A DNA stretch of 64,000 nt from Candidatus Hydrothermales bacterium (GTDB lineage Bacteria; Hydrothermota; Hydrothermia; Hydrothermales; JAJRUZ01): contig JBCNUW010000001.1 in the NCBI GenBank assembly GCA_039630575.1, positions 32,659-96,658 on the forward strand, given 5' to 3'. Shown one piece after another: positions 1 to 64,000 of the stretch. Position numbers and translations under genes: made by a program. A model generated the notes under the pieces. It saw only the letters and a program-made list of their open reading frames with translations. It had not been told where the DNA came from and did no database searches. How positions within the stretch are numbered: the first letter of the stretch is position 1; every line of letters begins with the position of its first letter.

Positions 1-1
1 A

Positions 2-1438
2 ATAGCAGTTAGAATCGCAAGAACTTTAAAGGATATGGGAATTTCACCTATAGGTGTTTATTCTGATCCAGATAAATTCTCCTTGCACAATTTCTTTATG
101 GATGCTTCTTATCCATTAGGTGGAAGGTCAAGTTATGAAACTTATCTCAATATTGACAAAATTTTATGGGTTTTAGAAAAAGAAAAAGTTGACTTTTTGC
201 ACCCAGGTTATGGATTTCTTTCAGAAAATTCAAAATTTGCAGAGGAAGTTATAAAGCGAGATGTTAACTTTGTGGGTCCTTCCCCTGAGGCAATGGAATT
301 GATGGGTGACAAAGTGCTTGCAAGAAAAATTGCCGAAAAATGTTATGTTCCAGTAGTTCCTGGTTATTCGGAGAAACTAAGTAGTCCCAATGAGGCAATA
401 AAAATAGCTGAAAAATTAGGTTTTCCACTAATGTTGAAAGCTAGTATGGGTGGTGGTGGTAAGGGTATGCGGATTGTAAGAAACAAACAAGAATTTATTT
501 CACTTTTTAATTTAGCTTTTAAAGAAGCCGAAAGTGCCTTTGCTGATGGTTCCCTTTATATAGAAAGGTTTATTGAAAAACCAAAGCACATTGAAGTTCA
601 AATAATAGGTGATAAGTATGGAAACTATTATGCTTTAGGAGAAAGAGAATGCTCTATTCAGAGAAGACATCAAAAGTTAATTGAAGAAAGCCCATCTTAT
701 TTCATTGATGAAAAAACAAGAGAAAATATTCAAGAAGCTGCTATAGAGATTGCAAAATCTGTAAAATACTACAACGCAGGAACTGTTGAGTTTATATTTG
801 ATGAAAATAAGAATTTCTATTTTATTGAAATGAACACAAGACTTCAAGTAGAACATCCTGTTACAGAGATGAGAAGTTCTTTGGATCTTGTGATGCTACA
901 ATTAAAAGTTGCTATGGGTGAAAAATTGAAATTAGAAAAACCTTATCCCTTAAAAGGATATTCTTTGGAAGTTCGTGTTTATGCAGAAGACCCATATGAA
1001 AATTTTATGCCTTCACCAGGAGAGATAAAATGGCTCCATTACCCACAGGGTCCTTTTGTAAGAGTTGATTCAGGAGTTTATCAAGGTTTCTATGTTCCGG
1101 AGGAATATGATCCTCTACTTATGAAGATAATTACATGGGGAGCTGATAAAAAGGAAGGAACCTTAAGAATGATAAGGGCATTAGGTGAACTTTTTATAGC
1201 AGGCATAAAGACAACAAAGGAATTTTCTCTTCAATTAATTTCAAGTGACTTTTTTGAAAGAGGAGAATATGATACTTTTTTACTTGAAAAGTGGAAACCT
1301 GAAATATCTGAGTTTGTATTTATTGAAGAGGATTTATTAAGTTTTGCAGATAAAAAGGGTGTAATTGAGGAGAAAAAAGAAATTATTAAGTCTCGTTGGA
1401 AAGATTTCTCATTCTTTTTCAATAAATTTGAACTATGA
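2..1438 (+). CDS. accC: Biotin carboxylase subunit (acetyl-/propionyl-CoA or pyruvate carboxylase); 5' end lies before the window
   Basis: HPGYGFLSEN, GGGGKGMR, ERECSIQRRHQK and EMNTRLQVEHPVTE motifs. The frame is open back to base 2 (IAVRIARTLKDM), so the true start is upstream of the window. Confidence 0.9.
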   Translation: MAVRIARTLKDMGISPIGVYSDPDKFSLHNFFMDASYPLGGRSSYETYLNIDKILWVLEKEKVDFLHPGYGFLSENSKFAEEVIKRDVNFVGPSPEAMELMGDKVLARKIAEKCYVPVVPGYSEKLSSPNEAIKIAEKLGFPLMLKASMGGGGKGMRIVRNKQEFISLFNLAFKEAESAFADGSLYIERFIEKPKHIEVQIIGDKYGNYYALGERECSIQRRHQKLIEESPSYFIDEKTRENIQEAAIEIAKSVKYYNAGTVEFIFDENKNFYFIEMNTRLQVEHPVTEMRSSLDLVMLQLKVAMGEKLKLEKPYPLKGYSLEVRVYAEDPYENFMPSPGEIKWLHYPQGPFVRVDSGVYQGFYVPEEYDPLLMKIITWGADKKEGTLRMIRALGELFIAGIKTTKEFSLQLISSDFFERGEYDTFLLEKWKPEISEFVFIEEDLLSFADKKGVIEEKKEIIKSRWKDFSFFFNKFEL

Positions 1439-1869
1439 AAGATCTTTTTACTAATGATTTGCTCTGGAAAACACTTCTTGTAGGTTTTTTTACACAAATT
1501 ATAAAGTCTATGATTTATAGCTTTAAGTATAAAAAGTGGAATTGGCGTTGGCTAACTGAGACAGGTGGTATGCCTTCATCTCACACAGCTTCTACAATTT
1601 TTCTCTCTACTATAGTTGGTGTAAGAGAGGGTTTCAATTCATCTCTTTTTGCTGTCACAGCATTTTTTACGTTTATTGTTATGTATGATGCAGCAGGTCT
1701 GAGAAGAGCAGCTGGTAAACAGGCAAGAGTATTAAATAAAATAATCGAAGAGTTTTCGTCTTCAGGAAAGATTAAAGAGGAGAGATTGATGGAGCTTTTA
1801 GGTCATACACCATTTGAAGTTGTCGTTGGTGCTCTCATTGGTATTATTTTTGCTTTGATTTTTACTTAA
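1435..1869 (+). CDS. Divergent PAP2 family membrane protein (DUF212)
   Basis: GGMPSSH, VMYDAAGLRRAAGKQA and LGHTPFEV motifs; ATGA overlap with the upstream gene. Confidence 0.9.
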   Translation: MKDLFTNDLLWKTLLVGFFTQIIKSMIYSFKYKKWNWRWLTETGGMPSSHTASTIFLSTIVGVREGFNSSLFAVTAFFTFIVMYDAAGLRRAAGKQARVLNKIIEEFSSSGKIKEERLMELLGHTPFEVVVGALIGIIFALIFT

Positions 1870-1877
1870 GTTAACTT

Positions 1878-1883
1878 TATAAT
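1878..1883 (+). promoter_or_regulatory. Sigma70 -10 box directly upstream of the ARPP-1-cdaA genes
   Basis: Perfect TATAAT 7 nt before ATG 1891 (4 nt before ATG 1888); no Shine-Dalgarno. Confidence 0.5.
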
Positions 1884-1887
1884 TTTT

Positions 1888-2799
1888 ATGATGCTTAAAA
1901 ATTTAAATATTGGAGAACCTGTATTTCAAAGAAACCTGCTTCTTTTTCCATTATATAGAGGTGAAAATGGAGATGGGGAGCTTATAATTAAAACAATTGA
2001 GGATGCTTATAATGAAGGTTTTGGAGGATTTAGAGAATTAGAAAGACCAAACATTGAAAAAGTAATTTTTGAAAATAGAGGAAGTTACCCTGTATTTGCT
2101 ATTGATGGCGAACAGGTTCTTGGTGCTTTTCAGAATCGTGTTATAAATACTGCTTTTTTCTCTGAACCTAACACAGTTATTGAAGTTCCTGTTACATGCG
2201 TAGAGGAGAGAAGATGGGGAGGAAAAAGAAATTTTGATTTTTCAAGCACTACCTTATATCCAAGTTTAAGAGCTCTTCTTTTAAAAACAACTAATAAAAG
2301 TTTAATTCTTAAGAATTCATTTATATCTGACCAGAAACTTGTGTGGGAGAATATTAGAAAAACCTTAACATCATTAAATGTCTATTCAAAAACACTTTCA
2401 ATACAGGATGCCTTTAATATTTATGAATCACAAATTAATTGGTACTTAGATGGAGTAAATTTTGACAATGCTTGTGGTATAATTGCTTTTGCGGGTCCAA
2501 ACTTTTTATGTATGGATCTATTTGTATCTAAGAGTCTATTTTTAAAATTCAAAGAAAAGATTTTAAAAGGTTATGCACTTGATGCAATTTTGTTAAGAGA
2601 ATATAAGACAGATTTTGTTGAAAAAGACAGAGTAAAGGAAATAATTGAAAAAGTCAAGAGGTTGAGAATAAGGGAATACAAGGGCTTAGGAAATGGCGTT
2701 GAATTAAGGGGCGAAGGAGAAGGTTTGATTTTAAGAGGTTTCAAAAAGGAAAGAGACAAAATACTGCATTTAGCAATTTTTCCTGATTTTAAGTTATAA
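1888..2799 (+). CDS. DUF6569 / ARPP-1-like domain protein (start may be 1891)
   Basis: NLxLFPL, DGEQVLGAFQNRVIN and VPVTCVEERRW pattern recognised as the ARPP-1/DUF6569 family. Confidence 0.7.
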   Translation: MMLKNLNIGEPVFQRNLLLFPLYRGENGDGELIIKTIEDAYNEGFGGFRELERPNIEKVIFENRGSYPVFAIDGEQVLGAFQNRVINTAFFSEPNTVIEVPVTCVEERRWGGKRNFDFSSTTLYPSLRALLLKTTNKSLILKNSFISDQKLVWENIRKTLTSLNVYSKTLSIQDAFNIYESQINWYLDGVNFDNACGIIAFAGPNFLCMDLFVSKSLFLKFKEKILKGYALDAILLREYKTDFVEKDRVKEIIEKVKRLRIREYKGLGNGVELRGEGEGLILRGFKKERDKILHLAIFPDFKL

Positions 2800-2800
2800 G

Positions 2801-3556
2801 TTGGACTTCATAAAATTAAGATTCGTTGATTTAATTGATATTTTATTCTTTGTTTTATTTTCCTATCTAATAATAAGACTTTTTAGAGGAACAAGAGCAG
2901 GTTTTATGTTATTTGGAATTTTCTTTTTTATAACATTGATAGCGATTTCCTTTTTACTAGATCTTACAGGAACTAAAATGTTTTTCAGTGGTTTAAAAAA
3001 GATTGGTCTTGTAGCTTTTATAATTATTTTTCAACCAGAAATAAGAAAATTCTTAACAAACATTGGACGTTTACCTCTTGTGAAAATCCTTGAAGAGGGT
3101 GAGAAAATTGAAAATATGATAAATATTTTAGTAAAATCAGCTTTTTCTCTGAGGGACAGAGGATATGGTGCTATCATAGTAATTCAAGGAAAAATGGGGT
3201 TAGATGATTATACTGATAAGGCTTTATTTTTAGATGCCCAGGTATCTGAACCTCTTTTTATTGCTATATTTAATCCTGCCTCACCTATTCATGATGGTGC
3301 TTGTGTAGTAAAAGGAGATAGAGTAAAGTATGTGAGATGTATTTTACCTTTATCTGACTCCCATCAAATAGATGCCTCACTTGGAACAAGACATAGAGCT
3401 TCTATAGGAATTACCGAAATAAGTGATAGTTTCGTAATTGTTGTCTCTGAGGAAAAAAGGGAGGTTTCCTTTGCTTATCAAGGTAAACTGATAAGAAAAG
3501 TTACAAAAGACACACTACGAAGAAACCTTGAACTCTTTTTTAAAGGAAGAATTTAA
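2801..3556 (+). CDS. cdaA: Diadenylate cyclase, membrane-bound CdaA type
   Basis: Three N-terminal TM segments, IIIFQPEIRKFL, and catalytic HDGA and GTRHRA motifs. Confidence 0.93.
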   Translation: MDFIKLRFVDLIDILFFVLFSYLIIRLFRGTRAGFMLFGIFFFITLIAISFLLDLTGTKMFFSGLKKIGLVAFIIIFQPEIRKFLTNIGRLPLVKILEEGEKIENMINILVKSAFSLRDRGYGAIIVIQGKMGLDDYTDKALFLDAQVSEPLFIAIFNPASPIHDGACVVKGDRVKYVRCILPLSDSHQIDASLGTRHRASIGITEISDSFVIVVSEEKREVSFAYQGKLIRKVTKDTLRRNLELFFKGRI

Positions 3557-3569
3557 AATAATTTTAAAC

Positions 3570-4271
3570 TTATGGAGATTGAAGAAAACTAAAGACTCTT
3601 TTAATGTAATTTTTAAAATTTGATTCATACGATAGAGAGTATTCAATCATAGCTTGGTATATTGGAAAAAGTGTTAAAAATCTTAAAATACTTCCGGCAC
3701 TGACCTCTTCTTTTGCTCTTGTTATCTCAACAGGACCAAAAAAAGTTACTTCATCAACTTCCGTAAAATACTGATCAAGAAAATTTATTACTTTCTCTGT
3801 AGTAGTAAGGTCTACCTGTTTTTCCTGCAGTTTCACATACACAAAAGCATTCTGAATCACATTTACTACATCCTCCGGATGCTGATGAAAGAGAAAAGCA
3901 AATCTCGATTTCTCATATTTACCCTTTATTCCGAAATAAACTCCTGACTCTTCAGGAGAGTGTATTTCAAACCTTAAAAAGATTTTTAAAAGATCTGAAT
4001 TTTTCTGGTAACTTTCATTTTTTCTCGGTTCTATACCATATCCTACAAAATTAGCATTCTCTTCATGTATAGAGGGAACTACTGAAAGTTTTGAATGCCA
4101 AAAAATATCTACCCCTATAATATCCTCTATTGTATTTAAAATTGGAGTTACAAGATCTTGGAGCTTTGGTCTTATTATCTCATAAAAAAGTTTAGTTTTA
4201 TCACTACTTTTAAATATTTCTTCTAGTTTCTCAATTGGTATATAAGGTTTAATTGAAATTTCTTCCATCAT
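3570..4271 (-). CDS. Hypothetical protein (possible remote YktB/DUF1054-like)
   Basis: 233-aa ORF overlapping the hflX stop by 4 nt. The 'IRPKLQDL' segment weakly recalls YktB; function unsupported. Confidence 0.6.
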   Translation of the reverse strand: MMEEISIKPYIPIEKLEEIFKSSDKTKLFYEIIRPKLQDLVTPILNTIEDIIGVDIFWHSKLSVVPSIHEENANFVGYGIEPRKNESYQKNSDLLKIFLRFEIHSPEESGVYFGIKGKYEKSRFAFLFHQHPEDVVNVIQNAFVYVKLQEKQVDLTTTEKVINFLDQYFTEVDEVTFFGPVEITRAKEEVSAGSILRFLTLFPIYQAMIEYSLSYESNFKNYIKRVFSFLQSP

Positions 4272-5353
4272 AATTTTTGATTTTTAGATTTTAAAGCATA
4301 AAATTTTATCTTGTCAAGAAGTAAGTTTATATTCTCGCCAGATTTTGCTGAAACAAAAACAGCAGGATCATATTTACTTTTTAGATATGATTTTTCTTCC
4401 TCTTCAAAGAATAAATCGTACTTATTGAAAACATAAATTGTATCTTTATCTTGTACTCCCATCTCTGAGAGAACGTTATTTACAGAATTTATTTGAATCT
4501 CTTTAATAGGACTAGAGATATCTACTACATGTAATAGTAAGTCTGCATCCTCAATAACCTTTAAAGTCGACTTAAAGGAGTGAATCAAACTGATGGGGAT
4601 ATTTTCAATAAAACCGACTGTATCGCTTAGAATTATTGGAATCCCATCTATATAAAATTTTCTTGTGAGAGCATCTAGAGTAACAAAAAGTGCATCTCTT
4701 GTTTCAGCTTTTTCCTTTGTTATTAAATTTAATAGTGAAGTTTTACCTACATTTGTATAACCTATCAAACATACCTTAAAAAAGCTTTTTCTTTTTTTAC
4801 TTTGTATATTTCTTTGATTCTCGATTTCTTTTAATTTTTCCTTTAAATGCTTTATTCTTAGGAGAATATTTCTCTTTTTAATCTCCAGTATTTTCTCTCC
4901 AGGACCTCTTGTTCCTATACCTCCACCTAATCTTGAGAGCCATTTTCCCATGCCTCTAAGTTTTGATAGCCTGTAGACAAGTTGAGCAAGTTCTACTTGT
5001 AACTTGGACTCTCTTGTTTTAGCATGTTTTGCGAAAATGTCCATTATTAACTCTGTTCTGTCAATTACTCTGACCTTGAGAAATTCCTCCAAGTTTCTTG
5101 TTTGTCTCGGTAAAAGATCTACACCGAAAATTACAGCACTTACTGATATTTGTGTAACTTTTTCTTTAAGTTCTAAAAGTTTCCCTTTTCCTAAGTAATA
5201 ATCAGGGTCTATTTTTTCTCTAAATTGGATAACCTCAGAGCTTATAGTTGCTCCTGCGGTTTTTACAAGACTTTCAAGCTCACTCAACTTATAACTTGAA
5301 ATTTCCCTTTCTTCAGGTTTAAAAATTGCTGTTAATATTACTCTCTCGCCCAA
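4268..5353 (-). CDS. hflX: GTPase HflX
   Basis: IDRTELIMDIFA, LQVELAQL, GGGIGTRGPGE, GYTNVGKTSL and DTVGFI motifs. Confidence 0.96.
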   Translation of the reverse strand: MGERVILTAIFKPEEREISSYKLSELESLVKTAGATISSEVIQFREKIDPDYYLGKGKLLELKEKVTQISVSAVIFGVDLLPRQTRNLEEFLKVRVIDRTELIMDIFAKHAKTRESKLQVELAQLVYRLSKLRGMGKWLSRLGGGIGTRGPGEKILEIKKRNILLRIKHLKEKLKEIENQRNIQSKKRKSFFKVCLIGYTNVGKTSLLNLITKEKAETRDALFVTLDALTRKFYIDGIPIILSDTVGFIENIPISLIHSFKSTLKVIEDADLLLHVVDISSPIKEIQINSVNNVLSEMGVQDKDTIYVFNKYDLFFEEEEKSYLKSKYDPAVFVSAKSGENINLLLDKIKFYALKSKNQKL

Positions 5354-7701
5354 TTTTTAATTAGAACTGAATTAGAAAAATTTTTCTCTTTTTCTTTGTT
5401 TTTTGTTAAATCTACAAAAACAAAATTGACTGCTTCATCAATCGTTCTTACGAAATAAAAATCAATATCCTTTTTTACTTCTTTTCTTATCCTTCTTACA
5501 TCTGGTCTTGAATCCTCTGGAAGAATAATTTTTCTTATGCCTCCCCTTTTTGCAGCGTTTATTTTCTCTTCAAGTCCTCCTATCCTTAAAACATCCCCTG
5601 TTAAGGTAATTTCACCAGTAAAGGCAGTATCTGAAGGTAATTCTTTTTTCGTAAGTGCAGAGAGTATTGCTAATACAATTGCAAGCCCCGCAGATGGTCC
5701 ATCTTTTGGTATTGCTCCTTCAGGTATATGTAAATGTATATCGTATTTTTTATGAAAATCCTTCTGTATGCCATAGTTTTTACTAATTGATCTTAAATAA
5801 CTTATTGAAGTGTAAACAGATTCTTTTAAAACTTCACCTAAATGTCCTGTTAAAATCTGTTCACCTTTTCCGTCCATCAACAAAACTTCAATTTTCATTA
5901 TCTCTCCACCATACTCAGTCCAAGCAAGTCCATAGGCTACGCCAGGTTTCAATTTTCTCTCACTTTCAATTAATGTAAAAGGCTCAGGCCCCAAGATTTT
6001 TTTCAAAAGATTTTTGTCTACAATAGTTTTTTCTCTCTTTTCAACATAATTTTTAGCAGCATATCTTATTACTCTTGATAGCTTTCTCTCTAAATCTCTA
6101 ACTCCAGCCTCTCTTGTATACTTTCTTATTATTTCAAGTATTGCTTCGTCATCAATATGAAAGTATTTAGGATTAAGATTAATTTCGTTAATTATTCTCC
6201 TTATTAAGTGTTTTTTTGAAATCATGAGTTTTTCATATTCTGAATAGCCTGGTAAACTAATTACTTCCATCCTATCTCTAAGAACTAAAGGAATTTTATA
6301 GAGAGAGTTTGCTGTTGTGATGAACAAAACTTCTGAGAGATCAAATTCGACCTCAAGGTAGTGATCTACGAAGTGTTTATTTACATCAGGGTCAAGAACT
6401 TCCATTAAGGCTGCATATGGATCTCCCCTATAATCAATCCCTACTTTATCTATTTCGTCAAGGAGAAAAACTGGATTCTTTGAGCAAGCTTTTCTGATCC
6501 CTTGTATAATTCTACCTGGAAGAGCCCCAACATATGTTCTTCTATGTCCCCTTATTTCTGCTTCATCCCTTATTCCTCCAAGTGACATTCTTACGAATTT
6601 TCTCCCTAATGCTTTAGCAATAGATTTGGCAAGTGATGTTTTTCCTGAGCCAGGTGGACCTACAAAACATAGAATTTGCCCCAAAATTTTTCCCTTTAAT
6701 TTCAAAATTGAAAGATATTCAAGTATCCTTTCTTTTGGCTCAAAAAGACCATAATGATCTTCGTCGAGAATTTTCTTTGCTTTCTCTAAGTTAAAATTAT
6801 CTTTTGTTCTTTTATTCCATGGCATAGATGTTAAAAACTCAAGATATGTTCTTATGACAGATGCTTCAGGAGAAATAGAGGGTGTAATTTCAAGCTTTTT
6901 AAGCTCCTTCAGTGCATGTTCCTTTACGTCTTCTGGCATACCAGATTTTTCAATCTTTTCTCTCAGGGATTGGAACTCGTCAAATTCCTTATAGCCCAGC
7001 TCTTTTTGGATTTGTTTCATCTGTTCATGTAAAAAAATCTGCTTTTGACTTTTTTGAAGTTCCTCCCTTGTTTTTTCTTCTATTTTAATTTTAAGTTTTC
7101 TGAATTCAATTTCTTCTATGAGCCTCTTATTAAGCTCTTTTAGGTAGTCTATTAAATTATCGATCTCAAGAAGCATTTGTTTTATGTCAGATTTAACAGG
7201 AAGGTGAGTTGATATAAAATCTGCTATTTCTATTGAACCTTTTCTTGAATACAAATTTGCCAAAAGATCGTCAGGAAAGCCAGAAAGATAGCTTGTTAAT
7301 TCTCTGAAATTCTCGGTTACTATTCTCGAGAGATTATAAACCTCCTCGTTTTCAACTAAGTTTCTTTTATATATTTCAAATTCAGCCTCGTAATACTTTC
7401 CATTGTAATAGACATTTAAAATTCTTACCCTTTCCAAACCCTCAACAACGATTCGGTAATTTCCCTCTGGAGGTCTAAACTCTGTTATTACTATTCCAAT
7501 GGTGCCAAGTTCATAAAGATCTTTCTGTTTAGGTTCGCTTACTGAAGGATCCCTTTGAGTAACAAAGATAATCTCTTTTTCACTTGTTTTTAATGCTTCC
7601 TCAAGAGCATACTTAGAAAAATCTCTTCCTAATATAAGTGGATAGATGGAGTTTGGAAAAAGAACGACTTCACGCAAAGGAATAAGAGGTAATTTTCTCA
7701 T
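5338..7701 (-). CDS. lon: ATP-dependent protease La
   Basis: LON N-domain, Walker A GPPGSGKTS, RGHRRTYVGALPG, catalytic PKDGPSAG. Confidence 0.97.
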   Translation of the reverse strand: MRKLPLIPLREVVLFPNSIYPLILGRDFSKYALEEALKTSEKEIIFVTQRDPSVSEPKQKDLYELGTIGIVITEFRPPEGNYRIVVEGLERVRILNVYYNGKYYEAEFEIYKRNLVENEEVYNLSRIVTENFRELTSYLSGFPDDLLANLYSRKGSIEIADFISTHLPVKSDIKQMLLEIDNLIDYLKELNKRLIEEIEFRKLKIKIEEKTREELQKSQKQIFLHEQMKQIQKELGYKEFDEFQSLREKIEKSGMPEDVKEHALKELKKLEITPSISPEASVIRTYLEFLTSMPWNKRTKDNFNLEKAKKILDEDHYGLFEPKERILEYLSILKLKGKILGQILCFVGPPGSGKTSLAKSIAKALGRKFVRMSLGGIRDEAEIRGHRRTYVGALPGRIIQGIRKACSKNPVFLLDEIDKVGIDYRGDPYAALMEVLDPDVNKHFVDHYLEVEFDLSEVLFITTANSLYKIPLVLRDRMEVISLPGYSEYEKLMISKKHLIRRIINEINLNPKYFHIDDEAILEIIRKYTREAGVRDLERKLSRVIRYAAKNYVEKREKTIVDKNLLKKILGPEPFTLIESERKLKPGVAYGLAWTEYGGEIMKIEVLLMDGKGEQILTGHLGEVLKESVYTSISYLRSISKNYGIQKDFHKKYDIHLHIPEGAIPKDGPSAGLAIVLAILSALTKKELPSDTAFTGEITLTGDVLRIGGLEEKINAAKRGGIRKIILPEDSRPDVRRIRKEVKKDIDFYFVRTIDEAVNFVFVDLTKNKEKEKNFSNSVLIKNWARE

Positions 7702-7758
7702 TTATAAATTTACTTTTAGCATTTGATTTTTTCAAGTTAAATATTTTTATAATAGTTG

Positions 7759-8880
7759 ATGTATTTTTCAATTCTTATTTTTTTTATCTTACCCCCCTAT
7801 GATGTTAGGGCTTTTGATTATCCAAACGATGCGGGAGGTAAAATAAAGATAGAATGGAATCTTTCTCCGGATGATTCTGTGATTGATTATTATATTCTTT
7901 TCAGAGAACAAAAGATATTTGATAAATGGAGTGAACCCGAAACAGTTGCTATTTTAAAAAGAGGTGAAAATAACATTTTAGATACTGGTGTTAAAGATAA
8001 AATTAATTATAGGTATTTCTTAAGAGCCATAAAAGGCGAAATATATTCTGATAGTGAAAAATCAAATATAGTTTACTCTTCAGCTCAATGGTTTCATAAG
8101 AAAAGGATAAGTGCACTAATTCTTCTCATTGTAATTGTCAGTTTACTATTATTATACATAGAGAGAGCAAAAAGAGGTATATATCTTTTTATTAGAAAAA
8201 TCCCAGGTCTTGATGCTATTGATGAGGCTGTAGGAAGGTCAACTGAGCTTGGAAAACCACTTTTGTTTTCCCTTGGTCTTGGAACTATTGCTGATATTCC
8301 TACGATAGCAGGACTTTCTATTTTGAAAAGGGTTGCCAAAAAAGCTGCTGAATATGAAACAGATCTTATAGTTCCTTGTTTTGAACCGGTTGTTTTTGTT
8401 GCTGCTCAAGAAACTGTGAAGGAAGGTTATCTTGAAGCCGGTAGGCCCGATTTATATAAAGAGGGAAATGTGTTTTTCTTGTCCTACGAGCAATTCGGCT
8501 ATGCTGCAGGAGTTGATGGAATAATTTTAAGAGAAAAACCTGGTGCGATATTTCTTCAAGGTTACTTTTACGCTGAGTCACTTATTATTGCAGAGACGGG
8601 TAATTCAATTGGAGCAATACAAATTTCAGGAACAACTGCAGTCACACAGCTTCCGTTTTTTGTTGCTGCTACGGACTATACTTTAATAGGAGAAGAGATG
8701 TATGCTGCAAGTGCCTATCTCGAGAGGGATCCTCTTTCCCTTGCAACGATAAAGGGAGAAGATTGGGTTAAAATGCTTCTTATAATTTTGATTGTTTTTG
8801 GAGTAATTTTAGAATCAATTGCTTTTTTTGTTAAAATACCTTGGCTTCATTTTTTGAAAAATTTCTTTACAATTTTCTGA
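7759..8880 (+). CDS. DUF6754-domain membrane protein with N-terminal FN3-like domain (TTG 7756 is an alternative start)
   Basis: Short hydrophobic N-terminus, FN3-like beta domain (DYPNDAGGKIKIEW...YRYFLRA), TM helix, conserved IRKIPGLDAIDEAVGRSTELG...QLPFFVAATDYTLIGEEMYAASAY domain, C-terminal TM. Confidence 0.75.
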   Translation: MYFSILIFFILPPYDVRAFDYPNDAGGKIKIEWNLSPDDSVIDYYILFREQKIFDKWSEPETVAILKRGENNILDTGVKDKINYRYFLRAIKGEIYSDSEKSNIVYSSAQWFHKKRISALILLIVIVSLLLLYIERAKRGIYLFIRKIPGLDAIDEAVGRSTELGKPLLFSLGLGTIADIPTIAGLSILKRVAKKAAEYETDLIVPCFEPVVFVAAQETVKEGYLEAGRPDLYKEGNVFFLSYEQFGYAAGVDGIILREKPGAIFLQGYFYAESLIIAETGNSIGAIQISGTTAVTQLPFFVAATDYTLIGEEMYAASAYLERDPLSLATIKGEDWVKMLLIILIVFGVILESIAFFVKIPWLHFLKNFFTIF

Positions 8881-8881
8881 A

Positions 8882-9667
8882 ATGAAAAAGGAAATTCCTT
8901 TAATAATAACTTTTATTTCGGGTTTTTTACTCATAATAGCCTTTTTTGTCCCTCATGAACCTTTCGGAAGTTTGGAACAGCGGTTCAACGATTGGTTTAT
9001 AATTGTCTCTGGATTTACTCTGATACTTGGCGTTGATTCACTTTTGCTCTATCATTATAAAAAGATAAAAAGAAAAGAAAAAGATGCTCCATATTCTTTA
9101 ATTCTTATAATAAGTTTTGTGATTGTTCTTTTTTGGGGAATATATTCTGGAGTAAAACATGGAAATCCCTTTGCTCCAACATCAACTTTTTTAAGATACT
9201 TCTATACTTATGTTTTTGTTCCGTTACAGGCCACAATGTTTGCACTTCTTGCCTTTTTTATCTCCTCAGCAGCCTATAGGGCTTTCAGAGCCAGGACTTT
9301 AAATGCAACACTTTTACTTTTATCTGCAGGAATTGTTATGCTTGGAAGAGTTCCAATGGGGGAAGAAACTGTGCCCTACTTCACAGGAATAACTCTAATT
9401 TTAATATCTGTGATATTTGCATTAGAAGGATTTAAAAGGGTAAATCCATTAGAAAAAACCTTTTTCTTAAGTATGGCTGTTTTGTCTATTTTACTCATTT
9501 TTCCACTCTCAGCTTTTCTTAAGAGACATCTCACTGAAATTACAAACTGGATTATGAATACTCCACAACTTGGAGCAAAAAGAGGTCTTTTTATTGGTAT
9601 CTCCCTTGGTGCTATAGCGATGTCAGTGAGGATAATACTTGGAATTGAAAGGACCTATTTAAAATGA
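8882..9667 (+). CDS. Conserved multi-pass membrane protein of the DUF6754 cluster
   Basis: About 8 hydrophobic segments; PLQATMFALLAFFISSAAYRAFRAR motif; starts 1 nt after the upstream stop. Confidence 0.75.
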   Translation: MKKEIPLIITFISGFLLIIAFFVPHEPFGSLEQRFNDWFIIVSGFTLILGVDSLLLYHYKKIKRKEKDAPYSLILIISFVIVLFWGIYSGVKHGNPFAPTSTFLRYFYTYVFVPLQATMFALLAFFISSAAYRAFRARTLNATLLLLSAGIVMLGRVPMGEETVPYFTGITLILISVIFALEGFKRVNPLEKTFFLSMAVLSILLIFPLSAFLKRHLTEITNWIMNTPQLGAKRGLFIGISLGAIAMSVRIILGIERTYLK

Positions 9668-10485
9668 AAAATTTTTTTGAAAAAATTGCTAAAATTGATA
9701 GAAGGATAGTATACTTACTAATCTTTTTAGGTGTAACAATCCCCTTAATAACCAAAAAAGGTTTCAAATTTGAACCACTTCAAGAAGTTAAGAAAGCTTA
9801 CGATTTTATAGAAAGTTTACCTGAGGGTTCAGTTATATTGATATCTATTGATTATGATGCTGCAAGTATGCCTGAGCTTCAGCCACTTCTTGAGGTTGTT
9901 CTAAGGCATCTTTTTTCAAATAATTTAAAAGTGTTAATGATGGGACATTGGCCTTTAGGTTTACCACTTGGACAGATTGCTTTGGAAAAAATAGCTAAAG
10001 AAATGAATAAAAAATACGGTTATGATTATGTTTTTCTTGGCTATAGACCCGGTGTTGCCGCAGTAATCCTTAATATGGGAAAAGAAATAAGAACAGTTTT
10101 TAATACAGATTATAAAGGTACACCAATTGATTCTCTTGAGATGATGAGAGGTATTCATAACTATAGTGATATTGCCTTACTTATCGGATTTGAAGCAGGT
10201 GCAACTGGAGATTTCTGGGTTCAGTTCGGTCAGGCAAGATTTGGTTTAAAGATAATTCTAACTTCAACAGCTGTTATAACACCTGATTTATATCCTTATT
10301 ACCAAGCAGGTCAAATTGTTGGACTTATAGGTGGTTTGAGAGGTGCTGCCGATTATGAAATTCTTGTAAAGAGAAAAGGATTTGCCTATTCAGGTATGAC
10401 AGCTCAGACAATAATTCACATAATTATTATAATTCTAATTTTACTCGGAAATATTGGATATTTTGCTCTAAGGAGACTAAAATGA
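9664..10485 (+). CDS. Conserved membrane protein (TM, soluble alpha/beta domain, TM) of the DUF6754 cluster
   Basis: DRRIVYLL N-terminal TM, PYYQAGQIVGLIGGLRGAADYE motif, C-terminal TM. Confidence 0.75.
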   Translation: MKNFFEKIAKIDRRIVYLLIFLGVTIPLITKKGFKFEPLQEVKKAYDFIESLPEGSVILISIDYDAASMPELQPLLEVVLRHLFSNNLKVLMMGHWPLGLPLGQIALEKIAKEMNKKYGYDYVFLGYRPGVAAVILNMGKEIRTVFNTDYKGTPIDSLEMMRGIHNYSDIALLIGFEAGATGDFWVQFGQARFGLKIILTSTAVITPDLYPYYQAGQIVGLIGGLRGAADYEILVKRKGFAYSGMTAQTIIHIIIIILILLGNIGYFALRRLK

Positions 10486-11150
10486 TAGATTTAATTTTTA
10501 CCTTTATAGCAGCTGGTTTAACATTAGCTATATTTTCATTTTTATACAAAGACAATCCTTTTTATAAAATAGCTGAACACATTTACGTAGGTTCTGCCGC
10601 TGCATTCTGGTTTTTGTACCTTTGGTTTTTTGATATTGATCCAAAAATTATTGCACCTTTTAGGAGTCTGTATAAAGAACATGGATTTTTAAAAATGTTT
10701 TCGCATCTATCTCCAGAACACTGGATTTTATTAATTCCTATAACACTCTCTGTTTTTATGCTACTAAGGTTCATACCACCAACAGCTTGGATCTCAAGGT
10801 GGTCAATTGCCTTTCTTGTCGGAATGGCTGCTGGTCTTGGAATAACAGGAGCTCTTCAAGGATACATAATTCCTCAGACAGAGGCAACTCTGCTTCCAAT
10901 TTACACAGGTAACTTATTCACAAGTTTTAACAATTTAATAATAGTAATTGCTACAATTTCAACTTTAATCTATTTCTTTTTTTCAAGGGAACAAAGGGGA
11001 ATTATAGGTATTTTTGCAAAAGTCGGAATTACCTTTATAATGATTGCGTTTGGTGCATCCTTTGGATATACTGTTATGGCTCGTGTTTCACTTTTGATAG
11101 GTAGAATTCATTTCCTTCTTTTTGAGTGGCTATCATTTTTATTTTCTTAA
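10482..11150 (+). CDS. Conserved multi-pass membrane protein of the DUF6754 cluster
   Basis: LTLAIFSFLYKDNPFYKIAEHIYVG and MIAFGASFGYTVMARVSLLIGR motifs; about 6 TM. Confidence 0.75.
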   Translation: MIDLIFTFIAAGLTLAIFSFLYKDNPFYKIAEHIYVGSAAAFWFLYLWFFDIDPKIIAPFRSLYKEHGFLKMFSHLSPEHWILLIPITLSVFMLLRFIPPTAWISRWSIAFLVGMAAGLGITGALQGYIIPQTEATLLPIYTGNLFTSFNNLIIVIATISTLIYFFFSREQRGIIGIFAKVGITFIMIAFGASFGYTVMARVSLLIGRIHFLLFEWLSFLFS

Positions 11151-12556
11151 TTTTTTCGCAGATTTCTCTCACTGAATACTTAAATCTAAGGAGTATCTAT
11201 ATAAGGTCAAGTAATTTCGTAGAGTTAGAAGAAATTTCTTATAAGATGTTTCAACAGGATAAATATAATGCTCTTTACATATCTGATCTTCTCTTGGCTT
11301 TATCAGTTCAGAAAAAAAAGGAAAAGTTTTATTTTTTTTGTGATTCACTTTTTAAATATTTTAAAAATCCAGCAGTTATTTTTCCAGTTGTTAAAACAAT
11401 TGAAAAGTTTAGTTATCCTGAGTATGTAAAATTTTTAATAGAAAAAGCTAGAGAAAAGTTTGATACAAAAAATCTTTACGTAAGGGAGTACTTATCGTCA
11501 ATTTTAAAATTAAAAGAATTCAGTAAATTTTGGGACGAATTCTTAAGTATTAAAGATCTATCTCCTTTCTTAGATATTTTTTCAGATTATCTTTCAAATC
11601 TAAATAAAAACTACATCATAAAAGTATATGAAGATTCAAAGCAAAAAAATTTAAAAGAACTTTTCCCAATATTCATAAGAGAATTTTTAAAGAGGGGAGA
11701 ATTTGAATATGTGATAGAGATGTATAGTTTGTTAGGTAAAAAGAAGCAAGTTGATTCTTTAGTTTATTTTCTTTATGAAAATGACCCAGCTTCTTTAAGA
11801 AAAATTATAGATAAAATTTTTAACGATTGTGAAAAAATTTCTTTTTTTCTTAAAGTTGAAAACTATAATGAAGCATTAAATTATCGAGGAAAGTGTAAGG
11901 ATGAAAAGCTTAACATATTAACTGAAATTTATAGTCTTATACTTTCAGATAAAAAAAGTAAAGCTGAATCAATTGCTGTTAAAAACATTAAAATTTTAGC
12001 TGATGAAAGTCTTGAGTTGGGTAAAATTTTTTACAATACTGGAAATTATAAAGCAGCTGATTCAATTTTGAAAAAATTCAATAATTTTGATATTTTCTTA
12101 ATGAGAGCAAAAATTAATATTTTTTTAGATAGAATTGAAAGGGCAGATTCTATATTATCGCAGACAATTTTAAGGTTCCCTGAAGATGAGAAAATTTATA
12201 AGGCTCTTTTTTTATACTATCTTGTGAGATTTGAAAAGAGAGAGAAATTAAAATTGATAGTAGAGTGTAATGAAAAAACTGAGGAGAATAAAGATTTTGA
12301 ATTGGAGGGAGAGATTGATGAAAAATGGAAAAACTATTTTCTTTTGAAAAAGGAAATAAGAAAAGGAAATTTTTTTGAAATAAAGGATACTCTTTTTGAT
12401 AGCAATTTTTTATCAATACTTTATTTTGAGGGTTATCACTTTTCACTAAAAGAAGGTAATAAAGAGACAGCAAAAAAATTTTTGAAGTACATTGTTGATA
12501 ATCTGAAAGACTCAGCTCTTTTTATCGTGGCACAGAGAAAAATCAAAGATATTTAG
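11126..12556 (+). CDS. Hypothetical helical/TPR-like protein, probably exported
   Basis: Short hydrophobic N-terminus; TPR-like segments (LELGKIFYNTGNYKAADSIL); overlaps the upstream gene by 25 nt. Confidence 0.6.
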   Translation: MAIIFIFLIFSQISLTEYLNLRSIYIRSSNFVELEEISYKMFQQDKYNALYISDLLLALSVQKKKEKFYFFCDSLFKYFKNPAVIFPVVKTIEKFSYPEYVKFLIEKAREKFDTKNLYVREYLSSILKLKEFSKFWDEFLSIKDLSPFLDIFSDYLSNLNKNYIIKVYEDSKQKNLKELFPIFIREFLKRGEFEYVIEMYSLLGKKKQVDSLVYFLYENDPASLRKIIDKIFNDCEKISFFLKVENYNEALNYRGKCKDEKLNILTEIYSLILSDKKSKAESIAVKNIKILADESLELGKIFYNTGNYKAADSILKKFNNFDIFLMRAKINIFLDRIERADSILSQTILRFPEDEKIYKALFLYYLVRFEKREKLKLIVECNEKTEENKDFELEGEIDEKWKNYFLLKKEIRKGNFFEIKDTLFDSNFLSILYFEGYHFSLKEGNKETAKKFLKYIVDNLKDSALFIVAQRKIKDI

Positions 12557-14000
12557 GGGGCTCATAGTTAGGAGCTTCTTTTGTGATTATTATATCATGA
12601 GGATGACTCTCCTTAAGACCAAAAGAACTTATTGTAACAAACTTAGCTTTTCTTCTCAATTCTTTTATGTTTTTAGCTCCTACATAACCCATGCCTGCTC
12701 TTAACCCTCCAGCAAGCTGATATATTACATCTCTTACAGATCCTCTATAAGGAACCATTCCCTCAACTCCCTCTGGGACAAACTTTATTGCCTTATCTTG
12801 AAAGTACCTGTCACGGGAACCTTTTTTCATAGCAGAAATGGAACCCATAGCTCTATAGGTTTTAAATCTCTTTCCTTCATGGATAACCATCTCTCCTGGG
12901 CTTTCATCTGTTCCGGCAAAAAGGTTCCCTATCATGACACAATCAGCACCACCGGCAAGTGCTTTTACAATGTCACCAGAATATCTAATTCCTCCATCGG
13001 CAATTAGCGGAATCTTATATTTTTTTGAGACTTTATAACAATCCATTATTGCTGATAGTTGCGGAACTCCCACACCAGCAACAACTCTTGTTGTACATAT
13101 TGATCCAGGACCAATTCCTACCTTTATTCCATCAACATCTAACCTAACAAGTTCAAGTGTTGCTTCTGAAGTAGCAACGTTTCCTACAACTAAATCTGCT
13201 TGAAAATTTTTTCTTTTTATTTTTTTTGTTATCTCTAAAACTCTCTTTGAATGAGCGTGGGCTGTATCTATAACTATTACATCTACTTCAGCTTCAAGTA
13301 GTTTATACAATCTTTCTTCCCAGTCATCTCCTGTTCCAATTGCAGCAGCAACTTTTAGTCTTCCTTTTGCATCTATGTTTGCATTAGGATGCTCAAGTTT
13401 TTTAGAGAGATCTTTTAATGTAATAAGACCCTTAAGTTTTCCTTTACTATCAACAACTGGTAATTTTTCAATTCTATTTTCAATAAGAATTTTATGGGCT
13501 TCTTCAATTGTAATATTCTCTTTACCAGTTATGACATTTTTCTTCATCACATCTTTTAATTTTAGTTGCGAATTCTCTACATACCTGAGATCCCGCTTTG
13601 TTGCAATTCCAACAAGAGTTTTGTCCTCCATTACTATTGGGATTCCTGAAATTTTATATTTTTCCATTACCTCCCTTGCTTTTTCTACTTTATCTTCTGG
13701 TGAAAGCGAAATAGGTTCTTTTATTATCCAACTTTCATATCTCTTGACCCTAATAACTTCTTCTTTTTGTTCATCTGGAGACATATTTCTGTGTATAACT
13801 CCTATTCCACCTTCTTGAGCTATTGCGATTGCCATTTCAGATTCTGTTACAGTGTCCATAGCTGCAGAAACAAAAGGAATATTCAAAGTTATATTTCTTG
13901 AAAATTTAGTCTTTAATTCGGTTTCAAGAGGTAAAACATTACTTTTTCCTGGTTTAATTAAAACATCATCAAAGGTGAGAGTTTTTTCAAAATTTTTCAT
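12543..14000 (-). CDS. guaB: IMP dehydrogenase
   Basis: [19 protein letters not shown] pair, catalytic [11 protein letters not shown]. Confidence 0.98.
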
Positions 14001-14024
14001 TATAATTTATAATATAAATTTAAT

Positions 14025-17000
14025 ATGAAAGTCAAAAGATTTTTAGTTACATTTTCTGTTTTATTCCTCCTTGTTATTTTATTTTTTGTTTCATATTCAT
14101 TTGCTATTTGGAAGACTAAAAAAGATATAAAAACAAGACTTCAGGATTTTTTAGGTGAAAAAGTAGAGTTTGAAGATTTAAAAGTAAGTTTCACAGAGTT
14201 TAAATTTAAAAGTTTAAAGAGTGATTGGTTCTCTATAAAAAAATTTTCTGTTGATTTCAATATTTTCGCTGTAATTTTTTTTAAAAACTTAGGAACTTTT
14301 GAAATTGATTCACTCAAATTAGACCTTGATTCACTTTTTAGTTTTTTAAAAAGAAAAATAAATTTAGATAAAAAAGATGAAAAAAAAGATTTAGTATACT
14401 TTGTTGTAGAGGACATTAATATAAAAAATATTATTCTAAAATATAAAGAAACTTCGCATCTTTTTAAGAACTTAAAAATTTCTTTCAGAATACAAGATAG
14501 TGAGTATCAAATTATTGTCAAGTTTCATTCACCAACTTTCTTCGATCTTAAGGGCAAAGTAATTATTTTAGGAAAAGGGAGAGATTTTAAAATTTTTACA
14601 AAAAACTTGAACTCAAAGATTTTCAGTGTAAACCTAATAGGAAATTTGAAAGGTGAACATTTTGAAGCCACTTTAAATAACTTTTATATTAAAGGTCATA
14701 TACTCGACAAAATTGATGTTAAGGGTAAGATAAATAAATATGGTATTAAAGTTGATAGAATGGATATAAAGTCAAATTTAGCTAATTTAAATGTGAATTT
14801 TATTTTTGAAGATTGGGAATTTAGAGGATTTTTAGTCGGGAATTTAAATTTAGACAAAATAAAGTCATTTGTTTCAAGCAAATTTAACATTGATTTAAAG
14901 AGTGAGATGTTTTATGGTGATATTTTATTAAAAAATTTAATTTATAAAAATTTTAAATTTGATACGATTTTTTACAGCGGTAAAATATATAAAAATTTAG
15001 AAATCGAGCCAGATTCCTTTTATATTTTCTCAGAATTATTAAAAATTTATGGCAAAGGTAGATTAAAGGAAATAGATTTCAAAATTGAGTACTTATCCCA
15101 AAAATTTTTAGAGAAATTTAGTTTTCTTAATTTAGATGGAGGTTTTAATCTTAAAGGAACAGGAATCTTAAAAATCAAAAAAAAAGATTTTGATATGATA
15201 ACTCAAGGTATAATTGAAAACCTTTTTATAAAGGATATTAAATCGGATACAATAAATTTTACTCTTAACAGAAAAGATGGTGTAAACAACATAAATTTTT
15301 ATTCTAAAAAAATTTATTTCAAAAATTTTGCTGGTTCTGTTGATATATTAAGATTGAACTTTTTAAATTTTGATAGCTTTAATTTTGTTTTAAAGGGAAA
15401 TTTACCTTTCTTTGGAAATTTTGAAGAAGAAGGTGATTTCATCAATAAAGTAAATAGAAAAATTTTAAAAATTAAAAGTGGTATAATTTATTTACATCCT
15501 GTTTTGGATATAAAATTAGATTCTCTTAAATTTCTAAACGGATATTTAAAAGCCAAAAAAGAGAATGAGATTTTGAAAATAAATATTTATAATTTAGATC
15601 TTTCGTATTTACCCTATCTCAATTTAATTGGTAAAGTGAACTCACGTATATATTTAATATCTCAAGATTTTAGCTTTAAGCTTGTTGAGGGCAATATAAA
15701 GTTAAGTAACTTTTTTTATAAATTTATAAGCCTAGATTCACTGAATTTTTCATTCAGAAGTGAAAAAGATGTAATTACTGGTGATGGCTTTTTTACAAGA
15801 AATGGTAAAGAAGGAGAGATAAAATTTAACCGTTCAAATCAAGAAACAGAATTTGAAATTTCAGGAGTTGATTTTAATATAACTGATTTTGATATTTTTT
15901 TCCGTGAGCTATTCAAACTGGAGGGAGGAAACTACAGTTTTAGATTTAAAGGAAGATTAGATAAGGATAGAAAATTTAGATATATAGCTAGATTAAATTG
16001 TGACAACCTACAAGGAATTTTTTATCCTGTAGTCACAAATTTTGAACGGACAAAAGTTTATCTTGTATTTATGAACGACACATTCAGTTATGATTTTCAA
16101 GGTTTAAGTGAAGATGGACAAATAAAGGGAAGTGGTATAGGTAAACTTGGTATTTTAGAAAAAGGATTTAATTTAAGTGGAAAAGTAAAACTCAAGAATG
16201 TAAAGATTTATCCAGTTCAAAACATCGATGCTAATGTTGATGGTGAAGTTATTTATGTTAAAGATCATAGAGGGCTTCATATTGAGGGGGATCTTTTTGT
16301 AAATAAGTGTTTTATATACCCTTATTTTGAAAAAGAGGATTTAAAAAGTTTTTCAAAGACTTATTTAAATTTAAATTTAAAGGGTGAAAATATATTTATA
16401 TCCAGCGAATATTTAAATGCAGAGCTAAAAGGAAGTTTGATTATTTTTACACCAGATTTTAAGAGAAAGGTTTTTAAAGGTAGGTTTGATGTTAAAAGGG
16501 GTAATATTTTTTATCTTGGGAAAATTTTTGATATAAAAGGAATTTCTTATGTAGAGTTAAAGGGGGAAGAAAAATTTGATCCTGAACTTTTTGTTGAAGC
16601 CGAAACTTACCATTTTGATCCCATCGGTAATAGAAAAATAAAAATTTTTGTTAATGTAAAGGGAAAACTCTCAGCACCTCAATTTTTCTTAAGTTCAGAG
16701 CCTCCAGTTTATAGCGAAAGTGAGCTACTTAGACTTTTAACTTTAGGTGAGGAAGTTGTTGGATCAACTATTATTGAAGGTGCTGTATCTCAAGAAATAA
16801 GAAAAAGACTAAAGGTTGAAGAGTTAATGATTACAGGTCTTTTAAAAGGTGATCCTACATTTACTGTGGGGACATACATTACTCACAATGTATATTTCAA
16901 ATATTCACAGGCTCTTATAGATCGTTCAAGAAATTTGTATCTTTTAAAATATTTTTTACTACCAAGTTTATCAATATATACAGAGAAGGACGAAAAGGGA

Positions 17001-17039
17001 AGTTTACAAAGTGGTGTAGAGTTTGAGCTAAGGTTTTAA
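14025..17039 (+). CDS. TamB/AsmA-like translocation and assembly module protein
   Basis: N-terminal TM anchor, long beta-rich body, C-terminal TamB-like region (GKLSAPQFFLSSEPP...ELLRLLTLG...GVEFELRF). Confidence 0.75.
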   Translation: MKVKRFLVTFSVLFLLVILFFVSYSFAIWKTKKDIKTRLQDFLGEKVEFEDLKVSFTEFKFKSLKSDWFSIKKFSVDFNIFAVIFFKNLGTFEIDSLKLDLDSLFSFLKRKINLDKKDEKKDLVYFVVEDINIKNIILKYKETSHLFKNLKISFRIQDSEYQIIVKFHSPTFFDLKGKVIILGKGRDFKIFTKNLNSKIFSVNLIGNLKGEHFEATLNNFYIKGHILDKIDVKGKINKYGIKVDRMDIKSNLANLNVNFIFEDWEFRGFLVGNLNLDKIKSFVSSKFNIDLKSEMFYGDILLKNLIYKNFKFDTIFYSGKIYKNLEIEPDSFYIFSELLKIYGKGRLKEIDFKIEYLSQKFLEKFSFLNLDGGFNLKGTGILKIKKKDFDMITQGIIENLFIKDIKSDTINFTLNRKDGVNNINFYSKKIYFKNFAGSVDILRLNFLNFDSFNFVLKGNLPFFGNFEEEGDFINKVNRKILKIKSGIIYLHPVLDIKLDSLKFLNGYLKAKKENEILKINIYNLDLSYLPYLNLIGKVNSRIYLISQDFSFKLVEGNIKLSNFFYKFISLDSLNFSFRSEKDVITGDGFFTRNGKEGEIKFNRSNQETEFEISGVDFNITDFDIFFRELFKLEGGNYSFRFKGRLDKDRKFRYIARLNCDNLQGIFYPVVTNFERTKVYLVFMNDTFSYDFQGLSEDGQIKGSGIGKLGILEKGFNLSGKVKLKNVKIYPVQNIDANVDGEVIYVKDHRGLHIEGDLFVNKCFIYPYFEKEDLKSFSKTYLNLNLKGENIFISSEYLNAELKGSLIIFTPDFKRKVFKGRFDVKRGNIFYLGKIFDIKGISYVELKGEEKFDPELFVEAETYHFDPIGNRKIKIFVNVKGKLSAPQFFLSSEPPVYSESELLRLLTLGEEVVGSTIIEGAVSQEIRKRLKVEELMITGLLKGDPTFTVGTYITHNVYFKYSQALIDRSRNLYLLKYFLLPSLSIYTEKDEKGSLQSGVEFELRF

Positions 17040-17046
17040 TTTTTAA

Positions 17047-18225
17047 TTATTTTTTAAACTTTAAATCTTTCCATAAAGTTTCGAAGAATTCTCTTAAGTA
17101 TGAAAGATTCTGATCTCTTTTAACTCTTTCAAAAAATTCAAGAATATAAATCAGTGAGATAGAAAAAAAGAAAGATAGAAAAATTCCACCTAAAAGGATA
17201 TGACTCCTTTTAGGAGTCTTTTTGTATTTTGAGTAACCTGGCTTAGAAACAATACTGAAGAAAGGTATATCTCTTGAAGCTTCAATTTTTGTGTTTTCTA
17301 GTTCACTCATAAGATTTTTGTAAATTTCAGAAAGGGATTCAATTTTTCTCCAAAGACGTGCCAATTTTACACTGATTTCAGGAACCATTGAAAGAGATGA
17401 ACCAAATCCTGCACCGAAACCGCCTTTTTTATTTCTATTTTCTATACCTTCAATTTCTTTTTTTAGTTCTAAATATCTCTTTTTTAATCTTTTTAACTCA
17501 ATATCGTTTGTATCCTTTATTACTGATAGCATAGTTTTATAATCTATCTCGGCTTCGATTTCCTCTTTTTTTAATTCTGCATATTTTGGAAAAATGTTGT
17601 TAAATTCTTCTTCTATATTGTGAACACCATATTTTAATTTTAGTAGTTTATAGGTATCCTCTACAGCTTTCAGTTCTTTTTCTACAAGGAAAAATCTTTC
17701 TTTTAGTAAGTTTTCCCTCTTTTCATAAAATTGATTGTGGATTTTCTTTATGAAATTTTCTAAATTTTTTAGAATTTCGTTTAAAATTTTTGTTCCTGTT
17801 AAAGGATTTTTATAAACTAAACTGATATTTATCATTCCGCTTTTCTGTATGTTTACTTTATAAAATTCTCTAAACTTTTTTAAAGCTTCATCCATATCTT
17901 TTGCTTTTAGAGTCTCAATCAAACCAAATTTTTCTATTACAGGGGACAATATTCCACTTTCCTCTGAAAGTGAGGCTAAAATATCGGAAGGAGTTATATA
18001 AACCCCGTAACTTATTGGAATAAGTTGAAGTAAAGTTAAATATTCTGAAGGTAAAGTTTCACTATGTATTGGTTCAGCCTTATAGGGCATAATTATTGTT
18101 GATATTATATATTTTTGCGGTATTAAAAAGGTTAAAAGAAGAACTAAAAAAGTAGAAAATATAAAGAATTTATAAAATAGTTTTCTCCATTTTAAAAAAA
18201 TTTCAAAAATTATTTTGAATTCCAT
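17047..18225 (-). CDS. Polysaccharide co-polymerase / chain-length determinant (Wzz/GumC-like, no kinase domain)
   Basis: Two terminal TMs flanking a coiled-coil periplasmic region; Pro-rich motif before the C-terminal TM (SKPGYSKYKKTPKR). Confidence 0.75.
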   Translation of the reverse strand: MEFKIIFEIFLKWRKLFYKFFIFSTFLVLLLTFLIPQKYIISTIIMPYKAEPIHSETLPSEYLTLLQLIPISYGVYITPSDILASLSEESGILSPVIEKFGLIETLKAKDMDEALKKFREFYKVNIQKSGMINISLVYKNPLTGTKILNEILKNLENFIKKIHNQFYEKRENLLKERFFLVEKELKAVEDTYKLLKLKYGVHNIEEEFNNIFPKYAELKKEEIEAEIDYKTMLSVIKDTNDIELKRLKKRYLELKKEIEGIENRNKKGGFGAGFGSSLSMVPEISVKLARLWRKIESLSEIYKNLMSELENTKIEASRDIPFFSIVSKPGYSKYKKTPKRSHILLGGIFLSFFFSISLIYILEFFERVKRDQNLSYLREFFETLWKDLKFKK

Positions 18226-18854
18226 GGTATTATTATTACATCACCGTCTAAAAGGAATGGGTTTTGTGTAAGATCTCCATTTTTGAAATATTGCTCTATT
18301 TGTATAGTATCAATTTGATTTTCCCTTTTTAAAATAACCTTTTCTACATTTTTTGAGAGTGCCTCTTTTAAAAATTCAGATAGTCTTTTTAAACCATCAG
18401 TGTAATAAATACCTGGTTTTTCTAAGTTTCCCACTACATGAACTTCAATTGGGGCTGTTTCTGTAACAAACACTCTAATTTCTGTTCCTTCGAATTTTTT
18501 CTTTATTATCTCATTTATCTCTTTTTCTACTTCTTTTATTTTTTTACCACTTACTTTAAAAAAACCAAGATTTGGACCACTTATTTCTGAAATTGGGATA
18601 TTTGAAAATTTTAAAGAAGTAGGTGTTGTTATTATCCATATTTCACCAGTGTGTGTGACCTGTTGCATATAAACTTGGTTATAGGTTCCAAAAAAAACTA
18701 TTGTTAAAATATCACCCCTTTTGATCTTGTAATCTTCGCTAACAAGATATGCTTTTGAGTTTGAAATATAGGGAATAAATTTAGATGGAACTTCGTAATA
18801 AATGATCCTCTCAGAGTTTGACAAGATTTGTGTAGCAAAAATTACAAAAAGCAT
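18210..18854 (-). CDS. Polysaccharide export protein-like (Poly_export plus SLBB domain)
   Basis: YKIKRGDILTI, VHVVGNLEKPGIY and NPFLLDGDVIIIP motifs. ATG 18854 is preferred over TTG 18878 because a TAAAAT box lies 5 nt upstream. Confidence 0.75.
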   Translation of the reverse strand: MLFVIFATQILSNSERIIYYEVPSKFIPYISNSKAYLVSEDYKIKRGDILTIVFFGTYNQVYMQQVTHTGEIWIITTPTSLKFSNIPISEISGPNLGFFKVSGKKIKEVEKEINEIIKKKFEGTEIRVFVTETAPIEVHVVGNLEKPGIYYTDGLKRLSEFLKEALSKNVEKVILKRENQIDTIQIEQYFKNGDLTQNPFLLDGDVIIIPWNSK

Positions 18855-18902
18855 TATTGATTTTAAAATAAAAAACAATATATAATCAAATGAAGTAACC
18901 TT

Positions 18903-19931
18903 ATGAAAAGTATTCCAGAACCTTTAATTTTTAGAAAAAATAAACTTTACATTTTAGATCAAAGAAAAATACCGTTTAAGGAAAAATACTTTGTTGCAAG
19001 TAGTTTCTGTGATGTAAAAGTTGCTATTAAGAATATGATATTAAGAGGAGCCCCCTTAATTGGTATAGCAGGAGCCTATGGAATTTTATTAGGTTTAAGA
19101 AAAAAATTTAATTTAGATAATTTTTATAAGATGAAAGAAAGTCTACTTCTACTCAGAAAGACCCCCTATAATCTAAACTATACACTTTCAATATTAGAAA
19201 GACTAATAAAAAACGGAGCTGGTTATAAAGATCTTGAAAAAGAAGTAGAAAATATCTTTGAACAAGAAAAGATAAGGTGTGAGAGAATAGGTAAAAATGG
19301 ATTCAAAATTTTCAAGGAAAAACAATATAAAAAAATTTTAACTCATTGTAATACAGGGAAATTGGCAACTGGTGGTATAGGTACTGCTCTTGGGGTTATT
19401 TATAAATCAAAAAAGATAATTGAAATGGTTTATGTGACCGAGACAAGACCTTACTTTCAAGGTGCAAGATTAACATCATATGAATTGTTTAAGCTAAATA
19501 TACCGTTTAAAATCATTCTTGACGGAGAAGCATCCTTTTTGATGCAAAAAGGTGAGGTCGATGCTATCATAGTAGGTGCTGATAGAATAACTCAGGATGG
19601 TTATTTAGCAAACAAAGTTGGAACTTTGTCTCTTGCAATTTCAGCAAAAGAGTTTGGTATACCATTTTATGTAGCTTCACCGGTCTCAACAATTGATTTT
19701 AACACAAAGGGAATTGAAAATATTCAGATAGAGGAAAGAAGAGGTGATGAGGTTAAAGGATGGGGTAAGACAAAATGGGTGCTAGAGAACTTTGACGTAA
19801 TTTACTATTCGTTTGACTTAACACCACCATATCTTATAAAAAATATAATAACTGATTATGGTAATTTTAATCCTAATGAGCTAAAAATGGTTCAATTCCA
19901 TGAGGAAAGAAAGGAGTTTACTAATGCCTAA
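18903..19931 (+). CDS. mtnA: S-methyl-5-thioribose-1-phosphate isomerase
   Basis: LDQR, RGAPLIG, THCNTGKLATGGIGTALG, ETRP, GADRI and NKVGT motifs. Confidence 0.92.
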   Translation: MKSIPEPLIFRKNKLYILDQRKIPFKEKYFVASSFCDVKVAIKNMILRGAPLIGIAGAYGILLGLRKKFNLDNFYKMKESLLLLRKTPYNLNYTLSILERLIKNGAGYKDLEKEVENIFEQEKIRCERIGKNGFKIFKEKQYKKILTHCNTGKLATGGIGTALGVIYKSKKIIEMVYVTETRPYFQGARLTSYELFKLNIPFKIILDGEASFLMQKGEVDAIIVGADRITQDGYLANKVGTLSLAISAKEFGIPFYVASPVSTIDFNTKGIENIQIEERRGDEVKGWGKTKWVLENFDVIYYSFDLTPPYLIKNIITDYGNFNPNELKMVQFHEERKEFTNA

Positions 19932-20184
19932 CAGACACTACGCTTTTGTTCTAATAAAAGTTCAAGTTGGGAAAGTGCCTTCAGTTGCTCAAAGACTTTA
20001 TAATATAAATGAAGTTAGGGAAATATTTATGGTTACAGGACCTTTTGATGTTCTTGCTATCATTGAGACAGAAAGTTATGAAAGATTAGGAGACATACTT
20101 GCAGAAGAAATTCAAAAAATACCTGGAATAGTTGAAACACAAACATTAATGGCCTTTAGAACCTATAAATACTTAGAAAAATGA
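19924..20184 (+). CDS. Lrp/AsnC ligand-binding (RAM) domain protein, no HTH
   Basis: AFVLI...VTGPFDVLA...IQKIPGIVETQT pattern; SD AAGGAG at 19911-19916 supports ATG 19924. Confidence 0.85.
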   Translation: MPNRHYAFVLIKVQVGKVPSVAQRLYNINEVREIFMVTGPFDVLAIIETESYERLGDILAEEIQKIPGIVETQTLMAFRTYKYLEK

Positions 20185-21914
20185 GAAAATTTTTTTTAAT
20201 TTTAGTTCTTTTTAATTTTTATCTTTTTGCAACGATCACAAGTTTTACTGTTACCCCATCCAATTTTACAGTTGGGGATTACGTAACTATTTCAATTACA
20301 GCTGATAGAGACGGAGCAATTTCGTTTTTTTTAGCTAACAGTACAAACCTGATTTATCCTAACACTGGTAATATAATAGGAGGCGTTTACCAAGGTTTAC
20401 ATAGAATTTTAAAAGCCGGGATAGACTCAATTTATGTAGCCGGAACCCCAGGAAATGCCTATAGCAATCCCTTTACTTCAAACCCAAAACCCCCAAGTAG
20501 AGTTATCATTTTATTTAACAATCAGCTTCATCTACCTGGTGATAGTATAAACAAGGGGCGAAGTTCAATTTCCTTACCAATTTTTCCTGTAGGAGAGCGT
20601 ATAAAATTTAATGTTAAACTAACTGACATTTTTTATAACGAAAGTCCTTATTCTGATACTTTAAATATAAACATCATCACTGATGACCCATACGCCACAA
20701 TTACTGATTCCGTTTATTTTTTACCAGGAGAAACCACTAAAGATGTAGAAGTTATTTTCAAAAGAGCAACAATTCCTTATCAGTTTTCTCCTAATGATAG
20801 AAGAGTTTTATATGGTCTTGTATCTGTGTCAAATTTTAAGGGAGATACTGCAAGGTATAACATAAATTCGCCTTTCTTTCATGTTAAATCCGGTGATTAC
20901 TCAAAACTTTTGATTCTTGAATACTGGGATTCTTCAGGTGTAATACAAGGAGAAATTTTTGATCCAGGAAATGAAAGTGTTGGAAAGATTTCAAAATTCA
21001 AACCCCATCCTTCTGGTTTAAATTTTTGGCTTGAGGCTCTAGCATGTGATCGTTACTTTAACAGGGTTACTGAAAATAACTTAAAGGTATTTTTAAATTT
21101 TGATACACCTCTTCCCCAAGGAAGTACTGTTTATCCTGAAACGGTAAACTTGAGAGATGGAAGAGACACATTTACACTTAACATAGTATCCTCTGGGCTT
21201 TATTCATGCTACCTTAATGATAAAGTTTTTAATATTAAAAGCAGCGGAGAATTAATTGACATAAGAGGCAACTTCTATAATATAACAGTAGATCCAGATA
21301 CAATTCTTTCCTGTACCCAACTTTTCAGATTCATTTTAAGGTACTATGATGTTTCAGGAAATCAAACAAATTCAAATCATAAAGTTTTTTTGAGTCCAGT
21401 AATAGCATCTAATAGAAATCAAAGATCTAAAGGTTATCTATCTGATACAGCCTTTAATTTAACTCAGGGAATTTTAGATGTATACTTAAGATACTGTACA
21501 AGTGCACCTTTTGAGGAAATATCAATAAAAGTTACTGATGAAATAGGGACATATCCTTTCTTTTCTGAGCCTATATTTGTAAATAGTTTTTCGGTAGGGG
21601 GTGATACCTTTTCGGTCTATCCAAATCCTTTTGGAAATGTAAAATATACTGGAGTAAAATACGATATGCTTAATATTGAATTTTATCTTCCTGAACCATC
21701 TGATGTAGAGATTTCTATTTATGATCTTTTTGGACACCCTGTAAAGAAACATAGAATTCCGTCACTTTCTCCTGGTAAGCATAAGTTAACATGGGATGGA
21801 AGAAACGACTTAGGTAAAAAGGTTTCAAGTGGTTCTTACATTTTAATTCTTAATGCTGTAAAGGGGGCAAGAACAGTTTATAAAAAAATAAAAAGTATTT
21901 CAGTAATATGGTGA
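20181..21914 (+). CDS. Secreted beta-rich protein with C-terminal T9SS-type sorting / FlgD-Ig domain
   Basis: Sec signal MRKFFLILVLFNFYLFA; Ig-like body; C-terminal VYPNPF...ISIYDLFG...TWDGRNDLGKKVSSGSYIL. Confidence 0.75.
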   Translation: MRKFFLILVLFNFYLFATITSFTVTPSNFTVGDYVTISITADRDGAISFFLANSTNLIYPNTGNIIGGVYQGLHRILKAGIDSIYVAGTPGNAYSNPFTSNPKPPSRVIILFNNQLHLPGDSINKGRSSISLPIFPVGERIKFNVKLTDIFYNESPYSDTLNINIITDDPYATITDSVYFLPGETTKDVEVIFKRATIPYQFSPNDRRVLYGLVSVSNFKGDTARYNINSPFFHVKSGDYSKLLILEYWDSSGVIQGEIFDPGNESVGKISKFKPHPSGLNFWLEALACDRYFNRVTENNLKVFLNFDTPLPQGSTVYPETVNLRDGRDTFTLNIVSSGLYSCYLNDKVFNIKSSGELIDIRGNFYNITVDPDTILSCTQLFRFILRYYDVSGNQTNSNHKVFLSPVIASNRNQRSKGYLSDTAFNLTQGILDVYLRYCTSAPFEEISIKVTDEIGTYPFFSEPIFVNSFSVGGDTFSVYPNPFGNVKYTGVKYDMLNIEFYLPEPSDVEISIYDLFGHPVKKHRIPSLSPGKHKLTWDGRNDLGKKVSSGSYILILNAVKGARTVYKKIKSISVIW

Positions 21915-23173
21915 TTTTAAATATATTAAAATTTTTATTTTTAGGAGCCTGGGGTATGCCAGGTTCCTTTATGTTATACTCACCCTCTGCAAGATCCTTT
22001 GCTTTGGGTTCAGCATACACAGCTTTTGTGGGTGACCCTGCCTCCATATACTTCAATCCAGCAGGAATTGCTGAATCAAATCCTCAAGAAATTCAATTTT
22101 CACAGAGTTCTCTACCTCTTGGAGGTAACTATGGATGGGTAGGATATGTAAGGCCGACACAGAAAATTGGTAATTTTGGAGCAGCTCTTTTATTTGTGAA
22201 TTCAGGTAAGACAAAAGTTACTGATCCTGAAAACAAGTTTGGCGGAAATTTTGTTCATTTTGAATCAGCCTTTTATCTAACTTACGCGAAGGAACTTTCA
22301 AATTATGTTGATGCTGGATTGTCTTATAAGTTGCTTTATAAAACAATATCAAGATTTTCCTCTTTAGGTCATGCATTTGATCTTGGTTTTATCTTTTTAC
22401 CTCAAAATGTTTTTAAGGTTGGCGTTGCCTTTTTAAATCTACTAAATGTTCCTTATAAATTAATAGAGGAATCAGAAAAAATTCCACTAACAATTAGGGC
22501 AGGAATTTTATCAAGTTTTTTTGAAGGAAAATTTAATTTGCTTTTTGATTTTTATAATGTAAATGAATGGAATGAGAACTATTATTCTTTTGGAGCAGAG
22601 TACTACCCTGTTGATATTCTCTCTCTAAGGGTTGGTATGACAAAGTACAGTTTTACAGCTGGATCAGGAATCTTTCTTAAACTTCCAGGTAAAAGAATAG
22701 GTATAGATTTGGGTGGTTCTTATCATTATGAGAGTAACAACTTGTTTCCCTTCACTGGATTTATTACTCTTTATTTTCAATTTGCTGGATTTCGTGTTGA
22801 AGTTGCTCCAAATGTTAGAGTTTTTTCTCCCAAATCTCCAGAAAATAACATATTAAGGATTGATCTTTTTACTCAAGCAAGAAAAGAGGTTGAAAGATGG
22901 CAATTTGTTATAAAGGACTATAAAGGTGAAATTAAAAGGATTTATAAAGATTTTGGTGAAGCACCTAAAGAAATTTTATGGGACGGAAGAGATGACCTTG
23001 GTATACTTGTTCAAGATGGTTCTTACTATTATGAATTTAGAGTTGTTCAAAGGGATGGTAGTGTACTTATAGATACAGGTTTTCTTTCAGCAGTTAGAAC
23101 TATAGGACCAAAGGGTGAAATTTTTTATAGGGAAAAAGTTGAAGAAGAAATAAAAGAGGAAGAAGTAAAATGA
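21908..23173 (+). CDS. PorV/PorQ-family outer-membrane beta-barrel fused to a C-terminal FlgD-Ig domain
   Basis: SARSFALGSAYTAFVGDPASIYFNPAG (PorV/FadL-type N-terminus), alternating barrel strands, C-terminal WDGRDDLG...DGSYYY. Confidence 0.8.
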   Translation: MVILNILKFLFLGAWGMPGSFMLYSPSARSFALGSAYTAFVGDPASIYFNPAGIAESNPQEIQFSQSSLPLGGNYGWVGYVRPTQKIGNFGAALLFVNSGKTKVTDPENKFGGNFVHFESAFYLTYAKELSNYVDAGLSYKLLYKTISRFSSLGHAFDLGFIFLPQNVFKVGVAFLNLLNVPYKLIEESEKIPLTIRAGILSSFFEGKFNLLFDFYNVNEWNENYYSFGAEYYPVDILSLRVGMTKYSFTAGSGIFLKLPGKRIGIDLGGSYHYESNNLFPFTGFITLYFQFAGFRVEVAPNVRVFSPKSPENNILRIDLFTQARKEVERWQFVIKDYKGEIKRIYKDFGEAPKEILWDGRDDLGILVQDGSYYYEFRVVQRDGSVLIDTGFLSAVRTIGPKGEIFYREKVEEEIKEEEVK

Positions 23174-25938
23174 TTTTTCTCGTACTTATTACTATTTTAT
23201 TTTCTCCACAGGAAATTAGATTAATTGAAGATGCAGAACTTGTTTTCCATGAGGGTCTTTATAATGAGGCAATAAATCTTTACGATAAAATCCTTAAGAC
23301 AAATTTAGGTAAAGAAATGAAAAACGAAATTCTCTTTAGAATAGGAGAATGTTATTTTAATTTGGGAGAATATGGAAAGGCACTAAAAGTTTTTGAAGAT
23401 TTAGAGTTTAGGACACGTAAAACTTACCTTTATCCGGAAGTTCTCTATGCATTAGGTATTGTTCATTTAGCACTTGATCATTATGATAAAGCGAAGTTTT
23501 ATCTAGTTGAAAGGATAAAGGAGTTTCCCTCTTATGTAAATGATGTGAGGATAAGTGAAGGGCAGGGGATTTATTATTTTACACAGACAATATATGAAAG
23601 TGGTTATGAAAAATTAAAAAATGCAATTTCAGGAGTGGGTATTTTTTATAAAGCTTTAACGCTTGCAAGATTAAAAAGACCTGTTGAAGCTTTGAAAGAG
23701 TTCAAAAAAGTTCAGTTGCTTTACCCTCTTACACCACTTTCAGAATACGCATCTTATGAATCAGCTGAAGCTATGTTTATCAACAATGACTTTACCGGGG
23801 CTTTAAATTTATATCAAAAATTTATTGAACAATTTGGTATTTCTCCTCTTGTTGACTATGCAAAATACAAAATAGGAGTTTGTTATCTTCACCTTGGTTT
23901 ACCATCTCAAGCGTTAACCTATTTTAATGCTCTACTTGGACATCCCGATGAAATTCTAGTTTCCCACTCCTATCTGATGGGTGGGATAGCTTTAAGGGAG
24001 ATGAAGGACTATGAAAAATCAATTAAATATCTTTTAAAATCTGCTTTTGACTTTCCTCAGGTAGGCTCTGCTCCTTTAGCTCATATGGAACTTGGAAAAA
24101 CATACCTTTTAACTGGGAATCATGAACAGGCGCTTATAGCCTTTAAACAACTTGCAAACACTTATGTAACAGGAGAATTTGCAGGTTTAGGAGACTACCT
24201 TGCTGCAAGTATTCTCTATCAAAATAAAAGAATTTTGGAAGCTCAGTTTCAACTCGAAAACCTTATAAAATATTATCCTAAATCTCATATAATTCCTGCT
24301 GCATACGTTCTACTTTTAAAATGTATGATTGATACAAGACAAACAAAAGAAGCGATTTTAAGAGGTGAAGAATTTTTTAAGAGTGAAGTTTATAAACTTG
24401 ATGGATTAAATGAAAATTATAGGGAGAAGTGGTTCAATAGAATAAAATTAATGTTAGCAGAGGCTTATTATCAGGAGAGAGATTTACAGAATGCAATAAA
24501 ATACTATGAAGAATTGGTTGAGAGTGGAGATCCTGATATCATGCCTGAGGTATTCAATGGCCTTGGTTGGTGCTATCTTGAGAGCGAAAGATACGAAGGT
24601 GCAATTCAAAAATTTGATGTAGTAATCAGTTCATATCAAAGGGATACTCTTGCCCTTGTATCTTCTATTTTTGGTAAAGCAGTCACAATATATAATTCTT
24701 GTGCATTTTTACAAGATCAGTCCCAGAAAGAAGAAAGGTTCAAAAATGCTGCCTTTACTTTTAAGGAAGTTGTAAGACTTTATCCTTATTCTGAGCTTGC
24801 TCCTGCCTCTTTATTTTATGCAGGAGACGCTTTTGCAAAAGCAAACCTTTATGGTAACGCTGTCCAGGAATGGGATGCAGTTTTATCGGAATATCCTAAC
24901 ACAGAGTATGCGGGTTATGCAGCCTATTGGTTAGGCGACACCTATTTTAGGGCTGGAGAATTAGAAAAGGCTGTTTCTTATTTTAAAATCTTACTTGAAC
25001 AGTATCCGGAGAACAAATTTGTAAAAGAGGGATATTTGAGATTAGCATCAACTTACTATACCATGAAGGATTATGACAATGCCAGGGATATTATAAAGAA
25101 ATTTCTTTCTTTATTTCCTGAGGATTCACTTGTAAGGGATGCCAAATCTCTTTTAGAACAGGTTTATTATTTTAAACTTGAGGAAGAGCCGGAAAGGTTA
25201 GAGGAATATGCAAAAGAGTTTCCAGAAAGTGAACTACTTGCGCAACAACTCTATAGGGAAGCGGTAAAGCTCTATAATGAAAAGAAGTTTGAAGAAGCAA
25301 TTGAAAAAGCAAAGAGAGTTATACTTCTTTTCCCTTCTTCCACGAATGCAGCAGAAGCACAAAAGGTTGTTGTAGCTTCCTATGGTGCTTTAAACAATTT
25401 CAAAGCAATGGCTGAGGAAGCAGAAAAATTTGTTCAGTATTTCCCCCAACATGAGGAAGTACCTGTGATGCTAAAAGCGGAGGCTCAAGGTTTGATACAA
25501 ATAGAAGACTATATTAAAGCAAGTGAAGTTCTAGATAAACTGATATCAAATTATCCCTCAAGTCCATTGGCAAAGGAGGGAATAATTCTTAAGGCAGAGG
25601 TTTTATTAAATTTAGGTAAGTTGAGAGAGAGTATAAAGATCCTTGAGGAGACTTCACCAACAGAGGAATATGCTACAAGATACTATTATCTTTTAGGAGA
25701 GGCTTATAATAAGTTAGGTCAACCAGATAGGGCAATAAACTATTATTTATCTCTTTTAAAATTCGGAGATATGGATGATCCTTACAGGATAAAAGGACTT
25801 TATACACTTGCAAATCTTTATCAGTTAAAAGGTGATAATAGAAATGCGGCAGCTATTTATGAAGCTGTTGCTCAGATAACAACTGATCAAAATATAAAAA
25901 ATGATGCCCTTTCAAGGGCAAGTATTTTAAAAAAGTAA
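23170..25938 (+). CDS. Large tetratricopeptide-repeat protein (922 aa), probably periplasmic
   Basis: Many TPR units of the BamD/CpoB type (e.g. AAYWLGDTYFRAGELEKAVSYFKILLEQYP); short hydrophobic N-terminus. Confidence 0.85.
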   Translation: MIFLVLITILFSPQEIRLIEDAELVFHEGLYNEAINLYDKILKTNLGKEMKNEILFRIGECYFNLGEYGKALKVFEDLEFRTRKTYLYPEVLYALGIVHLALDHYDKAKFYLVERIKEFPSYVNDVRISEGQGIYYFTQTIYESGYEKLKNAISGVGIFYKALTLARLKRPVEALKEFKKVQLLYPLTPLSEYASYESAEAMFINNDFTGALNLYQKFIEQFGISPLVDYAKYKIGVCYLHLGLPSQALTYFNALLGHPDEILVSHSYLMGGIALREMKDYEKSIKYLLKSAFDFPQVGSAPLAHMELGKTYLLTGNHEQALIAFKQLANTYVTGEFAGLGDYLAASILYQNKRILEAQFQLENLIKYYPKSHIIPAAYVLLLKCMIDTRQTKEAILRGEEFFKSEVYKLDGLNENYREKWFNRIKLMLAEAYYQERDLQNAIKYYEELVESGDPDIMPEVFNGLGWCYLESERYEGAIQKFDVVISSYQRDTLALVSSIFGKAVTIYNSCAFLQDQSQKEERFKNAAFTFKEVVRLYPYSELAPASLFYAGDAFAKANLYGNAVQEWDAVLSEYPNTEYAGYAAYWLGDTYFRAGELEKAVSYFKILLEQYPENKFVKEGYLRLASTYYTMKDYDNARDIIKKFLSLFPEDSLVRDAKSLLEQVYYFKLEEEPERLEEYAKEFPESELLAQQLYREAVKLYNEKKFEEAIEKAKRVILLFPSSTNAAEAQKVVVASYGALNNFKAMAEEAEKFVQYFPQHEEVPVMLKAEAQGLIQIEDYIKASEVLDKLISNYPSSPLAKEGIILKAEVLLNLGKLRESIKILEETSPTEEYATRYYYLLGEAYNKLGQPDRAINYYLSLLKFGDMDDPYRIKGLYTLANLYQLKGDNRNAAAIYEAVAQITTDQNIKNDALSRASILKK

Positions 25939-25976
25939 AATGAGTTCTAATCTCTTAAAAAATTTTAAAATTTAAA

Positions 25977-26621
25977 ATGATTTTAGGACAACCAATTTTA
26001 AAATTGGCATTAAACCCCTTTATGCTTGTGCTTGAGATCTCCTCGATTTTCGCTTTATGGGCTATTATTGATAGATTTATTGCCTATATGAAATTATCAG
26101 AAAAGGAAGAGCAAAAGATGATTGATAGAACAAAACTTTTAATAGAAAAAGGGAGGTTTGAAGAATTAAAGGCTTTTTCTTCTGCATTAAACAGACCATT
26201 TGCTAAGATTATTAATTTATTGGCGGAGAATATTCACTATCCAAAGGAAGTTTTAGAATCTGTTTTGGAAAGTGCATTAATGCTGACAAGACTTGAACTT
26301 GGTAAAAAATTAAACATTCTTGGAACAATAAGTTATATTGCCCCATTACTTGGACTTTTAGGTACAGTGGTAGGAATTATCCAAGCTTTTTACGCGGTTG
26401 CACAGAAAGGTGCAGCAGTAGGTCCTGAAGCAATGATGGAGGGAGTTGCCATTGCTCTTTTGACAACAGCTCTTGGAATAATGATTGCAGTTCCCTGTGC
26501 AATAATGTATAATTATTTTAGAAATAAAATAGACCACCTTATGGCAAGAATAGAAGTGTCAGCAGAAGAGATTATGAATTTTATGATCTATGTTAAAGAA
26601 CAAAAAGAAAAAGTTCTATGA
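25977..26621 (+). CDS. exbB: MotA/TolQ/ExbB proton channel family protein
   Basis: APLLGLLGTVVGII and ALLTTALGIMIAVP motifs. Confidence 0.92.
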   Translation: MILGQPILKLALNPFMLVLEISSIFALWAIIDRFIAYMKLSEKEEQKMIDRTKLLIEKGRFEELKAFSSALNRPFAKIINLLAENIHYPKEVLESVLESALMLTRLELGKKLNILGTISYIAPLLGLLGTVVGIIQAFYAVAQKGAAVGPEAMMEGVAIALLTTALGIMIAVPCAIMYNYFRNKIDHLMARIEVSAEEIMNFMIYVKEQKEKVL

Positions 26622-27040
26622 TAAGGAAAAAGAAAAGAATAAAAGATACAGATTTTGAGCTTGATTTGACTCCTGCTATAAGTGTTGCCTTGATCCTCGT
26701 TTTAATATTTATAACTGGAGCAACACAGATTTTTCAAACTTGGTTAACTGTGACTTCTCCCAGAGTAAGAAAAGCACCTCAAGTAATTGAAAAAGAACAG
26801 AAAACAGAATTTAAGGTTAATATCCATCTTTTATCAAGTGGCCAAATTTTATTAAATGAAGAGGTTATCACTCAAAAAAAACTTGATTCACTACTTCCTG
26901 AGTTGATGATAAGGAGTGCTACAGGACTTGTTTTAGTAAGTGCAGATTCTGAAGTAGAACATGGAAAAGTTGTTGAAATAATAGATCTTGCAAAACAAAA
27001 AGGTGCAAGAGAAGTAGCTTTATTAAAGAGGGTAAAGTAA
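26618..27040 (+). CDS. exbD: ExbD/TolR family protein lacking the conserved TM Asp
   Basis: LDLTPAISV TM start and ADSEVEHGKVVEIIDLAKQKGA periplasmic motif. Confidence 0.85.
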   Translation: MIRKKKRIKDTDFELDLTPAISVALILVLIFITGATQIFQTWLTVTSPRVRKAPQVIEKEQKTEFKVNIHLLSSGQILLNEEVITQKKLDSLLPELMIRSATGLVLVSADSEVEHGKVVEIIDLAKQKGAREVALLKRVK

Positions 27041-27474
27041 TGGAGAATAACAAAGGTGAGTTTGCAAAAATTAACGTAACACCCTTGACAGATGTCGCTT
27101 TTACGTTACTGATTACACTTATGCTTGTTACATCTTATATGGCAGTAAAACAACCGCCTTTCAGAGTAATTTTACCAGATGTAGAAACAGTTGAACCAAG
27201 AGGAGCAGATGTTGTTACTCTTGACTTAGATGAAAAAGGTGAAAATCTTGCAATAAACGGGTATATTATAAAATGGGACAATTATATAAAGGTTTTGAAG
27301 GAGGAAGCGATGAGAGATCCATATAGGTTGCTTCTTATAAGAGCAGACAAAGGAACACCTCATGGTGTTGTTATGAAGGTTCTTTCTGATATAAAGAAAA
27401 TGAATTCGGAATTAATTTTAGAGGATAAAGAAAGCTTTTCAAAAATTGCTTTTGGAACAAGAAAGAAAAGATGA
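27040..27474 (+). CDS. exbD: ExbD/TolR family protein
   Basis: INVTPLTDV (Asp retained) and IRADKGTPHGVVMKVL motifs. Confidence 0.9.
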   Translation: MENNKGEFAKINVTPLTDVAFTLLITLMLVTSYMAVKQPPFRVILPDVETVEPRGADVVTLDLDEKGENLAINGYIIKWDNYIKVLKEEAMRDPYRLLLIRADKGTPHGVVMKVLSDIKKMNSELILEDKESFSKIAFGTRKKR

Positions 27475-28526
27475 AAGTTTCAACTTCTAAAGCATATGGG
27501 TATATATATAAAACTCCTAAGTATTCAAATTATACAGGGTTTACAGTATCGTTAATAGTTCATGCACTGATTTTATTACTTTTACTTTTAAGACAAAGTG
27601 TTTACAGTGAAGGGACTTCACTATCGGTAACATTATTAGAAGAGGAAATTAAAAAGAGAAAAATAGAGGAAAAGAGAGAAACTGTAAAAAAAGAGGAAGA
27701 AAAAAAACCGGGTCCAGAAGTTAGACATAAACCTAATCTTTTTGCAGCTATACAGAGAACAATAGAACCACCACCACCGATAACAAACATAAATATAAAA
27801 CAAAAAATAGACGTACCAAAAATTGAAATATCAAAGAATTTACCAATTGAACCAGCACCTATTGTTCCTTTAAAGGACATTGAAATTAAGTCTGTTACAG
27901 AAGATATAGGTCCTCAAGCGAAGATAGATATAAAATCTTTAAAAATAGAAGAATCGGGTATCGGATCAGATATAGTTGTTGGACAGGGGGCTCCCACATC
28001 AGAAATTCTCAAAAGACCAGCTTACAAACCGACTGTTGATATATCCAAGCAAGTTGCAGAAAGTGGTTTGGGTCAAGGTGGAATTGCTCAATGGGGTCCA
28101 GGAGGCGGTAGTGGTACTGTTGGGTCTAAAAAAGTTGAATTAAAAGTTAAGATGGAAGAGCCTCCACCTTCTTCTCCTTTACCTTCACCTTCTACTTCTT
28201 TTAAGCCTGAGATTAGAAAAAAAGAGAAAAAAATAGAAGTTGAAATCTCGGGTTCTATAGCAGGAAGAAAGATAATTGCAAAATTTCTGCCTTCTTATCC
28301 CTCCTGGGCAGCAGAGAGGGGAGTTGAAGCTGCTATTACAGTAAAAGTAGAAGTTGAACCGGACGGCACTGTTAGAAAAAATGTATTAGTTATAGGAACA
28401 AGCGGATATCCTAATTGGGACAATATTGTAAAAAATTCTGTCCTGTCTTGGAAATTTGAATCTTTACCAAGTGATATTAAAACAATTCAATCAGGTTATA
28501 TAACTTTTAGATTTATTCTTGAATGA
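27471..28526 (+). CDS. tonB: Energy transducer TonB family protein
   Basis: TM with SLIVHA (SxxxH), Pro/Lys/Glu-rich linker, TonB_C domain (PSYPSWA...VEVEPDGTV...SGYPNWD...WKF). Confidence 0.88.
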   Translation: MKVSTSKAYGYIYKTPKYSNYTGFTVSLIVHALILLLLLLRQSVYSEGTSLSVTLLEEEIKKRKIEEKRETVKKEEEKKPGPEVRHKPNLFAAIQRTIEPPPPITNINIKQKIDVPKIEISKNLPIEPAPIVPLKDIEIKSVTEDIGPQAKIDIKSLKIEESGIGSDIVVGQGAPTSEILKRPAYKPTVDISKQVAESGLGQGGIAQWGPGGGSGTVGSKKVELKVKMEEPPPSSPLPSPSTSFKPEIRKKEKKIEVEISGSIAGRKIIAKFLPSYPSWAAERGVEAAITVKVEVEPDGTVRKNVLVIGTSGYPNWDNIVKNSVLSWKFESLPSDIKTIQSGYITFRFILE

Positions 28527-28533
28527 TAATTAG

Positions 28534-29397
28534 ATGAAAAGGTTAATAAATTTTTGTCTTTTTTCATTTCTTTTCTTTTTATATTTGCATGCTCAGGAAT
28601 CTCAATCACCTCAGCAAGAAGTTGAAATCAAAGCTAAATATAAGGGAAAGATAGAAGAAAGAAAACCGATATGGAAGTTAACCTTTAATCTCTTTGATGC
28701 TGCCTACGATCAATTTAAAAATAAGGGTTATATTTTCGATCAAAGATTTGGAAAGGGCAGAATAAAACCACCTTTGCCGTCACTAGCCTCTGAGGAGCTT
28801 AGGAAACCTTGGCTTAATAGTATTGTAAGAGGTGAAGTCGGTATATTCTACCCATTTTATGGTCGAGATTTAAAAAAGTGGAAATTAACAATACTGGATG
28901 GAAAAGGTAAAGTTTTTAGAGTTTTTTCAGGAGAAGACGAGCCTCCGACGAAAATAGTCTGGGATGGAAGGAATGAAAAGGGAGAAGTTCTTGATGTGAG
29001 TTTACTATATTTTTATACTGCAGAAGCAGAGGATGAAGCAGGAAACATTTCAAAAACACCAGAAAGACCCATAAAGCTCTCCGGAATACTCTGGCAAGAT
29101 GGTGTAAACTTTATAATATCTGTTGACGGAAATGAAATTTTTGAAGAAAATTCAGATAGAATAAAAAGGGTTGAGCTATTAGAGGAATCTTTAAGTATAA
29201 TAAAAGAAAAAGCTCAAGTTAAAGTAGAAGTAGTTGTTTATGGTCAAAACCCTGAACTAACAAAAAAAAGATATGAAAATGTCTTAAAATACTTAAGAGA
29301 AAATTTAAGAATACCAAAGGGAAAAGTAATTTATATGGAAGGGTATTTTAAAAGAACTGGTTACGAAACTTCAAGGATAGATTTTAAAATCTTATAA
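28534..29397 (+). CDS. Exported protein with FlgD-Ig domain and degenerate OmpA-like C-terminal domain
   Basis: Signal peptide ending LHA/Q; WKLTILDGKG...WDGRNEKG; C-terminal IFEENSDRI...LTKKRYENVLKYL...SRIDF resembling OmpA_C. Confidence 0.6.
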   Translation: MKRLINFCLFSFLFFLYLHAQESQSPQQEVEIKAKYKGKIEERKPIWKLTFNLFDAAYDQFKNKGYIFDQRFGKGRIKPPLPSLASEELRKPWLNSIVRGEVGIFYPFYGRDLKKWKLTILDGKGKVFRVFSGEDEPPTKIVWDGRNEKGEVLDVSLLYFYTAEAEDEAGNISKTPERPIKLSGILWQDGVNFIISVDGNEIFEENSDRIKRVELLEESLSIIKEKAQVKVEVVVYGQNPELTKKRYENVLKYLRENLRIPKGKVIYMEGYFKRTGYETSRIDFKIL

Positions 29398-29436
29398 GTA
29401 TCTCAAACTTCCTTAAAGTTTAAGATCATTTTCTTC

Positions 29437-30024
29437 TTAGACATTTTTTAAAATAACAAAACCTCCTATTAGGAGAATCATAAAAACTATTGTTAAAAGG
29501 TTAAAATACTTATCAATAAATTTTTTAATTTTTTCTCCAAAGATTTTGATAAGTAGTGCTATAATAAAGAATCTAGAACTTCTTGAAATTAAAGAGGCTA
29601 AAAGAAAAATAATCACATTTATTTTGAATACACCTGCAGAGATTGTGAAAACTTTATATGGAATAGGAGTAAAACCTGCTGTAAAAATTGCAAAAAATGA
29701 ATTTTTATGATAAAGATCTGAAACTCTTTCAAAAGCGCTAACAGAAAAAACATAAGCAAAGAAAAAGTCCTTTGTAAGTTCCCAAAAATAGAATCCTATT
29801 ATGTAGCCGATTAATCCGCCAAGTACCGAGCAAACAGAGCATAGCAAGGCAAAATATAAGGATCTTTCTCTATTACCAAGACTTAAAGCCATAAGTAACG
29901 GATCAGGTGGTACTGGAAAAAAAATAGATTCAATAGATGAAAAAAAACATAGTGCAAGAGCTCCTTCCTTTTTATAAGCCCAACTTAAAACCCAATCATA
30001 CAATCTTTTTGATAATTTGAACAT
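29437..30024 (-). CDS. YqaA/DedA (VTT domain) membrane protein
   Basis: ESIFFPVPPD, SVLGGLIGY and FTPIPYKVFTISAG motifs. Confidence 0.9.
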   Translation of the reverse strand: MFKLSKRLYDWVLSWAYKKEGALALCFFSSIESIFFPVPPDPLLMALSLGNRERSLYFALLCSVCSVLGGLIGYIIGFYFWELTKDFFFAYVFSVSAFERVSDLYHKNSFFAIFTAGFTPIPYKVFTISAGVFKINVIIFLLASLISRSSRFFIIALLIKIFGEKIKKFIDKYFNLLTIVFMILLIGGFVILKNV

Positions 30025-30033
30025 GAAAAAAGT

Positions 30034-30077
30034 ATTATAAGTTATATAATGAATTTTTTTAAAATAAAAAGTATAAT
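30034..30077. promoter_or_regulatory. Divergent -10 boxes for the yqaA-like gene (-) and uvrA (+)
   Basis: ATTATA 30034-30039 (TATAAT on -) lies 9 nt from ATG 30024; TATAAT 30072-30077 lies 8 nt from ATG 30086. Confidence 0.5.
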
Positions 30078-30085
30078 ATTTTTCT

Positions 30086-32875
30086 ATGAATCAATATATA
30101 AGGGTTTACGGTGCGAGGGAGCATAATCTAAAAAATATAAATGTCTTTATACCCAAAAATAAACTTGTTGTAATCACAGGTATTTCAGGTTCAGGCAAAT
30201 CTTCTCTTGCTTTTGATACACTTTATGCTGAAGGACAGAGAAGATACTTAGAATCTCTTTCATCTTATGTAAGACAATTTATAGGCAAAATTGAAAAACC
30301 AGATGTTGAACTCATAGAAGGACTTTCTCCAGCAATAGCAATTGAGCAAAGAAAGATTCAAAAAAATCCAAGATCAACCGTAGCAACAGTTACAGAAATT
30401 TATGATTACCTTAGACTTCTTTTTGCAAGGATAGGGCTTCCTTATTGTCCAAATTGTGAAATTAAACTTACAAAAAGTACTGTTGATGAAATTGTAGATT
30501 TATTACTCAAAAGGGAAAACGAAAAAGCAATGATTTTAGCTCCCTTAGTTAAAGGAAGAAAGGGAGAATATAAGAGTTTGTTCGAAAGGCTAAAAAAACA
30601 GGGCTGGTCAAGAGTGAGAATTAATGGGTTAGTTTATGAAATTGAGGATCTACCAATTTTAGATAAAAACAAAAAACATAACATAGAGCTTGTTGTTGAC
30701 AGAGTGGTAATTAAGAAAGATTCAAAATCCCGAATAGCTGAGTCTATAGAAGTAGCTTTGAAATACGGAGAGGGTAACGTTTTGGTTTTTTATTTAAAAG
30801 ATGAGAAAGAAGAAATATTTTCAGAATCCTTGAAATGTCCTAAATGTGATTTTTCACTACCAGAACTTGAACCACGTCTTTTTTCTTTCAATTCTCCTTA
30901 TGGTGCATGTAAGGAATGTCATGGTCTTGGTTTCAAAAATGAAATTGATCCTGAACTTTTAGTAAACCCGCATCTTTCAATTCTTGAAGGCGCAATAAGA
31001 CCAATTGGCGAGCCTTACGGGTCACTTTATTATAAAATTTCAAAGTTATCAAGAAAATTCAATGTGACACTTGATAAACCCTGGAAAGAATTACCGTCTG
31101 AATTTAAAGAAGTTGTTCTTTATGGTGATAAAAATAATGAATACTTTTACGATTTTGACGGAATTATTCCTTTTTTGCTAAGAAAATACGAAGAAAGTGA
31201 ATCTGATTATGTTATTCAAGAAATTGAAAAATATGTTGTAAAAAAAAGTTGTCCAGAATGCAAAGGTGCAAGGTTAAACAAAAGTGCCCTCGCTGTAAAG
31301 ATAGAAGATAAAAACATTTATGACTTAACTAAACTTGATGTTTTCTCAGCAAAAAAATTTTTTGAAAATCTTAGATTGAAAGATAGAGAAAAAACTATCG
31401 CTGAAAGGATAATAAAGGAAATATACGATAGACTTAATTTTCTTGATAATGTCGGACTTTATTATTTAACCCTCGATAGAACTATGGAAACTTTGTCAAG
31501 TGGAGAAGAGCAGAGAGTAAGGCTTGCAACACAAATTGGAAGTGGATTAACAGGTGTTCTTTATGTTTTAGATGAACCCTCAATCGGTTTACATCCAAGA
31601 GATAATGAGAAACTCATAAGTACACTTATTAAATTGAGAGATCTTGGAAACACAGTACTTGTAGTTGAGCATGATGAATCTACAATAAGAAGTGCTGATT
31701 ATATTATAGATCTTGGACCAGGAGCAGGAGAGGAAGGTGGATTCGTCGTAGCTCAAGGCACAACTCAAGATATTATGAATTCTCCTAATTCAATAACTGG
31801 TAAATATTTAAAGGGTGAACTAAAAATAGAGGTTCCAAAAAAAAGAAGAATACCGTCAGATAAGTGGCTAATTCTGAAAAATGCAAGAGGATATAACTTA
31901 AAAAATGTCACACTTAGGATTCCTCTTGGACTTTTTGTTTGCATCACTGGAGTGTCAGGTTCAGGAAAGAGTACATTAATTATCGAAACTTTGTACAGGG
32001 CTTTAAAGAGGATTCTTTATAATTCTTCTGAATTTCCTGCTCCTTACGATGAAATTGTAGGTATTGAGAATATAGATAAAGTTATTAATATAGATCAATC
32101 ACCAATAGGAAGAACACCAAGATCAAACCCTGCAACCTATACAGGAGTTTTTTCACCTATAAGGGATCTTTTTGCTTCCCTTCCTGAAAGCAAAATGAGG
32201 GGGTATAAACCTGGGAGATTCTCCTTTAACGTTAAAGGAGGTAGATGCGAAGCTTGTGAAGGTCAGGGCTATAATGTTATTGATATGCTTTTTTTACCAA
32301 GTGTTCATGTTCCTTGTGAAGTTTGTAAAGGAAATAGGTACAATAGAGAAACATTAGAAATTAAATTTAAAGGTAAAAGTATAGCCGATGTTTTAGACAT
32401 GTCTGTAAAAGAAGCTTACGAGTTTTTTGAAAATGTTCCAGTAATTAAAAGGAAGTTAGATCTTTTAATAAGCGTTGGTCTTTCTTATATAAAACTTGGA
32501 CAACCTGCAACAACACTCTCTGGTGGTGAGGCACAAAGAATAAAACTTTCAAAAGAACTTTCTAAGGTTGCTACAGGTAAAACTCTTTATATTCTTGATG
32601 AGCCAACAACAGGACTTCATTTAGACGATATAAAAAAGCTTTTAAATGTCTTACAGCTACTAGTTGATAAAGGTAACACCGTTATAGTAATTGAACATCA
32701 GCTTGATGTAATAAAATCTGCTGATTGGGTTATAGATTTGGGTCCTGAAGGGGGAGATAAAGGCGGTTTTATTGTTGAAGAAGGTCCACCAGAAAAAATT
32801 GCAAGTTGCCCAAAGTCTTACACAGGTAAATTTTTAAAAAGAATATTGAAATTGGAGGAAAAAATAAAAGTATGA
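30086..32875 (+). CDS. uvrA: Excinuclease ABC subunit A
   Basis: GAREHNLKN, two Walker A motifs GxSGSGKS, zinc fingers, LSGGEAQR. Confidence 0.98.
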
Positions 32876-33726
32876 AAAATATTTACGATTTTATTGAAAA
32901 AGAAGAACTTATTAAAATTGTGAAAAGGGCTCTTAAAGAAGATATTGGCAAAAAGGATTTAACTAGCGATTTGATTTTTAAAGATTACGAAAAAGCAAGA
33001 TTTTCATTAATTTCAAAAAAAGAAGGAATATTATGTGGCACAGAAGTTTTTAATTTAGTTTTTAAAGTTTTAGATGAAAATACCTTTATAAAATGGAATA
33101 AAAATGAGGGAGAAATTTTTAATAAAAATGAAAAAGTTGCTGTTTTAGAAGGAAAAATTAAACAAATTTTAAAGGGTGAAAGGGTAGCTTTAAACTTTCT
33201 TTCGCATCTTTCAGGTATTTCAACTCAAGTTTTCAAATTGAAAAACAAAGCTGGAGATTTGATAATAAAAGATACAAGGAAAACAATACCGTTAATAAGG
33301 AGATTACAAAAATACGCTCATTTTGTAGGTGGAGGAGAAAATCACAGAATGACTCTTTCAGAGGCTGTTATGATAAAAGACAACCATAAAAAATTAAAAG
33401 GTTTGGAAGAAATATTAAATATAATAAAAAGAAAAAAGTTAGAGAAAAAAGTTATTTTAGAAGTGGAAAATTTGGAAGAATTCAAACTAGCCCTTAAATA
33501 CAATATAAAATATGTAATATTGGACAACATGAATATTGAAGATATAAAAAAAGCTGTAGAAATAGGTAAAAATAACGTATTTATAGAAGCAAGCGGCAAC
33601 ATAAACTTTGAAAATATTGAAATGTATAAAGATACTGGAATAAACGCTGTTTCGTGTGGTTTTTTAACTCATTCTGTCAAAATCATTGATTTTTCTCTTG
33701 AGGCGGAGGAGGTTATATATGAATGA
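32872..33726 (+). CDS. nadC: Quinolinate phosphoribosyltransferase
   Basis: ERVALNFL, DTRKT, HR, IKDNH, EVE, LDN and EASG motifs. Confidence 0.95.
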   Translation: MKNIYDFIEKEELIKIVKRALKEDIGKKDLTSDLIFKDYEKARFSLISKKEGILCGTEVFNLVFKVLDENTFIKWNKNEGEIFNKNEKVAVLEGKIKQILKGERVALNFLSHLSGISTQVFKLKNKAGDLIIKDTRKTIPLIRRLQKYAHFVGGGENHRMTLSEAVMIKDNHKKLKGLEEILNIIKRKKLEKKVILEVENLEEFKLALKYNIKYVILDNMNIEDIKKAVEIGKNNVFIEASGNINFENIEMYKDTGINAVSCGFLTHSVKIIDFSLEAEEVIYE

Positions 33727-34660
33727 AAAAAATAAAATAATTGAGAAAATTCTTTATCTTAAAGAAAAAAAAGATGTTTTAATTTTGGCTCATAATTATC
33801 AAATTCCTGAAATACAAGATTTAGCTGACTTTGTTGGTGATTCTCTTGCCTTATCGCAAAAAGCTAAAGAAACTAATAGATCCATTATAGTTCTATGTGG
33901 AGTTCTTTTTATGGCTGAAACAGCAAAGATTTTAAATCCAGAAAAAAAAGTTCTTATTCCTGATCCTGAAGCAGGTTGTTCTTTAGTAAACAGTATAACA
34001 TTACAAGATTTAATAAAGTGGAAAGAAAAACACCCAAAAGCAGTTGTTGTTGGTTACATAAATACCTCTGCTGAAATTAAGGCTGAATGTGATTATATAT
34101 GTACCTCAAGCAATGCTGTAAAAGTCGTTGAATCAATACCGGAAGATGTAGAGATTCTCTTTCTACCTGATATGTTTCTTGGTTTATATGTAAAAGCGAA
34201 AACAAATAGAAAGAATATACATATATGGCCAGGTGAATGCCATGTCCATGCTGCGATAAGGATTGAAGACATAAAAAAAGCACACAAAGAACATCAAGAA
34301 GCAGAACTTCTAATCCACCCAGAATGCGGTTGTTCCTCTTCATGTATGTATCTCGTTCAGGATGGATTGTTAAAAGGAGAAATACTCTCCACTAGTGGAA
34401 TGATCTCCTATGCTAAAAAGTCTAATTCTCATGAATTCATTATTGCGACTGAAACAGGTATTTTACATCCTCTAAGAAAAACTCTTCCAAACAAAAAATT
34501 TTATCCTGTAAATGAAAATGCTGTTTGTGAGTATATGAAAAAAATAACGCCTCATAAATTACTAAAGAGTATTGAAGAAGAAATTTACGAAATAAACCTT
34601 GATGAGAAAATTTTAAAAAAAGCTCAAAATGCTATTGAGAAGATGCTTTCTATTACCTAA
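33719..34660 (+). CDS. nadA: Quinolinate synthase
   Basis: LAHNYQ, GDSL, CGVLFMAE and three Fe-S Cys (AGCSL, GECHVH, VCEYMK). GGAGG upstream supports ATG 33719. Confidence 0.96.
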   Translation: MNEKNKIIEKILYLKEKKDVLILAHNYQIPEIQDLADFVGDSLALSQKAKETNRSIIVLCGVLFMAETAKILNPEKKVLIPDPEAGCSLVNSITLQDLIKWKEKHPKAVVVGYINTSAEIKAECDYICTSSNAVKVVESIPEDVEILFLPDMFLGLYVKAKTNRKNIHIWPGECHVHAAIRIEDIKKAHKEHQEAELLIHPECGCSSSCMYLVQDGLLKGEILSTSGMISYAKKSNSHEFIIATETGILHPLRKTLPNKKFYPVNENAVCEYMKKITPHKLLKSIEEEIYEINLDEKILKKAQNAIEKMLSIT

Positions 34661-34670
34661 AGTAAGAAAT

Positions 34671-35513
34671 CTATAGAACTACTTCTTCTCTTCTATCAGA
34701 GTGACATTGAATATTAACTGATACAGGTAAAGATGTTATGTGGCAAGGATAAACTTCAATATGAACATCTAAGGCTGTTATTCTGCCACCCAAACCCATA
34801 GGGCCTATTCCTAATTTATTAATTTCTTCAAGAAGCTCTTCCTCAAACTCTGCATAGAAAGGATCAGGATGTCTCTGTCCCAAAGGTCTTACAGTTGCTT
34901 TCTTTGCTAAAAAAGCTGAATATTCAAAGGTTCCACCTATGCCGACTCCAACTATAATAGGTGGACAGGGATTTGCCCCAGCATTTTTTACGGTCTCTAT
35001 TACAAATTTCTTTATACCCTCTTTTCCCTCTCCAGGAAGTAGCATCTTAAATGCACTCATGTTCTCACTTCCACCACCTTTTGGCTCTAAAATTATTCTT
35101 AACTTATCTCCTTTTACCATATCGAAATGAATTACCGGTGGAGTATTGTTTCCAGTATTTTTTCTCCTAATAGGATCAGCGACTATAGACTTTCTTAAAT
35201 AACCCTCAGTGTAACCTCTTCTTATTCCTTCAATCAAGGCATCTTTCAACGAACCACCTTCAATCTTTACATCTTCTCCTATTTCCACAAATAATACTGC
35301 AAATCCAGTATCTTGGCAAAGAGGAATTGAGTCTCTCTTTGCTATCTCAATATTCTCTAATATTTGTGATAAAATTGCTTTACCAAAATCTGATTCTTCA
35401 TTTTCGTACGCCCTTTTCAAAGCTTCTACCACATCAGGTTTTAATTCATGAGTTGCTTTCATACACATATTTTTTACTTCTTCAACAATCTTTTCATACT
35501 TTATTATCTTCAT
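34671..35513 (-). CDS. Fe-S hydro-lyase alpha subunit (class I fumarate hydratase / tartrate dehydratase alpha)
   Basis: PLCQDTG, KGGGSEN, ANPCPP, GIGG and PCHI motifs. Confidence 0.9.
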   Translation of the reverse strand: MKIIKYEKIVEEVKNMCMKATHELKPDVVEALKRAYENEESDFGKAILSQILENIEIAKRDSIPLCQDTGFAVLFVEIGEDVKIEGGSLKDALIEGIRRGYTEGYLRKSIVADPIRRKNTGNNTPPVIHFDMVKGDKLRIILEPKGGGSENMSAFKMLLPGEGKEGIKKFVIETVKNAGANPCPPIIVGVGIGGTFEYSAFLAKKATVRPLGQRHPDPFYAEFEEELLEEINKLGIGPMGLGGRITALDVHIEVYPCHITSLPVSVNIQCHSDRREEVVL

Positions 35514-36360
35514 TTAATACCTCCTTTATAATATTATAATTATAATCTGAACTTTCAATCTTTAATAAATACTCGTTATCATTTTGATTTCTAATCTGTA
35601 TTCTACTAATTCTTCTACACATAAAATTATCCTTTTTTAATTCTATTAAGCAACCATCAAGTCCCAACTTTGAGTTAGAAGGGCTAAAGGGATAAGGTAT
35701 ACCACTCAAAAATCTGTTTATAATAGATTCTTTCTCTCCCCCAATCACAGAATCAAAACCACCTGTCATTCCAACGTCTGTTATATATCCGGTACCTTTA
35801 GGTAAAATTATATTATCTGAAGTTTGTATGTGAGTATGTGTACCAACAATTGCAGAAACTTTTCCATCTGCATAAAAAGCAAAAGCAACCTTTTCTGAAG
35901 TGGCTTCAGCATGGAAATCAACAATAATAGGGAGTTTTATCTTTCTCAAAGTTTCATCAAATTTTTTAAAAGGACACTCTAATGGATTAATGAACACTCT
36001 TCCCATTAAATTTATAACATAAAGCTCTATACCTTGGACATTAAACTTTGCATATCCTCTCCCAGGGGCTAAATCTGGATAATTTAAAGGTCTCAATATA
36101 TTTTCCTTTGTATCAATCCATTTTAAAATATCTTTTTTATCCCAAATATGATTTCCACTTGTTAAACAGTTCACACCACAGTTTACAATCTCGTTAAAAA
36201 TTTTCTCTGTTATTCCACTTCCATGAGCAGCATTTTCAACATTTGTAATAATAAAATTGATCTCCAAATATTTTTTTAGTAGGGGAATAAATTTCTTAAG
36301 AGCGATCCTTCCAGGTTTACCAACTACATCACCTATAAAGAGAATATTAAGGGTGTCCAC
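35494..36360 (-). CDS. ymdB: YmdB-family metallophosphoesterase
   Basis: GDVVG, NVENAAHG, SGNH, VDFHAEATSEK, GTHTH and TDVGMTG motifs. Confidence 0.92.
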   Translation of the reverse strand: MDTLNILFIGDVVGKPGRIALKKFIPLLKKYLEINFIITNVENAAHGSGITEKIFNEIVNCGVNCLTSGNHIWDKKDILKWIDTKENILRPLNYPDLAPGRGYAKFNVQGIELYVINLMGRVFINPLECPFKKFDETLRKIKLPIIVDFHAEATSEKVAFAFYADGKVSAIVGTHTHIQTSDNIILPKGTGYITDVGMTGGFDSVIGGEKESIINRFLSGIPYPFSPSNSKLGLDGCLIELKKDNFMCRRISRIQIRNQNDNEYLLKIESSDYNYNIIKEVLNEDNKV

Positions 36361-36994
36361 TTATGTATATTTTCTTTGCTAAAACAAGGTCATTAAATAA
36401 ATTTTCTTCCTCCTCAGGGTTTTTCAAAACTCTTGATGGATGTATTGTTATAATCACCTTACTTTTTCCATACTCATAGATAACACCTCTTTCCCTTTTT
36501 ACCGAAATTTTCTTTCCAGTTAAAATATATGATGCGTATCTTCCGAGAGCAACTATAACTTTTGGTTTCAAAATTTCAATTTGTTTTTCTAAGTAAGGAA
36601 AACACATTTTTAGTTCATTTTCCTCAGGATCTCTGTTCATTGGCGGTCTACATTTTATGGTATTTGTAACATAAACTCCTTCTCTTCTTATACCTGCCCT
36701 TCGCATAATATCATTCAATTTTTTTCCTGCTTTTCCAACAAAAGGTAAACTTCTTTTATCTTCTTCCTGTCCAGGTGCCTCCCCCACCATTAAAAAACCT
36801 GTCAGAGGATTACCATGACCAAAAACAACATTAGTTCTTGTTTTACTGAGAGGGCATTTTTTACACTTCAAAACAAATTTCTCTAATCTTTCTAATGCTT
36901 CAGTAACTTTTAAAGTGTTTTTCTCTAAAATTAAATTCTTTTCCCCTATTAAATCCCTAAGGTAAAAAATAGTGTCATAGGTACTTAAACTCAT
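36347..36994 (-). CDS. Uracil-DNA glycosylase, family 4 (Fe-S)
   Basis: CKKCPL, VGEAPG, PFVG, KCRPP and HPS motifs. Confidence 0.93.
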   Translation of the reverse strand: MSLSTYDTIFYLRDLIGEKNLILEKNTLKVTEALERLEKFVLKCKKCPLSKTRTNVVFGHGNPLTGFLMVGEAPGQEEDKRSLPFVGKAGKKLNDIMRRAGIRREGVYVTNTIKCRPPMNRDPEENELKMCFPYLEKQIEILKPKVIVALGRYASYILTGKKISVKRERGVIYEYGKSKVIITIHPSRVLKNPEEEENLFNDLVLAKKIYISGHP

Positions 36995-38163
36995 TGAGAT
37001 AGAAGTTCGGAAATTTTCTTTACAATTCTGAAGGCAGCTTTCATTTTAGATAATTCTCCCTCATCTATTACTTCTTTATTTTTATTTATAATTTTAAAAT
37101 CTATGTTGTCTGAAGAAATGGTTTTTATTGTATTTAATATTATAACATCAAGATTTTTCTCCCTGAGTTTTTTGTAGGCAACTTCAACATCAGGTTTCTC
37201 TTCAAGCGCAAATCCTATTAATTTTGTTTTCTTTTTCAAACTCGATAAACTTTTTAAAACATCTGGGTTTTCCTCAAGTTCTATCTTTAATTTCCTTCTG
37301 TTCTTTTTTATCTTTCCTTCAAATTTTTTCTTTGGTCTAAAATCAGATAAAGCAGCACACATGATTAGAGCATCGTATTCACCTTTAATTAGCTCACCCT
37401 TTAAGTTTTCTAAAAACTCTAAAGTAGAATTTAATCTGATTACATCTGGAGGAATTTCGAAATCTGTTTTTCCGGCAAATACCTTCAAGTTAGCACCGGC
37501 AATCTTTAAAACTTTATAAAGCGATAAACCCATCTTTCCAGAAGACCTATTAGTAATCACTCTTACATCATCTATCTCTTCTTCGGTTCTACCAAAGGTT
37601 AACAAAATTTTTTTACCTTTTAGTCTATTAATTAGTTCAATATAAGATTCGATTTCTTTTAAAAGTTCTACTGGCTCTTTAAGTCTTCCTTTACCCACAG
37701 TAAGATCTGACATTTCTCCTTCCACAGGTTCTATTATGAAAACTCCCATTCTTTCAAGATTTAACAGATGATTCTGTAATATTTCATTTTGATAAAGAGT
37801 TGGATGCATACAAGGAGCTACTATTTTGGGAAGGTTAGCTGAATGAAATACAAGAGAAAGTAAGTCATCAGCAAGTCCAACTGAAGCTTTTGTTATAAAA
37901 TTAAAGGTAGCAGGAATTATAGCAACTAAATCACATTCTCTTGCTAATCTAATGTGTATAGGTGTCTTATTTTCGTTTTCTTCAAACATATCATAGTACA
38001 CTTTTTCGTTTAGAAGAGATGTAAGGGATAAAGGGGTGACAAATTTAAGGGCACTTTGAGTTAAAACTGGAATAACTCTATGTCCTCTCTTAAGTAAAAG
38101 CCTAGATAATTCAATAGCTTTAAAGGCAGCAATACTTCCTGTTATACCCATCAGTATATTCAA
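36991..38163 (-). CDS. coaBC: Phosphopantothenoylcysteine decarboxylase/ligase
   Basis: GITGSIAAFK, PAT, TEEEIDDVRVITNRSSGKMG and GFALE motifs. Confidence 0.95.
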   Translation of the reverse strand: MNILMGITGSIAAFKAIELSRLLLKRGHRVIPVLTQSALKFVTPLSLTSLLNEKVYYDMFEENENKTPIHIRLARECDLVAIIPATFNFITKASVGLADDLLSLVFHSANLPKIVAPCMHPTLYQNEILQNHLLNLERMGVFIIEPVEGEMSDLTVGKGRLKEPVELLKEIESYIELINRLKGKKILLTFGRTEEEIDDVRVITNRSSGKMGLSLYKVLKIAGANLKVFAGKTDFEIPPDVIRLNSTLEFLENLKGELIKGEYDALIMCAALSDFRPKKKFEGKIKKNRRKLKIELEENPDVLKSLSSLKKKTKLIGFALEEKPDVEVAYKKLREKNLDVIILNTIKTISSDNIDFKIINKNKEVIDEGELSKMKAAFRIVKKISELLSQ

Positions 38164-38375
38164 GGTCCAACCTTCCTTGTCTCAACTTCACCTTTTTCAA
38201 AGTTTGAAAGAGCTTCACTAATTGCCTTCTTGCCGGGAGATTCTACCCCAATTTCAAAAATTTCTTTTAGTATTCTTCTTGTTTCTCTCATAATTATAAC
38301 AAGGGATCTAAATTTATTTTTGTCATTTTTTAAAATTTCTTCAATAGAGAATTCTTTTAAGTTCTTTTTCTCCAT
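38160..38375 (-). CDS. rpoZ: RNA polymerase omega subunit (probable)
   Basis: 71 aa with NKFRSLV..RETRRI..KKAISEAL pattern; lies directly upstream of coaBC, the usual rpoZ context. Confidence 0.65.
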   Translation of the reverse strand: MEKKNLKEFSIEEILKNDKNKFRSLVIIMRETRRILKEIFEIGVESPGKKAISEALSNFEKGEVETRKVGP

Positions 38376-38387
38376 CTAATTTTTTGA

Positions 38388-38460
38388 TGGGCCGTCCGGG
38401 ATTCGAACCCGGGACCCCTGGATTAAAAATCCAGTGCTCTTCCTCCTGAGCTAACGGCCC
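38388..38460 (-). tRNA. tRNA-Lys (anticodon UUU); 3' CCA not encoded
   Basis: GGGCCGT/ACGGCCC acceptor stem, GCTC/GAGC D-stem, CTGGA-TTTTTAA-TCCAG anticodon arm, CCGGG-TTCGAAT-CCCGG T-arm; followed by A-TCA rather than A-CCA. Confidence 0.97.
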
Positions 38461-38469
38461 TGGTTTTTT

Positions 38470-38477
38470 ATTATAAT
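38470..38477. promoter_or_regulatory. Palindromic ATTATAAT, a candidate bidirectional -10 for tRNA-Lys (-) and cdd (+)
   Basis: TATAAT on both strands; 9 nt from the tRNA 5' end and 7 nt from the cdd ATG, in a 24-nt gap. Confidence 0.55.
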
Positions 38478-38484
38478 ATTTATA

Positions 38485-38883
38485 ATGAAAAAAATTCAAG
38501 CAGAGTTTCTTGAAATTTACAAATTAGCCCTTAAAGCAAAAAAGAGAGCTTATGCGCCGTACTCAAATTTTAAAGTTGGTGCTGCACTGAAAACAAAGTC
38601 AGGTAAAATTTACACCGCTTCTAATGTAGAAAATTCTTCTTTTGGTTTAACTGTATGTGCAGAAAGAATAGCTATTTTTAAAGCAGTTAATGATGGTTAT
38701 AAGGATTTTAAAATTATAGCTGTTTGTGCTGATAAAGAAGTATTTCCATGTGGTGCCTGTTTACAAGTTATGAATGAATTTTCACCTGAGTTAAAAATTC
38801 TTCTTAAAATTGAGGGAAATTTAAAAGTTTTTAAATTAAAAGAGCTCTTGCCTTTTGGTTTTGAAAAAGATTTTTCCTTATAA
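38485..38883 (+). CDS. cdd: Cytidine deaminase (homotetrameric type)
   Basis: AYAPYSNFKVGAA, NVEN, CAER and PCGAC motifs. Confidence 0.95.
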   Translation: MKKIQAEFLEIYKLALKAKKRAYAPYSNFKVGAALKTKSGKIYTASNVENSSFGLTVCAERIAIFKAVNDGYKDFKIIAVCADKEVFPCGACLQVMNEFSPELKILLKIEGNLKVFKLKELLPFGFEKDFSL

Positions 38884-38889
38884 TAAAGC

Positions 38890-39246
38890 ATGGCAATAAT
38901 AAGGTTAATATTTGGCCTTGTAGTTTTTTTCTTTCTGCTTTTTGTTTTTCTTCAAAATGCTGAAGAGCGTGTAAACCTTCATTTTCTGCAATACTCTTTC
39001 ACCAATTTACCACTTTTCTGGGTTATTTTCTTTTCCTTTCTTGCTGGATCCCTATTTGTAGTTATTCTTGCAATTTATCAAGAAATAAGATTTCGATTCA
39101 AAATTTTTAAAAAAAATATTGAAATAAAAAACTTAAGAAGAGAAGTAAACGAGCTTAGAAAAATGTTAACCGAAGAAACAAGTTTTGAAACTCAAAGCCA
39201 TTTGGAAACCCAAAATCAAGAGAAAAAAGAAAAGGAAGAGGAATGA
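38890..39246 (+). CDS. lapA: LapA family (lipopolysaccharide assembly protein A) membrane protein
   Basis: TM-QNAEERVNLHFL-TM-coiled coil; adjacent to a LapB-like gene. Confidence 0.75.
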   Translation: MAIIRLIFGLVVFFFLLFVFLQNAEERVNLHFLQYSFTNLPLFWVIFFSFLAGSLFVVILAIYQEIRFRFKIFKKNIEIKNLRREVNELRKMLTEETSFETQSHLETQNQEKKEKEEE

Positions 39247-39249
39247 ATT

Positions 39250-40254
39250 ATGAAATTTTTTAATATTTTTAAAAAAAATTATGCCATTGATAGACTAATA
39301 AGGAGATTTAAAAGGGGTAAGGATTTAGACTTTGAGGAATATCTCAAACTAGGTGATTATTACAGAGAAAACGGTTTTTATGCTAAAGCCCTGAGAGTTC
39401 ATCTTAGTTTAGATATAAAAAAAGATCTTACGGATTTGCAGAGAGCAAGACTAAATAAATCACTAGGATTAGATTACTTAAACTTATATCAATATAAAGA
39501 GGCAATTGATCGTTTTATAAAGGCTGATAATTACTACAAGGGAGAGGATGAAGAAACAAGAAATGGTCTCCTTAAGGCTTACGAATTTTCAGGTGACTGG
39601 GACTCCGCTTGTGAGCTAAAAAAAGAAATTTTAATTTCAAACAAGATTTATTCTGAGGAAAAAATGGCAAGATACTACCTTTATGCAGCTGAGGATCTGA
39701 TAAAAAGAGAAAATCATAAAAAGGCTAAAAAATTTTTAAGGGAAGCGTTAAAGTTAATGGAAAACATAAATGAAACTTACTATTTTTTGGCTGAAGTTGA
39801 AGAAAATCTGATAAAGAAACTTGAATATTATGAGAAAATTTCTGATAAATTTCCATACTTAGTTTACCGGAAATTAGTAAAATTAAAAGAAAAGTTCTTT
39901 GAGCAGGGAAAAATGTTAGAACTTTTCAACTTTGTTAAAAAAAGTGAAAATACCTATTTAAAGGCTTTTTTAGTTTCTCTTTTAATTCAAAAGGGGGAGT
40001 ATGAGGAGGCAAAAAGTATTATAAAAAACTTAATTTCAGAAAATGATGAAATCTTTCTAAACATCTATCTTTTGATTCAATCAGTTGAACTTAATTTAGA
40101 AGAGGAAACCCTTAAATTAGTTAGAAGAATAGAAAGGGATCTAAAAGAATTAACTTTTATATGTACATCATGTAAAAAAGAATTCAAAGAATATAGATTT
40201 AGATGTGAAAACTGTGGTAAGACAAAGAAACTAGTTTTAAAAATAAATATTTAA
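39250..40254 (+). CDS. lapB: LapB-like TPR protein with C-terminal rubredoxin-type metal site
   Basis: LGDYYRENGFYAKALRVH TPR start; C-terminal FICTSC...FRCENCG. Confidence 0.7.
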   Translation: MKFFNIFKKNYAIDRLIRRFKRGKDLDFEEYLKLGDYYRENGFYAKALRVHLSLDIKKDLTDLQRARLNKSLGLDYLNLYQYKEAIDRFIKADNYYKGEDEETRNGLLKAYEFSGDWDSACELKKEILISNKIYSEEKMARYYLYAAEDLIKRENHKKAKKFLREALKLMENINETYYFLAEVEENLIKKLEYYEKISDKFPYLVYRKLVKLKEKFFEQGKMLELFNFVKKSENTYLKAFLVSLLIQKGEYEEAKSIIKNLISENDEIFLNIYLLIQSVELNLEEETLKLVRRIERDLKELTFICTSCKKEFKEYRFRCENCGKTKKLVLKINI

Positions 40255-42746
40255 TGGAATTAACTCCACTACTAAAGCAGTATCAAAAAATTAAAAGGGA
40301 TTATTCTAAAGAGCTTTTATTTTTCAGGATGGGAGACTTTTATGAACTTTTTTACGAAGATGCAAAAATAGCAGCAAAAGAACTTGGAATTGCTCTCACC
40401 TCTAAACCTTTTGGTAAAAACCTAAGGGTACCACTTGCAGGAGTTCCTGTCAAAGCAGCTGAAGGCTATATTAAAGAATTGCTTAAAAAGGGCTATACGA
40501 TTGCAATTTGTGAACAAGTAGAAGAAGGAAAAGATTTAATGTTAAGAGAAGTAGTTGAGGTAATCACACCAGGGACAATAACATTACCTTCTCTTTTGTC
40601 TCCGGATCAAAATATTTACATTTTATCTTTATATCCATCAAATAAAAAAACCTTTGGTATTGCATATACTGACATAACCACCTTTGAACTAAGGTCAGGA
40701 ATTTTAGAGGGAGAAAGTTTACATAATTTTCTCCTTAGCTTAAAACCTAAAGAGATTCTCGCACCACATGAATTCAGTTTAGATGGTTTTTTTTTAAGCA
40801 ACTTTGATGAAACCCTTTACAGTGTTGAAAGTGCGGAAGAAAGAATAAAAAATTTTTTTGGTATTAAAAGTTTAGATGGTTTTGGAATAAAAAAAGATGT
40901 TAACCTTATTGCACTTTCCCATTTACTTGATTACCTTACATTAAAAAAGAAAACTGGACTTGAAAATTTAAGATTAAAGCCTCTTGAAGAAAGTGAATTT
41001 TTAATTTTAGATGCTACAACAGTTAAAAATCTTGAACTTGTAGATAAAATTCACCCTGAAAGTCAATCTCTTTATGAAACTTTAAACTTTACAAAGACAG
41101 CTTTAGGATCAAGATTTTTTAAAAAAAATTTACTTTTTCCTTTAAAAGACAAAGAAAAAATAAAAGAAAGACATCAAGCAGTAGAGGAAATAATTGAAAA
41201 ACCTTATTTAAGAAAAACTATCTCAGAAATCTTAGAAGATTTTGTAGATTTTGAAAGGGTACTTTCAAGAGTCGCAAGACTTAAAGCTTCTCCCTCTGAA
41301 GTCTATAAGTTATCACAAAATTTTATAGATCTTTTTAAACTAAAGGAAGCTCTGAATACTGCAAACAGTAAAATTCTTAGAGAAATATCCGGAAATTTAC
41401 ATGACTTAAGAGATCTTGCACAGTTGATCTTTAGTTATTTAAAGGAGAATCCTTCATATCCTGGTGATGGAAACTGTATAAAAAGAGGAGTTTCTGCAGA
41501 ACTTGATGAGCTAATAGAGATAAAAATTAATTCTTCACAGAAATTGAAAGAATTAGAGGAAAAAGAAAAAAGAGCCACAGGAATTCCAAATCTAAGGATA
41601 AAATACAATCAAGTTTTTGGCTTCTTCATCGAAATTACTAAGTCCTATATAGATCGTGTTCCAGAATATTATGAAAGAAAGCAAACTCTAACAAATTCTG
41701 AGAGATTTATCACAGAGGAACTTAAAAGTTTAGAAGTTAAGATCCTTTCAGCAGAAGATAGGATAAAAGAGATAGAAACTTTCCTTTATGAGGAGCTACT
41801 AAAAAAAATTATGGAAGAAAAAGAAAAAATTTTAGATATCTCAGAAAATATTGCACTTTTAGATCTTCTTTTAAGTTTTTCAGAATCGGCTATAAAGTTT
41901 AAATATGTAAAGCCAGAAATCTCAGAAGAAAAGGAGATTGTTTTAAAAAATTCAAGACACCCTGTGGTTGAGCAGAGAGTCAAGGAGTTTATCCCAAACG
42001 ATGTACTTATAACTCCTGATAACTTTTTTCAAATAATAACTGGTCCAAATATGGGAGGAAAATCGACCTATATAAGACAGGTTGCTCTATGCACCATACT
42101 TGCCCAAATTGGTTCTTTTATTCCAGCGGAGGAGGGAAAAATTGGAATTGTAGATAGGATATTTACAAGAATAGGATCATCAGATGATTTGGCAAGAGGT
42201 ATATCTACATTTTATTCTGAAATGCTTGAAGTATCCCAGATATTAAATAATGCAACAGAAAGGAGTTTGATTTTACTTGATGAGATTGGACGTGGAACTT
42301 CAACATATGACGGTTTATCTATAGCTTGGGCTGTTTCTGAAGATATAATAAAAAGAATCAAAGCAAGAACCTTATTTGCAACACACTATCATGAGCTTAC
42401 AAGTCTTAAAGACAATTATCAAGTTGTAAAGAATTTATATACTTTAGTTAAAGAATGGAAGGGAGAAGTTATTTTTCTAAGGAAAATAATTGAAGGGTCT
42501 ATGGATAGGAGTTATGGGATATATGTTGCCAAACTTGCAGGAATCCCAAAACATGTTATAGAAAGAGCAAGAGAAATTTTAATAAATTTTGAGAATAAAA
42601 GAAAAGTGTTAAAGTTTAACAAAAAACAGCTTGAACTTTTTGAAAAACCTGATCCTTTAAGAGATTTTATTGAAAAGGTAAATCCTGATGAATTATCACC
42701 AAGAGATGCTCTTGAATTAATATATAAATTAAAGAAATTACAATAA
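40254..42746 (+). CDS. mutS: DNA mismatch repair protein MutS
   Basis: FFRMGDFYELF, TGPNMGGKSTY, DEIGRGTST and FATHYHEL motifs. Confidence 0.97.
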   Translation: MELTPLLKQYQKIKRDYSKELLFFRMGDFYELFYEDAKIAAKELGIALTSKPFGKNLRVPLAGVPVKAAEGYIKELLKKGYTIAICEQVEEGKDLMLREVVEVITPGTITLPSLLSPDQNIYILSLYPSNKKTFGIAYTDITTFELRSGILEGESLHNFLLSLKPKEILAPHEFSLDGFFLSNFDETLYSVESAEERIKNFFGIKSLDGFGIKKDVNLIALSHLLDYLTLKKKTGLENLRLKPLEESEFLILDATTVKNLELVDKIHPESQSLYETLNFTKTALGSRFFKKNLLFPLKDKEKIKERHQAVEEIIEKPYLRKTISEILEDFVDFERVLSRVARLKASPSEVYKLSQNFIDLFKLKEALNTANSKILREISGNLHDLRDLAQLIFSYLKENPSYPGDGNCIKRGVSAELDELIEIKINSSQKLKELEEKEKRATGIPNLRIKYNQVFGFFIEITKSYIDRVPEYYERKQTLTNSERFITEELKSLEVKILSAEDRIKEIETFLYEELLKKIMEEKEKILDISENIALLDLLLSFSESAIKFKYVKPEISEEKEIVLKNSRHPVVEQRVKEFIPNDVLITPDNFFQIITGPNMGGKSTYIRQVALCTILAQIGSFIPAEEGKIGIVDRIFTRIGSSDDLARGISTFYSEMLEVSQILNNATERSLILLDEIGRGTSTYDGLSIAWAVSEDIIKRIKARTLFATHYHELTSLKDNYQVVKNLYTLVKEWKGEVIFLRKIIEGSMDRSYGIYVAKLAGIPKHVIERAREILINFENKRKVLKFNKKQLELFEKPDPLRDFIEKVNPDELSPRDALELIYKLKKLQ

Positions 42747-42775
42747 GGTTCAATTCCAACATTTTTTAAGATTTT

Positions 42776-43777
42776 ATGAAAATAAAAGATTTAGCAAAAA
42801 TTTTAAATGGTGAAGTTTTAGGAACCGAAGAATTAGAAATTATTGGTGTATCACCACCTGATGAAAATACTGAAGGGTACATATCTGTTTTGTTTGAAAA
42901 AAAATATGAAAATAGAAATTATTTTGCTGTTTTAACGTCAAAGGAATTTTTAAAGAATATAAACTTTAAAAGTGCTATTGTTGTTGAAAAACCCAGAGAA
43001 AAAATGTTAGAGCTTTTAAGTTTATTTGAAGAAAAAGAAGAAAAGAGAGAAAAGATACACGAAACTGCAATCATTTCAAGAGGAGCTGAAATTGAAAGTG
43101 GAGTTTATATCGGACCTTACTGCATAATAGAAAATAATGTCAAAATAAAAAAAGGAGTTAAACTTTTAGCTTTCGTTTATGTGGGTAAAAACTCTTTTAT
43201 AGATGAAGATACTTTAATATTTCCATTCGTCTCTATTGAAAAAAATGTTAAGATTGGAAAAAGATGTATTATCCATTCAGGAACTGTAATAGGCTCAGAT
43301 GGATTTGGTTATGAAAAAAGAGATGGTAAAGTTGTGAAAATTCCACAAATTGGATGGGTTAATATAAAAGATGATGTTGAAATAGGGGCAAATGTTTGCA
43401 TTGATAGAGCAGTAATTGGAGAGACAACTCTTGAAAATGAAGTAAAGATTGATAATTTAGTTCAGATTGCCCATAACGTTAAAATTGGGGAAAGAACTCT
43501 TATTGCATCTCAGACAGGTATAGCCGGAAGCTCAAAAATAGGAAAAGATTGTTTAATTGCTGGACAGGTAGGGATAAAAGATCATGTGAGAGTTGGAGAT
43601 AGAGTAATTTTAACAGCCCAAACAGGAGTTTCAAAAGATGTTCCCGAAGGAAAAATTTATTCAGGATATTTTGCAAGAGACCATAGCATTGTTTTAAAAG
43701 CAATGAACATTCTTTATGAGCTTCCTTTTTATTGGGAAAAAATAAAAAAGTTACTTAAAAATAATATTAAGTCTTGA
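42776..43777 (+). CDS. lpxD: UDP-3-O-acylglucosamine N-acyltransferase
   Basis: Hexapeptide repeats; [14 protein letters not shown] and [11 protein letters not shown] motifs. Confidence 0.95.
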
Positions 43778-43803
43778 AAGAAAAAGTTTATAAATTTTAT
43801 AAT
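43774..43803 (+). promoter_or_regulatory. Sigma70 promoter for the mgtC-nuoH-fabG operon
   Basis: TTGAAA (43774-43779), 18-nt spacer, TATAAT (43798-43803), 7 nt before ATG 43811. Confidence 0.6.
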
Positions 43804-43810
43804 TTTAACA

Positions 43811-44233
43811 ATGGATGAAGTACAAATATTATTAAGACTTTTTTTATCCTTTGTTTTAGCAGGAATAATAGGAATAGAAAGGGAGCTTTCTGGTAAGGTT
43901 GCTGGTTTGCGGACACACATGCTTGTTGGCTTAGGTTCTACAGTTTATGCAATAGTATCAATTATGGTTCACTCTGAAAGAGGTATAGTTGATCCCTCAA
44001 GAGTAGCAGCTCAAGTTGTATCAGGTATAGGATTTATAGGAGCAGGAGCGATTTTTAGAGATGAGGATAGAGTAAGGGGTCTAACTACAGCATCAGATAT
44101 ATGGGTTATGGGTGCAATAGGTCTTTCAGTAGGATTAGGTTATTTTTTGCTTGCCGCACTTTCCACATTTCTTGTGCTTATAGTTTTAATAGGCGGTGCT
44201 TGGATTGAAAAAAAAGCTCTGAAGACAAAGTGA
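43811..44233 (+). CDS. MgtC/SapB family membrane protein
   Basis: IGIERE...AGLRTH and DPSRVAAQVVSGIGFIGAG...GLTTA motifs. Confidence 0.92.
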   Translation: MDEVQILLRLFLSFVLAGIIGIERELSGKVAGLRTHMLVGLGSTVYAIVSIMVHSERGIVDPSRVAAQVVSGIGFIGAGAIFRDEDRVRGLTTASDIWVMGAIGLSVGLGYFLLAALSTFLVLIVLIGGAWIEKKALKTK

Positions 44234-45174
44234 TAGAGATCATATTAAAAGGGACAATTTATTTAGTTTTTCTAATTGGAATTGCAGCTTATCTTACATA
44301 TTTTGAAAGAAAGTTTCTTGCTTGGTTCCAAAATAGAATAGGTCCAAACAGAGCAGGACCAGCAGGAATCTTTCAGCCTCTTGCTGACGCAATAAAGTTA
44401 TTCTTAAAAGAAGATATAACCCCTTCAAAAATTACTTCAAAATTTTTATATTTTATAGCTCCACTTTTAGTGAGCTCTTTTGCAGTTTCTCAGTTCTTTT
44501 TAATACCACTTTTTCCAGAAGGTCCTTTTCCCGATATAAACTTTGGTATCTTACTTTTATTAGTTTTATCTTCAATTAGCCTCTATGGTATAATCTTTGG
44601 TGGATTTTCTTCAACAAGTAAATATTCTGTAATAGGTGGAATAAGAGGAGTGTTGATGTTAATTTCTTATGAAACAGCTCTTCTTTTAACTCTTATAAGT
44701 ATTTCTTATCAAGCAGGTAGTTTCTCTTTAAGAGAAATAGTGGAAGCACAAAAAATTCCCTTTATTTTCCCTCAGATAATAGGTTTTTTTGTTTTTTTAA
44801 TTACAGGATTCATGGAGACAAAAAGACTACCTTTTGATATACCTGAAGCAGAATCAGAATTAACAGGAGGTTTCCACACAGAATACAGTTCCATTAAATT
44901 TGCTTTTTTCTTTCTCGGTGAGTATCTTCACATATTACTTATTTCTTCATTAATTGTTACTTTTTATCTTGCTGGATGGAAATTTCCCTTTTTACCTCCT
45001 TTTTTTGCTTTTATTTTAAAAGTGACTCCTTTTATTTTCTTTTTTATTTGGGTGAGAGCTTCATTACCAAGGTTTAGATTCACCGATTCTTTAGAAATTG
45101 GGTGGAAAATTTTGCTCCCACTTTCTTTCTTAAATCTTTTAATAACAACTTTTTGGGTTTCTATAAAAGGTTAA
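44230..45174 (+). CDS. nuoH: NADH-quinone oxidoreductase subunit H (complex I subunit 1 family)
   Basis: ERKFLAWFQNRIGPNR, QPLADAIKLFLKE and PFDIPEAESELTGGFHTEYS motifs. Confidence 0.9.
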   Translation: MIEIILKGTIYLVFLIGIAAYLTYFERKFLAWFQNRIGPNRAGPAGIFQPLADAIKLFLKEDITPSKITSKFLYFIAPLLVSSFAVSQFFLIPLFPEGPFPDINFGILLLLVLSSISLYGIIFGGFSSTSKYSVIGGIRGVLMLISYETALLLTLISISYQAGSFSLREIVEAQKIPFIFPQIIGFFVFLITGFMETKRLPFDIPEAESELTGGFHTEYSSIKFAFFFLGEYLHILLISSLIVTFYLAGWKFPFLPPFFAFILKVTPFIFFFIWVRASLPRFRFTDSLEIGWKILLPLSFLNLLITTFWVSIKG

Positions 45175-45179
45175 CGAAA

Positions 45180-45908
45180 ATGTTAGAAAACAAAGTTTCT
45201 ATTGTAACAGGTGCAAGTGACGGTATTGGGAGAAGTATAGCAATCACCCTTTGCAAATATGGCGCAAAGGTAATTGGTTTAGGGAGAAATGAGGAGAAAT
45301 TGAAAGAAACTTTCAGTCATATAGATAGAGGTTTTTTTTATAAATGTGATCTTTCAAAGAAAGAGGACATTGAAAATTTCATAAATGAAATAGTAAAAAA
45401 AGAAGAAAAAGTTGACATATTAGTAAATAATGCTGGAATAACAAGGGATAATTTAATTATAAGATTAAAGGAAGAGGACTTTACCCAGGTAGTTGAGGTG
45501 AATTTAAAAGCTATTTTTATACTTTCAAGAGAAATTGCAAGGATTATGTTAAAACAGAAAAGTGGAGTTATCATAAACATATCTTCTGTTGTTGGGTTAA
45601 TGGGTAATGCTGGGCAAGTAGTGTATTCTCTTACAAAAGGTGGAATTGTATCATTCACAAAGTCATTAGCAAAAGAGCTTGGAGGAAGGAATATAAGGGT
45701 CGTAGCAGTTGCTCCTGGTTACATAGAGACAAAAATGACAGAGATGTTGCCAGATGAAATAAAAAAAAGATATATAGAGAGTATACCTTTAAAGAGAGCT
45801 GGTAAACCGGAAGAGGTGGCAGAGTTAGTTGCTTTTCTTGCATCTGATAAGGCAAGCTATATTACCGGAACAACTGTTGTAATTGACGGTGGAATGTCTG
45901 GTTTTTAA
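45180..45908 (+). CDS. fabG: 3-oxoacyl-ACP reductase
   Basis: TGASDGIG, VNNAGITRD, YSLTK and VAPGYIET motifs. True start is ATG 45180 (MLENKV). Confidence 0.9.
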   Translation: MLENKVSIVTGASDGIGRSIAITLCKYGAKVIGLGRNEEKLKETFSHIDRGFFYKCDLSKKEDIENFINEIVKKEEKVDILVNNAGITRDNLIIRLKEEDFTQVVEVNLKAIFILSREIARIMLKQKSGVIINISSVVGLMGNAGQVVYSLTKGGIVSFTKSLAKELGGRNIRVVAVAPGYIETKMTEMLPDEIKKRYIESIPLKRAGKPEEVAELVAFLASDKASYITGTTVVIDGGMSGF

Positions 45909-45909
45909 T

Positions 45910-47130
45910 ATGCTTTTAAAATTTTTTTTATTTTTTCAATATATCTTGATACCAATGGACGGGGTTCAAACTGACCATTTAAAGGCGTATGGTATTGTAT
46001 ATAGATGTTTACAAAGAGGAATAAATTTTGACTGGCTTTTGAATTACAGGGGTGGTTCATTTATAGCTGAGTATTCAAGTGAGATTGAGGAAGAGTGTGT
46101 AAATAGCTCTGTTTTTTATGAATTGATAACAAATACTGTAGCTTCGAATATTTACACCTATGTGGAAGAGCACAACATGAATGCTTTGCGTCTTGAGGTT
46201 GCACCAAAACTTGCTGTTTATGCTCCTCCCTATACAGAACCTTGGGATGACGCGGTTGAGTTAGTTTTGAAATATACAAATGTACCCTATGACAGGATTT
46301 GGGACAATGAAATACTTGAGGGAAAGCTAGAAAAATACGATTGGCTTCATTTACATCATGAAGATTTTGCTGGTATGTATGGAAAATTTGAAATGGCTTA
46401 TGGTCATACTCCTTGGTATATAAGAATGAAAGAAACTGACAATGAAGTTGCCAAGAGATACGGATTTAAAAATGGACCACTAATGAAACAGGCAGTTGCT
46501 TTAAAAATTAAACAGTATGTAGAAAACGGTGGTTTTTTATTTTCAATGTGCTCAGGACCAATAACTCTTGATGTAGCTCTTGCTTCTGTAGGAATTGATA
46601 TATGGGATATACCTTACGATGGAACCCCCTTTGATCCTAATGCAAATAAAAAATTAAATTTTAAAAACACGATGGCATTTCATAATTTTGAAATTTACAT
46701 GAGCTACTTAAATGATGAAGTATCTGATATTGATGTTACAAGAGAAGCTGATATAAGGGGGCAAAATGTTTGCTTTAAATTATTTGAATTTTCTGCAAAG
46801 TATGATCCTATTCCTTCTCTTTTAACACAGAACCATGTAAATTGTGTGAGAGAATTTTTAGGTAGAGATACGGGTTTTAAAAGAGATAAATTAAAACCAT
46901 ACATAATTATTCTTGGAGAGGTAGAGAAAACCGAAGAAGTTAAGTACATTTATTCGAGTTTTGGAAAGGGCTTTTTTACTTTTTATGGAGGTCATGATCC
47001 AGAAGATTTTAAACATTTTGTTGGTGACCCTCCAACTGACCTTTCGAAGCATAAAAACTCACCTGGTTATAGATTAATTTTAAATAATATACTTTTCCCA
47101 GCGGCACAACCTCAAAAATTAAAGACATAA
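45910..47130 (+). CDS. Conserved exported protein with class I glutamine amidotransferase-like domain (family often labelled 'asparagine synthetase B')
   Basis: ILIPMDGVQTDHLKAYG, WLLNYRGGSF, WLHLHHEDF, GGFLFSMCSG and GGHDPED motifs; start ATG 45910. Confidence 0.7.
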   Translation: MLLKFFLFFQYILIPMDGVQTDHLKAYGIVYRCLQRGINFDWLLNYRGGSFIAEYSSEIEEECVNSSVFYELITNTVASNIYTYVEEHNMNALRLEVAPKLAVYAPPYTEPWDDAVELVLKYTNVPYDRIWDNEILEGKLEKYDWLHLHHEDFAGMYGKFEMAYGHTPWYIRMKETDNEVAKRYGFKNGPLMKQAVALKIKQYVENGGFLFSMCSGPITLDVALASVGIDIWDIPYDGTPFDPNANKKLNFKNTMAFHNFEIYMSYLNDEVSDIDVTREADIRGQNVCFKLFEFSAKYDPIPSLLTQNHVNCVREFLGRDTGFKRDKLKPYIIILGEVEKTEEVKYIYSSFGKGFFTFYGGHDPEDFKHFVGDPPTDLSKHKNSPGYRLILNNILFPAAQPQKLKT

Positions 47131-47966
47131 ATAAGGGAACTTTTGACTCCGAGGAATGGAGAAACTGCTTTAACTTTTTAAAAAATAGAAAATGGATTTG
47201 GATAGGTAGTGAAAATGAAGGTTTTTATGCTCTTGAAACAAAAAAGTTATTTTTTAAAGTCTATGAGTCTGGATGGAAAGGCACATTTATTTCAGGAAAA
47301 AATTTAAAGGATAAAAGACCAGAAGACTTTTTACCTTATTTTAAAAAATTTACTCTCAAAATTGTTATTAATGATTATTATAAATTACTCAAGGAAAGTA
47401 AAACTTTTAAGATTTACTGGCAAACAGCATATGTTATAGATAAAAAGACAGAAGAAGAACTTTTTAGAAATTACAAAAAGTCTTTAAGAGAGGATATCAA
47501 AAGAGGAGAAAAGTATGGACTTTTTTTTAAAGAATTAGAGATTCATCATCTTTTGGAATTTTATAAAATTTATAGATTTACGACAAAAAAACATAAAGCA
47601 GAAGTTATTCCTTTTTCTTTAATAGAAAACATTTATAAATATTTGAAAAATAAAGGTCTTTCAAATTTTTATGGAGTTTTTCTAAGTGAAGAACTCCTTT
47701 CGGGAGTAATAGTAGTATATCCAGAAGAAAAAACAGTTTTAGCTTTAATACAGGGCACATCAGAGAAAGGTTATAAACTTGAAGCCTCTTCTTTTATCTT
47801 TCACAACATAATAAAAAGAGAGTTTGAAAGAGGAAAAGAAATATTTTCATTTGGTTCAAACCCAAAAGATAAAAAAGATTTAATTTTTTTTAAAAAAAAA
47901 TTTGGAGTAAGAGATTACATTTATCCAGTTTATATTTGGTATAATCCCTGGTATACTGAAATTTGA
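47127..47966 (+). CDS. FemAB/GNAT-family acyltransferase; probable ATA start
   Basis: The frame is open from 47088 with no ATG/GTG/TTG before 47553. The upstream part encodes TFDSEEW and EEELFRNYKKSLREDIKRGEKYGL, typical of FemAB-like GNATs; C-terminal FFKKKFG. Confidence 0.7.
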   Translation: MNKGTFDSEEWRNCFNFLKNRKWIWIGSENEGFYALETKKLFFKVYESGWKGTFISGKNLKDKRPEDFLPYFKKFTLKIVINDYYKLLKESKTFKIYWQTAYVIDKKTEEELFRNYKKSLREDIKRGEKYGLFFKELEIHHLLEFYKIYRFTTKKHKAEVIPFSLIENIYKYLKNKGLSNFYGVFLSEELLSGVIVVYPEEKTVLALIQGTSEKGYKLEASSFIFHNIIKREFERGKEIFSFGSNPKDKKDLIFFKKKFGVRDYIYPVYIWYNPWYTEI

Positions 47967-47969
47967 TCT

Positions 47970-48395
47970 CTAATAAAAAGAGTTAAAAATTTCACTCTCA
48001 AGTTCTCTTTTTGTCTCATCAACAATTTTAATCTTAATAGTTATAGGAAAAGGGAAGTTTATGTTCTTTACTTTTTCAGGCCATTCAACTAAAAAAATTG
48101 CATTTTCTTCAATTAGTTCGGATAAATTCAACTTTTCCTCTAAGTCTTTAATCTCAGTCCTATATAAATCAATATGATATATTTTTCCTCCAGGAATGTT
48201 ATATTCATAGACATATAAAAATGAGGGACTTCTAACTGTATTATAACCAAAGTAAGATAAAATACCTCTAATTAAAGTAGTTTTTCCTGAACCTAAAGAA
48301 CCTTCAATTAAAATACTTGAAGGCATTTTGATTTTTTTTGCTATTTTATAACCTAGATCGAAAGTTTCTTCAGGTGAGTTTGTTCTGATTTTCAT
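47970..48395 (-). CDS. tsaE: tRNA threonylcarbamoyladenosine biosynthesis ATPase
   Basis: GSLGSGKT, VRSPSF, HIDLYR and VEW motifs. Confidence 0.93.
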   Translation of the reverse strand: MKIRTNSPEETFDLGYKIAKKIKMPSSILIEGSLGSGKTTLIRGILSYFGYNTVRSPSFLYVYEYNIPGGKIYHIDLYRTEIKDLEEKLNLSELIEENAIFLVEWPEKVKNINFPFPITIKIKIVDETKRELESEIFNSFY

Positions 48396-49116
48396 TTTTT
48401 AAATATCTAATGTATAAAGCATATAAAGTCAGATAGGGAAAAAGTTTAGAATTTTTAAAAAATTTTTTAAAATATAAACTTCCACCTCCTGTTAGTATTA
48501 CCTTAAAATCCCTTAGTTTATATTTATTTTTAACCTTGTTCAATATTGACTCAATTCCTAATATAAGAACATTTTTTATTCCATAATTTACGCATTCGTC
48601 AGTACTTTTACCGATTAATTTTATATCTTTATATATTTTATTTACCTTTAAAAGAGCAGTTTTTTCATTCAATGTGTCAATCTGTGTTTCAAAAGATGGT
48701 ATTATAAGTCCTCCTTTAAAATCACCATTTTTAAAAGCTACATCTAAAGTTATAGCAGTTCCAAAGTCAATAACTATCACATCTTTTTTGAATAAATTTA
48801 TTGCACCGAATATGTTAACTAATCTATCTATACCCAGTTTCTCTTTATTTTTATAAGGATTTTTTATTTCCCTAAAATTATCATGTGTTAAAAATTTTAT
48901 ATTAAATCTTTCTCTTATTTTCTTTTCTATAAACGGTACAACAGAGATAGCGTATATAGGTGAGCTCTTATATTTTTTTAAAAATTTTTCAATTAATTTT
49001 AAAGAATTTTCTTTTTTATCAATCTCAATCTGTGGTTTTTCTTTTAAAGATTTAAAATATCCTATTTTTATATTTCTATTACCAATATCAACACATAGAA
49101 GTTGGTTCATCAACAA
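48370..49116 (-). CDS. coaX: Type III pantothenate kinase
   Basis: VDIGN, SVVP, LGIDR, IDFGTA and TGG motifs. Confidence 0.92.
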   Translation of the reverse strand: MLMNQLLCVDIGNRNIKIGYFKSLKEKPQIEIDKKENSLKLIEKFLKKYKSSPIYAISVVPFIEKKIRERFNIKFLTHDNFREIKNPYKNKEKLGIDRLVNIFGAINLFKKDVIVIDFGTAITLDVAFKNGDFKGGLIIPSFETQIDTLNEKTALLKVNKIYKDIKLIGKSTDECVNYGIKNVLILGIESILNKVKNKYKLRDFKVILTGGGSLYFKKFFKNSKLFPYLTLYALYIRYLKNENQNKLT

Positions 49117-49801
49117 ATCTTAAATTAAAAATCTCAAAAAGTGAAAAAGAAAAAGATCCCTCATTTAAATCAACTTTAATTTTAAAATCTTTGTCTAGTT
49201 CTCTAAGAAAGCCTTTATAAATTTCATTATTGTACAGGAATTGAACCCATTTTTTTACTATTAAATTTTTAGAATATTTTTCATAAAGTAAATCAAAGTC
49301 CCAATTTGCCACATCTAAAACTGTGTTGACAATCCTTCTTTTCAAATAGCTAAGATCAAATTTCTTCCCTGTCAACAGGTAGAGTGAGGAGGCTTCGTTG
49401 AGATTTTCAGGGAATTTTTGAGTATTTACATTTATTCCTATGCCACATATAAAATTATCTTCTGTTTTTTCAATCAATATACCACATACTTTTTTATCTT
49501 TTACCAGTATATCATTTGGAATTCTTATAAATGGTTTTAAGTAAAATTCTTTTAACACTTCTTCTATAAGATTAAAAGCAGATATAGAGGTTATTAAAAA
49601 AATTTTTTTTTCATCCTTCACATTCGGTAAGTAAAAGGAAACATACAAACCTCCTTTTGGTGAAAAGAAGATATTTTTGCCTCTCCCTTTTCCCTTTATT
49701 TGCTTATCTGCAAAAACAAATACTACTTTTTCATTTTTTATATATTTTCTTATAAAATCCTGAGTTGAAAAAATTTCTTCAAGCTCAATTATTTCGATCA
49801 T
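49088..49801 (-). CDS. birA: Biotin-protein ligase (no HTH)
   Basis: STQ, QIKGKGRG, PNDI, KVCGILIE and GIGIN motifs. True start is ATG 49801 (MIEIIE). Confidence 0.88.
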   Translation of the reverse strand: MIEIIELEEIFSTQDFIRKYIKNEKVVFVFADKQIKGKGRGKNIFFSPKGGLYVSFYLPNVKDEKKIFLITSISAFNLIEEVLKEFYLKPFIRIPNDILVKDKKVCGILIEKTEDNFICGIGINVNTQKFPENLNEASSLYLLTGKKFDLSYLKRRIVNTVLDVANWDFDLLYEKYSKNLIVKKWVQFLYNNEIYKGFLRELDKDFKIKVDLNEGSFSFSLFEIFNLRFVDEPTSMC

Positions 49802-50684
49802 TTTTTTCTCTTGGGTGAGTATTTTTATAAATTCTTTTGATTTCTCTGATTGAAAGGTTTGTATAAATCTCTGTTGTTGTAAGGGAAGCGTGCCCAAGAA
49901 GTTCTTGAATACTTTTTAAATCTGCTCCATGATCAAGGAGATGTGTAGCAAAGGCATGTCTCAGAAGATGAGGGTGAACTCCAGAAAGATTCGCTCTCTT
50001 TAAAAAAATTTCTCTAACCAACTTTCTAAGTCCAAAGTAAGAAAGAGGATTACCCTTTATTGTAGTAAATAGATATTCAGTATTTATACCTAAATTTTTT
50101 CTTTTTTCTAAAAATTTTTTCAACAAATCAAAAGTTTTTTCAGGAATGGGGAGCAATCTCATCTTATTTCCTTTACCTTTTATTCTCACCTCTTTCAATC
50201 CCATTGAGATATCATTTAACTTAATATTTAAGAGTTCACTTGATCTTATCCCAAGTCCATACAGAAATTCTATCATTAATTTGTTTCTAATCTCCAAAAA
50301 ATCTTCAGGTTCCCATTTATCAAGTAACTTTTTTATTATTTCTTCAGGAATTGTATCTGGTAATTCTTTTTCAAGTTTGGGAATATGTATTCCATTTACA
50401 GGATTTTCAACTATTTTATTTTCTCTTATTAAAAATTTGTAAAAAGTTCTAAGAGAAGATATTTTTCTGGCTATTGACTTTTTTTTGTAACCGTATTTTA
50501 AAAGGTCTGCAAAGTATTCTCTTAAATGAATTCTTTCAATTTTTTCGGGTTCTGTAATTTTATACTTTTCTTCTGTATATTCAAAAAATAAAACTATATC
50601 TTTCTTATAAGAGTTTATAGTGTTTTCAGAGTAATTTTTTAAATATTTAAGTCTTGACAAAAAAGAATCTAAGTACTTAATCAA
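49785..50684 (-). CDS. xerC: XerC/XerD-type tyrosine recombinase
   Basis: SAM-like N-domain (SENTINSY, SIARKISSLR), GIRSSEL, HLLRHAFATHLL and LLGHASLTTTEIYT motifs. Confidence 0.85.
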   Translation of the reverse strand: MIKYLDSFLSRLKYLKNYSENTINSYKKDIVLFFEYTEEKYKITEPEKIERIHLREYFADLLKYGYKKKSIARKISSLRTFYKFLIRENKIVENPVNGIHIPKLEKELPDTIPEEIIKKLLDKWEPEDFLEIRNKLMIEFLYGLGIRSSELLNIKLNDISMGLKEVRIKGKGNKMRLLPIPEKTFDLLKKFLEKRKNLGINTEYLFTTIKGNPLSYFGLRKLVREIFLKRANLSGVHPHLLRHAFATHLLDHGADLKSIQELLGHASLTTTEIYTNLSIREIKRIYKNTHPREKNDRNN

Positions 50685-51009
50685 CCTTTGGTTTTGTTAT
50701 AAGTCTTTTCGGTTCAACAAGCATAATTATAGAGGGATTGTTAGCCCTTGATCTGTGTCTTGTTCCCTTTTTTACAAGTAGTCCTTCTCCTTCCTTTAAA
50801 TTATAAGTTCTTTCTTCAGTATCAATATAAATTTCTCCCTTTAAAACTATAAACAGCTCGTCGCCTTCGTTGTGGGTATGAAAAGGGAACTCCCCTTGTA
50901 TCATTGCCACTCTGACAGCTACATCTTCTATTGTGGCTATTTCAAAGGGAATCCAAAATTCTTCTTTTTTCTCAAAAATTTTAAAAATCTGTATTTTCTC
51001 CATTTTCAA
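50677..51009 (-). CDS. Cupin-domain protein
   Basis: FPFHTHNEGDELFIVLKG...GTRHR cupin motifs. Confidence 0.88.
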   Translation of the reverse strand: MKMEKIQIFKIFEKKEEFWIPFEIATIEDVAVRVAMIQGEFPFHTHNEGDELFIVLKGEIYIDTEERTYNLKEGEGLLVKKGTRHRSRANNPSIIMLVEPKRLITKPKVD

Positions 51010-51565
51010 ATTTAATCTCTAATTTTTCAATTTTAATTGTAACTTTAAGGTTCTTCGTATAAATAAATATATTATAAGGAATTTCTTCTTTCCAATCAAC
51101 ACTTATATTAAAATCTGGAAACCTTAATTCACTCATTTTTATTGCTTCATTAAAGGTAATTTCAATTCCGCCCTCCAGTCTAAAAATGTATTTATCTTTT
51201 TTGTAAAGGGCTTCAATAACTTTTGTATTTCTTAGATAATTAAGGGGAGAGTAGAAAATTTTTGTAAGTAAAAGAATTTTTTCGTTTAAGTGACCTTCAT
51301 ATTTTTCTGTTCCAAAGGGAGAATATAAAAAAAGTAAGGCTCTTGTGGAGTCTGCTTCAAACTTGAATTTACCTTTAAAAGTATAATCGTTTGAAAGAGT
51401 TAAATCACCCTTAGATCTTAGAAAATTAAATTTTCCCCTGTGGTTTTTTTCAAGGAAATAGTAAAATTTTTCGTAAGGGTTTTCTATCTTTATGGATTTT
51501 GCACAGTTCAGTAATAAAAAGATTATAAGATTTAAAAATAATACTTTTATATTAAAATTTTTAAT
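50981..51565 (-). CDS. Lipoprotein absent from the ORF track, LolB/DUF4292-like; probable ATT start
   Basis: Open 194-codon frame filling the gap: IKNFNIKVLFLNLIIFLLLNC (lipobox) ... ALLFLYSPFG ...; AGGAGG 9 nt upstream. Confidence 0.7.
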   Translation of the reverse strand: MKNFNIKVLFLNLIIFLLLNCAKSIKIENPYEKFYYFLEKNHRGKFNFLRSKGDLTLSNDYTFKGKFKFEADSTRALLFLYSPFGTEKYEGHLNEKILLLTKIFYSPLNYLRNTKVIEALYKKDKYIFRLEGGIEITFNEAIKMSELRFPDFNISVDWKEEIPYNIFIYTKNLKVTIKIEKLEIKFENGENTDF

Positions 51566-52288
51566 TTAGAGGTTCCTCCTTGAAAGAATTTCTCTATATT
51601 CTTTTACCACACTATAGAGACCTGAAAGGATACTATCGGCAACAATAGCAAACCCTATGGAAACTTCCTCTATTTCTTCAATTTCAAGCAGAGGAATAAG
51701 GTTTTGTCTTTTCAAGCCGTGACCAGCCTTAACTATAAGTCCTTTTGATTTTGCATATTTAGCTGATTTTTTAAGTCTTTTAAGTTCCTGTTCTTTTTTT
51801 TCTCCTTTCGCTATTACATATGAATTTGTATTTAATTCAACAGCATCTGATTCTAATTCTTTTGCAATTTCGATCATTTCTTCATCGGGTTCAATAAAAA
51901 GGCTAACTTTAATTCCGGCTTTTTTTAGCTTTTCTATTGATTCTTTGATCTCCAGTTTAACTTTTTTAAGATCAAGTCCGCCTTCAGTTGTAACTTCTCC
52001 TTCTCTTTCAGGGACCAAAGTTACCCAGTCTGGTTTAACTTTTAAGGCAAAATCCACATACTGTGAACACATCTCTAAGTTCAATTCACCAGAAATATGT
52101 TTTTTAAGTTTTTCCACGTCTTCCTCTTTTATGTGTCTTTTGTCAAGTCTAATATGACAGGTTATTCCGCTTGCACCTGCTTGTTCTGCTATTATAGCAG
52201 CAATTAGGGGATCTGGAAAATTTTCTTTTCTTGCTTCCCGTAAAGTAGCTACATGGTCAACATTAACACTTAATCTTATTGGTTTCAT
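51566..52288 (-). CDS. pdxJ: Pyridoxine 5'-phosphate synthase
   Basis: LSVNVDHVATLRE, LNLE, VTLVPE, TTEGGL and AGHGL motifs. Confidence 0.96.
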   Translation of the reverse strand: MKPIRLSVNVDHVATLREARKENFPDPLIAAIIAEQAGASGITCHIRLDKRHIKEEDVEKLKKHISGELNLEMCSQYVDFALKVKPDWVTLVPEREGEVTTEGGLDLKKVKLEIKESIEKLKKAGIKVSLFIEPDEEMIEIAKELESDAVELNTNSYVIAKGEKKEQELKRLKKSAKYAKSKGLIVKAGHGLKRQNLIPLLEIEEIEEVSIGFAIVADSILSGLYSVVKEYREILSRRNL

Positions 52289-52289
52289 T

Positions 52290-54545
52290 TTAACATTTAA
52301 TTTTCATTTGGGCTTCCCTGGCAACCACAGCTGTCATGTTTACAATATCTTGAACATCATCTCCTTTTTGGAGCACGCAGGTTGCCATTTTTGTTCCAAG
52401 TAAGATAGGTCCTATAACTTGTGCATTTCCTAATCTTTGAAGAATTTTATAAGAAATGTTTGCCGAATCAAGATTTGGGAAAATTAAAACATTTGCCTTT
52501 CCTTTTAAAAGGGAGAACGGATAGAATTCTTCAGTAATTTCTGGAACAAGTGCAGTATCTGCTTGCATTTCACCCTCTGCAATTATATGAGGATATTTTT
52601 TCTTAAAAATTTTTACAGCTTCGCTAACTTTTTCAGTTTCCTTTACTCTTACACTTCCAAAGTTTGAGAAAGAAAGGAACGCAACTTTAGGTTCAATCTC
52701 GAGCTCTTTTGCAAAGTTTGCTGTAAGAGCTGCTATTTCAGCTATTGTCTCAGAATCAGGGTCTATATTTACTGTTGCGTCGGCAAAAAAGAACACTTCA
52801 TTTTCAACTATCACTACATATAAACCTGCAACAGTTTTAACATTATCTTCTGTTTTTATAATTTGAAGAATTGGTCTTAATGCATTCGCGTAATCAGTCG
52901 TTAATCCGGCTATAAGACCATGGGCATCTCCCTCATAAACCATCATAGATCCAAAAACAATTGGGTTAGAAAGGGAAAAGTATGCCCATTGTTTTGTAAT
53001 GCCCTTCCTTTCTCTTATTTTAAAAAGTTTTTCAGCGTATTGGTCTCTCTTATTTGACAGTGCTGGGTCAATAATCTCATAGTCAAAATTTAGTTTTAAA
53101 CTTTCAATTTTTTTCTTGATAATTTCTTCTCTACCAAGTAAAATTGGTTTTGCTATTTCATCATTTGAGACTATGTTAGCAGCTCTGATTATTTTTTCAT
53201 GTTCTCCTTCAGCGTAAACAACTTTAATAGGTCTCTTTTTTGCTTCCTGTATTATTATGCTCATCACTCTCCCACCTTTCATTACTTTTTCTTTTAACCT
53301 TTCTCTGTATTCGTCTATATCTATTTTAATTTGAGCAACTTTAGTTTCTATGGCAGCTTTTGCGACTTCAGGTGCTTCCCAATACAAGACTCTTGGGTCA
53401 AGAGGTTTAGGAATTATGTAATCCTTTCCAAATTCAAGTCTTTTAACTCCGTAGGCTTTTGCAACAGAATCAGGTACATCTTCCTTTGCAAGTTCAGCAA
53501 GAGCTTTGGCTGCTGCTAATTTCATCTCATTATTAATTTTCATTGCTCTAACATCTAGAGCACCTCTAAAAATGAAAGGAAAGCCAAGAACATTATTTAT
53601 CTGATTTGGATAATCACTTCTTCCTGTAGCAATTATTCCATCAGGTCTTGCTTCTTTTGCATCTTCATAACTTATCTCTGGAATAGGATTTGCCATCGCA
53701 AATATTATTGGCTTATCAGCCATTTTTTTAACCATCTCTTTTGTAACAACTTTGCCTATAGAAAGTCCAACGAAAACATCTGCTCCTTCTAACGCTTCAG
53801 CCAGTGTTCTTTTATCAGTTTCAATTGCAAATTCCTCCTTGAAAACATTCATTCCATCTTTTCTTCCTTTGTAGATAACACCTTTAGTATCACACATTAT
53901 TATATTCTCCTTCTTTACGCCTAAAAGTAGGTAAAATTTTGCACAGGCTATAGAAGAGGCTCCAGCACCATTAAAAACTACTTTAATTTGGTCAATCTTT
54001 TTACCAACAAGTTCAAGAGCATTCAGAAGAGCCGCTCCGGAAATGATTGCTGTTCCGTGTTGATCGTCATGAAAAACAGGTATATCAAGTTCTGCTTTTA
54101 ATCTCTCCTCAATTTCAAAACATTCAGGAGCCTTTATATCCTCAAGATTTATTCCTCCAAAAGTAGGAGAAATAAGTTTACAAGTCTTTATAAATTCCTC
54201 TATGTCTTCAGTATTAATTTCTATATCAATAGCATCTACATCAGCAAACTTTTTAAATAGTACACATTTTCCTTCCATAACCGGTTTACCCGCAAGAGCT
54301 CCTATATTTCCTAGTCCTAAAACTGCTGTTCCGTTCGATATAACAGCAACTAAGTTTCCTTTAGCTGTGTACTCATAAGCAAGGAGAGGATCTTTTTGGA
54401 TTTCAAGACACGGTTCTGCAACCCCAGGGGTATAAGCAAGAGATAAATCTCTCTGAGTATCACAAGGTTTTGTTAACTTTATTTCAAGTTTACCTTTTTT
54501 GCCTCTTGAATGGTATTCAAGTGCTTCTTCTTTTGTTATTTTCAT
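52290..54545 (-). CDS. maeB: NADP-dependent malic enzyme with PTA domain
   Basis: [25 protein letters not shown] and a C-terminal phosphotransacetylase-like domain; SD AAGGAG. Confidence 0.95.
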
Positions 54546-54593
54546 TTTGACTCCTTTTTGAAAATTATACAGGGATTTAAAACCCTAAAGAAT

Positions 54594-54995
54594 TTATTTT
54601 TTCTCTGACTTTTCCTTATTATACAAAAAATCAAGATAGTCTTGCAATATATAGGAGGCTGAAATTGCGTGAATATTTTTTCTATGTTTTTTTGCAAGTT
54701 TTGAGGTCCTCCATTCGTCCCAAAAAACAGTCTTTATTTTATATTCTTTTTCAATCTTTTCACTTATTTTTTTGATCTTAGTTGCTAATTCTAACTTTTT
54801 TCCTGAAATAGAGCGAGGTTCTCCAAAAAGAACCTCTGAGGGCTTATATTTTTCAATCAATTCATCTAGAGCTTTTTTGAAGCTTTTTTTTCTTGTATCA
54901 ATTTCAAAAAGAGGTGAAGAGATTAACCTATTTTCGTCAGATATTGCAAATCCAATATACCTTTCACCAAAATCAATTGCTAAGATTCTTGTTAT
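54594..54995 (-). CDS. ruvX: YqgF/RuvX family nuclease; probable ATA start
   Basis: The frame extends upstream of the track ORF to (M)TRILAIDFGERYIGFAISD; WDEWRTS and ILQDYLD motifs; GGAG 9 nt before ATA 54995. Confidence 0.85.
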   Translation of the reverse strand: MTRILAIDFGERYIGFAISDENRLISSPLFEIDTRKKSFKKALDELIEKYKPSEVLFGEPRSISGKKLELATKIKKISEKIEKEYKIKTVFWDEWRTSKLAKKHRKNIHAISASYILQDYLDFLYNKEKSEKK

Positions 54996-54998
54996 TTT

Positions 54999-56592
54999 TC
55001 AAAACTCCATTTTTTTAATTTTAATTTTAAGAATTTTAAAAAATATAACTAAAAGAATAAATGAAAAAAATAAGAAAAGCAAAATATAGAAGGTAAATCC
55101 TGTTTCAACACCATAATAAAATTTTTGCATAGGCTGATGAAATAAAATAAACCCTGATAACAGAAGGTAAAGAATTAGTATTGAGGCTGTTAAAAAAGCA
55201 CCCGGTCCAGATGCAACTCTTGCTGGATTTTTCTCATTAAATTGGGGGAATATGTATCCAATTGATAGTGACAAAAATGTCACGATAAATATAATAAACG
55301 GTAGGAGGAAAATGAAAAGTAAGGTCAAATCCTTAAAATATAGAACTTTAAGAGAAAAATGAGTTGAAAAAAATAAAAGATAACCAAGGAAAATGAGGAA
55401 AGTAAAGAAAAGAATTAATTGAAAATAAAAAAAATTAAGTGGATTTTCACCAGCAAGAAAAAAAAGTGAAATTCCTCTTTCCTCAATAGATGGAGCAGGG
55501 TATATAAACCTTACTGATACAGTTATTAAAAGGTATATTACAAAAATAAAGTTAGCATAAATTATCATCACATGCCATATAGGAAAACTTATTCCTATAC
55601 CTTTTCCTCTTACTGATATAACATAAAGAAAAAAGAGTAAAATTAGGAATATAAATTGCGAAATTTGTGAATAGTTTCTATAAAAACTTTTAAATTCCTT
55701 TTGAAGTAGAATAAATTTTGGGTTCCTTCCTCCTTGTGCTTTTTCTTTTATAAAACTCTTATGGTGAACTTTTTCGAAAGGTAAAACTGTAAGAATCATA
55801 AATAGAAAAAGATTAAATGCTAAAAGTAAAAGAAAAACATGCAAAATGTTTCTGTTATCTGTAAACGCAGAGAAAAACCAGTTTGATGGTAAAAAGTATG
55901 GCGACATCGTTCCTGCACGTCTGAGAATTTGAATTGCTTCATCTATACTTTTGGCATCAAAAATTTTAAAAACTTCAGGTTTACCAAATTTTAAATATAA
56001 ATAGATGAATACAAGAAAAATTACCCCAAAAAAAATTGGTAAAAGTTCCCTTTTTAAAATAGGAGAAAACCTAACAAATAGGTAAAAGAGAAATATTCCT
56101 ATAAGCCCTGCAGAAATAATATAAAGAAAAAAATCAAGAAGAATAAAAATTAGATATGTTTTTTTTATCTCAAATATAGCTATATATGAAAAAAGAAAAG
56201 GGATGAGAAAAATTAATGGAACCCAGGAAGAATAAATTATTATTTCAAAAAATTTTATAATAAATATACTTTCTTTTTGAACTGGAAATCTAAATAAAAA
56301 AGAAAACTCCTCATCTTCAAAAAAAATAGAGAAACTGCTCACAATATTAGATAATATCAAAAAAGATACTCATTAGAGTAAAATCAACAAACTTCTGTGA
56401 TACGATAATACCAAGTACTGGTATTTTATTTAAGAAGTAAAAAAATCTGTAAAAAAAGTAATAAATAAGGATAAGTAAAATAGTTGCAAAAATTAATGGT
56501 AATGAAACTCTTTTCCAAAATGAAAAAGATTTTAAAAGATTTAATAAGATCCTTGATTTCAGATAAAAAAGTAAATAAATTTCCCTTATCAA
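54999..56592 (-). pseudogene. Putative ABC-2-type transporter permease split by a frameshift in a T6 run (ORFs 56347-56592 and 54999-56360)
   Basis: Removing one T at 56359-56364 joins both ORFs into a ~530-aa multi-TM protein (..TLMSIF-LILSNIVSSFSIFF..; RFIYPAPSIE; PQFNEKNP). Confidence 0.6.
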
Positions 56593-57197
56593 ATGTAACC
56601 CAAATCCTCAAGCCTTTTTTTTATTTCTTCCTCTTCTTCCTCTGTATAGCCCCTTTCTTCCTCAATTTTCTCTATGAATCCATTTTCTTCCAGAAATTTT
56701 AAAATCTTATTTACACTCTCACTGACAGTTTCCTTTTCAGTGTCACATATAACCTCAGGATTTAGAGGTTCTTCATAGGGATCATCGATTCCTGTGAAAT
56801 TCTTTATTATACCTTCTCTTGCTTTTCTATACATACCCTTAACATCTCTCTTTTCACAAGTCTCTAAACTTGCTTTGACATAAACTTCAACAAACTTTGG
56901 TAAAAGCTCTCTTGCTTTTTGTCTTCCCTCTCTGTAGGGAGAGACTAGTGCCACTATTACATTTACTCCATGTTTTGTCAAAAGTTCGGAAAGCACAGAA
57001 ACTCTCCTCATATTTTCGATTCTATCTTCTCTTGTGAAACCAAGATCTTTATTTAAAAAAGTCCTTACAATATCTCCATCAAGGATTTCCACATCTTCGT
57101 TTCTCTCTGAGAGTATTTCTGCTAACTTCTTGGCTATAGTGCTTTTACCAGAGCACGGTAAACCGGTAAGCCAAACACAAAAACCCCTTTTTTTCAA
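56589..57197 (-). CDS. cysC: Adenylyl-sulfate kinase
   Basis: WLTGLPCSGKST, LDGD, RDVKGMY and FTGIDDPYE motifs. Confidence 0.95.
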   Translation of the reverse strand: MKKRGFCVWLTGLPCSGKSTIAKKLAEILSERNEDVEILDGDIVRTFLNKDLGFTREDRIENMRRVSVLSELLTKHGVNVIVALVSPYREGRQKARELLPKFVEVYVKASLETCEKRDVKGMYRKAREGIIKNFTGIDDPYEEPLNPEVICDTEKETVSESVNKILKFLEENGFIEKIEEERGYTEEEEEEIKKRLEDLGYI

Positions 57198-57262
57198 CTT
57201 TATTTGATAAAATTTTTAAGGCTTTGAACCTTTTTAATTCTCTCAGAGCAAAATTTTAACAC

Positions 57263-57292
57263 TTGACAAATTATTATTAATTATATTATATT
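57263..57292 (+). promoter_or_regulatory. Sigma70 promoter for fbp-ptsH-ptsI
   Basis: TTGACA (57263-57268), 18-nt spacer, TATATT (57287-57292); SD GGAGGT at 57365-57370. Confidence 0.6.
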
Positions 57293-57377
57293 ATAGTATT
57301 GAAAAAAGAAAAAATCAAATAAAAACATGGATTGAGGGTTCCAGGCCCTTATTATTTTGAAGTTGGAGGTTTTTTGA

Positions 57378-58472
57378 ATGAAGGTTACTGTAAGTGTAAT
57401 CAAGGCTGATGTAGGGGGATATGTTGGTCATTCCAGTATGCATCCTGCTTTGATGGCATTAGCTGAGGATGAGCTTGAAGAGGCTAAAAAGAAAGGGATA
57501 ATTATTGATTATTTCGTTGCTCATGCTGGTGATGATCTTGAGCTTGTTATGACCCACACAAAAGGTATAGACAATTCTGATATTCATGGACTTGCCTTTC
57601 AAATTTTTAAAAAATGTACAAAAAAGGCTGAAGAGCTTGGATTATATGGAGCAGGACAAGATATACTTTCTGATGCCTTCTCAGGAAATATAAAGGGCAT
57701 GGGACCAGGTGTAGCAGAAATGGAATTAGAGGAGAGAAGTTCAGAACCTATAATTATTTTCATGGCTGACAAAACCTCTCCAGGTGCTTGGAACTTACCA
57801 TTATTTAAAATATTTGCTGATCCATTTAACACAGCTGGTCTTGTAATTGATCCTAAATTACATGACGGGTTTGTTTTTGAAGTACTTCATATGAAAGAAG
57901 GTAAGGTTGTTAAATTGAACTGTCCTGAAGAGATGTATTCACTTTTAGCTCTTATTGGTGCTGTTGAAGTCTACGCAATAAAAAATGTATACAGAAAGGA
58001 CGGTATAATCGCTGCAACTGCCTCAACGCAGAGATTATCTCTGATAGCCGGAAGGTATGTAGGTAAGGATGATCCTGTTATGATAGTTAGAGCTCAAAGT
58101 GGTTTTCCTGCTGTTGGTGAGATTCTTGAAGCCTTTTCTCATGCACACCTTGTTGCTGGTTGGATGAGGGGTTCTCATTGGGGTCCACTTATGCCTGTAT
58201 CAATGAAAGATGCTTCCTGTACAAGGTTTGATGGTCCTCCAAGAGTTGTTGCCCTTGGATTCCAGTTAAAGGATGGAAAACTCATCGGACCAAAGGACTT
58301 ATTTGACGATCCTGCTTTTGATTTAACAAGAAAAAAGGCACAGGAAATTACAGATTATATAAGGAGGATGGGACCTTTTGAACCTCAAAGGCTTGGTTTA
58401 GAAGAAATGGAATATACAACTTTACCATCTGTTATAGAGAAATTAAAAGATAGATTTATAGATCTTGATTGA
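57378..58472 (+). CDS. fbp: Bifunctional fructose-1,6-bisphosphate aldolase/phosphatase (class V FBPase)
   Basis: SVIKADVGG, GDD, YGAGQD, DKT, YVGKDDP, GWMRGSH and RFDGPP motifs. Confidence 0.96.
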   Translation: MKVTVSVIKADVGGYVGHSSMHPALMALAEDELEEAKKKGIIIDYFVAHAGDDLELVMTHTKGIDNSDIHGLAFQIFKKCTKKAEELGLYGAGQDILSDAFSGNIKGMGPGVAEMELEERSSEPIIIFMADKTSPGAWNLPLFKIFADPFNTAGLVIDPKLHDGFVFEVLHMKEGKVVKLNCPEEMYSLLALIGAVEVYAIKNVYRKDGIIAATASTQRLSLIAGRYVGKDDPVMIVRAQSGFPAVGEILEAFSHAHLVAGWMRGSHWGPLMPVSMKDASCTRFDGPPRVVALGFQLKDGKLIGPKDLFDDPAFDLTRKKAQEITDYIRRMGPFEPQRLGLEEMEYTTLPSVIEKLKDRFIDLD

Positions 58473-58731
58473 GAAGGAAGTAATTGTAAAAAATACACTT
58501 GGTATACATGCAAGACCTGCAACTCAATTTGTTAAAATAGCATCTAAGTATAATTGTGATGTTTATGTAATAAAGGACGGCGTGGAGGTAAATGGAAAAA
58601 GCATAATGAGTTTACTGATTTTAACAGCTACAAAAGGCAGCAAGCTTACTATAAGGTGTTCAGGTGAAGATGAGGAAAAAGCTTTGAAAGAATTAGTTGA
58701 TTTAGTGGAGGAAGGATTCGGTGAGGACTAA
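58465..58731 (+). CDS. ptsH: Phosphocarrier protein HPr
   Basis: GIHARPA (His15) and NGKSIMSLL (Ser46). Confidence 0.95.
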   Translation: MIEKEVIVKNTLGIHARPATQFVKIASKYNCDVYVIKDGVEVNGKSIMSLLILTATKGSKLTIRCSGEDEEKALKELVDLVEEGFGED

Positions 58732-60451
58732 AATTAAGACTAAGATTTTTCAAGGAATCCCAGCTTCAAAGGGTGTAGTAATAGGAAAAGTAAAGAAATT
58801 TGATCTTAAAATTTTAAAAATTTCAGATCAAGAGGTCAAAAACAAAAGAGAGGAACTTGAAAAGTTTGAAAGGGCAAAAAGAGAGATAACAAGAGAGTTA
58901 GAGCTTGTATTAGAGCACTTTAGAGGAAGTTATAGAAGAATAATTGAAAGTGAAATACTTATTATTAACGATCCTGTTATAGAAGACTACGTAAAAAATT
59001 ACATCGAAAAAGGTTACAGTGCTCAGATGGCTTTCATTGAATCAATGAAAACCTTTCTTGCAAAGCTTGAACAGAGTGACAGTCTAGTCTTTAAACAACG
59101 AGCAAGAGAGATAAATCACCTTATAAGAAAGGTTTTAGAAGTTATCCACGGTAAACCGAGTTTAATTGATGCAGAGCAAGGAACAGTAATAGTTTCAGAT
59201 GACATATCACCAATAGATGTCTTTTCAATTTCAAGACAAACTGATATAGGAATTGTGATAGAGCATGGTGGTCCCACTTCTCATAGTATCATAGTAGCAA
59301 AAAATTTAAAAATACCAACAGTTTGTGCTGTAAAGGATATAACGGAATTTGCTAAAGATGGAGATGAGATTATTTTAGATGGGTGGTCTGGAAAAGTTAT
59401 TTTAAATCCTGATGAGGAATCAAAAAGAGAATATCAGAGAAAACCGTTACTTTATACTGAAGCATTAGATAAAATTATAAAGGGACCGAAAACAGGAAAA
59501 GGAAAAGAAAGAAAAAGAGTTTCAGTTATGGGGAATGCCGCAAGTTTGGATGAAGTTGAGGAAATTGTAAGAAACAAGGGATTCGGAGTTGGTCTTTTTA
59601 GAACAGAACTTTTAATGTGGGATCCCACAGTGTGGTACAACGAAGATAAACTGGCAGAAATTTTTGAGAGAGGATCAAAAATGGTTTTTCCTGATCCGCT
59701 CATTATAAGATTAATTGATATAGCCGGTGAACCAACAATCCCTGGGTTTGAAGAAAAAAATCCCTTTCTTGGTCTAAGAGGAATAAGATTCCTTTTGTTT
59801 GAGAAAGAAATAATGAAAAAGATGATGCGTTCTATTCTTAAAGCCTCTAATCTTGGAAATATAAGGATTCTTCTACCCCTTGTATCCACATTGAAGGAAG
59901 TTGAAGAAACAAGGAATGTTTTAGAAAAAGCTAAAAAGGAACTTACAAGAGAAGACATACCTTTTGATAATTATATAAACGTTGGAATCATGGTTGAAAC
60001 ACCAGCTTCTGCCCTAATGGTAAAAGAATTTACTCCTATTGTTGACTTTTTCTCAATAGGAACAAACGATTTAACTCAGTATACTTTAGCAGTTGATAGA
60101 ACCCATCCACTACTTGCTCCACTTTATAGTGAGTTTCACCCATCTGTTTTAAATTTAGTAAATCATGTTGTAAAGGGAGCACATCCATATAGAAAAAAAG
60201 TTGCAGTTTGTGGAGAAATGGCTTCTGATCCTCTTGGTGCAATAATACTAATGGGATTGGGTGTTGATGAGCTTTCAGTCCATCCTGATGCAATACCGCT
60301 TCTATACGGTGTATTTCAATGGCTTGAATATAAAAAAGTAAAGGAATTCGCTCGTAAGACATTAGAAATGCCGGACTCAAAAACTGTCAAAGAAAAAACA
60401 ATTGAATTTATAAGGAAAAATATACCTCCTTTAGGAATATTTTACGAGTAA
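58721..60451 (+). CDS. ptsI: PTS enzyme I
   Basis: GGPTSH (phospho-His), GVGLFRTE, NPFLGLRGIR, FFSIGTNDLTQY and CGEMA motifs. Confidence 0.93.
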   Translation: MRTKIKTKIFQGIPASKGVVIGKVKKFDLKILKISDQEVKNKREELEKFERAKREITRELELVLEHFRGSYRRIIESEILIINDPVIEDYVKNYIEKGYSAQMAFIESMKTFLAKLEQSDSLVFKQRAREINHLIRKVLEVIHGKPSLIDAEQGTVIVSDDISPIDVFSISRQTDIGIVIEHGGPTSHSIIVAKNLKIPTVCAVKDITEFAKDGDEIILDGWSGKVILNPDEESKREYQRKPLLYTEALDKIIKGPKTGKGKERKRVSVMGNAASLDEVEEIVRNKGFGVGLFRTELLMWDPTVWYNEDKLAEIFERGSKMVFPDPLIIRLIDIAGEPTIPGFEEKNPFLGLRGIRFLLFEKEIMKKMMRSILKASNLGNIRILLPLVSTLKEVEETRNVLEKAKKELTREDIPFDNYINVGIMVETPASALMVKEFTPIVDFFSIGTNDLTQYTLAVDRTHPLLAPLYSEFHPSVLNLVNHVVKGAHPYRKKVAVCGEMASDPLGAIILMGLGVDELSVHPDAIPLLYGVFQWLEYKKVKEFARKTLEMPDSKTVKEKTIEFIRKNIPPLGIFYE

Positions 60452-60470
60452 AAAATTTAAGAGAATCTAT

Positions 60471-61778
60471 TTAAAAAGATAACTTAAAACCTATGTTATT
60501 TATCTCCTTAATAACTAACCTTTCAAAATTAAACTTTTTAATATCTTCTTCTGAGTCAATATAAGATTTAACATCTATTTCAGGGGCATCAAATTCGGTG
60601 TGTCCAAAGATTCTTTTATCTTTTTTATATTCTGGAATAAATGTTACCTTTTTACCTATCAACTTAACAAGTGAGTTATTATTTTTTTCTAATATAAGCC
60701 TTTCCATGATATTAAATCTTTCTTCAGTAATAGTCTTTTTAAGTAATTTATAGTTTTGAAAAGCAAAACTTTCTCTTTCAGGATGAAATTTAAAAAGAGC
60801 CCATCTTTTAAATATCTCATTTTTCTTACAAAACTCGTAAAGTTCTTCAAAATCTTTTTCCTCCTCTTCAGGAAAACCCACAATTATTTCAGTTCTGATT
60901 GTCAAATCTCTTTGATTACTATACTTTTCAATCAATTCAAGGGCTTTAAAAACTGCCTTTTTACCACCTCTTCTTCTCATTTTCTTTAAAACACTCTCTG
61001 AAACATGTTGAATTGGTATATCAAGATAGGGAGCTATTTTTTCATTTTCAACTATTATTTTTAATGTTTCCTCATCTAAGTCAGCAGGATGGAGGTAGAA
61101 AACTCTCAAGATTTTGAGCTTTTTAAATTTTAAAAGCTTTTTTAGAAGATCTTTTAAACTTTTCCTTTTATAAAGATCAATTCCATAAAGACCTGTGGAT
61201 TGAGAGATTAAAATTATCTCGTAGAATTCGGAATCTAAAAGTGATTTTACCTCCTCCATAACCTTTTCCAATGGTTTTGATCGATATTTACCTCTTAAAA
61301 GTGGAATAATGCAAAAAGAACACTTTTCATTGCACCCTTCTGATATTTTTAGGTAAGCATAATTTATGGTCGGAATAATTCTTGGTGTTTTTTCTGTATA
61401 AAGAAATTTTGGTGTATCAAAGCTTGGATTAACCTTTCTATCAATTATTTTATCTATTTTTTTTATATCATCAAAACCAAATAAAAGATCTATTTCTTTA
61501 AATCTTTCTTTTATACTATCTTTAAACCTGTGAACGTAACATCCTCCTACAGCAATATAGTTAATTTTTTTTCTTTTTTTAAGTTCAATAAATTTTCTTA
61601 TAACCTCTTCAGTCTCCTTTACCGCAGGTTCAATAAAGGCACAGGTCATTACGAAAACTGCTTGCGCATCATCTTGTTTAACTAATTCAAAACCACAATT
61701 AAGAAGTTTTCCTGCTAGGTATTCACTGTCTACTTGATTTTTAGGACAGCCCAAGGTAACAATTGATATTTTTTTCAT
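60471..61778 (-). CDS. rimO: Ribosomal protein S12 methylthiotransferase
   Basis: LGCPKNQVDSE, TCAFI, radical-SAM GCNEKCSFC, YLDIPIQH and DAPEID motifs. Confidence 0.93.
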   Translation of the reverse strand: MKKISIVTLGCPKNQVDSEYLAGKLLNCGFELVKQDDAQAVFVMTCAFIEPAVKETEEVIRKFIELKKRKKINYIAVGGCYVHRFKDSIKERFKEIDLLFGFDDIKKIDKIIDRKVNPSFDTPKFLYTEKTPRIIPTINYAYLKISEGCNEKCSFCIIPLLRGKYRSKPLEKVMEEVKSLLDSEFYEIILISQSTGLYGIDLYKRKSLKDLLKKLLKFKKLKILRVFYLHPADLDEETLKIIVENEKIAPYLDIPIQHVSESVLKKMRRRGGKKAVFKALELIEKYSNQRDLTIRTEIIVGFPEEEEKDFEELYEFCKKNEIFKRWALFKFHPERESFAFQNYKLLKKTITEERFNIMERLILEKNNNSLVKLIGKKVTFIPEYKKDKRIFGHTEFDAPEIDVKSYIDSEEDIKKFNFERLVIKEINNIGFKLSF

Positions 61779-61786
61779 TAAGTTAT

Positions 61787-61794
61787 ATTATAAT
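61787..61794. promoter_or_regulatory. Palindromic ATTATAAT, a candidate bidirectional -10 for rimO (-) and the response regulator (+)
   Basis: TATAAT on both strands in a 21-nt gap; 8 nt from the rimO ATG and 5 nt from TTG 61800. Confidence 0.55.
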
Positions 61795-61799
61795 ATAAT

Positions 61800-62498
61800 T
61801 TGAATAACTTGAGAAATAAAGGACTTATATACGCGGTAGATGATGAATCTGATATTATAGATCTTCTAAGGCACCATCTTGAAAAAGTAGGTTATAGCTT
61901 TGAGGGATTTTATGATGCCTTGAGTTTCTTAAATACTCTTAGGAGAAAAAAACCCGATCTTATAATTCTTGATCTTATGCTTCCAGATTATGATGGTATT
62001 GAATTGTGTAAGGAGTTAAAAAGAGAGAATGATTATAAAGATATTCCAATAATTGTGCTTACAGCAAGATCAAAGATAGAGGAAAAAATTTTAGGTTTGG
62101 AAATAGGAGCGGATGACTATGTTACAAAACCTTTTTCTCCAAGAGAGCTTGTTGCAAGGGTAAATGCTGTTTTGAGGAGATATAAAGAAAAAGAGGAAGA
62201 AAAAGATGTTATTAAGGTAAATGACATTTTAAAAGTTGATATTAAAAAATATGAAGTTTATGTTAATAATAAAAAAGTTTATTTAAGACCAGCAGAATTC
62301 AAATTATTAAAACTTCTTGTTGAAAAAAAAGGTATCTTATTTACTCGGAGACAGATTCTTGAATACATATCAAAGGGAAAAAAGATTGTTTATGAAAGGA
62401 CTGTTGATGTTCATGTAAGAAACTTAAGGAAAAAACTTGGTGTAGCGGCAAAATTTATAAAAAACATAAAGGGTTTGGGGTATAAGTTTGAAACATGA
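61800..62498 (+). CDS. OmpR/PhoB-family response regulator
   Basis: VDDE, LDLMLP, GADDYVTKPFSPREL and winged-helix RTVDVHVRNLRKKL motifs. Confidence 0.93.
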   Translation: MNNLRNKGLIYAVDDESDIIDLLRHHLEKVGYSFEGFYDALSFLNTLRRKKPDLIILDLMLPDYDGIELCKELKRENDYKDIPIIVLTARSKIEEKILGLEIGADDYVTKPFSPRELVARVNAVLRRYKEKEEEKDVIKVNDILKVDIKKYEVYVNNKKVYLRPAEFKLLKLLVEKKGILFTRRQILEYISKGKKIVYERTVDVHVRNLRKKLGVAAKFIKNIKGLGYKFET

Positions 62499-64000
62499 AT
62501 AAAATAAATTTTAAGCTTACTTCAAGTTTTTTTCTTTTAATATTTTTTCTTACCCTTTTCATTTCAATTTTTCTATTTACAATCATAAGGAAAGAGTATT
62601 TAAAGGAAACAAAAAGAAATTTAGATAACTTTGTGACAATTTTAAATGAAAAGGTTAAAGTTTACCTTTTAAATAATGATTTAGAGAGTCTCAAAGGTGA
62701 AATAAAGATGCTTGGTGAAAAGGTTAATTTTGTTATAAGTGTTTATAATAATTCTGGCGAACTTGTAGCTGATTCAAAAATAGAAAATCTCTTAGACCAG
62801 GATAAAAGTAGACCTGAGATAGAAATAGCCTTGCATGGAGAAAAAGGATTCTTTGTAAGAAAAAGTGACACTTATAAAGGTAAATACATATTTCTAACTT
62901 TTCCTTTTGTTAAAAGTGAGGACGAAATTTTTGTTATCAGAGTAGGGGTTCCAGCAAGTGTTGTGGATAATTTTATATTAGATTTTATTAAGAGGGTAAT
63001 ATTAATCAGTTCAGTTCTTTTAATTATTTCACTTTTTATTTCCTTAATTCTTTCAAAACATTTTACTGATCCAATTAAAGATCTAATTTTTGCTTTCAAA
63101 AAAATCTCACATGGTGACACAAATATAAGGATATTTTTAAAAAGGAATGATGAATTAGGTGATCTCACAAATAGTTTTAATGAGATGGTTATTAGTTTAA
63201 ATAAAAACTTAAATGAGATAAAAAAGGAGAGAGCAACACTAGATTCTCTATTTAAAGCGTTACCTGACAATGTTTTTGTTTTAAACAAAAAGGGAGAAAT
63301 ACTTTACTATAATGAGAAAGTTAAGGAGTGTTTTAAAAATATAGAAAAATGTAAGTTTTATTATGAATTTTTAAAAGAGCCTGAATTTTCTAAAATTTTT
63401 GAGAAGGCAAATGAAAAAGAAGAGGCAGAGGGTCAAATAGGGTTTGAGTCAAAACTCTTTTATACAAAAATAAGAAAAATACCTGATACAGAAAATTTCA
63501 TTGTAGTTCTAACAGACATAACAGAAGTTAAAAAACTTGAGGAGATAAAAAAAGACTTTACCATCAATATTTCACATGAAATAAGAACTCCTTTAACTCT
63601 TATAAAGGGGTATATAGAAACAATTGAGGAAGAGGAAGAAATAAAAAATAAAAATTATATTTCCATAATCAAAAGACATATTAACAGGTTAATAGAGTTA
63701 ACTGAAAAAATAATTTATCTTTCACAGATAGAAACTGAAAAGTTTCTACAAATTGAAAAAGTTAACATAAAAGAAATAATTGAAAATGTCGTACCAATTT
63801 TTGAAAAGAGATTAAAAGAAAAAGAAATATCCCTTAAACTTGAATTGGAAGAGGAATTTAGAGAAATCAAAGCTGACAAAACTAAGTTGGAGCAGGTTTT
63901 TATTAATCTTTTTGACAATTCAATAAAGTTTACTACAAAAGGTGAGATAAGGGTTAAGATTCAAAGAAGAGATAATTTTGTGAGAATTGAGTTCATTGAT
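62495..64000 (+). CDS. PhoR-like sensor histidine kinase (TM-HAMP-PAS-HisKA-HATPase), truncated by the window end; absent from the ORF track
   Basis: ATG 62495 overlaps the regulator's TGA. Translation gives two TMs, RPEI, HAMP (DELGDLTNSFNEM), SHEIRTPL and QVFINLFDNSIKFT. Confidence 0.9.
   Translation, partial: MNKINFKLTSSFFLLIFFLTLFISIFLFTIIRKEYLKETKRNLDNFVTILNEKVKVYLLNNDLESLKGEIKMLGEKVNFVISVYNNSGELVADSKIENLLDQDKSRPEIEIALHGEKGFFVRKSDTYKGKYIFLTFPFVKSEDEIFVIRVGVPASVVDNFILDFIKRVILISSVLLIISLFISLILSKHFTDPIKDLIFAFKKISHGDTNIRIFLKRNDELGDLTNSFNEMVISLNKNLNEIKKERATLDSLFKALPDNVFVLNKKGEILYYNEKVKECFKNIEKCKFYYEFLKEPEFSKIFEKANEKEEAEGQIGFESKLFYTKIRKIPDTENFIVVLTDITEVKKLEEIKKDFTINISHEIRTPLTLIKGYIETIEEEEEIKNKNYISIIKRHINRLIELTEKIIYLSQIETEKFLQIEKVNIKEIIENVVPIFEKRLKEKEISLKLELEEEFREIKADKTKLEQVFINLFDNSIKFTTKGEIRVKIQRRDNFVRIEFID

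Follow-up and report, generated by a model that had tools for sequence, protein, structure and literature searches.

Eight adjacent genes (20181..29397, plus strand) form a conserved operon in which a dedicated Ton/Tol-type motor may pull on gene 8 and thereby release or re-anchor one carrier-stalk complex, a reading to which we assign a probability of roughly 0.45. The element that appears to be new, judging from sequence comparisons, is a conserved, disordered TonB-box-like strand that opens gene 8 and is seen again on extra TPR proteins. No account of such an operon was found in literature searches.

Organization and conservation of the operon

The window, meaning the whole 64,000-nucleotide stretch analysed, belongs to a little-studied bacterium of the WOR-3 group. 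An ORF check placed all eight genes where the initial annotation had them. Their products are 577, 421, 922, 214, 140, 144, 351 and 287 aa long (genes 1 to 8), and the seven junctions, in order -7, -4, +38, -4, -1, -4 and +7 nt, bear out the close coupling first described. The block is also kept as a unit, with gene order complete in 33 of a chosen set of 40 WOR-3 loci, and the operon core is found in FCPU426 and Elusimicrobiota as well. The flanks vary among loci, and no conserved catabolic or inner-membrane transport genes were found adjoining the block. Among 121 WOR-3 genomes the operon is present in 71 and absent from 50; whole families do without it, which means that essentiality sets no constraint on its purpose. 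The gene for the barrel with its Ig domain (barrel-Ig, gene 2) occurs in 70 of the 71 WOR-3 genomes that encode the long TonB of gene 7, the sole exception being G010, which has stops in TonB and gene 8. At one locus (L022) the motor and gene 8 are located away from genes 1-3.

Of 8 Elusimicrobiota genomes with the motor core, only 2 gave a barrel-Ig match over the full length at E <= 1e-50; the link to the barrel is therefore not universal. Six Elusimicrobiota loci read TPR-ExbB-ExbD-ExbD-TonB-gene 8 with no adjoining barrel gene, one of them with an Ig-repeat/OmpA protein within the operon, and at L166 and L167 CTD and barrel-Ig pairs lie apart from the motor. These arrangements, together with the YbgF/CpoB-like TPR protein, favor a purely periplasmic, Tol-like envelope-remodelling motor, in which the motor, the TPR protein and gene 8 would act on the wall or on division and genes 1 and 2 would be accessory. 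We consider this quite unlikely, given that WOR-3 genomes have both barrel-Ig and the long TonB or neither, with G010 as the one exception, and that a rearranged Elusimicrobiota block (L162) has TonB, gene 8, CTD and barrel-Ig together again. Moreover, TolB is found alongside the operon in 13 of 13 genomes of family f12; thus, Tol-Pal has not been replaced by the operon. The genome studied here likewise has a separate Tol-like operon on contig C29 (Pal-TolQ-TolR-TolA-TolB-like), assigned by gene order and sequence, whose TolB was not picked up by PF04052.

The motor genes

Gene 4 (25977..26621) encodes a motor subunit of the ExbB/TolQ family, genes 5 (26618..27040) and 6 (27040..27474) encode ExbD-like subunits, and gene 7 (27471..28526) encodes a long TonB-like transducer with transmembrane Ser27 and His31, a middle region of the form IDL...DVI...STEEIL and a TonB_C domain at aa 274-350. 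The TPR, ExbB, ExbD and TonB assignments originally made from the translations hold, with family matches to TPR (gene 3), MotA_ExbB (gene 4), ExbD (genes 5 and 6) and TonB_C (gene 7). As in the Ton system, all three motor families (ExbB, ExbD, TonB_C) score above cut-offs, the transmembrane Ser and His of TonB are kept, and a box-like strand is present. Among 39 gene 7 homologues the Ser is found in 33 and the His in 38, and at most 31 residues precede the His in 33, leaving a short cytoplasmic N-terminus. The transmembrane Asp is absent from gene 5 (Ser22) and present in gene 6 (Asp18). WOR-3 ExbD pairs retain at least one proton-path Asp in 40 of 40 cases and have exactly one partner with it in 38 of 40; its loss occurs in either partner and never in both. 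The ExbB-ExbD-ExbD'-TonB motor is likely proton-driven, and these pairs amount to a natural experiment that asks if one proton path is enough for a 5:2 motor.

Gene 4 belongs to a paralogue lineage apart from the TBDT-linked and Tol-like ExbBs of the same genome. An ordinary extra TonB system serving TonB-dependent transporters encoded elsewhere would fit the five TBDT matches in the genome, the presence of TBDTs in 115 of 121 genomes and the passing of TonB_C cut-offs by gene 7. This explanation is very improbable: a separate short-TonB operon adjoins a TBDT and falls into a tightly conserved clade of its own, and the long TonB is followed by gene 8 in every case where the contig continues. 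The block further differs from the Ton system in containing no TBDT, in carrying its box on a periplasmic Ig+OmpA protein instead of a plug domain, and in the length of its TonB, which has 290-380 aa and includes a conserved stretch in the middle, where the TBDT-linked TonB has about 205 aa.

The barrel and its surface partner

Gene 1 (20181..21914) encodes a signal peptide, an Ig-like stalk and a C-terminal T9SS-CTD-like domain. The YPNPF...WDGR ending recognized at the outset is present, and the protein passes FlgD_ig with 40 bits (cut-off 27); both type A CTD models remain under their cut-offs (Pfam 14.4 against 27, TIGR04183 19.7 against 23). A profile built from gene 1 tails recovers many of the TIGR04183-passing cargo proteins of the genome, and one gene 1 homologue passes the CHU_C model instead of the type A CTD. 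The stalks of gene 1 homologues are Big_1/invasin-like; the smallest homologue has 120 aa (the CTD alone, L049) and the largest more than 1,417 aa (L097). The passenger dwindles to nothing in L049, L048 and L025, whose proteins measure 120-211 aa; in some lineages the cargo is shrunken to a bare CTD or located outside the operon, and at two loci of family f8 the barrel is not preceded by a CTD gene. Gene 1 is likely a dedicated surface partner of gene 2.

Gene 2 (21908..23173) encodes a 14-stranded barrel of the PorV/FadL fold with an NPA hatch, followed at the C-terminus by an Ig domain of the FlgD type (aa 296-396) that is predicted to be periplasmic. It passes the PorV family model (NF033709, 92.8 bits, cut-off 90) and falls under the cut-offs of the PorV and PorQ equivalog models; four further PorV-family members above cut-off are encoded elsewhere in the genome. 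The label of PorV-like barrel is therefore supported by the family match and incomplete as a description, since the predicted model (pLDDT 86.8) has the Ig domain following strand 14. This Ig domain is homologous to that of gene 8 (profile comparison, probability 98.4) and more strongly conserved (0.52) than the barrel itself (0.41), the hatch segment being highest (0.59).

The invariance of NPA among gene 2 homologues, the conservation of the hatch segment and a structural match of the gene 2 model to FadL (Z 31.2) as good as that to PorV (6h3i, Z 31.7; Bacteroidota BAM-complex chains follow with Z 26) recommend an energized FadL-like import or lipid channel, in which the motor would gate the barrel for a hydrophobic substrate through the periplasmic Ig and gene 1 would serve as a lid. 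A 14-stranded barrel with an N-terminal NPA hatch is common to FadL/TodX and PorV, so these features do not decide membership; the barrel is of the PorV family by sequence, the putative TonB box is on gene 8 rather than the barrel, and the neighborhood lacks conserved catabolic or inner-membrane transport genes. Such a channel is accordingly improbable.

Gene 8 and its TonB-box-like strand

Gene 8 (28534..29397) encodes an exported protein with a disordered arm (aa 21-95), a FlgD/CTD-type Ig domain (96-186) and a degenerate OmpA-like domain (187-287), and is homologous over its full length to an Elusimicrobiota protein (probability 99.8). The OmpA-like part proposed in the initial annotation has no HMM match and emerges in the predicted model, which resembles DotK/TssL/MotB folds (Z 11.5-12.6). 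No lipobox was found in 39 gene 8 homologues. The canonical OmpA-like peptidoglycan-binding site comprises a conserved Asp and an Arg. In gene 8 homologues the Arg of LSxxR is kept in 29 of 38 and no Asp is conserved; VYS occupies what we take to be the place of the canonical GHTD, so peptidoglycan binding by gene 8 is uncertain.

No segment of gene 8 is more conserved than the box-like strand (28618..28668, aa 29-45, EVEIKAKYKGKIEERKP; 0.56), which has the family consensus EE[VE][IV][KT]G...KI.EKKP. In 38 WOR-3 sequences, position 32 is I or V in all 38, position 34 is G in 27, and positions 40 (I) and 44 (K) are each kept in 34. The region has a pLDDT of about 50 and no secondary structure in the model. 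Distant homologues carry QLDDVVV, LPEVVIKG, PEEVVVKG or LTDVVIVG at the EEVIxG strand, and a loose pattern, derived from these same sequences, matches 34 of 52 arms, where shuffles give 2.8. A short acidic/hydrophobic strand may also be conserved for other reasons.

Among the neighbors in which a TonB target had been expected, this N-terminal box is a plausible candidate, and it is predicted to be the binding site of the gene 7 TonB_C domain. In both Tol and Ton, TonB-fold domains are described as binding disordered N-termini through beta-augmentation (PMC8928145), and GltF has been modelled as binding GltG in this manner (PMC11761067). Gene 3 (23170..25938) encodes an exported, YbgF/CpoB-like TPR protein of 922 aa, likely a periplasmic scaffold; no lipobox was found in 47 TPR-labelled ORFs. 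An arm like that of gene 8 opens extra TPR proteins in or adjoining the operon (L051, E 1e-4; L048, E 1.5e-3), with an hhalign probability of only 48.

Relationship to type IX secretion

The absence of TBDT, TolB/Pal and SprA genes reported at first holds for the block and requires correction for the genome, where SprA, TBDTs and a Tol-like operon are encoded elsewhere. Of the components sought by genome profile search, SprA and TBDTs were found and GldL, GldM, GldN and GldK were not. SprA lies at C3:35290-40695, outside the block (TIGR04189, 308 bits, cut-off 200), and 41 of 45 CTD matches in the genome pass TIGR04183 (type A CTD). No GldL or GldM match rose above cut-off, no GldN match was found, and the GldM domain PF12080 was found in 0 of 121 WOR-3 genomes, with the controls silent in each case; the GldK/PorK FGE-sulfatase fold (PF03781) gave no match in this 94.7% complete genome, with a control positive in 3 of 14. 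Thus, within the limits of these weak controls, no complete PorLM-driven T9SS was seen, in keeping with the first reading.

SprA occurs in 119 of 121 WOR-3 genomes, including all 71 with the operon, and extraction of substrates from SprA is described as requiring energy (PMC10994853). The motor could then be the general energy source of a GldLM-less T9SS, extracting all PorV-cargo complexes from SprA with gene 3 as an SprE-like component; gene 3 does match the SprE model, though its 98 bits fall short of the cut-off of 250. This is unlikely, because SprA is kept in 48 of the 50 operon-negative genomes, five of which were tested and have 23-44 type A CTD matches each (these include 3- and 4-contig assemblies, 99-100% complete), and because the ExbB loci of operon-negative genomes are of other types (of 68 loci, 40 were read, from 24 genomes) and fall in other clades. 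The 48 operon-negative genomes with SprA refute the operon as an obligatory T9SS motor. A general role in CTD-protein secretion, as originally proposed, is not supported, in view of these families and of cargo that shrinks or leaves the operon. With so many SprA-bearing relatives lacking the operon, its product is probably a machine in its own right rather than a general export motor.

Comparison with known systems

The operon shares with Tol-Pal an ExbB/ExbD-family motor, a YbgF/CpoB-like TPR protein, an OmpA-like domain and, by prediction here, a TonB-fold domain whose target is a soluble protein of the periplasm bearing a disordered N-terminal strand (compare PMC8928145). It differs in lacking a TolB propeller and a lipoprotein Pal, in joining box and OmpA-like domain on a single chain, and in having two distinct ExbDs, a PorV-like barrel and a CTD protein.

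The layout also parallels Agl-Glt of Myxococcus (AglRQS, GltG, GltC/D/E, GltF, GltABH, CglB). This part of the suggested Agl/Exb-type hybrid is supported, and its general drive of CTD-protein secretion is not. An ExbD heterodimer with one ExbB-like subunit, a TPR scaffold, a disordered periplasmic strand on the TonB-CTD (modelled in PMC11761067, predicted here) and a surface protein paired with a barrel of the outer membrane (PMC11761067, PMC3169522) are common to both. This architecture and the invasin-like stalk would suit an adhesion or motility machine moving the Ig stalk over the cell surface via the TPR scaffold and barrel, which we regard as doubtful to the point of being distinctly unlikely. 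The block has no FHA or other cytoplasmic coupling domain, the cytoplasmic N-terminus of TonB is short, the AgmX/PglI tail scores 20.1 bits against a cut-off of 40, and the passenger may be vestigial in size or its gene absent beside the barrel; Luciano et al. (PMC3169522) moreover consider the Agl-Glt core alone unlikely to drive motility. The block has a PorV-family barrel and CTD partner instead of GltABH/CglB, and orthologues of GltC, GltD and GltE were not found (GltC 12.4 against 450, and no other Glt model among the best 25 of 26 gene 3 matches). Membership of Agl-Glt was rejected on the missing FHA domain and Glt scores far under cut-offs.

With Bacteroidota the genome shares SprA, and the operon resembles the SprB-SprF carriers, in which a CTD protein has its own barrel with a periplasmic C-terminal extension; dedicated carriers are described for type B substrates (PMC12635249). 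Here the barrel is of the PorV family and the extension is a folded Ig without the twin cysteines of SprF: at least two Cys occur in the last 130 aa in just 2 of 37 gene 2 homologues, and gene 2 of the window has none there. The GldLM-GldKN chain was not found, and the linked motor is ExbB/ExbD/TonB.

Proposed mechanism and significance

We infer the links between genes 2 and 8, the TPR protein and TonB from folds, homology and co-occurrence. SprA would export gene 1, whose CTD would keep it bound to gene 2 in the manner of type B substrates and their carriers. On or beside the TPR scaffold, the periplasmic Ig of the barrel would bind the Ig of gene 8, and the OmpA-like domain would hold peptidoglycan weakly, so that gene 8 would bridge the cell wall and the PorV-like barrel with its surface stalk. 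The gene 7 TonB_C would likely grip the gene 8 box, rather than a TonB-dependent receptor, and the motor would pull it by beta-strand augmentation, as TolA does on TolB, to free, extract or re-anchor that single carrier-stalk complex. Wall and outer membrane would in effect be coupled by a Tol-like clutch, with a T9SS carrier as its anchor in the outer membrane.

A wider and more speculative reading, which we hold to be somewhat unlikely, is that the operon represents a fourth branch of the Ton/Tol/Agl motors wired to type IX parts. In phyla with SprA and without GldKLMN (WOR-3, FCPU426, Elusimicrobiota), TonB would pull a portable box handle on periplasmic adaptors and so power a dedicated PorV-type carrier, as a surviving non-GldLM chain, with most WOR-3 running a single-Asp motor whose Asp was lost independently from either ExbD.

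The operon is ruled out as the universal energy source of type IX export outside Bacteroidota. The near-universal SprA of WOR-3 and its presence in Elusimicrobiota, with no GldKLMN found, raise the question of what does energize this export. The box peptide makes the preferred reading testable in vitro without culturing the organism. To our knowledge, three kinds of target have been described for TonB-fold transducers, namely TBDT plugs, TolB and GltF (modelled); if the reading is true, these would be joined by a fourth kind, the box of an Ig+OmpA adaptor that is connected with a barrel of the PorV family.

Operon Organization and Distribution in WOR-3

All eight open reading frames proposed in the initial annotation are present (positions 20181 to 29397, + strand) and are closely packed, with junctions of -7, -4, +38, -4, -1, -4 and +7 nt. 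Family scans matched gene 1 to FlgD_ig (40 bits; its type IX secretion system (T9SS) C-terminal domain (CTD) matches were below threshold), gene 2 to PorV_fam (92.8 against a cut-off of 90) and weakly to FlgD_ig, gene 3 to YbgF-like TPR proteins, gene 4 to ExbB, genes 5 and 6 both to ExbD, gene 7 to TonB_C and gene 8 weakly to FlgD_ig. Promoter and terminator scans gave chance-level counts (52 against 43.7 and 7 against 6.1), and P0137/P0256 scans of genome and metagenome contigs returned no loci. Conservation of the mtnA- and Lrp-family genes 5' of the block stops at the genus level. Upstream of the block, at window positions 14025-18878, a TamB-like gene (+) is convergent with Wzz/Wzc-like and Wza/SLBB polysaccharide-export genes (-), a region not kept with the block outside the genus.

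The long TonB (gene 7) was found in 72 of 121 sampled WOR-3 genomes at E <= 1e-25, or 71 once a genome with a partial C-terminal match (G018) was dropped, and a barrel-Ig match extending to the Ig domain in 70. These two genome sets differ in G010 alone, where the TonB and gene 8 matches, on contig C28, are interrupted by stop codons and a barrel-Ig gene went undetected; this copy is either decaying or affected by assembly errors. The view of the block as a unit is borne out in relatives: among 40 loci picked non-randomly from the matches, one to a few per family, 33 have the complete order CTD-barrel-TPR-ExbB-ExbD(s)-TonB-gene 8 and 37 the core from TPR to gene 8. The remaining seven comprise three at a contig edge, two that are split and two (family f8) with no CTD gene before the barrel. 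The operon was found in none of the sampled genomes of families f3 (0/6), f13 (0/3), f15 (0/14) and f29 (0/3).

Some operons depart from this layout by ExbB-ExbD fusions, ExbB duplication or additional TPR genes. Fusion genes adjoining a second ExbB (L018, L021, L023, L024, L050) and ExbB-ExbD-ExbB-ExbD arrays (L022, L026) suggest, from gene layout, that mixed ExbB pentamers may form. In families f11 and f18 a membrane protein of 150-186 aa, HAMP-like by eye, lies between TPR and ExbB (L015-L017, L019, L020).

Motor Subunits and Related Operons in Other Phyla

The long TonB keeps its transmembrane Ser in 33 of 39 cases and its transmembrane His in 38 of 39. Exactly one ExbD carries the transmembrane Asp in 38 of the 40 WOR-3 operon loci from which two ExbDs were recovered, the window included; the Asp is in the first subunit in 24 of these and in the second in 14, as in the window, where gene 6 has Asp18 and gene 5 has Ser22 instead. 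Both subunits have it in two loci and neither in none (0/40). Both have it in all 19 ExbD pairs of other motors, and also in operons outside WOR-3, which were found by a pattern that itself contains the Asp. The simplest reading is that the Asp was lost independently in either partner, with selection retaining one proton path.

Beyond WOR-3, a scan with an ExbD pattern yielded 48 loci. An FCPU426 genome and a MAG sister to it in the tree (L096, L097) have all eight genes in order, and six Elusimicrobiota loci have TPR-ExbB-ExbD-ExbD-long TonB-gene 8, with two more cut by contig ends; gene 8 was absent from the Myxococcota and Acidobacteriota loci of the scan. Gene 8 aligns over its full length with an Elusimicrobiota protein, their box segments superposed (99.8%). 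The Elusimicrobiota genomes with these eight loci have a strong SprA-like match in six cases and a full-length barrel-Ig match in two, one of which also carries a second, rearranged block (ExbD-TonB-gene 8-CTD-barrel-Ig). A purely periplasmic Tol-like motor, to which genes 1 and 2 would be mere accessories, is distinctly unlikely; the operon differs from Tol-Pal in having neither TolB nor Pal.

In a FastTree phylogeny the operon ExbBs of WOR-3, FCPU426 and Elusimicrobiota cluster (support 0.93), apart from the types linked to TonB-dependent receptors (TBDTs), from Tol and from a type designated 'U', with some short-TonB ExbBs of Goldiibacteriota and Polyangiaceae nested inside the group. Look-alike clusters in the Atlas, taken as leads only, come from Elusimicrobiota, Krumholzibacteriota and WOR-3. 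SprA homologues also occur in FCPU426, Goldiibacteriota and Elusimicrobiota (genomes G121-G134). One Elusimicrobiota operon copy has a 1,019-aa Lsa66-like protein, with eight Ig repeats and a canonical OmpA domain, between TPR and ExbB (L114:4701-7760).

Type IX Secretion and Other Motors

The initial annotation had remarked that the window lacks SprA, PorKLMN and TBDT genes, and this holds only in part for the source genome (1.89 Mb, 94.7% complete). SprA is present (308 bits against a cut-off of 200), as are five TBDT matches, five PorV-family genes over the cut-off (gene 2 included), four C25 peptidases and 45 type A CTD matches, 41 of them over the cut-off. The GldK fold is absent from this genome in a search whose control was detected, setting the operon apart from the Bacteroidota-type energy chain; no match to the GldL, GldM or GldN models reached the cut-off, the control genomes also falling below it. 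None of the 121 phylum genomes showed a GldM domain, with a silent control. Because PF04052 did not detect the genome's own TolB-like gene, a warning that family searches overlook divergent members, the absence of GldLM is likely rather than proven.

A general T9SS motor, redundant with others, would resemble the initial annotation's proposal of an Exb-type motor driving CTD-protein secretion, but genomes without the operon keep the secretion machinery. Pfam found SprA in 116 of the 121 genomes, and of the remaining five a custom profile matched three; SprA is present in 71/71 operon-positive and 48/50 operon-negative genomes. Type A CTD matches number 44, 42, 35, 23 and 41 in five operon-negative genomes, two of which are assembled in 3-4 contigs. 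A search of 44 of the 50 operon-negative genomes gave ExbB at 68 places; the 40 places read, from 24 genomes, held neither gene 8 nor a long TonB, and a quick IQ-TREE placed the ExbBs outside the operon lineages, barring one long-branch orphan. Since relatives are not independent, these genomes serve as an existence argument and not as a statistic. Bulk type IX export thus does not need the block, which is not the general T9SS motor; the redundant version of that role is unlikely, and the general role first proposed is not supported.

The source genome has two ExbB loci besides the block. One (contig C12, 127854-136426) encodes ExbB-ExbD-ExbD-TonB (202 aa) with a TBDT directly after it; the other, on C29, is a Pal-TolQ-TolR-TolA-TolB-like operon, assigned by order and sequence. 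That the block supplies merely a spare TonB for TBDTs is highly improbable. In many cases genes for a TBDT, a CTD protein and a PorV-family barrel come after the short-TonB operon of the C12 type (also L052-L091). The ExbBs of this operon group in a tight clade, and families f3 and f15 yielded no other ExbB. The operon is a candidate power source for any other process there that depends on Ton energy, though those genomes do have TBDTs. Six f15 genomes with a Ton motor and no TBDT by PF00593 had hinted that the short-TonB motor powers SprA, an argument withdrawn because the Plug model detected proteins of TBDT size in 5/5 tested. The 'U' motor is ExbB-ExbD-short TonB with a TonB_C resembling the operon's (L062, L069, L074, L077, L080, L082, L088, L090); in L077 (genome G068, contig C52) it is preceded by a 957-aa TPR protein and by a 484-aa protein that is TBDT-like at its C-terminus and matches nothing in NCBIfam.

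The Stalk, the Barrel and Gene 8

The gene 1 passenger is Ig-like, with Big_1/invasin matches in 5 of 11 homologues scanned and no catalytic family in those 11; homologues range in length from 120 aa (L049, with no passenger) to over 1,400 aa. In the gene 2 model (pLDDT 86.8) an Ig domain at aa 296-396 comes after the 14 strands of the barrel. An even strand number in an outer-membrane barrel places the C-terminus in the periplasm, and so that of gene 2 is periplasmic. PorV (Z 31.7, rmsd 3.2, 273 aligned) ties with FadL (Z 31.2) as its closest fold, followed by Bacteroidota BAM complex chains (Z 26); a FadL-like import function is quite improbable. The gene 2 Ig is homologous to that of gene 8 (hhalign 98.4%), and this type of domain forms tandem arrays ahead of OmpA domains in many long proteins.

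In the gene 8 model an arm of low confidence (aa 21-95) precedes an Ig domain (aa 96-186), for which the PorU C-terminus is the best Ig match (Z 9.2); an OmpA-like domain (aa 187-287) follows, with a best Z of 12.6. The named close homologues of gene 8 come from WOR-3, and the nearest of them, 90% identical, is from Candidatus Hydrothermales. Only a variable linker separates the signal peptide from a box in the arm, E-E-[VE]-[IV]-[KT]-G-x5-I-[ED]-[ED]-K-K-P. Although predicted to be unstructured, the box is conserved more strongly (0.56) than the rest of gene 8; the Ig scores 0.48 and the OmpA-like domain 0.41. Distant homologues have QLDDVVV, LPEVVIKG, PEEVVVKG and LTDVVIVG, which resemble TonB boxes; the genome's own TBDT has VEVPPIVVEA where a TonB box is expected. 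A loose box pattern, derived from the same set, matched 34 of 52 arms, where shuffles gave 2.8.

The arm profile drew 90 proteins, 196-319 aa long, and each of those named is from WOR-3 or unclassified; searches of NCBIfam and PDB gave no meaningful match and the Atlas no usable one. A likeness to the TPR-partner barrels of Bacteroidota was not confirmed; the profile drew no barrel-sized protein. A similar arm starts extra TPR proteins in operons of family f30 (L044, L045, L051) and downstream in L048 (15546-17342; EEEVITGEAELEITDFKRP), with modest support (E 1e-4 and 1.5e-3; hhalign 48%). Genomes of f30 also have additional long-TonB paralogues.

Proposed Function and Relation to Known Systems

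The best reading, with a probability of roughly 0.45, is that a dedicated motor pulls gene 8 and so releases, extracts or re-anchors one carrier-stalk complex. The gene 7 TonB_C is predicted to grip the gene 8 box, while the OmpA-like domain, with a degenerate binding site, may contact the wall. Gene 8 would reach the PorV-like barrel at its periplasmic Ig, by Ig-Ig or TPR contacts, the barrel would hold its own SprA-exported stalk (gene 1), and pulling would act on that single complex. Extraction of carrier-substrate complexes from SprA requires energy (PMC10994853). Dedicated carriers serve type B substrates, their periplasmic tails coupled to the energy chain by disulfides (PMC12635249); unlike these, gene 2 lacks such cysteines.

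The operon likely works as Tol-Pal or Agl-Glt do, by a motor pulling a periplasmic strand, here joined to T9SS carrier parts. In the Tol and Ton systems, disordered N-termini are bound by TonB-fold domains through beta-augmentation (PMC8928145). Published Agl-Glt models pair a GltF strand with the GltG TonB-CTD and include an AglQS heterodimer (PMC11761067). The operon differs from Agl-Glt in having no FHA, with Glt models below the cut-off, and Agl-Glt-like motility is improbable. The Agl-Glt core complex, described as of unknown function, has a different gene set (PMC3169522). No account of the operon or of a Ton-powered PorV carrier was found in the listed titles and abstract openings of openly accessible papers, and WOR-3 is unmentioned in related literature among the matches listed.

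SprA is present in 119 of 121 WOR-3 genomes, and no GldM was found in the phylum. The evidence for the gene 8 box, for the single-Asp pattern and for the operon's loss from SprA-bearing families comes from the present analysis. The operon is real and spans several phyla, and within the Ton/Tol/Agl motor family it is a variant that apparently has no earlier description.
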